29,151 bases of DNA. Source: an uncultured archaeon. GTDB lineage: Archaea > Iainarchaeota > Iainarchaeia > Iainarchaeales > 0-14-0-20-30-16. This document shows, piece by piece, positions 1 through 29,151 of the stretch. Under the pieces are notes generated by a model. That model was not told the origin of the DNA, ran no database searches, and saw nothing but the letters and a program-made list of their open reading frames with translations. Every line of letters starts with the position of its first letter. Within the stretch, counting starts at the first letter, position 1. The position numbers and the translations under genes were made by a program. The stretch spans positions 1 through 29,151 of the forward strand of contig CAYZSS010000009.1 in assembly GCA_964480435.1 (NCBI GenBank), read 5' to 3'.

Positions 1-1467
1 AATGGAACTCCTTCAACATCAAAAGCTTATTTTGTTCTTAATAATGGAGAAGCTAATAGGGGGCAGTTCTTAAAGATAAAAACAAAAAAAGGCTATTTTT
101 TGTGTTTTGTTAATGATATTTTTAGAAGCAATCCTTATTTTGAGAACGCAATGCAGGTAAATGAGAATACTTCTGATGCATTTCCTGTGGAAGACTGGCA
201 TAATACTATTGTTGAGTTAAAAGTTCTTGGTTTTTTAAAAAATGAAAAAATTTGTAGAGTTTCATTTCCACCCTATCCTGGGGAGAATGTAACCTTACCC
301 ACAAAAAATGAACTGGAATTATTCCTTGGTTTAGTGGAAAATGGGTTAGAATTAGGGGGTATAGAGAACACGGATGCTATAGTAAAAGTGGATACTTCAA
401 AATTATTGCAAAAACATTTGGCAATTTTGGCAATGTCGGGTGCAGGGAAATCTTACTTGGTTTCTGTGCTTCTGGAAGAAATTCTTGATAATTCAAAACT
501 AGGAATTGTTTTATTTGATGTGCACGGGGAATATAGGCATTTTGCAAAACCAGCATCTAAAGAATACACAGACTATTCATCTAAAACAAAAGTAATTGAT
601 TGTTCTAAGTTTAGGCTTTCTATTGACTCAGTAAATATTATTAGTAAATTAATTCCTGATTTAAGTGATGTACAAAAAAGGGCATTGCTAAAAATAATTT
701 CTGATTTGAAAAGTGAAGTTAAAGATAATGGGCTTTTTACTATTGAAAATATCATTGAAAGAGTTGATGAAGAAGACTCTTTGAAAAGAGCAACAGCAGC
801 AAGAGATTCTCTAATTGCAAAATTGAGACATATAGACTCTATGGGACTTTTTGGAAAGACCAATACATTAGATAATGATTTAGTTGTTCCTGGTAAATTG
901 ACTATTCTTGACCTATCTAATGTTTTGGATATGCAAAGAAAACAGATAATTGTATCATATATTTCAGAATTTTTGTTTAATTCTAGACTTAAAGGAACAG
1001 TTTCACCTTTTCTTATTGTTTTGGAAGAGGCGCACCAATTTATTCCTGAAAAAGCCGCATCGGATTATGCAATCGCTCGGAGTATATTTGAAACAATTGC
1101 AAGAGAGGGGCGAAAGTTTGGGTCAGCTTTGTGTTTAGTTTCACAGAGACCAATAAATTTGTCAACTACTGTTCTAAGTCAATGTAACACACACATATTT
1201 CTTAGAATTATAAATCCAAATGATTTAAAGCATATATCTGAATCTTCTGAAGGTTTAGATTATAAAAATATGGAGTTTATCACCGGCTTAAAAGTTGGAG
1301 AAGCATTAATGGTTGGTTCAGCAGTAAAATATCCATTATTTTTTAAAGTAAGAGAAAAGAAAAGCCAACCACAGGAATATGATCTAACTTTGGAAGATAT
1401 GGCAACTTCTTTTGTTAAAAATAAAGATAAAAAAGATAAAGATTTAGATTTATATCTAGGATTATAA
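1..1467 (+). CDS. herA: HerA-like hexameric ATPase (DUF87 / FtsK-HerA superfamily), 5'-partial
   Basis: Frame 1 is open from nt 1 (NGTPSTSKAYFVLNNGEANRGQFLKIKTKKGYF precedes the track's TTG at 100), so the gene runs off the left edge. It has Walker A AMSGAGKS, Walker B LIVLEEAH and the AREGRKFG..LVSQRP..LSQCNTHIFLRI block typical of HerA. Confidence 0.85.
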   Translation, partial: NGTPSTSKAYFVLNNGEANRGQFLKIKTKKGYFLCFVNDIFRSNPYFENAMQVNENTSDAFPVEDWHNTIVELKVLGFLKNEKICRVSFPPYPGENVTLPTKNELELFLGLVENGLELGGIENTDAIVKVDTSKLLQKHLAILAMSGAGKSYLVSVLLEEILDNSKLGIVLFDVHGEYRHFAKPASKEYTDYSSKTKVIDCSKFRLSIDSVNIISKLIPDLSDVQKRALLKIISDLKSEVKDNGLFTIENIIERVDEEDSLKRATAARDSLIAKLRHIDSMGLFGKTNTLDNDLVVPGKLTILDLSNVLDMQRKQIIVSYISEFLFNSRLKGTVSPFLIVLEEAHQFIPEKAASDYAIARSIFETIAREGRKFGSALCLVSQRPINLSTTVLSQCNTHIFLRIINPNDLKHISESSEGLDYKNMEFITGLKVGEALMVGSAVKYPLFFKVREKKSQPQEYDLTLEDMATSFVKNKDKKDKDLDLYLGL

Positions 1468-1479
1468 TGTGATTTTATT

Positions 1480-1902
1480 ATGGCTAAGAGAATTAATTCT
1501 AAGAAAAAAGGGAATAGATTTGAGTTAGAAGTGTCAAAAGTTCTTACTGAAATAACCAAAGCCAAATGGTTTAGGGTGGGAGTTAGTTCTGGTGCTCGAT
1601 ATACAAAGCAGGGTATTGAATCATTTCAAGGGGATATATTAACTGAGGATAAAGAGTATTTGAATATTATAATTGAATGTAAAGCAACAAAAGATAGAAT
1701 TAGCTTAGAAGATTTAGTAAATAAAAAATCTAAATTTTGGGAATGGATTGCGCAGGTAGAAGGAGAATCAGGAAAGAAAGACTGGGTTTTAATTTTCAAA
1801 GCAAATAATGGGAAGATGTTTTTTGTAAGCAAGGGTGAAAATAAAATAACAAGTAAACTAAAATTATTAACAAAGATAGAAACCTATTTAATCTTTTGCT
1901 AG
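1480..1902 (+). CDS. hjc: Hjc-like PD-(D/E)xK endonuclease (Holliday-junction-resolvase fold)
   Basis: 140 aa, starting 12 nt after the herA stop. The motif order is KGNRFELEV (Glu), GDIL (Asp), then IIECKATK (E-x-K), which matches the archaeal Hjc catalytic arrangement. Confidence 0.55.
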   Translation: MAKRINSKKKGNRFELEVSKVLTEITKAKWFRVGVSSGARYTKQGIESFQGDILTEDKEYLNIIIECKATKDRISLEDLVNKKSKFWEWIAQVEGESGKKDWVLIFKANNGKMFFVSKGENKITSKLKLLTKIETYLIFC

Positions 1903-1928
1903 ACAAAAGATAATAAAAAATAGAACGA

Positions 1929-2456
1929 GTGGTTTATTTGGGCTTTACAGTACAAAAAGTAAAACAAAAAGATCTTGAACAAATAAGTAAAATTATTTTG
2001 GAAAATTTTAAAGGCAAATATTATTCTCATTATCCGCAAGAAATACTAAACACTTATTTATATCCAAATACTCCTGAAAGACTAAAGGCAACAATAAAAT
2101 TGCCTAAGACCCACATGTTTGTTTTAAAAGATGGAAATAAAGTGTGTGGTTGCATTCTGATTAGATTTGATAAAAATAAAGGTAAGTCAGGTGGATATAG
2201 AATAAGAAGATTACATCTTTCTCCAGAATATTGTGGGCAGGGTTTATCTGATTTATTATTAGAAAAAGTCTATTCTTTAGTAAGAAAAAAAGGTTATAAT
2301 ACAATATATTGTGAATCTACTCCAGAGGTGGCTGAACCCTTAAAGAAAAGAGGCTGGAAAGGAAAATATAAAGATAAAGTAGTTGAAGTTAAAGATGACT
2401 TAGGAAACACTCATGTGGTAGCAGTTCCTAGATTTTTAGCATATAAAAGAATATAG
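1929..2456 (+). CDS. GNAT family N-acetyltransferase
   Basis: GTG start. The acetyl-CoA motif A is LHLSPEYCGQGLSDLLLEKV (Q-x-x-G-x-G/S pattern). The 175-aa size is typical. Confidence 0.7.
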   Translation: MVYLGFTVQKVKQKDLEQISKIILENFKGKYYSHYPQEILNTYLYPNTPERLKATIKLPKTHMFVLKDGNKVCGCILIRFDKNKGKSGGYRIRRLHLSPEYCGQGLSDLLLEKVYSLVRKKGYNTIYCESTPEVAEPLKKRGWKGKYKDKVVEVKDDLGNTHVVAVPRFLAYKRI

Positions 2457-2519
2457 TTGTTTATTTAAAGAAATAATAAAGCAAATAATTTATAAAACCA
2501 ATTCTCATAATTATTTTAT

Positions 2520-2984
2520 ATGAATCAATGTGAAGAGAAAATGAAACAATTTCTTAAAACTAATAATATTGCTGCTGAACCCTTGAGTTTTAATCAATCC
2601 TGCCATACTGTTGAAGAAGCTGCAACTGCTTTAGAAACAAGTGTAGATAACCTTGTAAAGAACATTTGTTTAATTGGCTCTGATGGAGAAACTATTATTG
2701 CAATTGTTAATGGTAAAGATAGAGCGAGTACCTCTCAAATAAGTAAATCTTTGAACATTCCTCGCCCCAGACTTGCTACCCCTGAAGAAATTTTGGAAAG
2801 AACCGGATACCCTTGTGGTGGTACTCCTTCTTTTGGATATAAAGCGAGGTTTCTTATTGATCCAAGAATAATGGACAAAGAATATATTTATACAAGTGGG
2901 GGCTCTGAAACATCTTTAATTAAAATATCAACAAAAGAATTACAGAAATTAAATAACGGGGAAATAATAAAAATAAGAAAATAG
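2520..2984 (+). CDS. YbaK/ProX-type aminoacyl-tRNA deacylase domain protein
   Basis: 154 aa with the GYPCGGTPSFG block, which resembles the YbaK/EbsC GG(V/T)SP(F/L)G motif. The start could instead be Met8. Confidence 0.55.
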   Translation: MNQCEEKMKQFLKTNNIAAEPLSFNQSCHTVEEAATALETSVDNLVKNICLIGSDGETIIAIVNGKDRASTSQISKSLNIPRPRLATPEEILERTGYPCGGTPSFGYKARFLIDPRIMDKEYIYTSGGSETSLIKISTKELQKLNNGEIIKIRK

Positions 2985-3001
2985 GCTAATTATTATTATT
3001 A

Positions 3002-3331
3002 TTATTTTTTGAACATGTCACAAAGTTTATTTTGTATTTCTATAATTTTTTCTTTTTTTAATGATCCTACTTTGTAGTTTATTCTTGATTCATTTATACT
3101 AAATAAAACAGATAACTTTGCAAAACTAATATTTTTTAAATCTCCACTTTTAAAATCATTTTGATTAAGTGAAACTGAATTTGGATCTGGGGTTATTTTG
3201 CTTGTTATTTGGCAAAGAATAATGTTTTTGTATGTATTTGCTAAAACTAGTGCAGGTCTTTTTTTTGAATCAGATGAATCTAGAAACGGGAAATTAAAAA
3301 CAACAATATCCCCTTTTATAACTCTTTCCAT
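3002..3331 (-). CDS. mazF: MazF/PemK-family endoribonuclease toxin
   Basis: The N-terminus is GDIVVFNFPF..SKKRPALVLAN, followed by ILCQITSK. This is the classic PemK/MazF signature. The ATG at 3329-3331 overlaps the upstream gene by 16 nt. Confidence 0.8.
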   Translation of the reverse strand: MERVIKGDIVVFNFPFLDSSDSKKRPALVLANTYKNIILCQITSKITPDPNSVSLNQNDFKSGDLKNISFAKLSVLFSINESRINYKVGSLKKEKIIEIQNKLCDMFKK

Positions 3332-3984
3332 GCTTTTTCATCCTCTTTTGATAGCCAGTTTTCTGCTAGTACTTCTTCACTTGCTAACATACATTCTAAA
3401 GAATTAGTTATTTTTGTTTTATTTAAGGGTCTTAATTCTAATTTGTAAATGCCCCATGTGTGTTTATCTGAATTAGTTATTTTTTCTTGCATAATAAACC
3501 CTTGTTTTTCACAAAATCTTTCTGAAGCAGTATTTAATGCTGGTTTATGAAGAATGCCTACATATAGGGAATTTATGTTTTCTGTTTTCATGTCTTTAAA
3601 AAGGTTTTTCATAAATAATTTGCCAATTCCTAATTGGGCTTTGTTTGGTATTATTGCAATTTGGTCACCAAAAACATATGGCTCTTTTTTACTTGCAATT
3701 GTTTTTACAAGTTGATCTTCGTGATTTAATTTTCCATTTTTTAATAACTTTTGTAAATTTTTATTATCATAACACATTAGAAAACCAATTATTTGGTTGT
3801 TTTCTTCAGCAACATAAAAAAAGTCAGATAATTTTATTCTTAGCCTATATTCTTGTGGTGTTAAAACATAAACTAAAAATCCTGTTTTTTGTGGATTATT
3901 ATAATTAATTTTTATTTGGTTTGCGATTTCGCAAATTTGGTTTAAATCTTTAGGTTTGGCTTGTCTTATTATTATGTTGATCAC
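3316..3984 (-). CDS. GNAT acetyltransferase fused to a MazE-like C-terminal toxin-binding tail
   Basis: GTG start. The GNAT core has motif A in IIPNKAQLGIGKLFMKNL. The last 24 aa, MLASEEVLAENWLSKEDEKAWKEL (nt 3319-3390), resemble the Trp/acidic C-terminus of E. coli MazE (..ENIDWGEPKDKEVW). The stop overlaps the mazF start. Confidence 0.65.
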   Translation of the reverse strand: MINIIIRQAKPKDLNQICEIANQIKINYNNPQKTGFLVYVLTPQEYRLRIKLSDFFYVAEENNQIIGFLMCYDNKNLQKLLKNGKLNHEDQLVKTIASKKEPYVFGDQIAIIPNKAQLGIGKLFMKNLFKDMKTENINSLYVGILHKPALNTASERFCEKQGFIMQEKITNSDKHTWGIYKLELRPLNKTKITNSLECMLASEEVLAENWLSKEDEKAWKEL

Positions 3985-4000
3985 TCAAAATATTTTAATT

Positions 4001-4567
4001 TTACTCTTTTTCTTTATTGATTAGTTTCATTTGCATTTTGTATAACTCTTCAGTCATTAAAACATCACCTAAAGAAGAATGTGCGTTTGTTGGCTGTTTA
4101 TTACAAAGTTTTGTGTAACAACTCCCTAAACTTATACTTTCTATTTCTAATACTCCTGCATCTTTTAGGAATAAAGCATTATACATTGTATCTTTTCTGT
4201 GAAAATGTATTTCGTCACTAAAACGGATATTTGCTTTTCTCTTAAATAAACAATCTAGAAATCTAACATCAAATTCGACATTATGCCCTAAAACGTATGG
4301 TCTTTTTTTGAAATTTTCTCTAATAAAAGAAAGAATTTGTTTTATTGCAATTGTCTCATCAACACCATACTGTGCCAAATAATCCATTGAAATGCCTGTA
4401 AGTCTCATTGCTTGTGGTTCGTAAATTAATTCTCTCTGAGGAGTTATAAAAATTGTTCTGTGCTCATCTTTTCCAAAAACTTTTAGGGTAATGGAGCAGA
4501 TAGCATTTGATTCTGGTTTTAATCCACCTGTTTCTATATCTAAAACTAAAGTATTCACAAAAGCCAC
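4001..4567 (-). CDS. DEDDh 3'-5' exonuclease (DnaQ / RNase T-like)
   Basis: Exo I is LVLDIETGG, Exo II is LGHNVEFDVRFL and Exo III is HSSLGDVLMTEELY (H-x4-D). The start may instead be the GTG at 4556-4558, which follows an AGGTGG Shine-Dalgarno-like sequence. Confidence 0.8.
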   Translation of the reverse strand: MAFVNTLVLDIETGGLKPESNAICSITLKVFGKDEHRTIFITPQRELIYEPQAMRLTGISMDYLAQYGVDETIAIKQILSFIRENFKKRPYVLGHNVEFDVRFLDCLFKRKANIRFSDEIHFHRKDTMYNALFLKDAGVLEIESISLGSCYTKLCNKQPTNAHSSLGDVLMTEELYKMQMKLINKEKE

Positions 4568-4582
4568 CTTTGTTTTGTGAAT

Positions 4583-4633
4583 CTGTTTGATATTTTGTGT
4601 AACATAAATTCAAATTTATTCATATCATATCAC
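4583..4633 (-). promoter_or_regulatory. Conserved upstream element, copy A (TTCACAAAA-type boxes), upstream of the DEDDh exonuclease gene
   Basis: About 51 nt align with 19724-19784 with few mismatches. On the minus strand it reads ..TTTGAATTTATGTTACACAAAATATCAAACAGATTCACAAAAC... Confidence 0.5.
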
Positions 4634-5286
4634 TTCTTTAATTGTGCTGTTTTAAATGGGCGTTTTCCAACTAAGGTTTTATCTTTTGAATTGGATGTTA
4701 ACCAAATACCCATTCCGTATTGTATAAATCCACCAAAGATTACTAATCTCTCTGGACTTTCCAAAACACATTTTTTTGTTGGAATCCACAAATTGATTTC
4801 TGTGTTATATTTTTTGTTTTTATGTTTTCCTAAAAGTTTTTCAAAAAATTTAGGATACTCTTTTATTGTTGCAATTGTTCCATATTTTGGAATCTCTTGT
4901 TTTTCTAAAGGGATAGTGATTTCTGCTTCTATTATCCCATTTTTTCTGACTAATTTGCCATTTTTTATTTTTGGGTAATGTAATATATATCCCTTGCTTT
5001 TTGTAGGGAAAACAATAATTGTAGATGTTCTGTGCCAGTAGTTATCTAAATCTAATAATGTTTTTTTGTCTATAGTGGTTTTCATTATAGAAAAAAATAA
5101 TCCTGCGGATGGAACAAAACTGTTTTGTTTTTGGCAATATTCTAAAGTTTCTTCTAATGATAGAGATAAAGCTGATCCCCACGAGGAATCTGAATTTTTT
5201 CCTCTTTCCATTTCTTCACTTAAGTTAAGACAGGAGTAATTTTTTTTTATATTTGGATAAAATTCAGATATTTTTTTTAATTCCAT
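4630..5286 (-). CDS. Hypothetical protein (218 aa), no recognisable motif
   Basis: This is a long ORF in an operon-like string. Its ATG lies 4 nt after the stop of the upstream bPH gene. I recognise no catalytic signature. Confidence 0.55.
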   Translation of the reverse strand: MELKKISEFYPNIKKNYSCLNLSEEMERGKNSDSSWGSALSLSLEETLEYCQKQNSFVPSAGLFFSIMKTTIDKKTLLDLDNYWHRTSTIIVFPTKSKGYILHYPKIKNGKLVRKNGIIEAEITIPLEKQEIPKYGTIATIKEYPKFFEKLLGKHKNKKYNTEINLWIPTKKCVLESPERLVIFGGFIQYGMGIWLTSNSKDKTLVGKRPFKTAQLKK

Positions 5287-5290
5287 GAAG

Positions 5291-5797
5291 TCACTTCATT
5301 TCTTTGAAAATAATCTCTTGTACTTCTTCTGGGTTTTTTAATGCAATAAGGTACCCTTCTGCGCCTTTAACATTTTTTCTGGACATCTGGCCTGCTAAGG
5401 TTTGAATGTATATTGAGCCAACTTTAAAAATACTTTCCAAAAAAGATCTTGATACTGCTAAATCAGAAATTTTACTGTATGGTATTGAAGTGATTGAATA
5501 ACCAAGAACTCCTTTTTTTATTGCAATTCTTTTATTTGTAATCCAGTAATACTCTTTTGAATACATTAAGTATATTATTAAAAAAATAATTAATAAAATC
5601 AATACCGCTGTGGCAATGAAAAGAGCAACTAAATAATTATATGCTATTGTTGAATCTTTTGCAGAAATATTAAAAGCGATAAATAATGTAATTAATAAAA
5701 GCCCAAATATTGCGGGTACTAATTGTATGCCTATCATTGCTTTTTTTGGTTTTATTTCTTTTATTATTTTTTCATCTTTTTGTAAAATAAATTCCAT
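5291..5797 (-). CDS. Membrane protein with a bacterial-type PH domain (bPH_2 / YdbS-YdbT-like)
   Basis: Two TM helices are followed by YWITNKRIAIKKGVLG..IPYSKISDLAVSRSFLESIFKVGSIYIQT. I chose the internal ATG at 5795-5797 (MEFILQKDEK) because the track's longer start overlaps cls. Confidence 0.65.
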   Translation of the reverse strand: MEFILQKDEKIIKEIKPKKAMIGIQLVPAIFGLLLITLFIAFNISAKDSTIAYNYLVALFIATAVLILLIIFLIIYLMYSKEYYWITNKRIAIKKGVLGYSITSIPYSKISDLAVSRSFLESIFKVGSIYIQTLAGQMSRKNVKGAEGYLIALKNPEEVQEIIFKEMK

Positions 5798-5817
5798 AAC
5801 ATCACATCCAGTATTTT

Positions 5818-7248
5818 TTATAAAAAAGGATAAAACAATCTGCATAAAGATTCTTTTACTTTCATCCATAGTGGTCTTTTTTTGAATTCCTTTAAAATAA
5901 TCTCTTTACTGTTTTTAAAGTCTTTGTTAAATAAATCTAACAATTCGTTTTCTTTTTTCTTGTTACCAAAAATAAAAGCGTTTAATTCAAAATCTTGGAA
6001 AAATCCTCTTGGTTCTATATTGCAACTTCCAATGGAAATAATATCTTTTGTTAATATTACTTTTCCATGTGCAAATCCATTGTAATAGTAAAGTTTAATT
6101 CCTGCTCTAAGGAGTCTGGTAAAATTAGTTCTTGCTGCTGACCAAACAAAAGGAGTATCCCCTGTTTTTGGAAGAATAACTCTCACATCAATTCCTTTCA
6201 TTGCAGCTGTTGTTAGTGCTGTAATAATTGCTTTATCTGGAGTAAAATATGGCACCATGATATACAAATAATCCTTTGCAGCAGTAATAATATTGAAATA
6301 TGCAAAATAAATATTTGGGGTATTATAATCTGGTCCTGATGCAACAATATTTACTAGTTCATCTCCGCCGTGACTTATCTTTGGAAAATAATCTTTTCCT
6401 GATATTAATTGTTTTGTAAGGAAAAACCACATTGAAAGAAAAGCAGTTTGCATTGTGTATATTGCGCTACCTTCAATTTTAATATGGACGTCGTGCCATT
6501 CTCCTAAGTTTGCATTTCCGTGGATATATTCATCACCAATGTTTAACCCGCCTGTGAACCCCACCTTGCCATCAATAATAATGATTTTTCTATGTGTTCT
6601 ATAATTTATTTTGCTTTTTAATATTGAAATATGCCACGGAAATAGAGCTTTAATTTCAATCCCCGCATTTTTCAAATCTTTTTTGTCTTTTCCTGCTATT
6701 TGGGTTATTATTCCATCATAGATTACTTTTACTTCTACTCCTTCTTTTGCTTTTTCAATTAATATTTCTTTTATTTCTTTTCCTATTTCTGATTCAAATT
6801 TTAAAATGTGCATTTCTATGTGGATGTGGTGTTTAGCTTTTTTTAGTTCTTTAATTATCTCAGAAAATCCATTTTTTCCATCAATTAATATTTTTGTTTT
6901 GTTGTTTGTGGAATAAGGAAACCCTCCTTTTAATGCTGTATTTAGTACTCCTGCTATTCTATCATTTTTTTTATAATATGGGGATTTTAATACTTCTGCC
7001 AGTTTTTTTAGTAATGTTTCTCTTTTTCTTCTGTAATTTTTTTTGAACATTTTTAGCCTAAACTTTGCAATATTAAAACGTTTTCCTACATAGAAATAGA
7101 TAATTAATCCAAGTAAAGGTAAGAAAATAATGATTAAAAGCCAAAGTATGGTTGATGCTGGGTCCCGGTTTTCTAAAAGAATAACAAGAATAATGATTGG
7201 AGTGTAAATAATAAAATATAATAAAACGAAGAGGCTATAAAAATCCAT
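5818..7248 (-). CDS. cls: Cardiolipin synthase (PLD superfamily, two HKD motifs)
   Basis: There are N-terminal TM helices. The first HKD motif is HRKIIIIDGKVGFTGGLNIGDEY and the second is HGKVILTKDIISIGSCNIEPRGF. Confidence 0.85.
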   Translation of the reverse strand: MDFYSLFVLLYFIIYTPIIILVILLENRDPASTILWLLIIIFLPLLGLIIYFYVGKRFNIAKFRLKMFKKNYRRKRETLLKKLAEVLKSPYYKKNDRIAGVLNTALKGGFPYSTNNKTKILIDGKNGFSEIIKELKKAKHHIHIEMHILKFESEIGKEIKEILIEKAKEGVEVKVIYDGIITQIAGKDKKDLKNAGIEIKALFPWHISILKSKINYRTHRKIIIIDGKVGFTGGLNIGDEYIHGNANLGEWHDVHIKIEGSAIYTMQTAFLSMWFFLTKQLISGKDYFPKISHGGDELVNIVASGPDYNTPNIYFAYFNIITAAKDYLYIMVPYFTPDKAIITALTTAAMKGIDVRVILPKTGDTPFVWSAARTNFTRLLRAGIKLYYYNGFAHGKVILTKDIISIGSCNIEPRGFFQDFELNAFIFGNKKKENELLDLFNKDFKNSKEIILKEFKKRPLWMKVKESLCRLFYPFL

Positions 7249-7301
7249 AATTATATAATCTTTATTAAAGTATATATTTATTATCGTATAATGTGATTAA
7301 T

Positions 7302-8768
7302 ATGGACCCAAAAGCAGTAAAATTTCTTTTTAATATTAACAAAAATGAAATATCTTTGTCTAATCTTGCCTTGACAACTGATCTGAAATATGATCAGGCA
7401 ATGCGAATTATGTTCGAATTGGAAAAAGAAGAGTATATCACGGTTAGAAAAGAAACAAACAATAAATATCGGTTAGGGGAATTTGGTAAAGTCTATTGTA
7501 AAGAGCAATTTCCTGAAGAACTTATTTTTAATACAATAAAAAAAGAGATAACTTTAGTAGAATTTAATAAAATTCTTGGACCTAAAAGTGGGTTTGTGCT
7601 TGGTTATGGGCGTAAAAATGGGTATATTACCTTAGTGTTAGGTGGAGAACAGAGATTGAAAATATCAAAAAAGATTGATCCTGAAAAATTTAAGAAATAT
7701 AGGTTGCTGCTTAGAAAATTGCGAGAGGGGGATAATTTACAAGCAGAAGAAATTGAACTTTTAAAAACTTATCCAAAACTTGTTGATTTGGGTACTAAAA
7801 CAGAATACTACATAACAAAGAAAAAAGATGTAAAAGTAGGGGATATTTCTAAAGAAGACCCTAAAGAATTAGGTAAGGAGATTGCTGTTCTTAAAAAAGA
7901 AAATTTAAAGCAGGACGATGTAAAATTCAAAAAGTATGATGTAGTTGCTAATGTTGCTCCATATAATGGTGGGAAAAAACAAGGATATCTGAACTTTTTA
8001 GATTTAATGAAACAAAAAATGGTTGATCTTGGATTTCAGGAAATGGAAACTCCATTAATAACTCCCGAATTCTATAACTTTGATGTATTGTACCAACCCC
8101 AGAATCATCCTGCAAGAACCTGGACTGATACTTATAACTTAGATACAAAACATAGAGCAAAACTTGATGATGGGATAGTAAAAAAAGTAAAAGAAGCCCA
8201 TGAAACGGGTGGAGTATCAAAATCAAAAGGTTGGGGTGGAACTTGGGATTTAGATATTGCAAAAAAATTAATGCCTGCTGCACACGGTACTGCGGGAAGT
8301 GCAAGAAAAATGACTGAGGGCGTTAAAGAGGGAAAATACTTCGCTCTTGCAAGGTGCTATAGGCCTGATGTTGTTGATGCTACTCATTTATGTGAATTTA
8401 ACCAACTAGAGGGCTTTGTAATTGGAGATAATATCTCTTTTAGAAACTTATTGGGGCTATTAGATACTTTTGCAAAAGAAGTTGCAGGTGCAAAAGAAAC
8501 AATGTTTTTGCCAGATTATTACCCTTTTACTGAACCTTCTGTACAACTATCTGCAAAACACCCTAAATTAGGATGGGTTGAGTTTGGTGGTGCAGGAATA
8601 TTTAGACCAGAGATTACAGAAACCCTTGGAATAAAAGGTAGAGTAATCGCTTGGGGTTTAGGAATAGACAGGCTTGCAATGTTTAATTTGGGAATAAAAG
8701 ATATAAGGGAATTGTTTTCAAATAATCTTGATTTAATTAGGAAACAAAAAACTATAACTAAAATTTGA
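7302..8768 (+). CDS. pheS: Phenylalanine--tRNA ligase alpha subunit, archaeal type
   Basis: There is a long N-terminal wHTH-like region. Class II motif 2 is CYRPDVVDATHLCEFNQLEGF and motif 3 is GAGIFRPEI..GLGIDRLAM. I prefer the ATG at 7302 over the track's GTG at 7293. Confidence 0.9.
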   Translation: MDPKAVKFLFNINKNEISLSNLALTTDLKYDQAMRIMFELEKEEYITVRKETNNKYRLGEFGKVYCKEQFPEELIFNTIKKEITLVEFNKILGPKSGFVLGYGRKNGYITLVLGGEQRLKISKKIDPEKFKKYRLLLRKLREGDNLQAEEIELLKTYPKLVDLGTKTEYYITKKKDVKVGDISKEDPKELGKEIAVLKKENLKQDDVKFKKYDVVANVAPYNGGKKQGYLNFLDLMKQKMVDLGFQEMETPLITPEFYNFDVLYQPQNHPARTWTDTYNLDTKHRAKLDDGIVKKVKEAHETGGVSKSKGWGGTWDLDIAKKLMPAAHGTAGSARKMTEGVKEGKYFALARCYRPDVVDATHLCEFNQLEGFVIGDNISFRNLLGLLDTFAKEVAGAKETMFLPDYYPFTEPSVQLSAKHPKLGWVEFGGAGIFRPEITETLGIKGRVIAWGLGIDRLAMFNLGIKDIRELFSNNLDLIRKQKTITKI

Positions 8769-8813
8769 TATTTGGAGTAAATTATTTATACTAATTATTC
8801 TGTTTATTTTTAT

Positions 8814-9305
8814 ATGGGTACAAATATAAAAATTAGAAGGTTTAAAAAAACAGATATTATTAAATTACACAATCTTTCTAAAAAAATTCTTAATATTACT
8901 CTTAGTAATTGTTATACAAAGAAGCAAGTTGATGTATTCCTAAAAAGAAATAATCGTAAGAGTATTCTCCAAAAGTCAAAAGAGAGAATTTATTTTGTAG
9001 CAGAAGACAAAAAATCAGAAAAGATTATTGGGTCAATTGCAATCAAAGATAATGAAATTACTAGTTTTGGGGTGGATCCTACTTTTCAACGATTGGGTAT
9101 TGGTAAGTTGTTATTTAATAAAATCAAAGAGTTAGCAATTAAAAATGGGTATAAGAAATTATTTGTATCTTCCAGTATCTTTGGTGTTGATATATATAAG
9201 AAATTAGGTTTTAGAGTTCTTAAAAAAAGACAACAATTAGCATATGGTGTTGAGTATATAGATACTTGGATGGAATACAAAATAAATAAAAATATAAAAG
9301 AATAA
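8814..9305 (+). CDS. GNAT family N-acetyltransferase
   Basis: Motif A is FGVDPTFQRLGIGKLLFNKI. The protein is 163 aa. Confidence 0.7.
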   Translation: MGTNIKIRRFKKTDIIKLHNLSKKILNITLSNCYTKKQVDVFLKRNNRKSILQKSKERIYFVAEDKKSEKIIGSIAIKDNEITSFGVDPTFQRLGIGKLLFNKIKELAIKNGYKKLFVSSSIFGVDIYKKLGFRVLKKRQQLAYGVEYIDTWMEYKINKNIKE

Positions 9306-9314
9306 GGTATTATT

Positions 9315-9719
9315 TTATTGTGATTTTCCTTTAAGTCTTGTTACTCTAATACTAGCATCTAATTTAATATATTCTACTTCTGTTCCTGGTTGTAAATCAG
9401 CTGAATTAATATCAGTAGGAATATTTGTTTCTATTGTTTCATAACTTTGTAAGTCCATTATTTGTATTGAGTCTCCAAGATTTGCAACTACTTGTGCATT
9501 TCCAGTGAAAATCTTTGGTTTCATTACGTCATCACCAGTGCTAGAAAGTAGATTTAATTTTTTGTCTGTGAATAGTGCAATAGCAACAATTCTTGCCTTT
9601 GCTGCACCATGTTTTCCTGGTTTGGATTTCTCGATACTTGCAATTTTACAAGGTATATCTTCAATAATAATAATGTTTCCAATTTTTAAACTATTTACCT
9701 TTTCGTATTCAAATTCCAT
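9315..9719 (-). CDS. eif5a: Translation initiation factor 5A (aIF5A)
   Basis: The hypusine loop is SKPGKHGAAKARI, within an OB-fold-length protein. I chose the start at ATG 9717-9719 (MEFEYEKV); the track's 14 extra residues look spurious. Confidence 0.9.
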   Translation of the reverse strand: MEFEYEKVNSLKIGNIIIIEDIPCKIASIEKSKPGKHGAAKARIVAIALFTDKKLNLLSSTGDDVMKPKIFTGNAQVVANLGDSIQIMDLQSYETIETNIPTDINSADLQPGTEVEYIKLDASIRVTRLKGKSQ

Positions 9720-9794
9720 GATAATCACTAATAAGTTTAATCTTATATAATTTAAAAACAAAAGGTATATATAGGTTTATGGTGTGTTTTTTAT

Positions 9795-10610
9795 ATGGGA
9801 GTTTGGAATATTTTTAGGGTAATTATCCTTGTATTTTTTGGATTACTTTTCCTATTTGCAATTGGTGCATTTGGGGTTAGTTATTTTGTTTCTAATTGTA
9901 TTCTTACTACTGGAACCGCTGAAGCAATTAGTGATAGCTCAGTAATTATGCTCCCTTCTTTAATAGGTACTGATCTGCCACCTGAATTAGCAGAATCATT
10001 TTCTAATACTGATGTGCAACAGGTAATGAAATCAATAATGAAAAATAAGGTTTATAGTATTATGGCTTATATTAAAGGAGAAACTGATACTGTTGAAGTG
10101 GGGCTTAGCACAGAAGAAACTAAGCAAATAATAAGTAAATTAGATTTTCCAGGGGTTGATAAAACTCAAATTACTGATGCGCAGTATGAGGAAATGGCAA
10201 ATTCTTTAACTCAAGATTTTTCCTCGGGTGAGGATTTTACGTCTGTTTTTGCCCCTCTAAGAGCTGGCTACTCATATGCTAAATCAGCATTCTATCTTTC
10301 TTTTGCAATATTACTGATTCTTGTGGGACTTGTATTTTTAATAAATTTTGGGGTAATGAAATCTTTATTTTGGTTGTTTCTATACTTTTTAATTAATTCT
10401 TTTATTTGGTTGGCTGTTGTTATTGTAAGCTATTTTGCTGTATCTGCTTCACTGGTTAGTGCATTTGCTGACATGCCTACAGAAATAAATGCCTTAATTT
10501 CCAAAGTTATTTCAAATATGTTTTTCAAATTTGGATTGGTATATTTTATATTACTTCTAATTGGGGTTGTGTTATTAGTTTTATTTTTAATTCTTAGAAA
10601 AAGAGTGTGA
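9795..10610 (+). CDS. Polytopic membrane protein, unknown function
   Basis: An N-terminal TM helix is followed by a soluble segment of about 130 aa and then a C-terminal cluster of hydrophobic helices. It is the first gene of a four-gene tightly spaced string. Confidence 0.6.
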   Translation: MGVWNIFRVIILVFFGLLFLFAIGAFGVSYFVSNCILTTGTAEAISDSSVIMLPSLIGTDLPPELAESFSNTDVQQVMKSIMKNKVYSIMAYIKGETDTVEVGLSTEETKQIISKLDFPGVDKTQITDAQYEEMANSLTQDFSSGEDFTSVFAPLRAGYSYAKSAFYLSFAILLILVGLVFLINFGVMKSLFWLFLYFLINSFIWLAVVIVSYFAVSASLVSAFADMPTEINALISKVISNMFFKFGLVYFILLLIGVVLLVLFLILRKRV

Positions 10611-10616
10611 TAAAAT

Positions 10617-11153
10617 ATGGGATTATATGATGAAGATTATATGCCAGATCAAGGCGAAGACGAAGAAGAAGTAAAACCAAAAGTAAGAAAAGGTAAAGGA
10701 AGATTACCGGGTGCTAAAAAAACATTAGATTTCTCTGGAAAAATGAGGACCTATCTAATTATTGCTCTTATTGCGCTTATAGTTTTAGTAGGGTTTTATG
10801 CAATATATTTGTATGCATCCCCTAATTTTGTGAAAATTGATTTTAAGGATAACCCTTTGAATTTATCAGAACAATCAAGTACAAAGATTCAAGTAACCAT
10901 TTCAAATAATGATTCTGAACCTATGAAAGACCTTATAATCTCAATAAAGCCATATGATAATACTTCAATAGTGGTAATACCTTCAGAAAGTCAACAGCTA
11001 TCAGTTTTAGGTCCAAGCGAAACAAGAGTATTGGAATATGATTTATCTACCACTGGTGATATTCTTAAAGGAAAATATTCTATAGAAGTAAAAGTCAAGA
11101 ATTCAAAAACAGAGTATGTTACTTACAAAACAATAACTATCTCTCTAGAATAA
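10617..11153 (+). CDS. Single-pass membrane protein with a CARDB/Ig-like extracellular domain
   Basis: The N-terminus is an acidic/basic cytoplasmic segment, followed by the TM helix YLIIALIALIVLVGFYAIYLYA. The beta-rich segment IQVTISNNDSEPMKDLIISIK..GPSETRVLEYDL..GKYSIEVKV is typical of CARDB-like domains. Confidence 0.5.
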   Translation: MGLYDEDYMPDQGEDEEEVKPKVRKGKGRLPGAKKTLDFSGKMRTYLIIALIALIVLVGFYAIYLYASPNFVKIDFKDNPLNLSEQSSTKIQVTISNNDSEPMKDLIISIKPYDNTSIVVIPSESQQLSVLGPSETRVLEYDLSTTGDILKGKYSIEVKVKNSKTEYVTYKTITISLE

Positions 11154-11168
11154 TTTTAGAGTGGGGGC

Positions 11169-11612
11169 ATGATTATGGATTTGGAAGAAAAAGAACAGAG
11201 ATATAGGTTTTTGTATACAAAGCTAGACTCTGAGCTCAACAAAGTTAAATCCATGAAACAAATTCTTGATGGTAAAAGAGCAGAAGTTTATAATCTGGTG
11301 GGAAATAAACAGGTTGATTTTTCTCTGCACATGGGTTCCGAAGAGGATATTTATAGTCAAATAAATAACTATATTGGGGAATTAGAAAACCTAAAGCATT
11401 ATCTTTCTCTGGAATTAGAAAAGATAGTTAGGCAGATAGGACTTAAGGATGCTCTAAAGAAGGGGCTAGGAGACGCGATAACTGTGTCTGGTGAAGATCT
11501 GCCTGTTGTATCCTACAAAGATCAAGAGATCGCAGATATTGAGACTAAGTACCAAGTAAGTAAGAAACTTATTGATAGCCTAAAAAGCAAGATGAAAGAT
11601 GATGCGAATTAA
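11169..11612 (+). CDS. Coiled-coil protein, unknown function
   Basis: 147 aa with heptad-like charged/hydrophobic periodicity and no TM segment. It starts 15 nt after the previous stop. Confidence 0.5.
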   Translation: MIMDLEEKEQRYRFLYTKLDSELNKVKSMKQILDGKRAEVYNLVGNKQVDFSLHMGSEEDIYSQINNYIGELENLKHYLSLELEKIVRQIGLKDALKKGLGDAITVSGEDLPVVSYKDQEIADIETKYQVSKKLIDSLKSKMKDDAN

Positions 11613-11648
11613 GTTGCTGTTTTTATTTTTTGCCATTTATTATTACTT

Positions 11649-12329
11649 ATGCCTGAATTTAAAAGAGAACCTTGGAAGAAACCAGAAGAGGTGAAATCTT
11701 TAAATATTTCTGGAAAACCAGCTGAGAAACATAACATCTTTGTTGACCATAAAGAACTTGGTGGTGGTATTTTTGGAAAAGTGTTTATTGGTTCACTTAG
11801 GTTTAAGGATGGTAAAAGAAGAAGAGTAGCAATAAAAAAGTTTTTTGGTGCTATTTCTGATAAAGACGTAGAAGAATATAGAAAAATAATATACGGTTTA
11901 AAAGCTGCTGATTTACCTGTTTTAAAAACTGATTTTGTTAAACTTCCAACTGGGGAGTGGGTTCAAGTACAAGAACTTTTTGGAGGAACAGAAAGAGGAT
12001 CGAAATTTTTAGATTCTCTGGCATTACATGGTTTACACAGTTATGAAGAAATAAAAGATATTGTTGATAAAGAAATAGAACTAACTATAAAAGTAGCTAA
12101 TTTAGGATATTCGCCACACCCTGATATGTTTGTTATAACTGAAACAGGAGGAGTTTATATTGGGGATTTTGATAGTCTTAAGCCTGGAGATTTTAGCTTG
12201 GGATTTGCAATAGATTTTTTCCATAATACTTTTGGTGGTGAGTGTTTAAATGCATTTAAAATTGCTCTGGAATGGTTTGGCTCAGCAGAATTAAAACAGG
12301 CTTGGAAAAGTTATTTGGCTAGTAAATAG
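11649..12329 (+). CDS. Minimal protein-kinase-fold protein (atypical ePK-like)
   Basis: The Gly-rich loop is LGGGIFGKVF and the VAIK lysine is in RRVAIKKF. EEYRKI looks like an alphaC Glu and SPHPDMF like a catalytic loop, with IGDFDS in the DFG position. The protein is only 226 aa and has no visible APE or C-lobe substrate region. Confidence 0.5.
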   Translation: MPEFKREPWKKPEEVKSLNISGKPAEKHNIFVDHKELGGGIFGKVFIGSLRFKDGKRRRVAIKKFFGAISDKDVEEYRKIIYGLKAADLPVLKTDFVKLPTGEWVQVQELFGGTERGSKFLDSLALHGLHSYEEIKDIVDKEIELTIKVANLGYSPHPDMFVITETGGVYIGDFDSLKPGDFSLGFAIDFFHNTFGGECLNAFKIALEWFGSAELKQAWKSYLASK

Positions 12330-12341
12330 TATTTCCTTTTT

Positions 12342-13223
12342 TTAAATAAATTGTATTTTTTGCAGATCTAAGATATTTGCAATTGATTTTTTTAATTCAT
12401 CTGCTGATTCAATAAACAGTTCTTTTTCAATATTATTTAGACTTATCTTTGCTGGTCCTAAAATTTGTCCTTTTTTAACATTAAAAGGTAAAGATATGGA
12501 TATGTCTCTTATGCCAAAAGCATTTTTTATATAAGATGAAACATGGATAATTTCCATTTTTTCTGAATTTAGTCTTTCAAAGAAGTCTTTAAAAGTCATT
12601 CCTGCTATACTGTGGGGTATTCCATTTTTACGACAGAATTTAAGTAATGACTCATCTGTTTGTTTTTGTATTGTAAGATATTCTGACTTGTTTTTTAGAT
12701 TAAGTAAAGGAATTGCTTTTCCATGTGTTCCAATACAAAATATTTTTTTCCCTAATTGTTTTTCAAGTCTTTTTGCATCTAGTTCTAATCCAAAACCAAG
12801 AACACAAAATTTTTTTAATATTATACGTAAAAAGTTAGTTATTTCATCAACTGGGTTTGTTACAACAATTATTTTGGTTTCTTTAGAGAATGTTTTTAAG
12901 GTGGTGATTAATTGTGATACTGCACTTAAATTAAATTTTAATTCATCTTGTCTTATTTCATAAGTATTATTTTTGTTTTGTAGGCTTTCTTCTCGTGCAC
13001 TATAATCCATTTCTGAAAGGGCAATTATAACATAATCTATATTTTTTAAATTTGTGATGCTTTTTATTGGCTTTACTTTTTTGCTATTTAACTCGCAAGC
13101 TAAAGACTTTGAACTTTTTGAGGTTTTACTAAAAAGATATATTTTTTGTACTTGTTTAAGATCTAACAAGTTTTCTGTTATTGCCTTTCCTACTCTACCG
13201 CAGCCAATAAGTAAAATATTCAT
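12342..13223 (-). CDS. mdh: L-lactate/malate dehydrogenase family oxidoreductase
   Basis: The Rossmann motif is ILLIGCGRVGKA. The protein also has VVTNPVDEITNF, LDAKRL and the catalytic-His block GTHGKAIPL. Confidence 0.7.
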   Translation of the reverse strand: MNILLIGCGRVGKAITENLLDLKQVQKIYLFSKTSKSSKSLACELNSKKVKPIKSITNLKNIDYVIIALSEMDYSAREESLQNKNNTYEIRQDELKFNLSAVSQLITTLKTFSKETKIIVVTNPVDEITNFLRIILKKFCVLGFGLELDAKRLEKQLGKKIFCIGTHGKAIPLLNLKNKSEYLTIQKQTDESLLKFCRKNGIPHSIAGMTFKDFFERLNSEKMEIIHVSSYIKNAFGIRDISISLPFNVKKGQILGPAKISLNNIEKELFIESADELKKSIANILDLQKIQFI

Positions 13224-13262
13224 AATTGAGTCCTTTCTTTTTAAAAAATAAAAAGAAGATAG

Positions 13263-13336
13263 TGGGAATGCCCGGATTTGAACCGGGGACCTTCCGATTA
13301 TCAGTCGGATGCTCCACCAGACTAAGCTACACTCCC
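13263..13336 (-). tRNA. tRNA-Ile (anticodon GAU), no intron, no encoded CCA
   Basis: I folded the cloverleaf by hand. The acceptor stem is GGGAGTG/CATTCCC (one G-U) and the D stem is GCTT/GAGC. The anticodon stem is TCCGA/TCGGA with loop CTGATAA. The T arm is CCCGG-TTCAAAT-CCGGG and the discriminator is A. Confidence 0.9.
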
Positions 13337-13431
13337 ACAGGGATTTTAAAAAATCCTATGCTGGCAAAATGACCATATCCCTAAAGGGATATTCCTTGCT
13401 TTTTCCAAAAACTTCACTTAAGTATAATCTT

Positions 13432-13475
13432 TGTAAGTTGCCCAAAAGAAAGGCATTTCGCTAGTTTTTTATAAG
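13432..13475 (-). repeat. tRNA-associated conserved motif, copy 1 (5' flank of tRNA-Ile)
   Basis: On the plus strand, tgtaagttgcccaaaagaaaggcatttcgc at 13432-13461 matches 27517-27547 with 3 substitutions and 1 indel. A ttataa box follows in both copies. Confidence 0.6.
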
Positions 13476-13681
13476 AAAAAAACAAGCTTACTCTTTTATA
13501 TAAGAGATTTAATGCAAATTGTTTTTAAAGGTTAGCCTTATTTTGTGCTTTTTTAGGGGTACCAGTTTTTTTGCGGGTGTGCAAACATTTTGCAAAGCTT
13601 TAAATAAGCTCTGGTTTGCTGTTTGTTGTGGTTTTTTAAATGTTGTGTTGTGGTTAATATATATTAACTTTTTATAGTGGT

Positions 13682-14614
13682 ATGGTGGGCTTCTTGAGTA
13701 AAGAAACTAAAGATATTAAAGATATATTTGTTGTTGGAGTTGGATCTCTTGGATCCTGTTTAGGGCTAAAATTAGCTGCTACAGGGCATAATGTTACTCT
13801 TCTTAGGAGTAGTAAGATTGCTGACTTTAAAGAAGGAAAAATTGCTTATATAAATGATAAAGAATACAAAATCCCAAAAATTGTTGAAAAAATACCCGTT
13901 TCTGCAAAATTTGACTATCTTTTTGTTACATGTAAACTTTATGATCTTAGAACATTATTAAAAGAAATAGCTCAAAAAGACATTAAATTTAATCTAATTA
14001 TATCAATACAAAACACTCTGTTTGATGATATGTGGTATTTTGATTATATTAAAGATAAACCGTTTTCTATTGTATCTGTTTATGAAGGTTATTACCTTAA
14101 AGGAAATAAAATTACAGTATCTGAACTTAAGGGCTGGTTTGTTGAAGATGATATTTTAGGAAAAGATGTAAGTAATATTTTGAATGATGCTGAAATAAAA
14201 ACAGGATTGGTATCTGATTTGCGTAGACTTAGAGCTGAAAAAACAGTGTTAAATTGTTTTTTAAATGCTTTATCCGCAATTGAAAATATGACTTTAAAAC
14301 AAATGTATGATAATATAAGAGTAAGAAAAAGAATGAAAGCAATATTTAATGAAACTTATGATGTTTTATCAGAGTTAGTAAAAATGAAAGCAAAAAGAAT
14401 GTTGTGGCAAGAGCTGATTAATAGGGTAAAGGAAATGAATCACTATTCAAGTACTTGGCAAGATGTTACAAATGGACGTAAAACAGAAGTTGCTTTTCTA
14501 AATGGATATATTGTAAGTTTAGGAAAAAGTCTTGGAAAATCAACTCCTGAAAATATAAACATAGTTGAAGAGTTCAGAAAAAAACACCCTGCTTTGTACT
14601 ATGTTCAGATATAA
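13682..14614 (+). CDS. panE: 2-dehydropantoate 2-reductase (ApbA/PanE family)
   Basis: The N-terminal Rossmann motif is VVGVGSLGSCLGLKLA. The C-terminal block STWQDVTNGRKTEVAFLNGYIV matches the PanE S-x-x-QD-x-x-x-G-R-x-TE-x-x-x-x-NG signature. Confidence 0.8.
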   Translation: MVGFLSKETKDIKDIFVVGVGSLGSCLGLKLAATGHNVTLLRSSKIADFKEGKIAYINDKEYKIPKIVEKIPVSAKFDYLFVTCKLYDLRTLLKEIAQKDIKFNLIISIQNTLFDDMWYFDYIKDKPFSIVSVYEGYYLKGNKITVSELKGWFVEDDILGKDVSNILNDAEIKTGLVSDLRRLRAEKTVLNCFLNALSAIENMTLKQMYDNIRVRKRMKAIFNETYDVLSELVKMKAKRMLWQELINRVKEMNHYSSTWQDVTNGRKTEVAFLNGYIVSLGKSLGKSTPENINIVEEFRKKHPALYYVQI

Positions 14615-14724
14615 AAAATGAAGGTAAGTAGGGTAAAAAAAGGAGTAAGAAAAAAGAACCTAATTTTTTAGTAATTATTTGTTTTTTTGTTTTACTTTAG
14701 CTGTTTAGAATTTTTGCCTACTTG

Positions 14725-15168
14725 TTAGTTCATTTTTTTCTTTATTATAAACCCTAATTCGGTGAATATTATTATTCCCAATATTAATGCAATTATTGAA
14801 CTGGAATTATAATATGCTATATTTGCAATTATGCTACTTAGTAAAGATCCGTAAAATATTCCATTAACAAATAAATCCATCTCTAGAAAAATTACACCAA
14901 GTAAAATGACAATTGTAGCAACACTGATTAAAATAAGTTTATTCTTTTCTGTTGCTTCTTTTGTTTCATTGAATAGTATATAACAGTTATCCATTTCTGC
15001 TTGATTTGGGGAATACCCATTTATGTCATAAACCGGTTTAACTGTGTTATAGCAATCATCCATTCCTACTTTGCAGAAAATGTTTGCAGCATAAAATATA
15101 AGAGAAGTAAACAAAATAGTGATTAATATAATAAATATTAGCTCTTTTGGTTTGTTCATCTTTACCAT
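14725..15168 (-). CDS. Small membrane protein, unknown function
   Basis: An N-terminal TM helix and two or three C-terminal TM helices flank a short Cys-containing loop. Confidence 0.5.
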   Translation of the reverse strand: MVKMNKPKELIFIILITILFTSLIFYAANIFCKVGMDDCYNTVKPVYDINGYSPNQAEMDNCYILFNETKEATEKNKLILISVATIVILLGVIFLEMDLFVNGIFYGSLLSSIIANIAYYNSSSIIALILGIIIFTELGFIIKKKMN

Positions 15169-15228
15169 TTATTATCACCAACATATAGATTGTTTTACTT
15201 GTTTAAATTACTTTGTTTATTATTGTTG

Positions 15229-15373
15229 TTTTTCATAAATTAAATAGAGATTTAATCTTTTCTTTTGTTTGTTTTAATTTGCATTTTTTTTAAATTAGAA
15301 AAAGGGGAAAAGCATATATATTATTTGTTTGTAGAGTATATGTCTTTTATGGTAAGGAGGGGTATTATGAAAA
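15229..15373 (+). promoter_or_regulatory. Duplicated promoter/5'UTR cassette, copy 1
   Basis: Nt 15229-15362 are identical base-for-base to 17635-17768 (134 nt). A 1-nt G indel follows, then 11 more identical nt that include the ATG. The cassette contains A/T-rich TATA-like boxes (ttttttttaaatta, catatatatta) and an AAGGAGG Shine-Dalgarno sequence. Confidence 0.8.
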
Positions 15374-17100
15374 TTAAATTATCAATATTATTTTTATTGC
15401 TAGTTTTTACTGTTGTATTTTCTGGTTGTGTAAATTCTGGTATTGAAAGTGTTGCAATGGGTTTACCCGAAGTTCAAGCTTTTTTAGCTGAACACCCTGG
15501 GGCAGAGTTTAGAACGGCTCTTTGGGAACAAGATGTTGTAGAAGAACATCTGGATTTAATTATAGCAGAGTGCGGAATACAAATGAAAGCTGTATCTTAT
15601 TGGGTAGTAGACTTTTTTGAAGATAAGGTACATGTATCGATATATATAAGACAAAGCGACAATCAAGTAATGTGTATGTTAACTAAAGGGTCTAATTTAA
15701 TAACTGCAGGAGATCCACAAAATATTGTTGTTACTTCTGAAAATAATGAACCAAAAACAAATAATGAGATTCTTTATTGTGGTGTAGAAAATTCTTGTGA
15801 GAATGGATTAGAGTGTTGGAATATTGATAGTAAGAACCAATGTGTTAAAGCTAGTCCTGACTTATGGTATTGTGAAGGTAAGGGTGAAGCAGTTGTTTCA
15901 GGGATATATCCACATACTCTAACTTGTGGGAAAAATGACGAAGTGCCTCAAGATACAATGTCAGAGGTTAGTTCTGATATAAAAATTAATGTAATTCAAT
16001 TAACAAATTATGATCAAATAGTTCATAGAACTCCTGAACAGGCAAGTATTTCAGCAGATGGAGGTAAATTTGCATTTTTTAAATTTGTAAAATATCAAGA
16101 TGGTGCTGAAGAAAACATAAGGAATGCAGTTTTTGTAGGAAATACATCAAGTTTAAATGACTCAAAGATGGTATTTGAAAGTGGAACCATAGTTTCAAGA
16201 ACTACTCCTGCTTATACTTATTATTACTTTGCAAATACAGGTGGTTCTACTGCGCTTTCTGAGGATGGAAAATATGTTTATTTTATGTCTGCGGATTCAA
16301 TCAGAGGTGCTTATGGAACAGACTCACCAATACATCTTGCAAGAGTAAATACTGGTACTTCTGAGTTTAATGCGATTGATTTTCCTGTGTTACCAGGGTA
16401 TGAAGAAACAAGACTGGCTAATTTCCAAATTAGTGGCAATAAAATATATTATGTTGCTCAATTGGTTAAAGAAGATCAAGACTCAAGAACATGGACTGAT
16501 ACTGGAATATTTAGTATGAATCTTGATGGTTCTAATAAAGAACTACTTGCAAAAACAATTGGTGGTGAATATCCTCACATATATTCAAGTAATATGAGTT
16601 ATGATTCATTAACAGACAAACTTTATTTTGAAGGACAAACAAATCCAAATATTGATGGTATTTATTATCTTGAGAACAATGGATTTAAAAAAGTTGATTT
16701 GTCTGAAGAATTAGGGGATAATGGATTAGTAGGAGTATATAATAATGAGATCATATTATCACGAAGTGGACCTGATTTTTCTTATAATGTTTTATCAAAA
16801 GAAGTAACAGAATTTGATTTTGATCTGTATCCAAGATATTTTATGACAAATAATGGAAATGTTGTTTATGGTAAAGTTAGTTTTAGCATTTACAATCCAT
16901 TATCAGAAGAAACAACTGTTATTATAGGAAATACAAAAGAACAAAATTCTGACTATAGGGACCTTAAATTTAGATTAGTAAATCAGATAATTCCATACAA
17001 CGGAGAAACAGCTAATAGTGATGGAAAAACAATTTTAGTACAAGAAGAAAAAACTGGTTTTGGAAATTACTATTTGATTAAAGTAAATGGTCAGAATTAA
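15367..17100 (+). CDS. Lipoprotein with Cys-rich module and TolB-like beta-propeller repeats
   Basis: The start at ATG 15367 follows AAGGAGG. The signal peptide and lipobox are LLLVFTVVFSGC. The Cys-rich segment is YCGVENSCENGLECWNIDSKNQC. Repeated SADGGKFAF / SEDGKYVYF / ISGNKIYY / MNLDGSNKELL motifs are typical of propeller blades. Confidence 0.7.
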   Translation: MKIKLSILFLLLVFTVVFSGCVNSGIESVAMGLPEVQAFLAEHPGAEFRTALWEQDVVEEHLDLIIAECGIQMKAVSYWVVDFFEDKVHVSIYIRQSDNQVMCMLTKGSNLITAGDPQNIVVTSENNEPKTNNEILYCGVENSCENGLECWNIDSKNQCVKASPDLWYCEGKGEAVVSGIYPHTLTCGKNDEVPQDTMSEVSSDIKINVIQLTNYDQIVHRTPEQASISADGGKFAFFKFVKYQDGAEENIRNAVFVGNTSSLNDSKMVFESGTIVSRTTPAYTYYYFANTGGSTALSEDGKYVYFMSADSIRGAYGTDSPIHLARVNTGTSEFNAIDFPVLPGYEETRLANFQISGNKIYYVAQLVKEDQDSRTWTDTGIFSMNLDGSNKELLAKTIGGEYPHIYSSNMSYDSLTDKLYFEGQTNPNIDGIYYLENNGFKKVDLSEELGDNGLVGVYNNEIILSRSGPDFSYNVLSKEVTEFDFDLYPRYFMTNNGNVVYGKVSFSIYNPLSEETTVIIGNTKEQNSDYRDLKFRLVNQIIPYNGETANSDGKTILVQEEKTGFGNYYLIKVNGQN

Positions 17101-17206
17101 TAGTATAAAATGAAAGTAAATTTACTTTAAAACAAAGTAAATTTATTTTATCTTTTTTTTTAAATTAAATAGAAAGTTATTTATCTTTTTTTCTATTTGT
17201 TATACT

Positions 17207-17590
17207 ATGCTTGATGAAATCTGTTCTTTATGTAATATATCTGAAAAAGATGTGGTTGACTGGCGAGAAGGTAAACTTTATCTTGATGATTCTGAATATA
17301 GTAAAACCTATAAAGGAAATATTATTTTGACTAAAGATCATTTAATTTTTGTATCAAAGAAAGGTATATTTACTTCAGCTAAAAAAAGGTATGATGTGGA
17401 ATTATCAAAAATTTCAAAAGTATCAAAAATATTTTTAACAAAAAGTTATTGTGTTTATGCTAATACTGCAGATAAAGGTGCAGGTTTTTTTAAAAGATTA
17501 TTTAAATATAAAAATATAAGGGTTAGTATGAAAGATGGGAAAGATTTTTTTCTTAATCTTAAAAAATTAAATCCAGAAGTTGAAGTGTGA
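17207..17590 (+). CDS. Small cytoplasmic protein, possible PH/GRAM-like fold
   Basis: 127 aa. GNIILTKDHLIFVSKKG resembles the bPH/GRAM core strand pattern. The assignment is weak. Confidence 0.4.
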   Translation: MLDEICSLCNISEKDVVDWREGKLYLDDSEYSKTYKGNIILTKDHLIFVSKKGIFTSAKKRYDVELSKISKVSKIFLTKSYCVYANTADKGAGFFKRLFKYKNIRVSMKDGKDFFLNLKKLNPEVEV

Positions 17591-17634
17591 TATTTTTTAA
17601 TATTTTAAATTAAATAAATAGACTATTATTTGTT

Positions 17635-17780
17635 TTTTTCATAAATTAAATAGAGATTTAATCTTTTCTTTTGTTTGTTTTAATTTGCATTTTTTTTAAA
17701 TTAGAAAAAGGGGAAAAGCATATATATTATTTGTTTGTAGAGTATATGTCTTTTATGGTAAGGAGGGGGTATTATGAAAA
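17635..17780 (+). promoter_or_regulatory. Duplicated promoter/5'UTR cassette, copy 2
   Basis: See copy 1. This copy precedes an unrelated lipoprotein gene. Confidence 0.8.
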
Positions 17781-18289
17781 CTATTTTGCCTATTGTAATT
17801 GCAATGCTTGCGGTTATGGTTGTTTTAAGTGGCTGTGTTGGAAGTCAGGTGGCCCCGGGCACAAAAATTGATTCTAAAGATTCTTTTATGAGTGCATTAA
17901 ACTCAGGTATAGAGTTAAAATGTGCTGTTGATATTAACGGGATGGCTGCAACAGTTTATTTTACAAAAGATAAATATATGGCAATAGCAAATACTCCGCA
18001 ACAAGAAAAAGTTTATACTATTATTGATCTTACAGAAAAAATGATATATATTTGGTCAGATATAGATGTATTTACTCCTGAACAATTAGATGCAATGCAG
18101 ATTACTGCTGAACCAGGAAAAAAGATTGGTGCAAAAATGTCTGTAGCAGAACAGCCTTCTGAAGAGCTAACTGCTGATGATTATGAACCAGATTGGATTT
18201 GTGAAACAAGTGTAGAACCAATAGTAGTCCCAAGTGGCTATCAATTTATTGATATGACTGGTATGATGTCTGCACAAGGAACTAACTAA
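17774..18289 (+). CDS. Small lipoprotein, paralog A1
   Basis: The signal peptide and lipobox are MLAVMVVLSGC. By manual alignment, 152 of 171 residues are identical to the ORF at 25958-26473. Confidence 0.75.
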   Translation: MKTILPIVIAMLAVMVVLSGCVGSQVAPGTKIDSKDSFMSALNSGIELKCAVDINGMAATVYFTKDKYMAIANTPQQEKVYTIIDLTEKMIYIWSDIDVFTPEQLDAMQITAEPGKKIGAKMSVAEQPSEELTADDYEPDWICETSVEPIVVPSGYQFIDMTGMMSAQGTN

Positions 18290-18290
18290 A

Positions 18291-18313
18291 AAGGTTAAAT
18301 TAACCTTTTTTTT
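18291..18313 (+). terminator. Hairpin plus T-run after paralog A1
   Basis: aaggttaa-a-ttaacctt forms a perfect 8-bp stem and is followed directly by a T-run. Confidence 0.5.
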
Positions 18314-18359
18314 ATTCTTTTCTTTTATAATCTAACCCGATTTGTTGTGTTGGATTTGG

Positions 18360-19703
18360 TTAGGTTAATTTATATTTATTTTTCTTTATTATTTCCTCTG
18401 CACAGATTAGTCCTGTTGCAGCTGCATTTACTATATCATGACTTAACCCAGCTCCATCTCCTGCAACAAATAGATTATCAAACCCTTTTACTTTTAGTCC
18501 TTGTTCAGTTAAAATTCGCAGAGCAAGAAGTTTTATTTCAGGGGCATAAAGTAAAGTATGTTCTGAATAAATTCCTGGCATAATAGTATCTAATTTTTTT
18601 AAACCTTCAATAATATTTACAAGTATTCTGTGGGGCAAAAGTAAGGAAATATCTCCTGGAACAACATCTTTTAGAGTGGGCTCAACTATGTTCCTGTTGA
18701 TTCTTTCCCATGTACTTCTTCTTCCTTTTGTTAAGTCTCCTAGCCTTTGTAGAATAGGCTTTCCTGTGCCCAAGAAATTTGCTAACTCTCCGATCTTATA
18801 TCCAAAAGAATTTGAATCTTCAATGGGGTCTGTTAATTTTACATTTACTAATAATGCAAAGTTTGTGTTTTCAGATTTTTTATTTGCAAATGCGTGCCCA
18901 TTTACATTGATGAAATTATCATATGTTTCTTGAACAACATATCCATTTGGATTTGTGCAAAAAGTTCTTACAAAGTCATCAAATGTAGTAGTGAAAATAT
19001 GTAATTTTGGATCATAAATTTTGTCCGTAATTTGTTTTGTAATTATTGCCGAAGTTTCAACTCTTACTCCAATATCAACTGCTAATGCTTTGGTTTCGAT
19101 ATTGTGTTTTTTAGTAATATTTTTCAACCATACTGACCCATTTCTGCCTACTGCAAAAATGAAATTATCTGCTTTTATATTTCCTGTATTTGTAATTATT
19201 TCAACAACTTTATTATTTTTTATGATTAAATCTATTGCTTCTGTGTTTGGTCTTATTTCTGCTCCTTTTGAAATTAAGTCTGTAACAAAAGCATCAATTA
19301 ATTTAACTAAATTATCACTTCCAAAATGTTTTTGTTTTGCTTTTATTAATCTGATTCCGCTTTTTGCTGCTAATGAATCAATTTTGTTGATTTCTGCTTC
19401 GTCATAAGTTATAAAACCATTGCTTAATCCGTATTCTTGAAATATCTTATCAATTTCATCTATTAAAGAATTAGCTTTGCTTAGTGGAACAAATTCAGTT
19501 AGGTCTCCACCAATAAAAGGGGTGAAGTTTAACTTTCCATCGGAGAATAGCCCCGCTCCCCCTGCTCCACTTACTATCTCTTTTTTTGATCTTTCTTTAG
19601 GCATCTTTCCTTTGTCAATAGCTATTACTTCAATTCCAGAATCAATTAATTTTTTAGTGGCAAATAACCCTGCTGGCCCTAATCCAATAATACATACTTT
19701 CAT
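18360..19703 (-). CDS. FAD-dependent oxidoreductase (COG2509-like)
   Basis: The N-terminal dinucleotide motif is KVCIIGLGPAGLFA and the C-terminal motif is FVAGDGAGLSHDIVNAAATG. The protein is 447 aa. Confidence 0.7.
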   Translation of the reverse strand: MKVCIIGLGPAGLFATKKLIDSGIEVIAIDKGKMPKERSKKEIVSGAGGAGLFSDGKLNFTPFIGGDLTEFVPLSKANSLIDEIDKIFQEYGLSNGFITYDEAEINKIDSLAAKSGIRLIKAKQKHFGSDNLVKLIDAFVTDLISKGAEIRPNTEAIDLIIKNNKVVEIITNTGNIKADNFIFAVGRNGSVWLKNITKKHNIETKALAVDIGVRVETSAIITKQITDKIYDPKLHIFTTTFDDFVRTFCTNPNGYVVQETYDNFINVNGHAFANKKSENTNFALLVNVKLTDPIEDSNSFGYKIGELANFLGTGKPILQRLGDLTKGRRSTWERINRNIVEPTLKDVVPGDISLLLPHRILVNIIEGLKKLDTIMPGIYSEHTLLYAPEIKLLALRILTEQGLKVKGFDNLFVAGDGAGLSHDIVNAAATGLICAEEIIKKNKYKLT

Positions 19704-19723
19704 AAAATCACCATTTTATGTAC

Positions 19724-19784
19724 CTGTTTGATATTTTTGTGAACTTTTTGTGAACACAAATTCAAACTTGTTCATAGCAATCAC
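19724..19784 (-). promoter_or_regulatory. Conserved upstream element, copy B, with an exact 11-nt tandem GTTCACAAAAA duplication
   Basis: It aligns with 4583-4633. On the minus strand it reads ..TTTGAATTTGTGTTCACAAAAAGTTCACAAAAATATCAAACAG, about 20 nt upstream of the oxidoreductase ATG. Confidence 0.5.
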
Positions 19785-19858
19785 AGTCCCAAAAGATTTA
19801 CTAATAAAAAAGAATTTTAAATTATAAATAGCTTCTGTGGTGCTACATAAGTTTTAAT

Positions 19859-20236
19859 TTATAATTCAAAAAGTAGTTTTAACCTGTCTTTTGTTTGATC
19901 TAATTTATTTTTTGAAATTGTTCCGATTTTTTGTTTAATTATATTTTTGTTGGCGGTTATCAAAAATCCGCAATTAATTGTGCTTTCTTTGATTAAATCG
20001 CCGATTATTAAATCTTTTTTTGTTAGTTTTATGTCATATGGCAAGGAATGTCCAATAGAAGTAATTTTTAATAATATTAAATCAGGGTATTTATTGTTGA
20101 ATTGACTATTACTTATTACTAGTGCTGGCCTTAGTTTGGTGTTGGTTTGATCTGAAAAAGGAACTGGCAGAACAATTATATCCCCTTGATTAAAAATTGA
20201 ATAGTTCTTTTGCATCATCCCAGTTCTCCCCGGCAT
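19859..20236 (-). CDS. mazF: MazF/PemK-family endoribonuclease toxin (second copy)
   Basis: The signature is GDIIVLPVPFSDQTNTKLRPALVISN followed by ILLKITS. The start may instead be Met7 or Met8 (20218 or 20215). It overlaps the antitoxin gene's 3' end. Confidence 0.8.
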   Translation of the reverse strand: MPGRTGMMQKNYSIFNQGDIIVLPVPFSDQTNTKLRPALVISNSQFNNKYPDLILLKITSIGHSLPYDIKLTKKDLIIGDLIKESTINCGFLITANKNIIKQKIGTISKNKLDQTKDRLKLLFEL

Positions 20237-20387
20237 AGTTTATTGCTTCAGTTTTAATTTTATTGTCTTCTAATTCTCTTAATTTAATAATTGCTGCGTT
20301 TCTCATAACTTCTGTCCATTTTATTTCGCTGTGTTTTTTCATAAGGCTATAATATTGGTCTGGTATCGATAAAGTTACATTAGTCAT
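20190..20387 (-). CDS. RHH/CopG-like antitoxin with Trp/acidic C-terminal tail
   Basis: I chose the ATG at 20385-20387, which follows GGTGA. The N-terminus is MTNVTLSIPDQYYSLMKKHSEIKWTEVMRNAAIIKL (beta-strand plus helix RHH pattern). The C-terminus is AGENWDDAKELFNF. The track's longer ORF overlaps the TrmB-family regulator gene's 3' end and looks spurious. Confidence 0.6.
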   Translation of the reverse strand: MTNVTLSIPDQYYSLMKKHSEIKWTEVMRNAAIIKLRELEDNKIKTEAINYAGENWDDAKELFNF

Positions 20388-20463
20388 ATAATCACCAAAT
20401 AATCTACTTAAATAAGTATAATAAGGGTTAACTATAAAAATATAGTGTTTTTGTTGCTTGTTT

Positions 20464-21168
20464 TTATTTGAGGTTTTCCCAAAGAAGCTCAAAAGTGTCC
20501 TTAAATCCAGCATAAATATCAGGGTCTTTTATTTTTACCACAAGTATGTTTCCTTTGAGTTTTTGTATTACTACTTTATTATCAAATATAAACATTGTGG
20601 CATAATTTGTGTTTTTTGAAGGCAAATACTTTATTGAAACATTTTTTTTGTTATGAAACTCAGGCATATTCATGTTCTTATTTGCAATTATTTTTATGCT
20701 GTTTACTTTTAATATTTCTTTTAGCCAACCTTGGCTATATTTTAATGGCTCTCTTATTAGCCCTGTCACATTTAACATTCTAATTTCTTTGGATTTTATT
20801 AGTTCTCTATTTATGTTTTTTAACCCTTGAACCCCGTCATAAATTTCAACCATACTATCTGGTATTTTGTGTTCTGTTTTTGTTGCTTTTATTTTTGTAA
20901 TAATTTCTTGTGCAATAATTTCTTTTTGTTTTATATTAGACAGAAAATTTTCAGGGTCAGTTATGGAATATAATCTTTTTCCATTTTCTGTTATGCAATT
21001 AATTACTCCTTTGTTAATTAAGGCTTGTAAGGTATTGTATGTTGCTGTTCTGTTACCTGTGATCTTTTTTGTTACTTCTGAAGCACTTATCTTTTGTGTA
21101 GAAAAAATGGTATTGTAAATTTTTGCTTCTCTTTTGGTAAAGCCTAAATCTTGTAATTGTTCTAACAT
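20464..21168 (-). CDS. TrmB-family transcriptional regulator
   Basis: The N-terminal wHTH LQDLGFTKREAKIYNTIFSTQKISASEVTKKITGNRTATYNTLQALINKGVI is characteristic of TrmB. Confidence 0.75.
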   Translation of the reverse strand: MLEQLQDLGFTKREAKIYNTIFSTQKISASEVTKKITGNRTATYNTLQALINKGVINCITENGKRLYSITDPENFLSNIKQKEIIAQEIITKIKATKTEHKIPDSMVEIYDGVQGLKNINRELIKSKEIRMLNVTGLIREPLKYSQGWLKEILKVNSIKIIANKNMNMPEFHNKKNVSIKYLPSKNTNYATMFIFDNKVVIQKLKGNILVVKIKDPDIYAGFKDTFELLWENLK

Positions 21169-21256
21169 GATTTATTTCTTGGTTTAGATACAAATTTAAA
21201 GTAGTCGTTTTTTATGACGACAAAATCATATATATTAGCTGGGTTCCTTTTTTTAT

Positions 21257-21946
21257 ATGGCTGACAAAAAAGTAATTTTTAAGAACTCCCTGTATATTTT
21301 GGGATATTTTATACTTGTTCTTGTAATGTGGTATTTTTTATCTAAATATTTTTTTGATACTGATATGATTCATAATTTTGTATCAAAATTTGGGTTTTTT
21401 GCACCAATAATATTTATTATAATGCAAATAACACAAAACATAATTGCTCCAATCTCCCATTATCCTGTGCTTTTAGCAGGAGGCTTACTTTTTGGTCCAG
21501 TAATGGGTTTTATCTATAACTGGCTAGGTACAGTAATTGGTACATTTTTGATAATTTTACTTGTTAGAAAATACGGTATTTCTTTAGTAATTCGTATGAT
21601 TGGCCAGAAAAATTATGATAAATATAACTCCTTTGCAACTAAACTTGGCTGTTACCCTTTATTTTTAATTTATCTTTTGCCTGTATTTCCTGATGATGAA
21701 ATTACTTATCTTGTGGGCCTTACTACCTTAAGAAAAAGAGACTTATTTATTGCAATTGTGCTTGGAAAAATTGGTGGTGCCTCCCTTAGTTTTGTGGGAG
21801 TAGATGTAATTGGTGGCACAGCATATATGGTGGTTATTTCTGCAATTGTTCTGGTAATTGGTACACTATATTACTTCCACAAACAAATATTTTCTTTTTT
21901 TATAACTCTATTTAAGAAAAAAGATAAAACAAAGAAAAATATTTAA
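21257..21946 (+). CDS. DedA / TVP38-TMEM64 family membrane protein
   Basis: It is polytopic, with the LLPVFPDDEITYLVGLT re-entrant-loop motif typical of the SNARE-associated/DedA family. Confidence 0.7.
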   Translation: MADKKVIFKNSLYILGYFILVLVMWYFLSKYFFDTDMIHNFVSKFGFFAPIIFIIMQITQNIIAPISHYPVLLAGGLLFGPVMGFIYNWLGTVIGTFLIILLVRKYGISLVIRMIGQKNYDKYNSFATKLGCYPLFLIYLLPVFPDDEITYLVGLTTLRKRDLFIAIVLGKIGGASLSFVGVDVIGGTAYMVVISAIVLVIGTLYYFHKQIFSFFITLFKKKDKTKKNI

Positions 21947-21968
21947 ACTAGAATAGATTAGTATACCT

Positions 21969-23516
21969 ATGCGATCGATAGTACTATTTTTTACTTTAAT
22001 ATTTTCAATTCTCTTTTTGGCTGCTGCTTTTGTTTATGCTTGTCCAGTGGGGCAAATGGAGAATTTTGATGGTTCTTGTATTGGGGATCCCAACTACAAT
22101 GCTGGACAAGTTAACTCTGGCAGTGGAAATAGCCAAACAACAACCATAATTGATTACTCAGGTTATACTGTGGAACAATTACAAGATGTTTGGGACAACC
22201 AATGTAGGTGGGGCGGAGGAAACTTAACTGATGCTCAATGTGGTAGCTTGCTGGATGCAATTTATGAAGAATCACAGCAAGAATCTGATAGCTCTGATCC
22301 AAATTCAGAAACTAATGCTGCTGACTCTGATATGACTCATAAATCAATAGGGGATTTCTCTAGCGAAGGTTTAGATCAGCAAAATACAGAAGGGCATAAA
22401 CTAATTGATGATGTTGATACAATGAAACAGAAAGTATATGATTTATTTACGAGTGTGGCAGTAAATTATTCTTATGAGGTTTATGGGCAGTTAGCAGAAA
22501 TTAGGGATAATGCAAATACAATTTCTAGTAATGAATATTCTGCAGCAGCAGATGCGGCAAATAGTTTTGGAGAACAACAAGCAAATTGCCCGCCCTGTTA
22601 TGATGAAGAGGATGATGGCTGCCAATGTAAGGATGCAATTCAAAGACAAATAAATGTGTCATCTTATACTCATTTTTTGAATTCATTTAATGCACAACAA
22701 GATGCCTTTAACCAGATTTCAGATTATATAAAAAATAATCCTCCAACTGAAAACTCAGGATCAAGTGATAAAGTGTCAACTAATTTAGATAATGCCGGTA
22801 CTTTAGTTAATTGGGGATACCAAGAAATACCTGCAAACCCCAATTCCAATTTATCAATAGCTGGTTATTATGGTCAAACAATAACTTTTGTGGATACATC
22901 TGAGGATGCCCAAAATAAATTGGATGCTACTTTGCCACAAGGTTTAGAAGTAATAAATGCAAAAGGAGATTATGAAGATGCTCTAAAAAACGGAACAGCT
23001 TCAGAAGAACTACAAATATTAAAAGATAGTTATGATGCAAAATTATTGGGTTTAGCACAAAATATTTATGATAATGTATTATCTAAAGATCCCACCAATT
23101 CTGATGCTTTATGGCAGATGGGAACTCTATCAAAATGGAACGGTGAAAATTCAAAATCTTATGAATATTATAGAGAAGCATTGCTTCAAGAACAGCATAA
23201 AAACCCTTTTAAATATCAGCAACTTTTAGATTCTATTAAAGATCCCGCTATACAACTTTCTTTGGTACAAAGTATAGCCCCAAATGAAAATATAATTAAT
23301 TTGCCAACAAAAGAAACGTCTCCTTTACTTAAAAAATTATCTGGAGAATTAGATATTCTTGTTCAGCCAGTTAAGGATGTATGGGTTGATTCAGTAAAAG
23401 GCAATATGAGGTCAATTGCAAAAAATATAGAAAAAGTTTCACGTGCTTTTTCTTTATCTAATGTGCTTGATAATACACAGAAAGAAATGGGTTTTTCTTT
23501 GATTGGGAGTGATTAA
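21969..23516 (+). CDS. Secreted protein, Cys pairs and acidic/polar low-complexity regions plus a TPR-like C-terminal segment
   Basis: The signal peptide is VLFFTLIFSILFLAAAFVYA. Cys motifs include CPVGQMENFDGSC and CPPCYDEEDDGCQC. KDPTNSDALWQMGTLSKWNGENSKSYEYYREALLQE looks TPR-like. Confidence 0.55.
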   Translation: MRSIVLFFTLIFSILFLAAAFVYACPVGQMENFDGSCIGDPNYNAGQVNSGSGNSQTTTIIDYSGYTVEQLQDVWDNQCRWGGGNLTDAQCGSLLDAIYEESQQESDSSDPNSETNAADSDMTHKSIGDFSSEGLDQQNTEGHKLIDDVDTMKQKVYDLFTSVAVNYSYEVYGQLAEIRDNANTISSNEYSAAADAANSFGEQQANCPPCYDEEDDGCQCKDAIQRQINVSSYTHFLNSFNAQQDAFNQISDYIKNNPPTENSGSSDKVSTNLDNAGTLVNWGYQEIPANPNSNLSIAGYYGQTITFVDTSEDAQNKLDATLPQGLEVINAKGDYEDALKNGTASEELQILKDSYDAKLLGLAQNIYDNVLSKDPTNSDALWQMGTLSKWNGENSKSYEYYREALLQEQHKNPFKYQQLLDSIKDPAIQLSLVQSIAPNENIINLPTKETSPLLKKLSGELDILVQPVKDVWVDSVKGNMRSIAKNIEKVSRAFSLSNVLDNTQKEMGFSLIGSD

Positions 23517-23518
23517 AA

Positions 23519-24136
23519 ATGACAAACAAAATTAAACAACCCTTGCTAACACTTGAAAAGAAAACCCCTGCCCTTTCTATTGCGGCATTTGTGTTTGGAA
23601 TTATATCGCTTATACTTGGCTGGTTCCCAATATTTGGGTGGATATTTATTGTTTTAAGCATTGTATTTGGTGTAATATCACTTAAACAAATAAAAATTGG
23701 AAATCTGCCTGGGCGTGAATTTGCTATTGCTGGCCTTGTTCTGGCTGGTGTTGGATTTGTTCTAGCATTAATTGCTATGATTGCATTTGCTTCTGCTGCT
23801 GGTGCTATTAAATGTTCTGACCTAAATTGTTTTGTTGCAGCAGCAAATGACTGTAATACAAAAGTATCATATGTTGATGTAACATCTGCTGGAACTTTTA
23901 GTTATTATGTTGAGTCGGTAACAGATAATGCTGGCTGTGTACTTACAAAAGAAATAACTAAATTTAGCGAGAAGGAAGACCAGGTTATAATTTCTGCTTT
24001 AAAAAATAAAAAACTGTATTGTAAATATACTGCAGGTAATTTTAATGAAAAATGGATAACTTCATTGTTTGAAGATATTGAAAACTGTGATGGGAATCTA
24101 AAAGAAACAATTGCGCAACTTTTATTGTTGTCATAG
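23519..24136 (+). CDS. Membrane protein (DUF4190-like N-terminus) with a Cys-containing extracellular domain
   Basis: The ATG lies 2 nt after the previous stop. GIISLILGWFPIFGWIFIVLSIVFGVISL follows the DUF4190 pattern. A second TM helix is followed by the CSDLNC..NDC..GC..YC..NC domain. Confidence 0.55.
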   Translation: MTNKIKQPLLTLEKKTPALSIAAFVFGIISLILGWFPIFGWIFIVLSIVFGVISLKQIKIGNLPGREFAIAGLVLAGVGFVLALIAMIAFASAAGAIKCSDLNCFVAAANDCNTKVSYVDVTSAGTFSYYVESVTDNAGCVLTKEITKFSEKEDQVIISALKNKKLYCKYTAGNFNEKWITSLFEDIENCDGNLKETIAQLLLLS

Positions 24137-24145
24137 ATATATTAT

Positions 24146-25819
24146 TTATTTTGTCTCACATTTGTAAGTGTATGCAGCATTTACGTGATTTGGATCTGTA
24201 TATGTTATTTTTTTTGTTTTTGTATTTCCTGCATCCACTGTTACACAGGTGGTTTTGGTCTGCACAACATAATCATCAACATAGGTTGTTGTGTCCACAC
24301 AGCTCTGCCCTGATTCTGTACCTGTATTTACAAAAGTAAGATTGCAATAAACAGCTAAATCATAATGGTAACAGCTATATTGATCTTGGTTTGTGCATTT
24401 CCATTCAGAGTCATAGGTTGTATGTACCAGGATGTTTGGGAATGCCAAATCGCTGGCTTTAATTCCTACATTCCCTGGCGGTTTAATATTTTTTTGCGCC
24501 CATTCATCTTCAATAACAGTAATTTCTCTATTATTATCGTGGGAGTTGTATTCTTCTAACCCTGCATTAAGTGCATCTTCATAGGAAGAAGTTAACATTG
24601 TAGTTTCTATTGGATAAATATACTTGCTGTCGTAGAAAGCAGCATACATGTGGCCTGGGTGAGTAATCAAAGCCGTTTTGATTCCTACTGATTCTAGTAG
24701 TGCTACATAAAGCGTTGCTAGGTCATCACAATCTCCTTTTTTTCTGCTAAGAACTTCAGCAGGGTACTGCCTGTATTCAACAGTAGGATCGGAAATATAA
24801 TCTATGTTGAGTCCTTTTAATAAATTCCAAATTTTTTTTGCTCCTTCACTTATTCCATCATCATCCATTGTGGAAAAACTACCTGCTGCAGAAACCGCTT
24901 GTCTTACTACACTTTCAATTGGTGTTACATATTGGGATACAGAAGAAAGGGTCCCCCAATTGCTCCTGCCTACTATTGTTACTGGAATACTTTTTGTTGA
25001 GGTATATTTATTTCCGTGTTCGTCTTCAAAAGTAATATTTATATTTACTAAAACACTTGCATCATCTAAAATATTTAACATTTCTTCGGTTGGAGTTGGA
25101 TACCAGCCGTAATTTTTTGATTCTCCTGGTTTTAATTTATCAAGTTCGTCTTTTTGTTCATTAGTATATTTGTCAATCTTAACTGATAAAATAATATTTT
25201 TTGCAACATTGGCTTGGTTGTTAATAATTTTTAAATAAACAAAAGGATATTTCTGGCCGCTATTATCTACTAATTCACGATTTGAATATAATGTACTGGC
25301 AGAAACTCCTTCAACAACATAATTAAGATTAATGTCTAATTCTGGTGCTAAGAATTGGCATTCGTTTTTTAATTTATTGCAAGAATATCCTTGCTCACAG
25401 CCACAATCTTTACAACAACTGTTTTTGCTTTCTCCTTTTGCATCACAGAAACCATCTCCACAAGCAAATGGGTAACAGCCTATATTACTTGTTCCAACTC
25501 TGTTTAGGTCGCAGACTTCACTTGTACCACATCCACAGTCTACAGAGTTACTACAATTTTCTCCAACTTGGGGCTGGCAGATTTGGTTAATACATTTTTC
25601 TGGATTACAATCTTTACTTCCACTATTACATTCTTTTGAAGTACAATAACCATCTCCAGAAATTGAAATTGTACCAACTGCCCACAGAATAATCAAAATT
25701 AAAACAATAATACTGCCTAAAGAAATTAAAAAGTATTTCAAAAAATATTTTTTAAAAAATTCTGCATATTTTTTTATCTTTTTTGTGTTAATAGCAGCTA
25801 ATTTTTCTTCTTTCTTCAA
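24146..25819 (-). CDS. Membrane-anchored Cys-rich surface protein with a transglutaminase-like core
   Basis: The TTG start follows GAAGGT. An N-terminal TM anchor is followed by about 100 aa of dense Cys repeats (CTSKECNSGSKDCNPEKC..). The catalytic-type block is KKGDCDDLATLYVALLESVGIKTALITHPGHMYAAF (Cys ... His). Confidence 0.65.
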   Translation of the reverse strand: MKKEEKLAAINTKKIKKYAEFFKKYFLKYFLISLGSIIVLILIILWAVGTISISGDGYCTSKECNSGSKDCNPEKCINQICQPQVGENCSNSVDCGCGTSEVCDLNRVGTSNIGCYPFACGDGFCDAKGESKNSCCKDCGCEQGYSCNKLKNECQFLAPELDINLNYVVEGVSASTLYSNRELVDNSGQKYPFVYLKIINNQANVAKNIILSVKIDKYTNEQKDELDKLKPGESKNYGWYPTPTEEMLNILDDASVLVNINITFEDEHGNKYTSTKSIPVTIVGRSNWGTLSSVSQYVTPIESVVRQAVSAAGSFSTMDDDGISEGAKKIWNLLKGLNIDYISDPTVEYRQYPAEVLSRKKGDCDDLATLYVALLESVGIKTALITHPGHMYAAFYDSKYIYPIETTMLTSSYEDALNAGLEEYNSHDNNREITVIEDEWAQKNIKPPGNVGIKASDLAFPNILVHTTYDSEWKCTNQDQYSCYHYDLAVYCNLTFVNTGTESGQSCVDTTTYVDDYVVQTKTTCVTVDAGNTKTKKITYTDPNHVNAAYTYKCETK

Positions 25820-25957
25820 ATAAATACCTTCTTTTTAAAGTCAACTTTGAAAATAATGTTTATAACTATTTATACCTTTCTTTTTTGCCTGACTCAAAAA
25901 AAGATATGTTTATATCTAGAATATTCTTAACTGTATATGACTTTTTGAGGTGATTAT

Positions 25958-26473
25958 ATGAAAGCTATTTTGCCGATTGTAATTGCAATGCTTGCAGTTA
26001 TGGTTGTTTTAAGTGGTTGTGTTGGTAGCCAGGTGGCACCAGGCACAAAAATAGATTCTAAAGATTCTTTTATTGCAGCAGTTAATTCTGGTGTGGAATT
26101 AAAATGCCTGGTTGATATTAATGGAATGGCGGCAACAGTTTATTTTACTAAAGATAAATACCTTGCGGTAGCAAGCACAACACAAGCAGAAAAGGTTTAT
26201 ACTATTATTGATCTTACTGAAAAAATGATATATATTTGGTCAGATATAGATGTATTTACTCCTGAACAATTGGTGGCAATGCAGATTACTGCTGAACCAG
26301 GTAAGAAAATAGGTGCCAAAATGTCTGTAGCAGAACAGCCTTCTGAAGAAATAACTGCTGACGATTATAAACCAGAATGGATTTGTGAAACTAGTGTAGA
26401 GCCAATTGTGGCACCAAGCGGTTATCAGTTTATTGATATGACTGATTTGATGTCTGGACAAGGAACTAACTAA
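25958..26473 (+). CDS. Small lipoprotein, paralog A2
   Basis: It has the same signal peptide and lipobox as A1, and 19 of 171 residues differ. Its upstream region is unrelated to the A1 cassette. Confidence 0.75.
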   Translation: MKAILPIVIAMLAVMVVLSGCVGSQVAPGTKIDSKDSFIAAVNSGVELKCLVDINGMAATVYFTKDKYLAVASTTQAEKVYTIIDLTEKMIYIWSDIDVFTPEQLVAMQITAEPGKKIGAKMSVAEQPSEEITADDYKPEWICETSVEPIVAPSGYQFIDMTDLMSGQGTN

Positions 26474-26619
26474 AAAGGTAATCTCTGCCTTTTTCTTTTT
26501 TTCTTTTATAACTCTTTGTAATAAAATAAGATTAAATTTTTAATAAAAATAAAAAGAACTGTTTGTGAAACAAGATAGCATAAGTTTAGTTTATATTTGT
26601 TTTTCTTTAGATTATAACT

Positions 26620-27444
26620 ATGGCTATAAAAGTTATTACAATTAATTCAGAAACTGCTGATTTTAAATTTGCTGAATCTTTAAAAAATAATCGGCAAAAA
26701 AGATCAAAAAGTCAACTTTTTTTTGTAGAAGGCGTTAACTCAATTAATTTATTAATTGAAAATAATTGGAGTATTGATACTCTTATTTATTCAACAGAAA
26801 AAAAACAATCTGACTGGGCAAAAAATATAATTAAAAAAACAGGTGCAAAAACTCATTTGGATATGAAATATAACTTGCTTAAAAAATTAAGTGATAAAGA
26901 GGAAACTTCTGAGATTATTGCTTTAGTAAGTATGCCTAAAGATGATTTGCCAAAAATTAAAATTAAGAAAAATCCTCTTATTGTAATCCTTGATAGACCT
27001 GCAAGTCCTGGAAATTTAGGCACAATAATTAGGTCTTGCAATAGTTTTTTAGTAGATGGCATAATTATCACTGGCCATGCAACGGATTTGTATGATCCAA
27101 AAACAATACTTGCTAGTGTGGGATCTATTTTTTCAATTCCAATTGTTAGGCTAGAATCACATAATAAAATAAAAATTTGGTTGGACAAATTAAAAATAAC
27201 ATTTTCTGACTTACAAATAATTGGAACTTCTGCAAAAGCAAAGAACTTTATAAATAATTATGATTTAACAAAGCCTACTGTTCTGCTTGTAGGTAATGAG
27301 ACTAATGGGCTAAGTTTTAATTACAAAAATATGTGTGATTCTTTATTAAAAATACCTTTGTTTGGATCTGCATCATCTTTAAATGTGGGTTGTGCAACAG
27401 CTATATTTTTGTATGAAATTAATAATCAAAGAAAAAAAAAGTAA
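26620..27444 (+). CDS. SpoU/TrmH-family RNA 2'-O-methyltransferase
   Basis: SPOUT motifs are LDRPASPGNLGTIIRSC, LLVGNETNGLS and IPLFGSASSLNVGCATAIFLYE. There is an N-terminal substrate-binding-like domain. Confidence 0.8.
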   Translation: MAIKVITINSETADFKFAESLKNNRQKRSKSQLFFVEGVNSINLLIENNWSIDTLIYSTEKKQSDWAKNIIKKTGAKTHLDMKYNLLKKLSDKEETSEIIALVSMPKDDLPKIKIKKNPLIVILDRPASPGNLGTIIRSCNSFLVDGIIITGHATDLYDPKTILASVGSIFSIPIVRLESHNKIKIWLDKLKITFSDLQIIGTSAKAKNFINNYDLTKPTVLLVGNETNGLSFNYKNMCDSLLKIPLFGSASSLNVGCATAIFLYEINNQRKKK

Positions 27445-27485
27445 AAGAATCCCGCCTCCCGGACTTGAACCGGGGATCTTTCGGT

Positions 27486-27743
27486 TACTGCCCTTTTTCT
27501 TTCGCGAAAGAAAAAGTGTAAGCTGCCCAAAAAGAAAGGCGCTTCGCGTAATTATAACCTTTTTGCTTTTACGTTCTAAGTTCATCAATTGTAAACAAAG
27601 TGCCTTTATGGCACAATTTTTCTTTTGGTGAACCAAGAAGCTTTTTGCTTTAAAGGCAAAAAGTTTCAGGGCCTTAAGAACTTTTCTTTTGAAAAGTTTC
27701 TTATTGCTTATGCTTTTCTTTTTTTTAAAAAGAAAAGAATCGT
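27486..27743 (-). other. tRNA-Tyr intron (258 nt, hairpin-rich)
   Basis: Loop nt C32-U35 can pair with intron GCAG (plus strand 27488-27491). That leaves 3-nt bulges AG|A and UA|A, giving a BHB central helix. There is a perfect 24-nt palindrome at 27493-27516 and several other A/U-rich hairpins. Confidence 0.7.
27517..27558 (-). repeat. tRNA-associated conserved motif, copy 2 (inside the tRNA-Tyr intron)
   Basis: On the plus strand, tgtaagctgcccaaaaagaaaggcgcttcgc is followed by a ttataac box. It matches 13432-13475. Confidence 0.6.
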
Positions 27744-27886
27744 CTACAGCCGAACGCATTAGCCACTATGCTAAGGCGGGATACCTTATTTTTTGTTTTA
27801 CGCTTTTTCAAAATAGAAAAAGTGTTACTCGATTATTATTCTAATTGTTGTAAATCTTTATAAATCGTTCCCTGCTAAAGTCTAAT

Positions 27887-28117
27887 TAGTAGTAGGTGGC
27901 CAGCTCCCGTAAGGAGGAAGGTCCGCCCATCCATTATGTGAGAAGAATCCAGAAATGGGTAGCAAAACTAACAGAAATAAACCACCGTAAGCTTACTGTG
28001 ATAGAAAATTGAGGTGCTTGTGGTCAGGATGAAAAATAGTTCTGCTTCACGGATGCAAGCATATGCGCTCAGATTAATGCTGGCTGAAAACAGAAGGCGG
28101 CCTATAGCCTACTGCTA
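27887..28117 (+). ncRNA. rnpB: RNase P RNA (archaeal, size-reduced, about 231 nt)
   Basis: The CR-I-like sequence is GGAGGAAGGTCCGCCC and the CR-V-like sequence is AACAGAAGGCGGCCTAT. A 10-bp P1 helix forms between 27887-27896 and 28108-28117 (one G-U). P2 is GGCC/GGCC and a short P3 hairpin is CTCC-cgtaa-GGAG. A TATA-like tttataaa lies at 27857-27864 and a T-run follows at 28121. Confidence 0.8.
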
Positions 28118-28231
28118 TTATTTTTATGTTTATTAGAAGTGAGATGGGTTTATATATTAAATTATCATATATTATACAATTTTATTGATTTTTAGATAGA
28201 ACCAAGTTTAAAATCATAATGTGGTGGTAGA

Positions 28232-28615
28232 ATGGAGTCACAACTTTATAATGTAACTGCGCAACCTAAAGAACTTGTTATTGCACTTAATGAAAATGAT
28301 CCTATATTGACATCGATTAAAGATGCTATGAAGGAAAATAATGTTTATACTGCTGAACTTGTGGGGATGAAAGGTAGCATAAAAAATTTTAGAGTTAATT
28401 ATTTTGAAAAATCATCTCTAAAAACAATTTCTATATTTGAATCTTGTGAAGTAGTAAAATGTAGTGGTGAGTTTAAATATGATCTAGGGCCAGATAAATT
28501 GTTTGGTAGGGGGCGAATAAACTACAGACAAAAAGCAAAAGTATTTGACGGCATTCTGGCATCTGGGTTTGGATGTGAAGGCTTAGAGATTACTCTTAGA
28601 TTCTATGAACTATAA
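28232..28615 (+). CDS. Possible PPC/DUF296-domain protein
   Basis: 127 aa. The pattern ELVIALNENDPILTSIKDAMKENNV..AELVGMKGSI..EVVKCSGEF..LEITL resembles the PPC domain layout. GGTGGTAG precedes the ATG. The assignment is weak. Confidence 0.4.
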   Translation: MESQLYNVTAQPKELVIALNENDPILTSIKDAMKENNVYTAELVGMKGSIKNFRVNYFEKSSLKTISIFESCEVVKCSGEFKYDLGPDKLFGRGRINYRQKAKVFDGILASGFGCEGLEITLRFYEL

Positions 28616-28876
28616 ACTTGGCTCTTTTTGTGAGTAGGAACTAATTTTTTTCCTACCTATCTTGTTTTAATACTTACTGATTACAATATATATTATATAT
28701 ATGCTATTTTGTGAAGGGTTTCTTCACGAGAGGGTATATAAATCTTTCCGTTAATATCTGGAAAGCTTTTTAAATAGTAGTGTTTAAAGTATATACAGAG
28801 CGTTAGGAGTGCCCTTAGTGTAGGGTTCATTGAGTTTTTGCTCTGACTCTTCATAAAATTACGAGGTGAAGGATAG

Positions 28877-29151
28877 ATGAAGAAATTGAATGTAAAGAAA
28901 TTGGTAGCCGTTGGAACTGGTGTGGCTTTATTAGCTGCTGCAGTAATGGGTGCCGGAATAGAGAAAACAAATATATTAGACACAACTGGTCATGCAGTTT
29001 TAGTAAACGGAATCGTTGTTGGTCAAACAGCATTACAATCAGATTTTACTGCTGCTCAAAGTTTGGCAACAACAATTGCTAATGTAGCAACATACACAAC
29101 TGAAGGAGAAACTGTAATGGTTCCTACTGAAACATGTGTTGATGCAACAGA
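28877..29151 (+). CDS. Surface (S-layer-like) protein, 3'-partial
   Basis: This ORF is absent from the ORF track because it has no stop in the window. The ATG at 28877 follows GAGGTGAAGG. The signal-like N-terminus is MKKLNVKKLVAVGTGVALLAAAVMGAG, followed by Thr/Ala/Val-rich sequence. I checked 91 codons by hand and found no stop. Confidence 0.55.
   Translation, partial: MKKLNVKKLVAVGTGVALLAAAVMGAGIEKTNILDTTGHAVLVNGIVVGQTALQSDFTAAQSLATTIANVATYTTEGETVMVPTETCVDAT

Follow-up and report, generated by a model that had tools for sequence, protein, structure and literature searches.

The mazF toxin gene near one end of the window (the whole 29,151-nucleotide stretch of DNA from an uncultured archaeon of the Iainarchaeota that was analysed) is preceded by a gene for a 222-aa protein that, judged by its homologies, is chimeric, with a complete GNAT acetyltransferase in the place of the antitoxin's DNA-binding domain. 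A sequence-only reading of the locus had proposed such a chimeric module, and the bipartite homology of the protein (GNAT over residues 1-184 and antitoxin over residues 181-222) bears it out. The junction points to a lineage-specific in-frame deletion that would have deprived a canonical mazE of its AbrB domain and joined the rest to the neighbouring gene. The retained tail most likely still neutralises MazF, in a module that would no longer be autoregulated. As a whole, a deletion-born GNAT–tail protein serving as a working antitoxin is the best explanation and a fairly probable one. The locus is a genuine though rare rearrangement within a toxin–antitoxin system that is well known, and does not represent a new kind of system; no description of a GNAT–MazE fusion was found in the literature.

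The genes concerned lie on the reverse strand. The fusion ORF (3984..3316, 222 aa) begins with a GTG at 3984 and first encodes the GNAT domain (residues 1-184, 3433..3984; assigned by PF00583/PF13508, AF2, and Foldseek). Protein and DNA homology limits place the junction at the hexamer GAATTA, which encodes Glu183-Leu184 (3433..3438). It is followed by the MazE-derived linker and toxin-binding tail, recognized by antitoxin homology (residues 185-222, RPLNKTKITNSLECMLASEEVLAENWLSKEDEKAWKEL, 3319..3432), and by the stop codon (3316-3318). The intact mazF/pemK gene (3002..3331, 109 aa; PF02452, AF2, and Foldseek) overlaps the end of the fusion by 16 nt as read from the sequence (ATGGAAAGAGTTATAA, 3316..3331), such that mazF starts at an ATG within the tail's Ala-Trp codons. 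Located 10-14 nt 5′ of this ATG is a GAGGA, which falls in the K-E-D codons. On the other side, a DEDDh exonuclease gene (4001..4567, 188 aa; PF00929 and the PADLOC DEDDh model) ends 16 nt before the fusion start. The gene calls agree with the earlier account in the length of the fusion ORF, its overlap with mazF, and the same-strand spacing to the exonuclease. The three genes belong to a run of six co-directional genes. A sigma-70-type scan, the model of which is wrong for an archaeon, returned 12 promoter sites against 11 expected and zero terminators.

The acetyltransferase domain is complete, as had been proposed, with Pfam, AF2, and Foldseek in agreement. PF00583 matches residues 51-163 (E 2.6e-9, 37.8 bits against a cutoff of 20.7), the AF2 model reaches a pLDDT of ~97 over residues 1-183, and the acetyl-CoA motif Q117-L-G-I-G-K122 can be read in the sequence with its Q-x-x-G-x-G pattern intact. 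The Foldseek matches in the PDB are generic GNATs (ArsN/PAT, Ard1, and RimI), many with probability 1.00; a PDB search with the fusion as a single sequence gave chance matches only. The TacT, AtaT, KacT, and ItaT toxins are absent from the top 50 Foldseek PDB matches, a ranking that cannot exclude membership among GNAT toxins because one fold is common to all GNATs. Residues 1-184 match GNATs only, with the nearest at 57% identity. The 391 relatives are free-standing proteins of ~180 aa (175-200 aa), and the best 150 of these stop at or before query residue 192 and are devoid of the tail. No mazF was found near any of the seven GNAT relatives with gene neighbourhoods examined, nor was a conserved small partner gene seen there. 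In the window, the gene 5′ of the GNAT is the DEDDh exonuclease and not an RHH/DUF1778 antitoxin partner.

The only matches to residues 181-222, in contrast, are C-terminal ends of antitoxins whose genes precede those of MazF relatives, with 67% identity over 42 aa to two of them (loci L006 and L011; tblastn E 4e-13). Of 80 genome loci for MazF proteins of this subfamily, 78 encode upstream an antitoxin that ends in the motif SE..L...W....E[ED].AW..L, and the N-termini in front of the motif are AbrB-like, RHH-like, or DUF2281-like. In a consensus built from 76 loci, two W residues and an L are 100% conserved and an E and an L 97%; the fusion tail holds each near-invariant residue. Antitoxin and mazF likewise overlap by 16 nt in 78 of the 80 genome loci, as they do in the 120 metagenome loci. 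The resemblance is well beyond what chance would give, and the tail is a genuine MazF-cognate antitoxin C-terminus, as had been suspected from its composition, but the retained part amounts to ~38-40 aa of linker and tail and not to 24 aa. The further suggestion that it echoes the tail of the RHH antitoxin at a second locus of the window (20190-20513) did not hold, as no local alignment was obtained. The MazF of that second locus is a paralog of the one discussed here (33% identity).

In L006, the AbrB domain PF04014 spans residues 12-54 and ends in ..VELRP, the point at which the antitoxin-derived part of the fusion starts; Pfam does not find PF04014 in the 222-aa fusion, and just ELRP of the domain survives. 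Cognate antitoxins are 63-122 aa long as opposed to the 222 aa of the fusion, and an enzyme domain is seen in none of ~200 of them (80 genome and 120 metagenome loci). AF2 models the tail as a single low-confidence helix (pLDDT 62-68). MazF proteins are known to partner with antitoxins of divergent folds, the C-terminal region of which is enough for neutralisation, and the MazF pocket is filled by Trp73 of MazE (PMC3879964). E. coli MazF is neutralised in vivo by a 13-residue peptide; a tail by itself is not always sufficient, since the SamF peptide was unable to substitute for chromosomal mazE in E. coli (PMC12557383). MazF in complex with antitoxin fragments is represented in PDB entries 8ZWS and 7DU5.

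The two homologies meet within a few residues, as the GNAT match extends to residue 184 and the antitoxin match begins at 181. At the DNA level, homology to most canonical mazE loci begins at 3438 (codon E183), with a few alignments reaching slightly further 5′. GAATTA (Glu-Leu) occurs both where the GNAT ends (..WGIYKLEL) and in the AbrB antitoxin (..RVELRPL), and because the crossover lies within this shared hexamer, an in-frame microhomology deletion is indicated. The ancestral state would have been a canonical AbrB-type mazEF cassette directly 3′ of a free-standing GNAT gene. A deletion between the two GAATTA microhomologies would have removed the GNAT stop codon together with the promoter/operator region between the genes and approximately the first 47 mazE codons, which specify the AbrB swapped-hairpin domain for DNA binding and dimerisation. 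The 38 mazE codons left, for the linker and the MazF-binding tail, would thereby have come in frame with the GNAT. Neither an unfused ancestor nor a second GNAT–tail fusion was found in a word-indexed search of 5.8 billion proteins, in an exhaustive HMMER search of 1.84 billion representatives, in the contexts of the GNAT homologs and the nearest MazF relatives, or among the 80 genome and 120 metagenome loci. The fusion is unique among ~200 related loci and known from a single sampled lineage, and the deletion is reconstructed and not observed, as no unfused ancestor or sister lineage accompanies it (the nearest MazF is at 55% identity and the nearest GNAT at 57%).

The toxin downstream of the fusion is recognizably a MazF. 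PF02452 (PemK) matches with an E of 6.8e-14 (52.4 bits against a cutoff of 23.1), and 268 homologs are found at E<=1e-5. The AF2 model (pLDDT 90.1) has the SH3-like barrel fold of MazF/Kid/CcdB, and its top Foldseek PDB matches are the S. aureus, M. tuberculosis, and B. subtilis MazF proteins (TM 0.74-0.82, probability 1.00). A PDB search with the MazF as a single sequence gave no match, whereas the family profile and fold searches did. The conserved catalytic Arg (RP motif) and Thr/Ser (ITS motif) of such toxins are present as R25-P26 and T43-S44, which are 100% conserved in the family and have RP and IT(G) as their counterparts in the S. aureus protein.

In the proposed working of the module, the fusion would be made from the transcript of the GNAT gene, possibly a longer one beginning 5′ of the exonuclease, and the conserved 16-nt overlap would couple mazF translation to it. 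The acidic tail, anchored by Trp, may bind the MazF dimer and block its RNA-binding groove, so that the GNAT–tail protein would serve as the antitoxin. The GNAT domain is predicted to keep its original acetyltransferase job and to act as a carrier, while transcriptional autoregulation of the module would be lost. The in-frame junction is suggested to reflect an addiction logic, since with an intact mazF only deletions that keep the tail expressed would be viable.

The possibility that the fusion is an artefact, whether from a chimeric contig or from a frameshift error that fused a GNAT gene with a distinct gene for a small antitoxin, is extremely improbable. Odd chimeras do occur in metagenome assemblies, as exemplified by a GNAT joined to a GspE-like fragment (P0154) and by a 554-bp contig encoding ParB, half an AbrB domain, and the tail (P0009). 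However, five further assemblies, made from different samples and by different pipelines (ENA, Logan, and JGI), contain the fusion ORF at 100% identity, and the identity extends over 1.5-2.5 kb of sequence. In addition, the end of the GNAT and the tail core are separated by 14 codons only, so no full antitoxin gene could be concealed by a frameshift, and none of the reading frames leaves space for a hidden AbrB domain. An assembly or sequencing artefact is thereby effectively refuted. A more substantial alternative, although still rather unlikely, is that the locus is decaying: the antitoxin would be crippled, MazF attenuated or inactivated, and the tail and mazF neutral debris in the course of being lost, so that functionally the protein would be no more than a GNAT carrying a useless appendix. 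Among 120 family members, the MazF of the window scores lowest against the profile (129.9; median 171.8), and it has diverged 7-10 percentage points more than typical pairs at equal tail identity. Only two SNPs are seen in the population, both nonsynonymous and both in mazF, and one is K6R at the family-invariant K6; on these grounds, the toxin may be attenuated. Decay of the mazF cassette is also common, as metagenomes hold many remnants with truncated mazF. Against this, the gene has no stop codon or frameshift, every family-invariant residue is retained (including R25 and T43), and the MazF fold is predicted with confidence. The main deviations (loss of the IRPNR segment and SRI-YK) are not private decay, because they are common to its AbrB-linked DPANN subclade, and the view of this MazF as a decaying pseudogene was downgraded once this became apparent. 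The tail fits the consensus at all conserved positions, and an in-frame junction is what selection for continued neutralisation predicts.

Two further explanations were considered. In one, a small peptide initiated internally, for example at Met165 (58 aa) or Met199 (24 aa), would be the antitoxin and the long ORF incidental. In-frame ATG codons exist at both residues, and MazF can be neutralised by very short peptides (PMC12557383); yet no Shine-Dalgarno-like sequence precedes Met199, and Met165 is preceded by a weak AAGGG. Moreover, no stop codon interrupts the frame from the GNAT into the tail, so every translation of the GNAT must yield the full-length fusion, which renders this explanation quite improbable. 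In the other, the fusion would be a neofunctionalised enzyme–antitoxin in which the GNAT acetylates MazF, senses acetyl-CoA or a substrate to set antitoxin stability, or serves as a second effector, and the exonuclease would process the RNA fragments left by MazF. An intact GNAT active-site motif tethered to a MazF-docking peptide would raise the local concentration, and all three genes run in one direction with 16-nt spacing. However, these roles, raised in the sequence-only reading, fit poorly with a fusion known from one lineage, with tailless GNAT relatives (the best 150 of 391, and none of the seven by a mazF), with the lack of an enzyme domain in ~200 cognate antitoxins, and with a domain that resembles generic small-molecule and N-terminal acetyltransferases and not TacT/AtaT, none of which appears in the top 50. 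PADLOC defence-system models match neither the GNAT nor MazF, nor the 218-aa upstream protein. The exonuclease itself is recognized by PF00929 (RNase_T, E 9.8e-9) and by generic DEDDh matches in PADLOC only, and its tblastn matches are confined to loci of the same population. Homologs of the exonuclease are found by tblastn at none of the 80 MazF loci and none of the seven GNAT loci, and nothing supports the exonuclease as part of the module. A GNAT homolog is likewise found near none of the 80 MazF loci. The adjacency of the exonuclease fits the tight packing of the six-gene run, in which it is possibly a co-transcribed neighbour. Neofunctionalisation is accordingly very improbable, and the GNAT–tail protein as a deletion-born antitoxin is the preferred reading.

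If the fusion neutralises MazF, a ~38-residue C-terminal region of MazE would be sufficient as a chromosomal antitoxin even on an unrelated enzyme, and DNA binding and autoregulation would be dispensable for that role. Addiction would also shape genome rearrangement, as only in-frame junctions would survive deletions into the antitoxin gene. The extension of this idea to a general rule, of which the fusion would be one visible case and in which deletions into mazE survive only by grafting the tail in frame onto an expressed upstream gene and tail capture by unrelated host proteins recurs, is distinctly unlikely. Were it true, a cell could come to depend on continued expression of the host gene; in its strongest version, the GNAT–tail protein would be a metabolically coupled antitoxin, the abundance or stability of which follows GNAT regulation. 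A possible second example of the rule is P0009/L001, where a shared GLK links a ParB N-domain to half of an AbrB domain, with the tail and mazF following. The GNAT–tail locus also exposes a blind spot of toxin–antitoxin surveys, some of which demand a small ORF upstream. A survey of MazF proteins required an upstream ORF of 40-90 aa (PMC3879964), and filters for small upstream ORFs would class this mazF as an orphan toxin. These implications concern a one-lineage event inside a very well-known system, with a function that is a predicted one.

The closest known counterparts are the canonical AbrB-type MazE–MazF systems (PemI/PemK and Kis/Kid). The module shares with them a toxin of the MazF/PemK fold with conserved Arg and Thr residues, a homologous Trp/acidic antitoxin C-terminal tail, an antitoxin frame located 5′, and the family-typical 16-nt overlap. 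In contrast to canonical MazE, the fusion harbors a 184-aa GNAT in place of the AbrB (PF04014) DNA-binding and dimerisation domain, and operator binding, autoregulation, and conditional cooperativity are presumably absent from the module. In three-component systems, some antitoxins also have no DNA-binding domain, such as PaaA2 (paaR2–paaA2–parE2) and epsilon (omega–epsilon–zeta). As proposed for the fusion, the neutralising element of these systems is a toxin-binding peptide or domain only, with regulation elsewhere. However, PaaA2 and epsilon are stand-alone small proteins served by a dedicated third regulator gene, whereas in the fusion the peptide is carried on an unrelated enzyme and no regulator is apparent. 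MazE C-terminal fragments and SamF (PMC12557383; 8ZWS and 7DU5) similarly present a short MazF-binding peptide devoid of the folded domain of the antitoxin, with binding predicted in the case of the fusion. Those peptides are laboratory constructs, while the fusion is natural, chromosomal, and kept in a wild population. TacT, AtaT, KacT, and ItaT share with the fusion the GNAT fold and an association with a toxin–antitoxin locus. There, however, the GNAT acts as the toxin, with an RHH/DUF1778 antitoxin encoded upstream as its partner; in the fusion, by contrast, the GNAT stands in the antitoxin position with no such partner and stems from a family of free-standing genes.

The 222-aa open reading frame at 3984..3316 (minus strand; GTG start) is shown by sequence comparison to be a chimera of two unrelated parents, a GNAT and an antitoxin C-terminus. 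It is the middle member of a head-to-tail arrangement of three minus-strand genes, preceded by a DEDDh exonuclease (4567..4001; 188 aa; PF00929; motifs DIETGG, HNVEFD, and H-x4-D) and followed by mazF/PemK (3331..3002; 109 aa), whose Pfam PemK match spans the entire protein. The ORF coordinates agree with the sequence-only reading, which had placed a 16-nt gap between the exonuclease gene and the fusion ORF and a 16-nt overlap of the latter with mazF (ATGGAAAGAGTTATAA). The start codon of mazF (ATG) falls within the conserved Ala-Trp codons of the tail, and a GAGGA is found 10-14 nt upstream of it, within K-E-D codons; this layout is consistent with translational coupling of mazF to the fusion ORF. 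The window has a G+C content of 30%. Its genes include two of archaeal type, encoding an aIF5A-like protein (9315-9761) and a long PheRS alpha (7293-8768), and its toxin-antitoxin (TA) genes have their best relatives in Woesearchaeota, Pacearchaeota, and Nanoarchaeia MAGs; a DPANN-type archaeon is thus the most likely source.

The complete GNAT domain claimed at the outset is confirmed both by Pfam (residues 51-163) and by an AlphaFold2 model built on a 73-sequence alignment, in which residues 1-183 form a confident GNAT (pLDDT about 97). According to Foldseek, this half has a generic GNAT fold, matching ArsN/phosphinothricin acetyltransferases and Ard1/RimI-type N-terminal acetyltransferases. 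A search of 5.8 billion proteins yields seven GNAT homologs (38-57% identity, 182-201 aa), all of which stop at ..WGIYKLEL(K) or its equivalent, corresponding to query residue ~185. Exhaustive HMMER searching of 1.84 billion cluster representatives returns 391 relatives; among the best 150, whose usual length is 175-200 aa, the match never proceeds beyond query residue 192. A C-terminal extension was found neither in the seven homologs nor in these 150. The neighborhoods of the GNAT homologs in the fetched loci are unrelated contexts, with neither mazF nor the exonuclease found.

The fusion protein is probably not itself a GNAT toxin. No TacT/AtaT-type toxin is among the top 50 Foldseek hits. 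One member of the same GNAT family, P0154 (222 aa), continues after residue ~144 into a fragment that resembles the C-terminus of a GspE/PilB-type secretion ATPase; this protein lacks the MazE tail and is either a rare chimera or an artefact. Free-standing homologs occur near TA/defence-type genes (AbiEii in L083, Fic in L087; contexts L083/L084 and L087/L088), and the family may tend toward variable regions where TA cassettes insert. The window carries three separate GNAT-family genes in 8 kb, at 1929-2456 (+), 3316-3984 (-), and 8814-9305 (+), and next to the first of them is a YbaK/tRNA-editing-domain gene (2520-2984), convergent with mazF.

When the fusion protein is compared by tblastn with all fetched loci, the matches separate cleanly: residues 1-184 match GNAT genes in mazF-free loci, and residues 181-222 match antitoxin genes, at their 3' ends, that immediately precede the genes for MazF relatives. 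At L006 and L011, two loci with an AbrB-type mazE, identity is 67% over 42 aa (E about 4e-13), and the proposal of a MazE-like tail is thereby borne out. Aligned with AbrB-type antitoxins, the window sequence passes from ..WGIYKLEL directly into RPLNKTKITNSLECMLASEE.., vs ..DRVELRPLKKEKMSEALLCMLASEK.. in the latter. DNA homology to most canonical loci starts at window position 3438, where codon Glu183 begins (GAATTAAGACCC), and GNAT homology extends through Leu184; the crossover therefore falls within GAATTA, a 6-nt microhomology common to both parents. In a canonical relative, the MazE/AbrB domain (PF04014) occupies residues 12-54 and ends ..VELRP. The window protein keeps everything after this domain and essentially none of the domain itself, and it scores negative on the AbrB-domain test that defines the MazE family. 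AlphaFold2 predicts the tail as a lone low-confidence helix (residues 189-220, pLDDT 62-68), as would be typical of a conditionally folded tail.

Eighty genome loci were fetched around MazF relatives of 38-54% identity; their sources include DPANN archaea, Methanosarcinales, cyanobacteria, and Bacteroidota, among others. In 78/80, the upstream reading frame runs 15 nt into mazF before it stops, so that the 16-nt overlap recurs, and the encoded protein ends with the motif [AS]SE..L...W....E[ED].AW..L. Across the 76 usable loci, both Trp residues and the terminal Leu are conserved in 100%, and Glu5 and Leu8 in 97%; the window tail carries all five. The N-terminal parts of these antitoxins (63-122 aa) vary, being AbrB-like, RHH-like, or DUF2281-like. 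Modular antitoxins of MazF are known (PMC3879964), with partner counts in PMC2701414. Scanning metagenomes with a DNA pattern for the tail end adds 120 occurrences, in which upstream open frames reach at most 132 codons and antitoxins are typically 72-86 aa long. With upstream ORFs small in both sets, the 222-aa partner is the only large fusion among ~200 loci. The nearest MazF relative (55% identity) is paired with an ordinary 75-aa RHH antitoxin.

Many metagenome loci (L160, L167, L214, L104, L175/L215, L207, L201, L166, L187, L117, L209, L138, and L176) preserve the end of the antitoxin tail together with mazF codons 1 to 5 or 6 (MERFV..), beyond which mazF is cut short or replaced; some of them also have an antitoxin shortened to 24-52 aa. 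They represent orphan antitoxins and the scars that decayed cassettes have left. The sole match to the C-terminal extension in the 5.8-billion-protein search is P0009, encoded on L001 (ENA contig k141_8967117, 554 bp), with 21/24 of its last residues identical to the window tail. Its gene (66-509) overlaps a mazF start at 494, and the protein fuses a ParB N-terminal domain (PF02195, residues 25-104), through a shared Gly-Leu-Lys, to the latter half of an AbrB antitoxin, ending in the near-identical tail MLASEEVLSKNWLSKEDEKAWKDL. P0009, present on one short contig only, may have captured a MazE tail in frame independently, or it may be a chimera created during assembly.

The GNAT-MazE fusion is a lineage-specific rearrangement. 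A survey of related genomes confines the fusion and its exonuclease linkage to one lineage, and the arrangement was not found in any more distant genome. The literature search found no description of such a fusion, in keeping with the sequence-only reading, which knew of none. One MazF survey demanded an upstream ORF of 40-90 aa (PMC3879964) and would therefore miss the 222-aa fusion.

The exonuclease gene is one of six closely spaced genes that point in the same direction (7248..3002) and is plausibly an operon neighbor. It had been put forward as a functional partner of MazF; no homolog was found near any MazF or GNAT relative (fetched loci, tblastn), which leaves nothing to link it in function to the module. 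The suggested echo of the fusion tail in the antitoxin of the second MazF locus (19859-20513, minus strand) likewise does not hold, as the two tails have no alignable similarity. The toxin at that locus (125 aa; PF02452, E 2e-14) is a 33%-identical paralog.

The upstream overlapping ORF of the second locus is listed at 107 aa with a weak VapB/RHH-like match, and its true start is probably at an internal Met (MTNVTLSIPDQYY..); a 234-aa ORF (20464-21168) immediately precedes the locus. Elsewhere in the window, two ORFs have the same first 33 residues (MFVLICIFFKLEKGEKHIYYLFVEYMSFMVRRG; 15265-15365 vs 17671-17770), which suggests duplication of an upstream segment, and a pair of putative lipoproteins, each of 171 aa, are closely related paralogs (17774-18289 vs 25958-26473). 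A HerA-like ATPase (DUF87, E 4e-32) followed by a PDDEXK_15 nuclease (E 2e-21) at 100-1902 (+) may form a HerA-nuclease pair of the kind that acts in repair or defence.

These comparisons establish that the protein is chimeric, where each half comes from, where the junction lies, and that the fusion is rare; how the protein acts is proposed as follows. [quoted passage not shown] Expression would now be set by transcription of the GNAT gene and by coupling via the overlap, autoregulation presumably having gone together with the AbrB domain. An in-frame product is what selection would leave while mazF is intact.

Of the rival explanations, only an artefact is essentially excluded, as five other assemblies, which come from different samples and pipelines (ENA, Logan, JGI), carry the identical fusion and neighbors, with 100% DNA identity over 1.5-2.5 kb. 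A second rival is an attenuated or decaying locus. The window MazF has the lowest profile score among 120 members, and its divergence somewhat exceeds what its tail would predict. A variant locus (L092) differs from the window by two SNPs only in 2.5 kb (positions 3315 and 3014). Both lie in mazF and are nonsynonymous, K6R affecting a family-invariant lysine and the other being M106I; this is a hint that selection on the toxin is relaxed or diversifying (n=2). All family-invariant residues, Arg25 and Thr43 among them, are present in the window MazF. Since its main deviations (IRPNR loss; SRI-YK) are common to its AbrB-linked DPANN subclade, the divergence is taken to reflect clade identity, perhaps with mild relaxation in addition, rather than decay. 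Other rivals are a neofunctionalised enzyme-antitoxin, and a small peptide made by internal initiation.

With neutralisation by the tail as the preferred reading, the system would work as a MazEF module whose antitoxin is cut to its toxin-binding region. PaaA2 and epsilon are antitoxins without a DNA-binding domain, a feature in which the fusion protein resembles them.

Follow-up and report, generated by a model that had tools for sequence, protein, structure and literature searches.

Two motif copies at tRNA genes of an Iainarchaeota archaeon probably belong to one family of short, triplex-type repeats found at tRNA borders and in tRNA introns

We consider it probable that the two copies of a motif shared by the flank of tRNA-Ile and the intron of tRNA-Tyr belong to one Iainarchaeota family of short repeats, which is spread as small mobile or recombining inserts and persists where inserted sequence is removed. 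Both copies lie in the window (the whole stretch of 29,151 nt of archaeal DNA that was analysed). A small mobile insert is a more likely explanation of them than a promoter that splits the tRNA-Tyr gene, which was among the readings offered when the motif was first noticed from the letters of the window. That first interpretation (hereafter the original prediction) is, as a whole, partly supported.

The window is contig C9 of a genome (G000) of 724 kb in 30 contigs, with 30% G+C and 77% completeness. It was compared with isolate STB_43 of the same genus (G001) and with relatives in a neighbouring genus (G003, G005, and G006); we take the relatives' group to be Candidatus Iainarchaeum, a DPANN lineage. 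Leaders were surveyed over 170 nt upstream of all 33 tRNA genes in G000, and an nhmmer profile built from 15 tRNA leaders was run on the same genome with E values up to 0.06. The order-wide sample comprised 151 genomes in 66 genera, an exact 21-mer was scanned through 185,579 species genomes (the GTDB species set), and seven family genomes, 77-86% complete, were compared for mobilising enzymes. Hairpin and mirror symmetry were scored by script; the variable hairpin halves could not be aligned by MAFFT. At the gathering score Rfam gave no family for the motif, tRNA-Ile and RNase P RNA being the sole matches in the window, and a literature search found nothing on such tRNA-border repeats in Iainarchaeota.

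The first copy lies upstream of tRNA-Ile, among the following features:

13262-13336, minus strand: tRNA-Ile(GAT) (ARAGORN; Rfam tRNA, 71 bits)
13337-13394, minus strand: proximal complete short-type module, touching G1 (nhmmer leader-profile match, E 9e-4)
13405-13428, minus strand: 24-nt block, the 5' part of other G000 leader modules (95-96% matches elsewhere)
13432-13475, minus strand: the motif at Ile, a decayed 5' half of a long-type module (complete orthologue in G001; 89% over 35 nt)
13493-13504, minus strand: second TATA-like box, a candidate promoter element (from sequence only)

Re-reading of the minus strand at 13475-13432 and, in the tRNA-Tyr intron, at 27558-27517 returned the letters as quoted in the original prediction. 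Between the two cores of about 30 nt (13461-13432 and 27547-27517) there are three substitutions and one T indel, and TTATAA precedes each core. The Ile copy keeps the TTATAA region (13475-13464), followed by GCGAA, a T/C block, and the linker GGGCAACTTACA (13461-13432); with its three substitutions and one indel it has neither the hairpin nor the GGCAG tail found in complete copies. The 96 nt between it and G1 of the tRNA consist of the 24-nt block and the complete short-type module. This proximal module is built of an upstream hairpin (13394-13373), a T-run with linker (13372-13357), a T/A hairpin (13356-13341), and a 4-nt tail, an architecture that precedes 14 tRNAs in G000; its two hairpins are those described originally, the second stopping 4 nt before G1 (13336). 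Matches to the 24-nt block were found at C18:104-128 in a tRNA-Glu leader and at C8:24666-24689 and C8:1449-1471 in tRNA-Arg and tRNA-Ser leaders. This flank further contains the TGCAAA..TTTGCA palindrome and both 9-nt direct repeats, and 13337-13681 has no ORF of 80 aa or more, as had been reported. The remainder of the 345-bp region is divergent intergenic sequence with an AT-rich box about 25 nt before the ATG of a plus-strand ORF at 13682, probably the promoter of that gene.

In the congener G001 the tRNA-Ile orthologue is 99% identical, its upstream flank is homologous, and a complete long-type module stands directly at G1. By BLAST this G001 leader matches the Ile copy at 89% over 35 nt (E 1e-4) and the module in the tRNA-Tyr intron of the window at 93% over ~70 nt (E 1e-23). 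Since the whole module is at G1 in G001 and other module pieces lie in between in the window, the Ile motif is a displaced, decaying relic. An older Ile unit was pushed away from the tRNA by later arrivals, leaving its outer half to decay.

The same two matches place the similarity of the two loci far beyond chance. The proposal that one motif is shared by both loci therefore stands; the suggestion that it is peculiar to these two does not. A chance resemblance of AT-rich low-complexity sequence might have been entertained, given a genome of 30% G+C in which BLAST of the two copies alone yields 16 nt at E=8.9. It is opposed by the identities to G001 copies (93% over ~70 nt for one leader and 100% over 65 nt for the Tyr module), by a G/C-containing 12-nt linker that is near-invariant in 25 copies, and by the 21-mer scan of the GTDB species set, in which one of 34 contigs is a chance match. 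On these sequence comparisons chance resemblance of the two copies is already refuted, and we give it next to no weight.

The second copy lies within tRNA-Tyr, where the features are:

27744-27780, minus strand: tRNA-Tyr(GTA) 5' exon, positions 1-37 (100% identical in G001)
27696-27743, minus strand: 5' part of the intron, a diverged inverted module (T/A hairpin 27739-27713, then a linker-like stretch)
27560-27695, minus strand: middle of the intron, three further hairpins of the kinds seen in G000 tRNA trailers (79-80% matches at other G001/G002 loci)
27486-27559, minus strand: 3' part of the intron, an intact long-type module (65/65 nt identical in G001)
27450-27485, minus strand: tRNA-Tyr 3' exon, positions 38-73 (exon/intron comparison)
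27888-28116, plus strand: archaeal RNase P RNA, showing that the enzyme which removes tRNA leaders is encoded (Rfam RF00373, 109.5 bits)

The intron measures 258 nt (27743-27486) and occupies site 37/38, with the 5' exon ending at G37 (27744) and the 3' exon starting at A38 (27485). The acceptor arms of the two exons pair. ARAGORN misses the gene in a default run; with -i it finds the gene and mislabels it Asn. The intact module consists of the TTATAA region (27559-27548), GCGAAG with T/C block and linker (27547-27517), a hairpin (27516-27493), and the tail GGCAGTA (27492-27486). The hairpin is the 24-nt palindrome noted originally, 12+12 nt with 100% complementarity, and it stops 7 nt before the 3' exon. 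At the other end of the intron, the inverted module is of a kind that follows tRNA 3' ends elsewhere; its hairpin has a folding energy of -7.5 kcal/mol (z -2.5), and this 5' part, which the Tyr intron of G001 lacks, has matching repeats at other places in G001 and G002.

Four relatives also use site 37/38 of tRNA-Tyr. Where the module is lacking the intron has 47 nt (G003), 61 nt (G005), or ~100 nt (G006); with the module it has 121 nt in G001, again with the module at the 3' end, and 258 nt in G000. Outside the 65/65-nt identical module, neither the intron nor the flanks can be aligned between G000 and G001. To judge from these sequences the 37/38 intron is ancestral, and the intact Tyr unit enlarged a short intron that was already there. 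By inspection, CUGU (positions 32-35) of the anticodon loop pairs with GCAG of the unit tail, leaving the bulges AGA and UAA. All Tyr introns compared end in GCAG plus two nt, which gives the central 4-bp helix and both 3-nt bulges. An outer intron-intron helix (h') can have 1 bp in G000 and is equally weak in G005 and G006; it has 3 bp in G003. One homologue of the splicing endonuclease EndA, of 174 aa, is encoded in G000.

Several further observations were made around this gene. A 126-aa ORF at 27379-27759 on the minus strand runs through the Tyr intron and 3' exon and is almost certainly spurious. The RNase P RNA gene is divergent from tRNA-Tyr, with a palindromic TTTATAAA box ~30 nt upstream, between the two genes (27840-27887). 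An integrase-like frame of 412 aa lies in G001 about 460 nt downstream of tRNA-Tyr (C23:22726-23232), and none is found at the matching place in the window. G006 and G002, which are assigned to different genera, have tRNA-Tyr loci that are identical over the whole stretch compared; this may reflect cross-contamination of bins or a shared population.

When copies were compared, the full unit proved to be a non-coding, interspersed repeat of 50-75 nt in the order upstream hairpin (optional), T/C block, linker, T-run/A-run hairpin, and GGCAG tail. The linker GGGCAACTTACA has 12 nt and is near-invariant in 25 copies from ~20 genomes. The GCGAAG sits in the 3' arm of the optional upstream hairpin, and the TTATAA..GCGAAG..CC stretch appears to line up with both arms of that hairpin in full-length units. 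In the leader modules of G000, a T run is followed by a GGCAACTTAC-type linker and then by a T-run/A-run hairpin with a CAG-like tail; many of these modules also carry the upstream hairpin or the GCGAAG block. A pairing of GCGAAG..CC with the linker, taken from an RNA fold, was dropped because the Glu-CTC and Phe copies do not preserve it. In contigs titled Aenigmatarchaeota archaeon RIFCSPHIGHO2_02_FULL_36_49, an NCBI label unlike that of the other module-bearing MAGs, an extra GC-rich hairpin is nested within the T/A hairpin of the module copies.

The main hairpin has one pyrimidine and one purine arm, and the T/C block is an exact mirror of the pyrimidine arm. This was true for 22 of 22 distinct long-type variants, over 9-15 nt, with no mismatch and a fixed register, and the mirror score was reached by none of 2000 partner shuffles. 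The match persists although the positions of C differ from copy to copy, and between orthologous Phe leaders of G000 and G001 the T-run length has been altered in both blocks together. In the Tyr copy, the T/C block within 27540-27529 mirrors the arm within 27516-27505; the Ile relic retains just the third block and the linker of this design. Such a mirror relation allows an intramolecular pyrimidine-purine-pyrimidine triple helix to form from the unit; as predicted from the letters, a third block that runs parallel to the purine arm corresponds to an intramolecular triplex of the pyrimidine motif. The unit has the three consecutive blocks of PIT-type repeats, in which a hairpin is accompanied by a block mirroring one of its arms.

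This design invites the reading that the unit acts in RNA, as a stability or processing element: in leader and 3'-intron copies, two U-rich strands would clamp the A-rich arm as a U.A-U triple helix shortly upstream of an RNase P or splice site, either protecting the released RNA or presenting the cleavage site. The perfect mirror covariation across genomes is consistent with such a role, as are the A-rich arm ending 5-7 nt before the cleavage site, the RNase P RNA encoded in the window, and the precedent of MALAT1, whose triple helix lies next to its tRNA-like mascRNA (PMC8457004). Pyrimidine-motif triplexes are able to form in RNA; purine-motif triplexes are reported not to (PMC4666352), and roughly half of the copies stand in inverted orientation to the tRNA, which would call for a purine-motif RNA triplex. 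The third strand would moreover be missing from the RNA if transcription starts at GGG, and many tRNAs of G000 carry no unit. Taken together, we regard an RNA-level role as distinctly unlikely.

We then return to the repeat family itself, whose distribution is centred on tRNA genes. About half of the 33 tRNAs of G000 (15-17 leaders) have a module ending 0-7 nt before G1. The search of the genome and of related MAGs that the original prediction had proposed showed enrichment next to tRNA genes: the nhmmer profile gave 41 matches in G000, and at least 26 of them lie within a few nt of tRNA exons or fragments. Among these, 14 are at 5' ends, two at intron 3' ends (Tyr on C9 and Thr on C11), three before duplicated tRNA 3' ends, five inverted right after 3' ends, and two around a duplicated 5' piece of tRNA-Thr(GGT). 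At eight tRNAs, a module 60-80 nt downstream is fused to a copy of the tRNA's own last 12-21 nt, and this copy starts at T54 in six of the eight. The GGCAG end of the unit always points towards the exon: units that precede a 5' end or a 3' exon are in direct orientation, and those that follow a 3' end or a 5' exon are inverted. In relatives, introns of 72-90 nt consist of a single inverted module and a remainder of 20-28 nt that still ends in a GCAG/CAG-type sequence.

Across the order, the core of the unit (T/C block to tail) was found at 78-92% identity in 32 of 151 genomes and 20 of 66 genera. The exact 21-mer occurred on 34 contigs, 33 of which are archaeal with real modules, most of them titled Ca. 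Iainarchaeum and including the complete genome GW2011_AR10; the sole bacterial match has no hairpin and was rejected as chance. In both samples about two thirds of the inspected copies adjoin tRNA exons. The motif is clearly not absent from other tRNA loci and from relatives, since a family exists in the genome and in the order, and the concern that the similarity might come from a generic repeat is half right: the motif is a repeat, but one concentrated at tRNA borders rather than scattered generically.

Copies in other settings were also seen. In G000, a module lies in frame in the N-terminal region of two small pilin-like ORFs (C4:4419-4462, plus strand; C8:10601-10559, minus strand), where it precedes a G-Q site and a hydrophobic segment and its hairpin encodes basic residues; the N-terminal segment that carries it is, as far as the sequence tells, another one likely to be cut off. 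At C10:20380-20560 a 19-nt duplicate of the tRNA-Thr(GGT) 5' end, ending in the D loop, lies just upstream of the real gene and is flanked by one direct and one inverted module. At C28:4870-4970, C15:5440-5530, and C11:1280-1620, identical units made of a small GC hairpin and a module are arranged in tandem and run into N stretches; on C15 the unit also has a 12-nt tRNA-Arg tail. Another conserved leader hairpin, of the AACGGGAAAGTTTGTTCCC type, abuts the 5' ends of tRNA-Cys, Leu-CAA, and Glu-TTC in G001, and in G000 it was found at C23:5690-5735, inverted, after a module and 193 nt upstream of tRNA-Cys.

Comparison of G000 with its congener revealed orthologous sites that are occupied in only one of the two genomes; where the flanks were compared, they are homologous. 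The Val-TAC leader has two modules in G000 and none in G001; the Pro-TGG leader has a 72-nt insert in G001 and none in G000; and the Ile-TAT leader has a 68-nt insert in G000 and none in G001. Each of these three inserts sits precisely at the junction of the older upstream region with G1. The trailers of Arg-TCG and Ile-GAT also differ in unit content between the two genomes, and the tRNA-Thr intron has 104 nt in G000, with the module at its 3' end, versus 35 nt in G001. Filled and empty orthologous sites between congeners show that the element comes and goes. Many short non-coding copies together with presence or absence at orthologous sites, as in MITE-like elements, are what we observed for the unit. 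A remnant of an element that targets tRNA loci, one of the alternatives listed in the original prediction, is the best-fitting of them, in view of a tRNA-border repeat in 32 of 151 genomes that is present or absent between congeners.

In the mechanism that we propose, the units would spread as small mobile or recombining DNA inserts and would persist at places where the cell removes inserted sequence anyway. The tRNA-associated copies would be removed by RNase P, tRNase Z, and the splicing endonuclease, and the two in-frame pilin-like copies by signal-peptide cleavage. At tRNA-Ile and tRNA-Tyr, the units would be co-transcribed as a long leader or an intron, respectively, and then cut away. 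Several findings weigh against such mobile inserts. No cognate transposase was found among the families searched (RVT_1, Y1_Tnp, and integrases) in genomes that are 77-86% complete: reverse transcriptase (RVT_1) was found in none of the seven family genomes and a Y1 (IS200-type) transposase (Y1_Tnp) in one, a relative, and the tyrosine recombinases look like one housekeeping Xer-type gene per genome, with one in G000, apart from the integrase beside tRNA-Tyr that is found in G001 only. Target duplications are irregular (12 to ~57 nt), and inverted unit pairs bracket exons rather than clearly ending one element. The exact abutment to RNA-processing sites is hard to derive from DNA transposition and selection alone, and the strong conservation of the linker and of copies next to exons could point to a role for the host rather than to selfish spread. 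A more far-reaching and tentative version, which we hold to be possible though improbable, would make the units vehicles for the growth of archaeal tRNA introns and flanks: triplex-forming elements that home to RNA-processing sites (the tRNA 5' end, the 3' end, and exon-intron junctions), whose GGCAG supplies the splice pairing and which survive as stable, triplex-capped small RNAs exposing the 12-nt linker.

The original prediction had instead read the TTATAA box and the conserved sequence after it as a shared promoter and initially transcribed leader. A shared promoter or leader role of the motif is possible from its sequence. In its full form, as a portable promoter-plus-leader cassette, the TTATAA-like box would be a TATA box and the T/C block a proximal element, with transcription starting at GGG, a leader of ~105 nt for tRNA-Ile, and a separate transcript of the Tyr 3' half joined as in split tRNAs; this we judge unlikely. 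In the Tyr and G001 Ile copies the box does start 28-29 nt ahead of the GGG behind the T run, a distance that would suit an archaeal promoter, in a genome of 70% A+T; AT-rich boxes lie ~21-36 nt upstream of GGG in two leader copies from other genera, and the 5' part of the Tyr intron resembles a tRNA trailer with T5 runs. However, the unit conserved across the order begins at the T/C block and not at the box, the box seems to align with the 5' arm of the upstream hairpin, and box and GG are 7 nt closer together in the type represented by the 24-nt block. Inverted copies after exons and copies in short introns are mostly without the box, and neither kind can be the promoter of the tRNA. In addition, the Val-TAC, Pro-TGG, and Ile-TAT units are inserted between an older upstream region and G1, so that the native promoter can drive them. 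Units that touch G1 leave no room downstream, and the promoter must therefore lie upstream of such modules; for tRNA-Ile this means upstream of 13394, which makes a leader of at least ~60 nt likely.

The part of this reading that concerns tRNA-Tyr fared worse. Split-tRNA-like expression of its 3' half is not supported, given the ancestral 37/38 site, the splice motif that has been kept, and the lack of GC-rich complementarity between the flanks of the two halves; only A/T-run complementarity was found there, at best 12 nt at 92% or 21 nt at 71%. The halves are collinear on one strand and 258 nt apart, and not at separate loci as those of a split tRNA are. Introns of 70-110 nt in the relatives are mostly one module with no room for a promoter and must be read through, including their T5 runs.

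A structural role in DNA offers a further explanation. Here a hairpin or H-DNA would serve the host as a two-way terminator, an insulator, or a hot spot of recombination, protecting tRNA genes against integrating elements or transcription from next door. On either strand the T-run/A-run palindromes look like archaeal oligo-T terminators, the mirror repeats are of the H-DNA type, and bacterial intrastrand-triplex repeats have been linked to local genome variability (PMC4666352). Yet a strong terminator before G1 or within introns would block essential single-copy tRNAs, and the bacterial triplex repeats showed no promoter or terminator activity (PMC4666352). We therefore hold a host role of this kind to be very improbable.

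The repeat family that we favour can be set beside several known systems. Like the bacterial BoxC/PIT/TMECO triplex repeats (Holder et al., 2015; PMC4666352), the unit is short, non-coding, and interspersed, and has a hairpin with a mirror third block. Both the PIT repeats and the archaeal unit are highly conserved, have no linked transposase, and occur in locally variable genome contexts (PMC4666352). The PIT repeats are bacterial and have no tRNA link reported in that paper, whereas the archaeal unit has the 12-nt linker and the GGCAG tail and is found mainly at tRNA borders and in introns. Transposition of tRNA introns in Thermoproteales has been described (Fujishima et al., 2010, as presented in PMC4090602 and bioRxiv 10.64898/2026.10.13.758758). 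As in that case, related intervening sequences recur across tRNA genes and positions of one genome, as the splicing motif permits. In contrast to those introns, the unit is also present in leaders, trailers, tRNA fragments, and the N-termini of two protein genes, and wherever this was checked it had lengthened an intron already present, at its junction with the exon, and had created no new one.

The split tRNAs of Nanoarchaeum equitans (PMC3491384; PMC4033280) likewise resemble the Tyr locus, in which a promoter-like conserved leader stands before the 3' half and a trailer-like sequence after the 5' half. In a Nanoarchaeum-type split tRNA, GC-rich complementary sequences of ~12-14 nt follow the 5' half and precede the 3' half; the Tyr halves are collinear at a canonical intron site, relatives have short introns there, and there is no GC-rich pair. 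Integration of the pNOB8/SSV type, as at tRNA-Thr of Caldiarchaeum (PMC3293823), shares with our units the duplicated tRNA pieces beside inserts and the variability among close relatives. Our inserts differ in having 60-100 nt and no recombinase gene, and they also occur at intact 5' ends and intron junctions. In MALAT1 and MEN-beta (PMC8457004; PMC4836648), too, an RNase P site is directly preceded by an A-rich tract and two U-rich strands. That arrangement is eukaryotic and proven in RNA, whereas the archaeal one is predicted from sequence and inapplicable to the inverted copies.

A 2026 census of tRNA introns in Asgard archaea found no general route of arrival (bioRxiv 10.64898/2026.10.13.758758). 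For annotation, the unit explains tRNA genes that are missed or mislabelled by standard tools in these genomes. Among comparative data, the strict mirror covariation makes an unusually clear case for selection on folding into a triple helix, in DNA or RNA. For the origin of archaeal tRNA introns, the repeat has been caught enlarging introns, leaders, and trailers between two congeneric species, and with clean filled and empty sites at hand, the growth of introns and leaders can be studied directly.

Follow-up and report, generated by a model that had tools for sequence, protein, structure and literature searches.

The same non-coding repeat, R, stands in front of two adjacent and unrelated lipoprotein genes of an uncultivated archaeon, and it is both real and recent. 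R is an ordinary case of promoter reuse and comes under the published definition of putative mobile promoters. We regard it as somewhat probable that R is a recent non-reciprocal copy of a promoter and 5'UTR, co-regulating two adjacent units; the direction and the mechanism of the copying are what we infer. The stretch analyzed here, the window, is 29,151 nt long. An RNase P RNA and an intron-containing tRNA mark the host as an archaeon, which probably belongs to DPANN and resembles the Aenigmatarchaeota. The host chromosome is AT-rich.

A base-level comparison within the window bore out the identity reported in the preliminary description. The exact cores of the two copies (Table 1) agree at 134 of 134 positions, the G-run that follows is one G longer in copy 2, and the 11 nucleotides 3' of the G-run, TATTATGAAAA, are again identical. 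The copies diverge past ATGAAAA, i.e. at codon 3, while 5' of the core a further 11 nt match at 8 of 11 positions. As repeat family D2, R comprises 145 nt with 98% identity between the copies. A 30-mer of R, searched with up to three mismatches, occurs exactly twice in the window against 0.00 expected, which excludes chance for the pair. The copies occupy the intergenic gaps 15169-15366 and 17591-17773 and do not overlap the neighboring genes. Within copy 1 lie promoter-like boxes, a Shine-Dalgarno sequence and the ATG of the propeller lipoprotein gene; copy 2 is located 5' of the small (171-aa) lipoprotein gene. As previously described, they are direct repeats, and if they recombined with each other, the propeller and PH-like genes would be lost; their spacing is 2,406 bp. 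The 29-kb window contains no third copy of R and no inverted copy, both copies being on the plus strand.

Table 1 Features of repeat R and its neighborhood. Positions are those of the window; negative numbers count from the start codon.
Feature	Position	Strand	Remarks
Repeat R, copy 1	15229..15373	+	Exact core 15229-15362, GGGG, TATTATGAAAA; fuzzy left extension to 15218
Repeat R, copy 2	17635..17780	+	Exact core 17635-17768, GGGGG, TATTATGAAAA; fuzzy left extension to 17624
Left terminal inverted repeat TTTTCATAA	15230..15238	.	Pairs perfectly with TTATGAAAA at 15365-15373
Distal TATA/BRE-like box AAATTAAATA, -130..-121 (candidate)	15237..15256	+	Copy 2 at 17643-17662
Proximal TATA-like box GCATATATATTA, -55..-44 (candidate)	15312..15323	+	Copy 2 at 17718-17729; putative function
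Shine-Dalgarno sequence AAGGAGGGG, -13..-5	15354..15362	+	Copy 2 at 17760-17769, with one extra G
Divergent 147-aa membrane protein gene (flank A)	14725..15168	-	Start 61 nt outside R
577-aa lipoprotein, lipobox FSGC, C-terminal beta-propeller	15367..17100	+	Signal peptide, SGC lipobox conserved in the family, fold match
127-aa cytoplasmic PH/GRAM-like protein	17207..17590	+	Sub-threshold Pfam matches to the PH superfamily
171-aa lipoprotein, lipobox LSGC, near-orphan family	17774..18289	+	Signal peptide; homolog searches
Small-lipoprotein paralog, without R	25958..26473	+	87% nt and 89% aa identity

Judged by its motifs, R has the look of a promoter joined to a 5'UTR with a Shine-Dalgarno sequence; its promoter activity, and which TATA box would be chosen, are putative. 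The TATA-like boxes and the strong AAGGAGG noted before were located at plausible distances from the ATG. The archaeal criterion places a BRE/TATA element about 25 nt upstream of a mapped transcription start and the Shine-Dalgarno sequence at a distance of 5-8 nt from the ATG. In copy 1, GGAGG is separated from ATG by 6 nt; in copy 2, the extra G makes this 7 nt. If the proximal box is used, transcription would start near -25 (around 15343) and yield a leader that includes the Shine-Dalgarno sequence; a start set by the distal box would fall around 15270. The distal box overlaps the palindrome ATTAAAT-AGAG-ATTTAAT. Its 10-mer also occurs 5' of the PH-like gene (17162) and at 17607; it has five matches against 1.7 expected, four of them inside 15237-17652. 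A scan for sigma-70 promoters and terminators, which is uninformative for an archaeon, returned sites no commoner than in shuffled sequence.

The first gene behind R encodes the propeller lipoprotein. The gene sizes given earlier for this protein and for the small lipoprotein (577 and 171 aa) stand, but the ATG of the propeller gene is at 15367 and not at 15368. The label "propeller" is supported by Foldseek, whose top matches to the predicted model (pLDDT 67) are all beta-propellers. No member of the family was found among IMG/VR viruses. The label "PH-like" for the downstream protein is tentative: its Pfam matches are all to PH-superfamily families but all sub-threshold. A search of indexed homologs with this protein returned only the query itself, a PDB profile search gave no match, and its single-sequence AlphaFold model (pLDDT 54) was too poor for a fold search. 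A homolog that is 52-53% identical lies directly downstream of the propeller gene in the related loci L010, L013 and L014, and the propeller and PH-like genes form a conserved two-gene module in L010/L011/L013 and in L014. The region upstream of the pair in these relatives differs from R. At about 50% amino acid identity, they are too distant to reveal the ancestral promoter of the lineage that carries R.

The small lipoprotein, the second gene behind R, is of a different kind. Both proteins possess a signal peptide and a lipobox, and the genes are unrelated, as had been proposed: the only similarity detected by BLASTP is signal-peptide-like (residues 1-27 of the propeller protein against residues 1-47 of the small lipoprotein, E=0.009), and their folds and families differ. 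A search of indexed homologs recovered the 171-aa lipoprotein itself and its paralog in the window only, while an exhaustive search among 1.8 billion representatives found seven remote relatives. Upstream of one of these (L019) the sequence is unrelated to R, and only the stretch around the Shine-Dalgarno sequence and ATG is similar, not significantly. An FAD-dependent protein is encoded downstream, on the small-lipoprotein side.

The paralog of the small lipoprotein is informative about the boundary of R. The two paralogous genes are homologous from about -10 up to a point about 42 nt beyond the stop codon. On the 5' side this homology vanishes some 10 nt upstream of the ATG, at the point where the identity between R and the region upstream of the propeller gene ends, which suggests that one upstream region was overwritten. 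As stated in the preliminary description, the paralog lacks the cassette; its upstream region is no closer to R than shuffled sequence is. It carries TTTATATC at a distance similar to that of GCATATATATTA. We also considered whether R is native to the small lipoprotein gene because the paralog keeps GTATATGnCTTTT, and rejected this idea, as the local alignment scored 21 against a mean of 21.8 for shuffled sequence. The two copies of R show 0 differences in 134 positions against 13% at the nucleotide level between the paralogous lipoprotein genes, in line with the earlier proposal of a very recent duplication or of copies kept identical.

Could the duplication have been produced by the assembly? 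Several contigs end inside R, as would be seen in such an artefact. However, at least four independent assemblies show R. The ENA contig L001 holds both copies at 99.99% identity to the window, the independent contig L008 holds copy 2 with both flanks, and L016 (ERZ27248895), which has a divergent tail of 34 nt that may be a variant allele, an insertion or a chimera, spans copy 1. These three contigs agree in reproducing the copies with their distinct flanks and with the same copy-specific difference in the G-run, and at the level of contigs we see practically no chance of an artefact. A further possibility is that the copies serve as substrates for recombination, in which RadA would generate a 2,406-bp circle, a deletion or a tandem, and thereby variation in the copy number or the on/off state of the surface lipoprotein. 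Unequal crossing-over between direct repeats yields deletions, circles and tandem arrays. Like direct-repeat amplification units, R provides direct repeats of at least 134 bp around a 2.3-kb segment. The JGI contig L003 (2,533 nt) is a circular permutation of R and the operon that starts inside the PH-like gene and crosses the junction from the operon end through R to the operon start. It has an exact terminal overlap of 127 nt, and 2,533 - 127 = 2,406, the spacing of the copies. L003 was emitted as an isolated cycle and not as an edge bounded by R. In the same sample the upstream flank A is found on a separate contig of only 972 nt, and two more short contigs carry the same genes as L003. A difference from such amplification units is that the permuted contig is explicable as a loop in the assembly graph. 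With its 134 nt, R exceeds k=127, and a de Bruijn graph then closes the loop from a single-copy locus without any real junction; such a contig is expected from a de Bruijn assembler with any repeat longer than k, and L003 therefore proves nothing. Behind it may be a tandem or circular form, or no more than a loop in the graph of the assembly. Collapse of the repeat is also visible elsewhere, as contigs break 100 nt into R (L015, L017), 100 nt before its end (L002) or, in Logan (k=31), 30 nt into it. The surface-variation mechanism suggested earlier predicts a deletion contig joining the 147-aa gene, R and the small lipoprotein gene, and none exists among the five contigs with the 147-aa gene. 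The G-run difference is stable across assemblies, so the copies are apparently not homogenized often. We consider this recombinational switch rather improbable.

The ends of R raise the question of a mobile element. TTTTCATAA and TTATGAAAA are 9 nt long, 100% complementary and bound the shared unit exactly; in copy 2 they lie at 17636-17644 and 17772-17780. Not one of 28,408 control windows of 145 nt has a terminal inverted repeat of at least 9 nt, and 10 have one of 8 nt. These termini favor R as a discrete unit and hint at a defined, possibly mobile one. They are not expected from one-off illegitimate recombination and count against the non-reciprocal copy that we favor. A start of the ATGAAAA type on both strands might, however, be enough to account for them. 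Correia elements of Neisseria and archaeal MITEs are short, non-coding and bounded by terminal inverted repeats, may carry promoters and adjoin genes. Their copies number from tens to hundreds and have target-site duplications, and their inverted repeats are longer than those of R, whose 9 nt are short for a MITE. R might be a small portable promoter of this sort, present in many copies and recruited by surface-protein genes. Its size, its non-coding nature and the position of two identical copies 5' of unrelated genes suit this idea, and MITEs that bear promoters are known, e.g. Correia elements (cited in PMC3575422). Several observations speak against it. The known copies are only two, and they are adjacent. 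Neither has a target-site duplication, since the flanks (...TTGTTG-R-TTAAAT for copy 1, ...TTTGTT-R-CTATTT for copy 2) have no common direct repeat. Unlike an inserted element, R supplies an in-frame start codon and precisely replaces the native start region instead of interrupting it. No Pfam domain of a recombinase, transposase or integrase was found in the 34 large ORFs scanned of the window. A scan with 22-mers of JGI metagenome contigs, a set in which the contigs of the source genome found no match, gave one match, which lies on an unrelated contig in a gene like that of ribosomal protein L21e and was judged to be due to chance. Scans of GTDB genomes and IMG/VR with 24-mers, two collections in which the source genome is not represented, gave none, and nothing like R is found in the related loci L010-L014 and L019. 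For the putative "portable cassette captured by surface-protein genes" of the preliminary description, two copies are known, and the search it proposed for more of them in genomes and metagenomes returned none from these three DNA collections. A mobile element is in our view unlikely. An invertible promoter of the fim/Bacteroides type lies between inverted repeats, has an invertase nearby and is seen in both orientations; R has one orientation in all contigs, and no invertase is present in the window. We also weighed whether R owes its conservation to a small RNA or to a structured RNA leader that regulates in cis, and not to recent copying. According to the minimum-free-energy structure, the 5' end of a read-through transcript could base-pair with the start codon through the terminal inverted repeat, and riboswitches are among the published mobile promoters (PMC3575422). 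The left arm of the inverted repeat, however, lies upstream of both candidate TATA boxes. Rfam gave no match to R even at E<=1, and the fold energy is unremarkable (z = -1.6, with 11 of 200 shuffles folding at least as well). On these two results we rejected the structured-RNA reading, which we hold to be very improbable.

The non-reciprocal copy can be set beside two published systems. A survey of the complete genomes available in 2011 (Matus-Garcia, Nijveen & van Passel, NAR 2012; commentary PMC3575422) described putative mobile promoters as sequences found between -150 and -50 of two genes of the same genome, with an identity of no less than 80% over a minimum of 50 nt. The families reported number more than 4,000, mostly within-genome pairs and with a mechanism that is mostly unknown, and in some of them identity reaches 100% over 100 bp (PMC3575422). 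R spans -138 to -5 at 100% identity, with 89 nt inside -150 to -50, and agrees with this description in identity and length, in its non-paralogous coding sequences and in the lack of overlap with neighboring genes. It differs from these promoters in that its identity continues through the Shine-Dalgarno sequence and start codon, its copies are direct neighbors with 9-bp inverted termini, and its host is an uncultivated archaeon, probably of DPANN. In Mycoplasma, the vsp genes of M. bovis and the vpma genes of M. agalactiae encode variable lipoproteins, serve surface variation and have in common a highly conserved non-coding region on the 5' side, which is 70 bp long in vsp (PMC3365025). They resemble the genes behind R as surface-lipoprotein genes with a common 5' region. 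In vsp/vpma, conservation extends through the signal peptide of about 31 aa, whereas the identity of R reaches only codon 3. An Xer-type site-specific recombinase gene is adjacent to vsp/vpma, and none was found in the 29-kb window around R. Many genes switched by inversion make up the vsp/vpma systems, while R has two genes and two direct copies on the plus strand.

We propose that R is a discrete module of about 145 bp, in which two TATA-like boxes, AAGGAGG and ATGAAAA would provide promoter, 5'UTR and start codon. Through a single and very recent event of non-reciprocal copying, it would have come to lie before two adjacent transcription units, the first being the conserved operon of the propeller lipoprotein and the PH-like protein and the second the small lipoprotein gene. 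The copying might have occurred by gene conversion, by template switching, or by tandem duplication of R with the operon followed by deletion. The joins would lie at a T-run on the left and at the common ATGAAAA on the right. Given identical start signals for transcription and translation, coordinated expression and regulation are predicted for both units. A side effect of the two direct copies would be that homologous recombination could easily delete or amplify the 2.3-kb operon that they enclose.

How DPANN archaea express and vary their surface lipoproteins bears on the interaction with the host cells to which they are attached. A bolder proposal is that R is a module with inverted termini that DPANN archaea transplant before surface-lipoprotein genes, that the propeller operon is an excisable or amplifiable 2.4-kb unit, and that L003 is a real molecule or junction. 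We think this is a long shot. If true, it would mean surface-protein dosage or phase variation without a recombinase in an episymbiotic archaeon. Promoter reuse is documented in bacteria as a way of rewiring regulation, although its mechanism is obscure. As a clean and very recent archaeal example with exact breakpoints, R makes a modest but useful contribution to the question of how such copies originate. Should the 2.4-kb unit circularize or amplify, it would provide a simple copy-number switch for a surface protein.

The two adjacent lipoprotein transcription units appear to lie under identical putative signals, and we lean slightly towards the explanation that a promoter/5'UTR/start-codon module was duplicated, in a real and recent event. 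The preliminary description had claimed that 134 nt upstream of both genes are identical, and 15229-15362 does equal 17635-17768 at all 134 positions. The one-G difference and further match claimed to follow are also there (GGGG in copy 1, GGGGG in copy 2, then the common TATTATGAAAA), and identity is indeed lost past the start codon, inside codon 3 of both downstream genes. To the left of this core, 8 of the 11 adjoining nucleotides match. The repeat finder called the whole repeat, R, as 145 nt at 98%, and an R-derived 30-mer occurs exactly twice in the window at up to three mismatches (0.00 expected). Apart from R, the window has a single long repeat, the small-lipoprotein gene pair (repeat family D1), with 87% nucleotide and 89% protein identity.

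The TATA-like boxes and Shine-Dalgarno sequence attributed to R were located as AAATTAAATA, GCATATATATTA and AAGGAGGGG. The distal 10-mer AAATTAAATA occurs five times in the window (1.7 expected), and four of the five sites, among them one ahead of the PH-like gene, fall inside 15237-17652, the lipoprotein locus. The lipoprotein cluster may use this 10-mer as a common promoter element (BRE/TATA) or regulator site. Most other genes of the window lack a Shine-Dalgarno sequence and carry a TATA-like box 25-40 nt upstream of the ATG; in the paralog and several more genes, the box is farther off and is joined by GGTG/GAGG. This pattern fits use of the proximal box, which we infer, with a leader of ~25 nt. 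An Rfam search of R gave no match, and the folding of R is not unusually stable.

Features of the window; positions with a minus sign are counted from the ATG.
Feature	Position	Strand	Remark
R, copy 1	15229-15373	+
R, copy 2	17635-17780	+
AAATTAAATA (distal box)	-130..-121		overlaps palindrome ATTAAAT-AGAG-ATTTAAT
GCATATATATTA (proximal box)	-55..-44
AAGGAGGGG	-13..-5
AAATTAAATA, all sites	15237, 17162, 17607, 17643, 2946		17162 upstream of PH-like gene
TTTTCATAA	15230-15238		left end of R
TTATGAAAA	15365-15373		right end of R
Membrane protein gene (flank A)	14725-15168	-	147 aa, divergent
Propeller-lipoprotein gene	15367-17100	+	577 aa
PH-like gene	17207-17590	+	127 aa
Small lipoprotein gene	17774-18289	+	171 aa
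Paralog	25958-26473	+
HerA-type helicase gene (DUF87), then 'phage putative PDDEXK endonuclease' gene	100-1902	+
Genes including two of MazF/PemK type	3002-3331; 19859-20236; 20190-20513; 20464-21168	-
bPH_2 and PLD/cardiolipin-synthase-like genes	5291-5869; 5818-7248	-	overlapping
tRNA-Asn(GTT)	27449-27781	-	258-nt intron in anticodon loop
Mechanical ORFs	27379-27759; 27383-27631	-; +	overlap tRNA-Asn
Archaeal RNase P RNA	27888-28116	+	model positions 1-288 in 229 nt

An assembly artefact, named beforehand as a possible refutation, is not the source of R. Among same-population assemblies recovered by exact-protein look-ups, L001 (ENA, ERZ27248937) contains both copies and has a single mismatch across 10.2 kb, L008 (ERZ27248920) spans copy 2 and both its flanks at 100%, and L016 (ENA ERZ27248895, k141_76940) spans copy 1; these contigs reproduce the copies independently, and the copy-specific G-run length is constant across them. 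Other contigs break inside R at k-mer-like distances, as a true genomic repeat makes short-read assemblers do: L015 (ENA ERZ27248961) and L017 (JGI 3300028298) stop exactly 100 nt inside R, L002 (ENA ERZ27248961) starts 100 nt before the end of R, and the Logan contig L018 (SRR8437217, k=31) ends 30 nt into it. L016 agrees with the window across flank A, R and the opening 10 propeller codons and diverges at ~15396 into a 34-nt tail, MKIKLSILFFPCFGIFNFLFS..., absent from the whole window; this tail may represent a variant allele, an insertion present in some strains or a chimeric contig end.

The claimed absence of R at the paralog holds, its upstream region being no closer to R than shuffled sequence. 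Homology between the small lipoprotein gene and the paralog is detectable to 42 nt beyond the stop codon and is gone ~10 nt upstream of the ATG. This upstream loss coincides with the end of R identity to the propeller upstream region, at +7, where the small lipoprotein gene has A and the paralog G. On the simplest reading, R would have replaced the original upstream region of the small lipoprotein gene as far as ATGAAAA. The route would be either direct copying mediated by microhomology or a tandem duplication of R plus the propeller/PH-like segment (X) and then a deletion that fused ATGAAA with ATGAAA. Copying may instead have run in the opposite direction, because functional constraints push such breakpoints near start codons.

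A newly noted feature is that R ends in a perfect 9-bp inverted repeat (TTTTCATAA and TTATGAAAA). Counting inverted repeats within 2 nt of window ends, none of a further 28,408 windows of 145 nt from the sequence has one of at least 9 nt and ten have one of 8 nt, a comparison of moderate weight because it was run after the feature had been noticed. The termini could mark a defined MITE-type unit, could derive from the intergenic region of two divergent genes both starting ATGAAAA, or could be coincidental. That R is a mobile promoter seems unlikely to us. Against transposition stand the missing target-site duplication, the fact that just two copies are known and these are adjacent, the delivery of a start codon precisely in frame with native sequence replaced rather than interrupted, and the lack of a transposase or recombinase in the 34 ORFs scanned.

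It is also doubtful that the copies serve as a recombination substrate, a reading compatible with duplication of the module, the two not being mutually exclusive. L003 (JGI 3300028298; 2,533 nt) begins in the PH-like gene interior, crosses an Xend-R-Xstart junction and covers X in full; its end is an exact 127-nt repeat of its start, and 2,533 - 127 = 2,406, the repeat spacing. This is the form expected of an excised circle or tandem array, but a k=127 graph would give it equally for any locus with a 134-nt repeat. That L003 is an isolated cycle, with the same-sample flank-A contig L017 separate and short (972 nt), hints mildly at excess copy number, but tip clipping and low coverage would account for it equally well. 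The 100-nt break in L017 and the 127-nt overlap in L003, from one sample, are an unexplained mismatch. None of the contigs examined joins the flank-A gene directly to the small lipoprotein gene.

A PH-like homolog (52-53% identical) directly follows the propeller gene in three related loci (L010/L011/L013, one lineage, and L014), so X is a conserved two-gene module. R was not found in the related loci L010-L014, the upstream region of L014 being off the contig. In L010 (5930-6000) and L012 (3140-3208), the propeller homologs share a ~70-nt upstream block, CCGAAAGGTTTAAATATT...GTGGTAAATATG, quite unlike R and conserved despite different upstream neighbours; in these lineages, too, the putative promoter region travels with the propeller gene. 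Because these relatives are only ~50% identical in protein, the ancestral promoter of the present lineage cannot be read from them.

Both products are lipoproteins as described. The propeller protein has an FSGC lipobox, and structure prediction (pLDDT 67) gives a beta-propeller over the C-terminal two thirds, every top Foldseek PDB match being a propeller; the small one has the lipobox LSGC and a nearly orphan family. The PH-like protein lacks a signal peptide, and its Pfam matches are all sub-threshold and all of the PH superfamily (GLUE, GRAM, bPH, VPS13_C). A second PH-type protein, the bPH_2 membrane protein, is unrelated to it. Located 1.6 kb downstream of the small lipoprotein locus, the second MazF/PemK-type toxin gene has a TrmB-family regulator and a small RHH-like ORF as neighbours. 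The HerA and PDDEXK genes may work as a pair in repair or defence. The window (30% G+C) includes housekeeping genes, among them those for PheRS alpha and aIF5A, and a shortened RNase P RNA. Its tRNA-Asn, missed by default ARAGORN and Rfam and confirmed with ARAGORN -i, was noticed through a 30-nt resemblance between its 3' half and tRNA-Ile (repeat family D10); the two overlapping ORFs are probably spurious. Since the propeller protein has its closest relatives in MAGs labelled Candidatus Aenigmatarchaeota and Nanohalarchaeota, the host is presumably a DPANN-type archaeon, as judged by best homologs rather than phylogeny. Lipobox lipoproteins are reportedly prevalent in DPANN (PMC12462473).

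R falls within the published working definition of a 'putative mobile promoter', which asks for identity of 80% or more across a stretch of 50 nt or longer, within -150..-50 of non-paralogous genes. Putative mobile promoters comprise more than 4,000 families in 1,362 genomes, mostly as pairs, some with 100% identity over 100 bp (PMC3575422). Judged from its sequence, R would act like the 5' regions common to Mycoplasma vsp/vpma lipoprotein genes, but it lacks the features that define them, namely a common signal peptide, a recombinase, many copies and inversion (PMC3365025). R, within the former definition and without the latter features, therefore belongs to a known kind of element, here in a little-studied archaeal lineage.

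Follow-up and report, generated by a model that had tools for sequence, protein, structure and literature searches.

A 258-nt, hairpin-rich intron at position 37/38 of a tRNA-Tyr gene in a DPANN archaeon

The closest described counterparts of the intron reported here are the EndA-spliced introns at position 37/38 of archaeal tRNAs, as widely found in tRNA-Tyr of Euryarchaeota. These share with it the insertion site, the tRNA, a 4-bp helix with two 3-nt bulges and the anticodon stem as outer helix, but they form one hairpin, whereas the intron in the 29,151-nt stretch of DNA analysed (the window) spans 258 nt, is predicted to fold into a multiloop of about seven hairpins and has an inner helix of a single pair. 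Archaeal tRNA introns were given a length range of 11–129 nt in a 2014 review (PMC4090602); the present intron is about twice as long as the longest cited there, which roughly doubles the reported upper limit. A search of genome contigs for T-arm and acceptor patterns yielded a background set of 120 mostly euryarchaeal tRNA-Tyr genes; introns are present in 111 of the 112 other archaeal tRNA-Tyr genes retrieved, at about 12–58 nt. The initial annotation had called the intron unusually long, and both comparisons bear this out.

Relaxed bulge-helix-bulge (BHB) and bulge-helix-loop (BHL) introns, cut by broad-specificity EndAs of the (alpha-beta)2 and epsilon2 types or by DPANN enzymes with an L3 loop, likewise have one degenerate flanking helix. 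Most of those described are non-canonical or missing a bulge, whereas the window intron keeps both 3-nt bulges and the canonical position. Cleavage of relaxed motifs requires an EndA of broad specificity, and an insertion loop present in the EndAs of DPANN archaea has been linked to disrupted tRNA genes (PMC5829648); the host of the window is a DPANN archaeon too, from a group in which EndA inserts broaden specificity. The tRNA-Trp intron of Haloferax and other Euryarchaeota (about 65–105 nt) is also long, owes its extra length to structured RNA, namely a C/D guide RNA (PMC4090602), and is circular and stable after excision. The window intron may circularise as well, but it has no C/D arrangement and no Rfam snoRNA match at threshold, and its interior is unconserved in relatives. 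An Altiarchaeales-like contig (L008, CAZEGI010000002.1) bears a 191-nt tRNA-Tyr intron at the same site, again a string of hairpins (z = -6.6), that is unrelated in sequence, has 50% G+C and contains repeats spaced 43–49 nt that include the 3' splice junction; the introns of its relatives L059 and L118 measure only 37–40 nt. The split tRNAs of Nanoarchaeum equitans and Caldivirga have in common with the window the DPANN context, the break after position 37, RNA pairing and, as predicted for the window, EndA cutting, but here the halves are contiguous and probably belong to one transcription unit.

The tRNA-Tyr gene and its splice motif

The whole tRNA-Tyr(GUA) gene lies at 27780–27450 on the minus strand and is made up of three parts:

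27744–27780, minus strand: 5' exon, nt 1–37 (CCCGCCTTAGCATAGTGGCTAATGCGTTCGGCTGTAG), holding the acceptor 5' strand, D arm, anticodon stem 5' strand and C32–G37; from sequence, ARAGORN with introns, spliced product and conserved stems
27486–27743, minus strand: intron, 258 nt, at 37/38 (ACGATTC...GGGCAGTA); from ARAGORN and comparison with relatives
27450–27485, minus strand: 3' exon, nt 38–73 (ACCGAAAGATCCCCGGTTCAAGTCCGGGAGGCGGGA), holding A38, anticodon stem 3' strand, variable loop AGATC, T arm, acceptor 3' strand and discriminator A; from sequence, ARAGORN, spliced product and conserved stems

Removal of 27743–27486 in silico leaves a canonical 73-nt cloverleaf with C1-G72 and A73, which ARAGORN reports as Tyr(GTA), in agreement with the initial annotation, which had recognised both halves of tRNA-Tyr(GUA) on the minus strand with 258 nt between them at 37/38. 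The predicted spliced exon junction is GGCUGUAG joined to ACCGAA or, in a longer form, GGCUGUAG joined to ACCGAAAG. The gene is missed by ARAGORN in default mode and by the Rfam tRNA model, both of which overlook every member of the lineage with an intron of at least 104 nt; this gives a concrete reason why certain tRNAs have been noted as 'missing' from DPANN genomes (PMC5829648). With introns allowed, ARAGORN places a match at c[27449,27781] with an intron of 258 nt, shifted by 2 nt and labelled Asn(GTT), because an intron ending in UA permits a 2-nt slide. The Asn(GTT) identity was rejected, since the bulge geometry, C1-G72 together with A73, and the fact that relatives are unambiguously called Tyr argue against it.

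Four further assemblies that cover the whole intron (one each from ENA and JGI, two from Logan) match the locus at 100% identity; a fifth contig stops within the intron. An archaeal RNase P RNA at 27888–28116 (Rfam score 109.5 bits) identifies the host as archaeal, and the best named homologues of its PheRS-alpha, from Diapherotrites and Woesearchaeota, indicate DPANN neighbours. The sequence points to a functional tRNA-Tyr(GUA) gene in a DPANN archaeon, interrupted by an endonuclease-type intron at the canonical 37/38 position. A palindromic TATA-like box precedes the gene:

27857–27864, no strand assigned: TATA-like box TTTATAAA; read from sequence, with a presumed promoter function

This probable promoter element is upstream of both divergent genes, at a distance of 76 nt from the tRNA-Tyr 5' end and 24 nt from the RNase P RNA. 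A ATTTATAAA(G)A motif upstream of tRNA-Tyr also occurs in two related organisms, L126 and L127.

The splice motif is composed of the following elements:

27746–27749, minus strand: central 4-bp splice helix, 5' strand C32 U33 G34 U35, pairing with intron GCAG
27488–27491, minus strand: central splice helix, 3' strand GCAG, intron positions 253–256, pairing with CUGU
27743–27745, minus strand: 5' 3-nt bulge, A36 and G37 followed by A(+1), predicted cut after G37; geometry read, cleavage expected from the BHB rule
27485–27487, minus strand: 3' 3-nt bulge, U(-2) and A(-1) followed by A38, predicted cut before A38; read from sequence, cleavage expected

The pairing of C32–U35 with GCAG, the AG/A and UA/A bulges and the weakness of the inner helix were all pointed out in the initial annotation; they are confirmed, and the central helix proves to be conserved across nine related tRNA-Tyr sequences. 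In these nine sequences, 99.6% of the cells of the cloverleaf, splice helix and inner pair are paired, against at most 51% in slid alignments used as a control, and five pairs are altered on both sides. The central splice helix is 97% paired, with GCAG replaced by AUAG or GCGG in relatives. The outer helix next to the 3' bulge is the 5-bp anticodon stem, which is 100% paired and has two pairs changed on both sides. The inner helix consists of the single pair C(+2):G(-7), which alternates between C:G and U:A among sequences; the next position, +3:-8, is G.G. Constraining the fold to the cloverleaf and BHB gives -103.1 kcal/mol, compared with a free minimum of -104.0.

The position at 37/38, the central helix with two bulges, the outer helix and the archaeal host are those of an EndA-type BHB intron. 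The strict hBHBh' motif requires that the inner helix h', on the far side of the 5' bulge, have 2 bp or more; here it has 1 bp. This one-pair inner helix is adjoined by a 12-bp hairpin, and the pairing pattern is best read as that of a relaxed BHB, a bulge-helix-loop-like substrate, rather than of the strict motif. With an inner helix of only 1 bp, cleavage would hang on the type of EndA the host possesses; no EndA or RtcB gene was found within the 29-kb window. A motif with a one-pair inner helix that closes a seven-hairpin multiloop and is kept by selection would widen the substrate range of archaeal splicing endonucleases. A scan for nested BHB motifs recovered the canonical site among 48 matches in the intron, compared with about 14 in shuffled sequences, but is uninformative because the intron is A/U-rich low-complexity sequence.

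Hairpin architecture of the intron

In the predicted fold, the splice helix closes a multiloop from which about seven stem-loops project one after another. The minimum free energy of the intron alone is -69 kcal/mol (z = -5.4 against shuffled sequences). With perfect hairpins defined by a stem of at least 8 bp, 4 of the 22 in the 29-kb window fall inside the 258-nt intron, where about 0.16 would be expected (Poisson P = 2.4e-5). Among the introns compared, z-scores range from -4.5 to -6.6 in the window, L127, L128 and L008 and reach -4.35 in L126, against -0.2 for an intron of 71 nt. The elements follow one another from the 5' splice site:

27713–27737, minus strand: hairpin A, intron 7–31, CUUUUCUUUUU AAA AAAAAGAAAAG; 11-bp perfect hairpin, the first after the 5' splice site
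27675–27703, minus strand: hairpin B, intron 41–69, UAAGAA.CUUUUC AAAA GAAAAG UUCUUA; from hairpin scan and folding, absent from L126
27641–27663, minus strand: hairpin C, intron 81–103, CUUUUUGC CUUUAAA GCAAAAAG; from hairpin scan
27574–27639, minus strand: hairpin D, intron 105–170, long and irregular, holding conserved block 2 (GUUCACCAAAAGAAAAA); from alignment and folding
27517–27547, minus strand: conserved block 3 with hairpin G, intron 197–227, GCGAAGCGCCUUUCUUUUUGGGCAGCUUACA; 27 nt are 100% identical in L126
27493–27516, minus strand: hairpin E, intron 228–251, a 24-nt perfect palindrome (CUUUUUCUUUCG/CGAAAGAAAAAG); from hairpin scan, 100% identical in L126

All the hairpins listed in the initial annotation (the palindrome at 27493–27516, those at 27641–27663 and 27713–27737, and the GUGCC/GGCAC stem) were recovered. 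Hairpin A is 94% identical in L126, and in all five relatives the 5' splice site is followed by a hairpin that begins no more than about 8 nt away. The base of hairpin D (GGUUCA.CAA / UUG.UGAACU) matches a GUUCACC/GGUGGAC hairpin of L126, and its apex is GUGCC AUAAA GGCAC at about 27600–27614. The fold of block 3 is an 8-bp hairpin whose loop is rich in U. Hairpin E directly adjoins the single inner pair C(+2):G(-7) and probably replaces the missing inner helix by stacking on it; L127 has a different hairpin (CUUUCUUUUUU/AAAAAGAAAG) in the same place. Similar structure extends to the 5' flank of the gene:

27803–27826, minus strand: 5'-flank hairpin CACUUUUUCU AUUUU GAAAAAGCG; resembles hairpin E (ACACTTTTTCT match), absent from the shorter flank of L126

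The spacer between RNase P RNA and tRNA-Tyr is likewise filled with such hairpins in L127 and L134.

A 126-aa ORF at 27379–27759 on the minus strand crosses the intron and is annotated by public gene callers. The earlier statement that the intron has no credible ORF nevertheless stands, because this ORF has its start inside the tRNA D-arm, encodes a low-complexity sequence rich in lysine, and is not preserved in the closest relative. Both it and an 82-aa ORF over the intron are unconserved in L126 and were ruled out as genes; where tRNA finders fail, gene callers supply a spurious 126-aa protein. Searched against Rfam with the gathering score and with E up to 10, the intron gave chance-level matches only; the best of them, PyrR, scored 31 bits where the cut-off is 54. 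None of the introns scanned has a C box with a D box after it: the window intron has a near-C box at position 156 and its sole CUGA at 75, its sole UGAUGA is buried in a predicted helix, and the introns of L126, L127 and L008 contain no C box. An H/ACA reading, inspected by eye, was dropped because the sole ACA comes after a 5-bp hairpin.

Intron length and turnover among relatives

The same gene occurs in four related organisms, where the intron at this site measures 238, 151, 104 and 71 nt. Their exons are identical to those of the window or differ at no more than 6 positions, and ARAGORN assigns them unambiguously to Tyr(gta) with introns after position 37. The same-lineage pattern gave 0 matches in viral contigs. 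Together with the window, the series of 71, 104, 151, 238 and 258 nt provides a natural data set on archaeal intron growth that lends itself to the question of whether introns lengthen in this way before a gene splits.

The introns themselves turn over rapidly. Their global identity to the window intron is 61%, 44%, 35% and 23%; L127 and L134, whose RNase P RNAs are 89% identical, have introns of 151 and 71 nt that are 33% identical. The conservation in relatives that the initial annotation called for holds for the splice helix across nine sequences and for the site in the four relatives, but not for the interior beyond the closest relative. Four blocks with a total of 106 nt (hairpin A, block 2, block 3 and hairpin E, two of them internal) are 94–100% identical between the window and L126, compared with 83% for the RNase P RNA and 77% for the neighbouring protein gene. 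None of the four was found in L127, L128 or L134, which are about as distant as L126.

Comparison of the window with L126 also suggests rearrangement of hairpins. Hairpin B is confined to the window, and the loop of the block-2 hairpin contains an extra, inserted hairpin. Hairpin C is specific to the window in its place, while a C-like module of about 50 nt occurs elsewhere in L126; its local alignment scores 41 in reverse complement against 30 in direct orientation, a small difference for low-complexity sequence. L127 has a 3'-terminal hairpin that is similar to the 5'-terminal one of L126. Block 3 has a paralogue at 13432–13462 of the window, about 100 nt upstream of tRNA-Ile, with one compensatory change. 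This copy and the one in the tRNA-Tyr 5' flank are the two other occurrences of intron modules in the window, and both are weak, so a genome-wide family of mobile elements is not supported; no dispersed copies were found in the other related loci searched. Synteny was approached through the neighbouring SpoU methylase, whose homologues are mostly bacterial; two relatives examined have no adjacent tRNA-Tyr.

Splicing, growth and possible roles of the intron

The features of the locus are likely to reflect an EndA-spliced relaxed BHB intron that was enlarged by accretion of hairpin modules. The anticodon stem, the 4-bp helix and the two opposed 3-nt bulges would form the EndA recognition motif, and the 12-bp terminal hairpin adjoining the single inner pair would probably be stacked on that pair. 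EndA would cut after G37 and before A38, and a ligase of the RtcB type would join the exons and circularise the intron, as is usual in archaea, with a predicted circular-intron junction of ...GGGCAGUA joined to ACGAUUC... The removable parts of the pre-tRNA in this lineage, the intron and the 5' flank, appear to gather A/U-rich CUUUU...AAAAG stem-loop modules, which might arise by insertion, duplication and shuffling, and an intron of about 70 nt may have grown along this path to 104, 151, 238 and 258 nt in different relatives. Given such accumulation in the removable parts, most of the intron may be tolerated, fast-evolving structured filler in which only the elements close to the splice sites are widely constrained. 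Runs of T may lead to premature termination in archaeal transcription; the four T5 runs in the intron might end transcription early, which counts against this explanation.

Several other readings of the locus were weighed. A pseudogene, broken by an inserted element while a functional tRNA-Tyr resides elsewhere, would agree with the failure of standard tRNA finders, with the repeat-like, hairpin-rich character of the insert, and with the room that a 29-kb window leaves for a second copy. Such an account is very unlikely: the insertion lies exactly at 37/38 with splice helix and bulges intact, pairing in the exon stems is 100%, kept up by compensatory changes across lineages whose neighbouring genes are only 71–77% identical, archaeal tRNA-Tyr ancestrally has an intron here (111 of 112 genes), and neither target-site duplications nor terminal inverted repeats were seen at the boundaries of the insert. 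An assembly artefact or chimera might be suspected for low-complexity sequence of metagenomic source, but identity among four spanning assemblies from different samples and pipelines, and homologous long introns in separate organisms, make this scarcely conceivable. Self-splicing by a group I or group II intron was a further candidate. In some bacterial tRNA genes, group I introns measure about 250 nt and interrupt the anticodon loop, so that size and location would fit. Archaea, too, contain group I introns (PMC6125680). This candidate is nonetheless extremely improbable for a simple string of A/U hairpins with no conserved catalytic core and no group I or group II Rfam match at gathering score or at E = 10, whose length in close relatives runs anywhere from 71 to 258 nt and whose conserved BHB helix has the exact endonuclease geometry.

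The initial annotation also proposed an intermediate on the way to a split tRNA gene, in which the halves would become separately transcribed and pair through intron sequences as in Nanoarchaeum. DPANN archaea do include the classic split-tRNA organism (PMC5829648), the intron is long, its T runs could end a 5'-half transcript, and its A/T-rich stretches could in principle become a promoter. The proposal finds little favour in the arrangement of the genes, however: the halves, 258 nt apart in the window, adjoin each other on the same strand in each of the five lineages, the single conserved TATA-like box lies upstream of the entire gene, no box of the TTTATAAA type is present in the intron sequence as read, and the terminal hairpins and splice helix suit splicing in cis. 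We regard a step towards gene splitting as most improbable.

Enlargement of a spliced intron by hairpin filler, the explanation preferred here, leaves four blocks of 94–100% identity to L126 unexplained, two of them internal and one with the paralogue upstream of tRNA-Ile. Excised archaeal tRNA introns circularise, and the intron or its conserved blocks could be a functional RNA, spliced out and probably persisting as a stable circle, that serves as a protein-binding scaffold or as a cis-element common to the leaders and introns of pre-tRNAs. The blocks exceed the flanking functional genes in identity (77–83%), block 3 combines an 8-bp hairpin and U-rich loop with a paralogue near tRNA-Ile that bears one compensatory change, the predicted structure is strong (z = -5.4), and the C/D guide RNA of the tRNA-Trp intron offers an analogy (PMC4090602). 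Against this, no Rfam family is matched at threshold, a C box followed by a D box is found in no intron and the UGAUGA lies inside a helix, the blocks are missing in L127, L128 and L134, and they are shared by two sequences that have no differences to show covariation. On balance a functional RNA seems rather unlikely. For the suggestion of a stable structured ncRNA made in the initial annotation, the evidence points both ways: the invariance of the four blocks against L126 speaks for it, while the lack of further interior conservation, the spread of 71–258 nt and the absence of Rfam and C/D signals speak against it. In a specific form, which we hold to be somewhat more doubtful, the excised product would be a circular multi-hairpin RNA of about 258 nt whose invariant blocks serve a lineage-specific factor for pre-tRNA processing or RNA binding; if true, DPANN archaea would possess a class of structured RNA, derived from introns, that is new. 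In that case the block-3 hairpin would also be used upstream of tRNA-Ile.

An interrupted tRNA-Tyr gene

Direct reading of the minus strand divides the tRNA-Tyr gene reported in the initial annotation into two exons and an insert.

27780-27744, minus strand: tRNA-Tyr 5' exon, 37 nt
27743-27486, minus strand: intron, 258 nt
27485-27450, minus strand: tRNA-Tyr 3' exon, 36 nt

The gene is missed by ARAGORN in its default mode and by the Rfam tRNA model. With introns allowed, ARAGORN places the gene at c[27449,27781], shifts the 258-nt intron by two bases and calls the tRNA Asn(GTT). This call is an effect of the two-base slide: the exons joined at 37/38 fold into a standard 73-nt cloverleaf that ARAGORN reads as Tyr(GTA). 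The spliced tRNA has C1-G72 and A73, the tyrosine identity set of archaea and eukarya, and in four related organisms the exons are identical or differ at no more than six positions and receive unambiguous Tyr(gta) calls. The original identification as tRNA-Tyr was therefore right, and we hold the assignment of gene and intron with high confidence. The observation as a whole is confirmed, its interpretation in part.

Four other assemblies span the intron and carry the locus with 100% identity (a fifth contig stops within it), which argues against the long intron being an assembly artefact. Searches with the 5'-exon pattern retrieved three more metagenome contigs, and others were reached through homologues of the PCC-domain protein encoded nearby. 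The same gene is present in four other organisms, all with introns at the same site: 238 nt in the closest relative, L126 (likewise L129 and L130), 151 nt in L127, 104 nt in L128 and 71 nt in L134. The homologous set thus comprises five distinct introns, and the relatives provide a natural series for the study of intron growth.

As background, 120 archaeal tRNA-Tyr loci were collected by a T-arm/acceptor pattern. Introns interrupt 111 of the 112 complete genes and measure about 12-58 nt in all but one (L008); a review gives 11-129 nt for archaeal tRNA introns (PMC4090602). Having an intron in tRNA-Tyr is therefore ordinary, but its size in the window is not: this is a canonical-site archaeal tRNA intron of extreme length and multi-hairpin architecture. 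The Rfam tRNA model finds the gene of L134 (339-482, 71-nt intron) at 52 bits, and detects no tRNA-Tyr with an intron of at least 104 nt (L128, L127, L126 and the window). Such genes will be absent from routine annotations, which bears on tRNA annotation in DPANN genomes.

The splice motif has the helix and two bulges initially described. Loop nucleotides C32-U35 (CUGU) pair with GCAG at intron positions 253-256, leaving the bulges A36-G37-A(+1) and U(-2)-A(-1)-A38. The inner helix past the 5' bulge is as weak as had been noted, with C(+2):G(-7) the only pair and G.G at the next position. In an alignment of exons and splice-proximal intron bases from nine related tRNA-Tyr genes, pairing reaches 99.6% over the cloverleaf, the 4-bp helix and the single inner pair, with five pairs altered on both sides; sliding the 3' partners by 1-3 columns leaves at most 51% paired. 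The inner pair is C:G in the window, L126 and L127 and U:A in the other six, and the helix partner varies between GCAG, AUAG and GCGG. These patterns indicate that the tRNA-Tyr and its splice motif are under purifying selection, a strong argument against the locus being a pseudogene.

The host and neighbouring genes

In four lineages tRNA-Tyr has as its neighbour a short archaeal RNase P RNA of about 229 nt, in three different relative orientations.

Window 27888-28116, plus strand: RNase P RNA (109.5 bits, Rfam), 107 nt from tRNA-Tyr on the opposite strand
L129 1851-2077, L127 46-274, L134 560-789: RNase P RNA beside tRNA-Tyr
Window 27857-27864: palindromic TATA-like box TTTATAAA, upstream of both genes (24 nt from RNase P RNA, 76 nt from tRNA-Tyr)

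The position of the box suggests a shared divergent promoter for the two RNA genes of the window. The archaeal RNase P RNA, together with a PheRS alpha subunit encoded in the window whose best named homologues belong to Candidatus Diapherotrites and Woesearchaeota (about 45-50% identity), identifies the host, by homology, as a DPANN archaeon; the G+C content is 30%.

A SpoU/TrmH methyltransferase gene (26620-27444, plus strand) stops 5 nt short of the tRNA-Tyr 3' end. Even the nearest homologues share no more than 62% identity with it, and the named ones are mainly bacterial (Patescibacteria, Chloroflexota), which suggests horizontal acquisition. On contig L138, a tRNA-Arg(CCT) with a 64-nt intron (1111-1248, minus strand) lies beside a SpoU homologue of 61% identity. 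Elsewhere in the window, a PemK-toxin and RHH-antitoxin pair (19859-20513, minus strand) adjoins a TrmB-family regulator, two paralogous 171-aa ORFs lacking a Pfam match (17773-18333 and 25957-26515) share 86% DNA identity, and two copies of a 158-nt upstream segment are 98% identical (15218-15373 and about 17624-17780).

Architecture and turnover of the intron

Folded by itself, the intron reaches a minimum free energy of -69 kcal/mol, with z = -5.4 relative to shuffled sequences. A constraint to the cloverleaf and splice motif costs less than 1 kcal/mol (-103.1 against -104.0), and in the constrained fold the intron is predicted to form a single multiloop, bounded by the splice helix, with about seven stem-loops in succession, hairpins A to E and two more. 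The window has 22 perfect hairpins with a stem of at least 8 bp; four of them fall within the 258 nt, against about 0.16 expected (P = 2.4e-5). The intron's stems are mostly variants of CUUUU(U/C).../...AAAAG. In every relative, too, a hairpin begins no more than about 8 nt from the 5' splice site. The palindrome noticed initially is present near the 3' splice site.

27493-27516, minus strand: hairpin E, 24-nt palindrome

Only one base separates it from the splice helix, its stem abuts the C:G inner pair, and L127 has a different hairpin at exactly this place; we infer that hairpin E may stack on the single inner pair and replace the missing inner helix.

RNase P RNA identity is about 79-83% among the window, L126, L127 and L134, and 89% between L127 and L134; despite the latter value, the introns of these two (151 and 71 nt) are 33% identical. 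The window intron shares 61% identity with that of L126, 44% with L127, 35% with L128 and 23% with L134. Compared with L126 it is a mosaic of four blocks, 94-100% identical, and an unalignable remainder.

Intron 2-35: block 1
Intron 111-127: block 2
Intron 197-223: block 3
Intron 229-256: block 4

Only in the window do hairpins B and C stand between hairpin A and block 2. The block-2 hairpin, a simple GUUCACC/GGUGGAC stem-loop in L126, carries the additional GUGCC/GGCAC hairpin within its loop in the window, and L126 has two extra hairpins of its own between block 3 and hairpin E. These differences look like gains of whole hairpins. The hairpin C module (about 50 nt) has a differently positioned counterpart in L126, with which it aligns at a score of 41 in reverse orientation and 30 in direct orientation; this is suggestive of insertion or shuffling, but weakly so because of the low sequence complexity. 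The hairpin at the 3' end of the L127 intron is similar to the one at the 5' end of the L126 intron. Hairpins of this kind are also found near tRNA-Tyr in other sequence that is not part of the mature tRNA: a hairpin-E-like element lies in the tRNA-Tyr 5' flank in the window and is absent from L126, and in L127 and L134 the spacers between RNase P RNA and tRNA-Tyr are filled with CCUUUUUAAGAAAAAGG-type hairpins. At L127 580-690, a 27-nt direct repeat, AACTAAGGCATCCCGCCTTAGCATA, spans the leader and first 14 nt of tRNA-Tyr; its second copy lies 87 nt upstream of the real gene, and the copies flank about 60 nt of unrelated sequence, an arrangement that looks like a scar left by insertion or duplication at the 5' end of the tRNA.

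Explanations for the intron, and long introns elsewhere

The locus is probably a functional tRNA-Tyr gene with a relaxed endonuclease-type intron of bulge-helix-loop-like geometry. The precursor would be cleaved and ligated by the host EndA and ligase, the intron would presumably be circularised, and the length would reflect A/U-rich hairpin modules that this lineage has accreted and shuffled in discarded parts of the precursor. Relaxed motifs need endonucleases of broad specificity, the EndAs of DPANN archaea have an insertion loop that is linked to disrupted tRNA genes, and DPANN tRNA sets are often incomplete (PMC5829648); all three points are consistent with this explanation.

The structured noncoding RNA proposed initially draws support from the folding z-score and from the blocks, which total 106 nt nearly identical to L126 where RNase P RNA is 83% and the neighbouring gene 77% identical; a 27-nt identical run at 80% identity has a chance of about 0.002. 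Splicing constraints can explain the terminal blocks but not blocks 2 and 3, and block 3 has a paralogue.

13432-13462, minus strand: GCGAAATGCCTTTCTTTTGGGCAACTTACA, about 100 nt upstream of tRNA-Ile (13262-13336)

Relative to intron block 3 (GCGAAGCGCCTTTCTTTTTGGGCAGCTTACA) it lacks one nt and carries one compensatory change in the stem; it is absent upstream of tRNA-Ile in L127 and L128. Blocks 2 and 3 and the paralogue keep a functional RNA alive as a reading, albeit an unlikely one. The whole intron matches no Rfam family to E = 10, snoRNAs included, and a group I or II intron was rejected on the same search. A box C/D guide RNA was likewise dismissed, as a C box is nowhere followed by a D box in the introns scanned and the window's lone UGAUGA sits inside a predicted helix. 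The suggestion of a step towards a split tRNA gene is not supported: no evidence emerged of independent transcription of the 3' half, and the single TATA-like box, kept in the window, L126 and L127, lies upstream of the whole gene. The statement that the intron has no credible ORF stands, with the correction that an ORF does run through it and is annotated as a gene by JGI and Logan on identical contigs.

27379-27759, minus strand: 126-aa lysine-rich ORF

Starting in the tRNA-Tyr D arm, it reads through the intron and the T arm and is broken in L126; it is almost certainly spurious.

The sole background exception, L008, comes from an uncultured archaeon whose tRNA body is Altiarchaeales-like.

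L008 3232-3497, minus strand: tRNA-Tyr with a 191-nt intron

This intron, also far above the usual length, is unrelated in sequence to that of the window. It holds three copies of a unit that contains the 3' splice junction, AGCAACCGGAAGA, spaced 43-49 nt apart, which give the intron a second, internal potential 3' splice motif; the repeats point plainly to growth by local duplication. Among tRNA-Tyr introns of ANME-1 and Methanosarcinales-type genomes, GATCACCTCC or GACCACCTCC is found in L006, L013, L020, L048, L049, L068, L070, L079, L084 and L115; both presumably match the anti-Shine-Dalgarno region, conserved at the 3' end of 16S rRNA.
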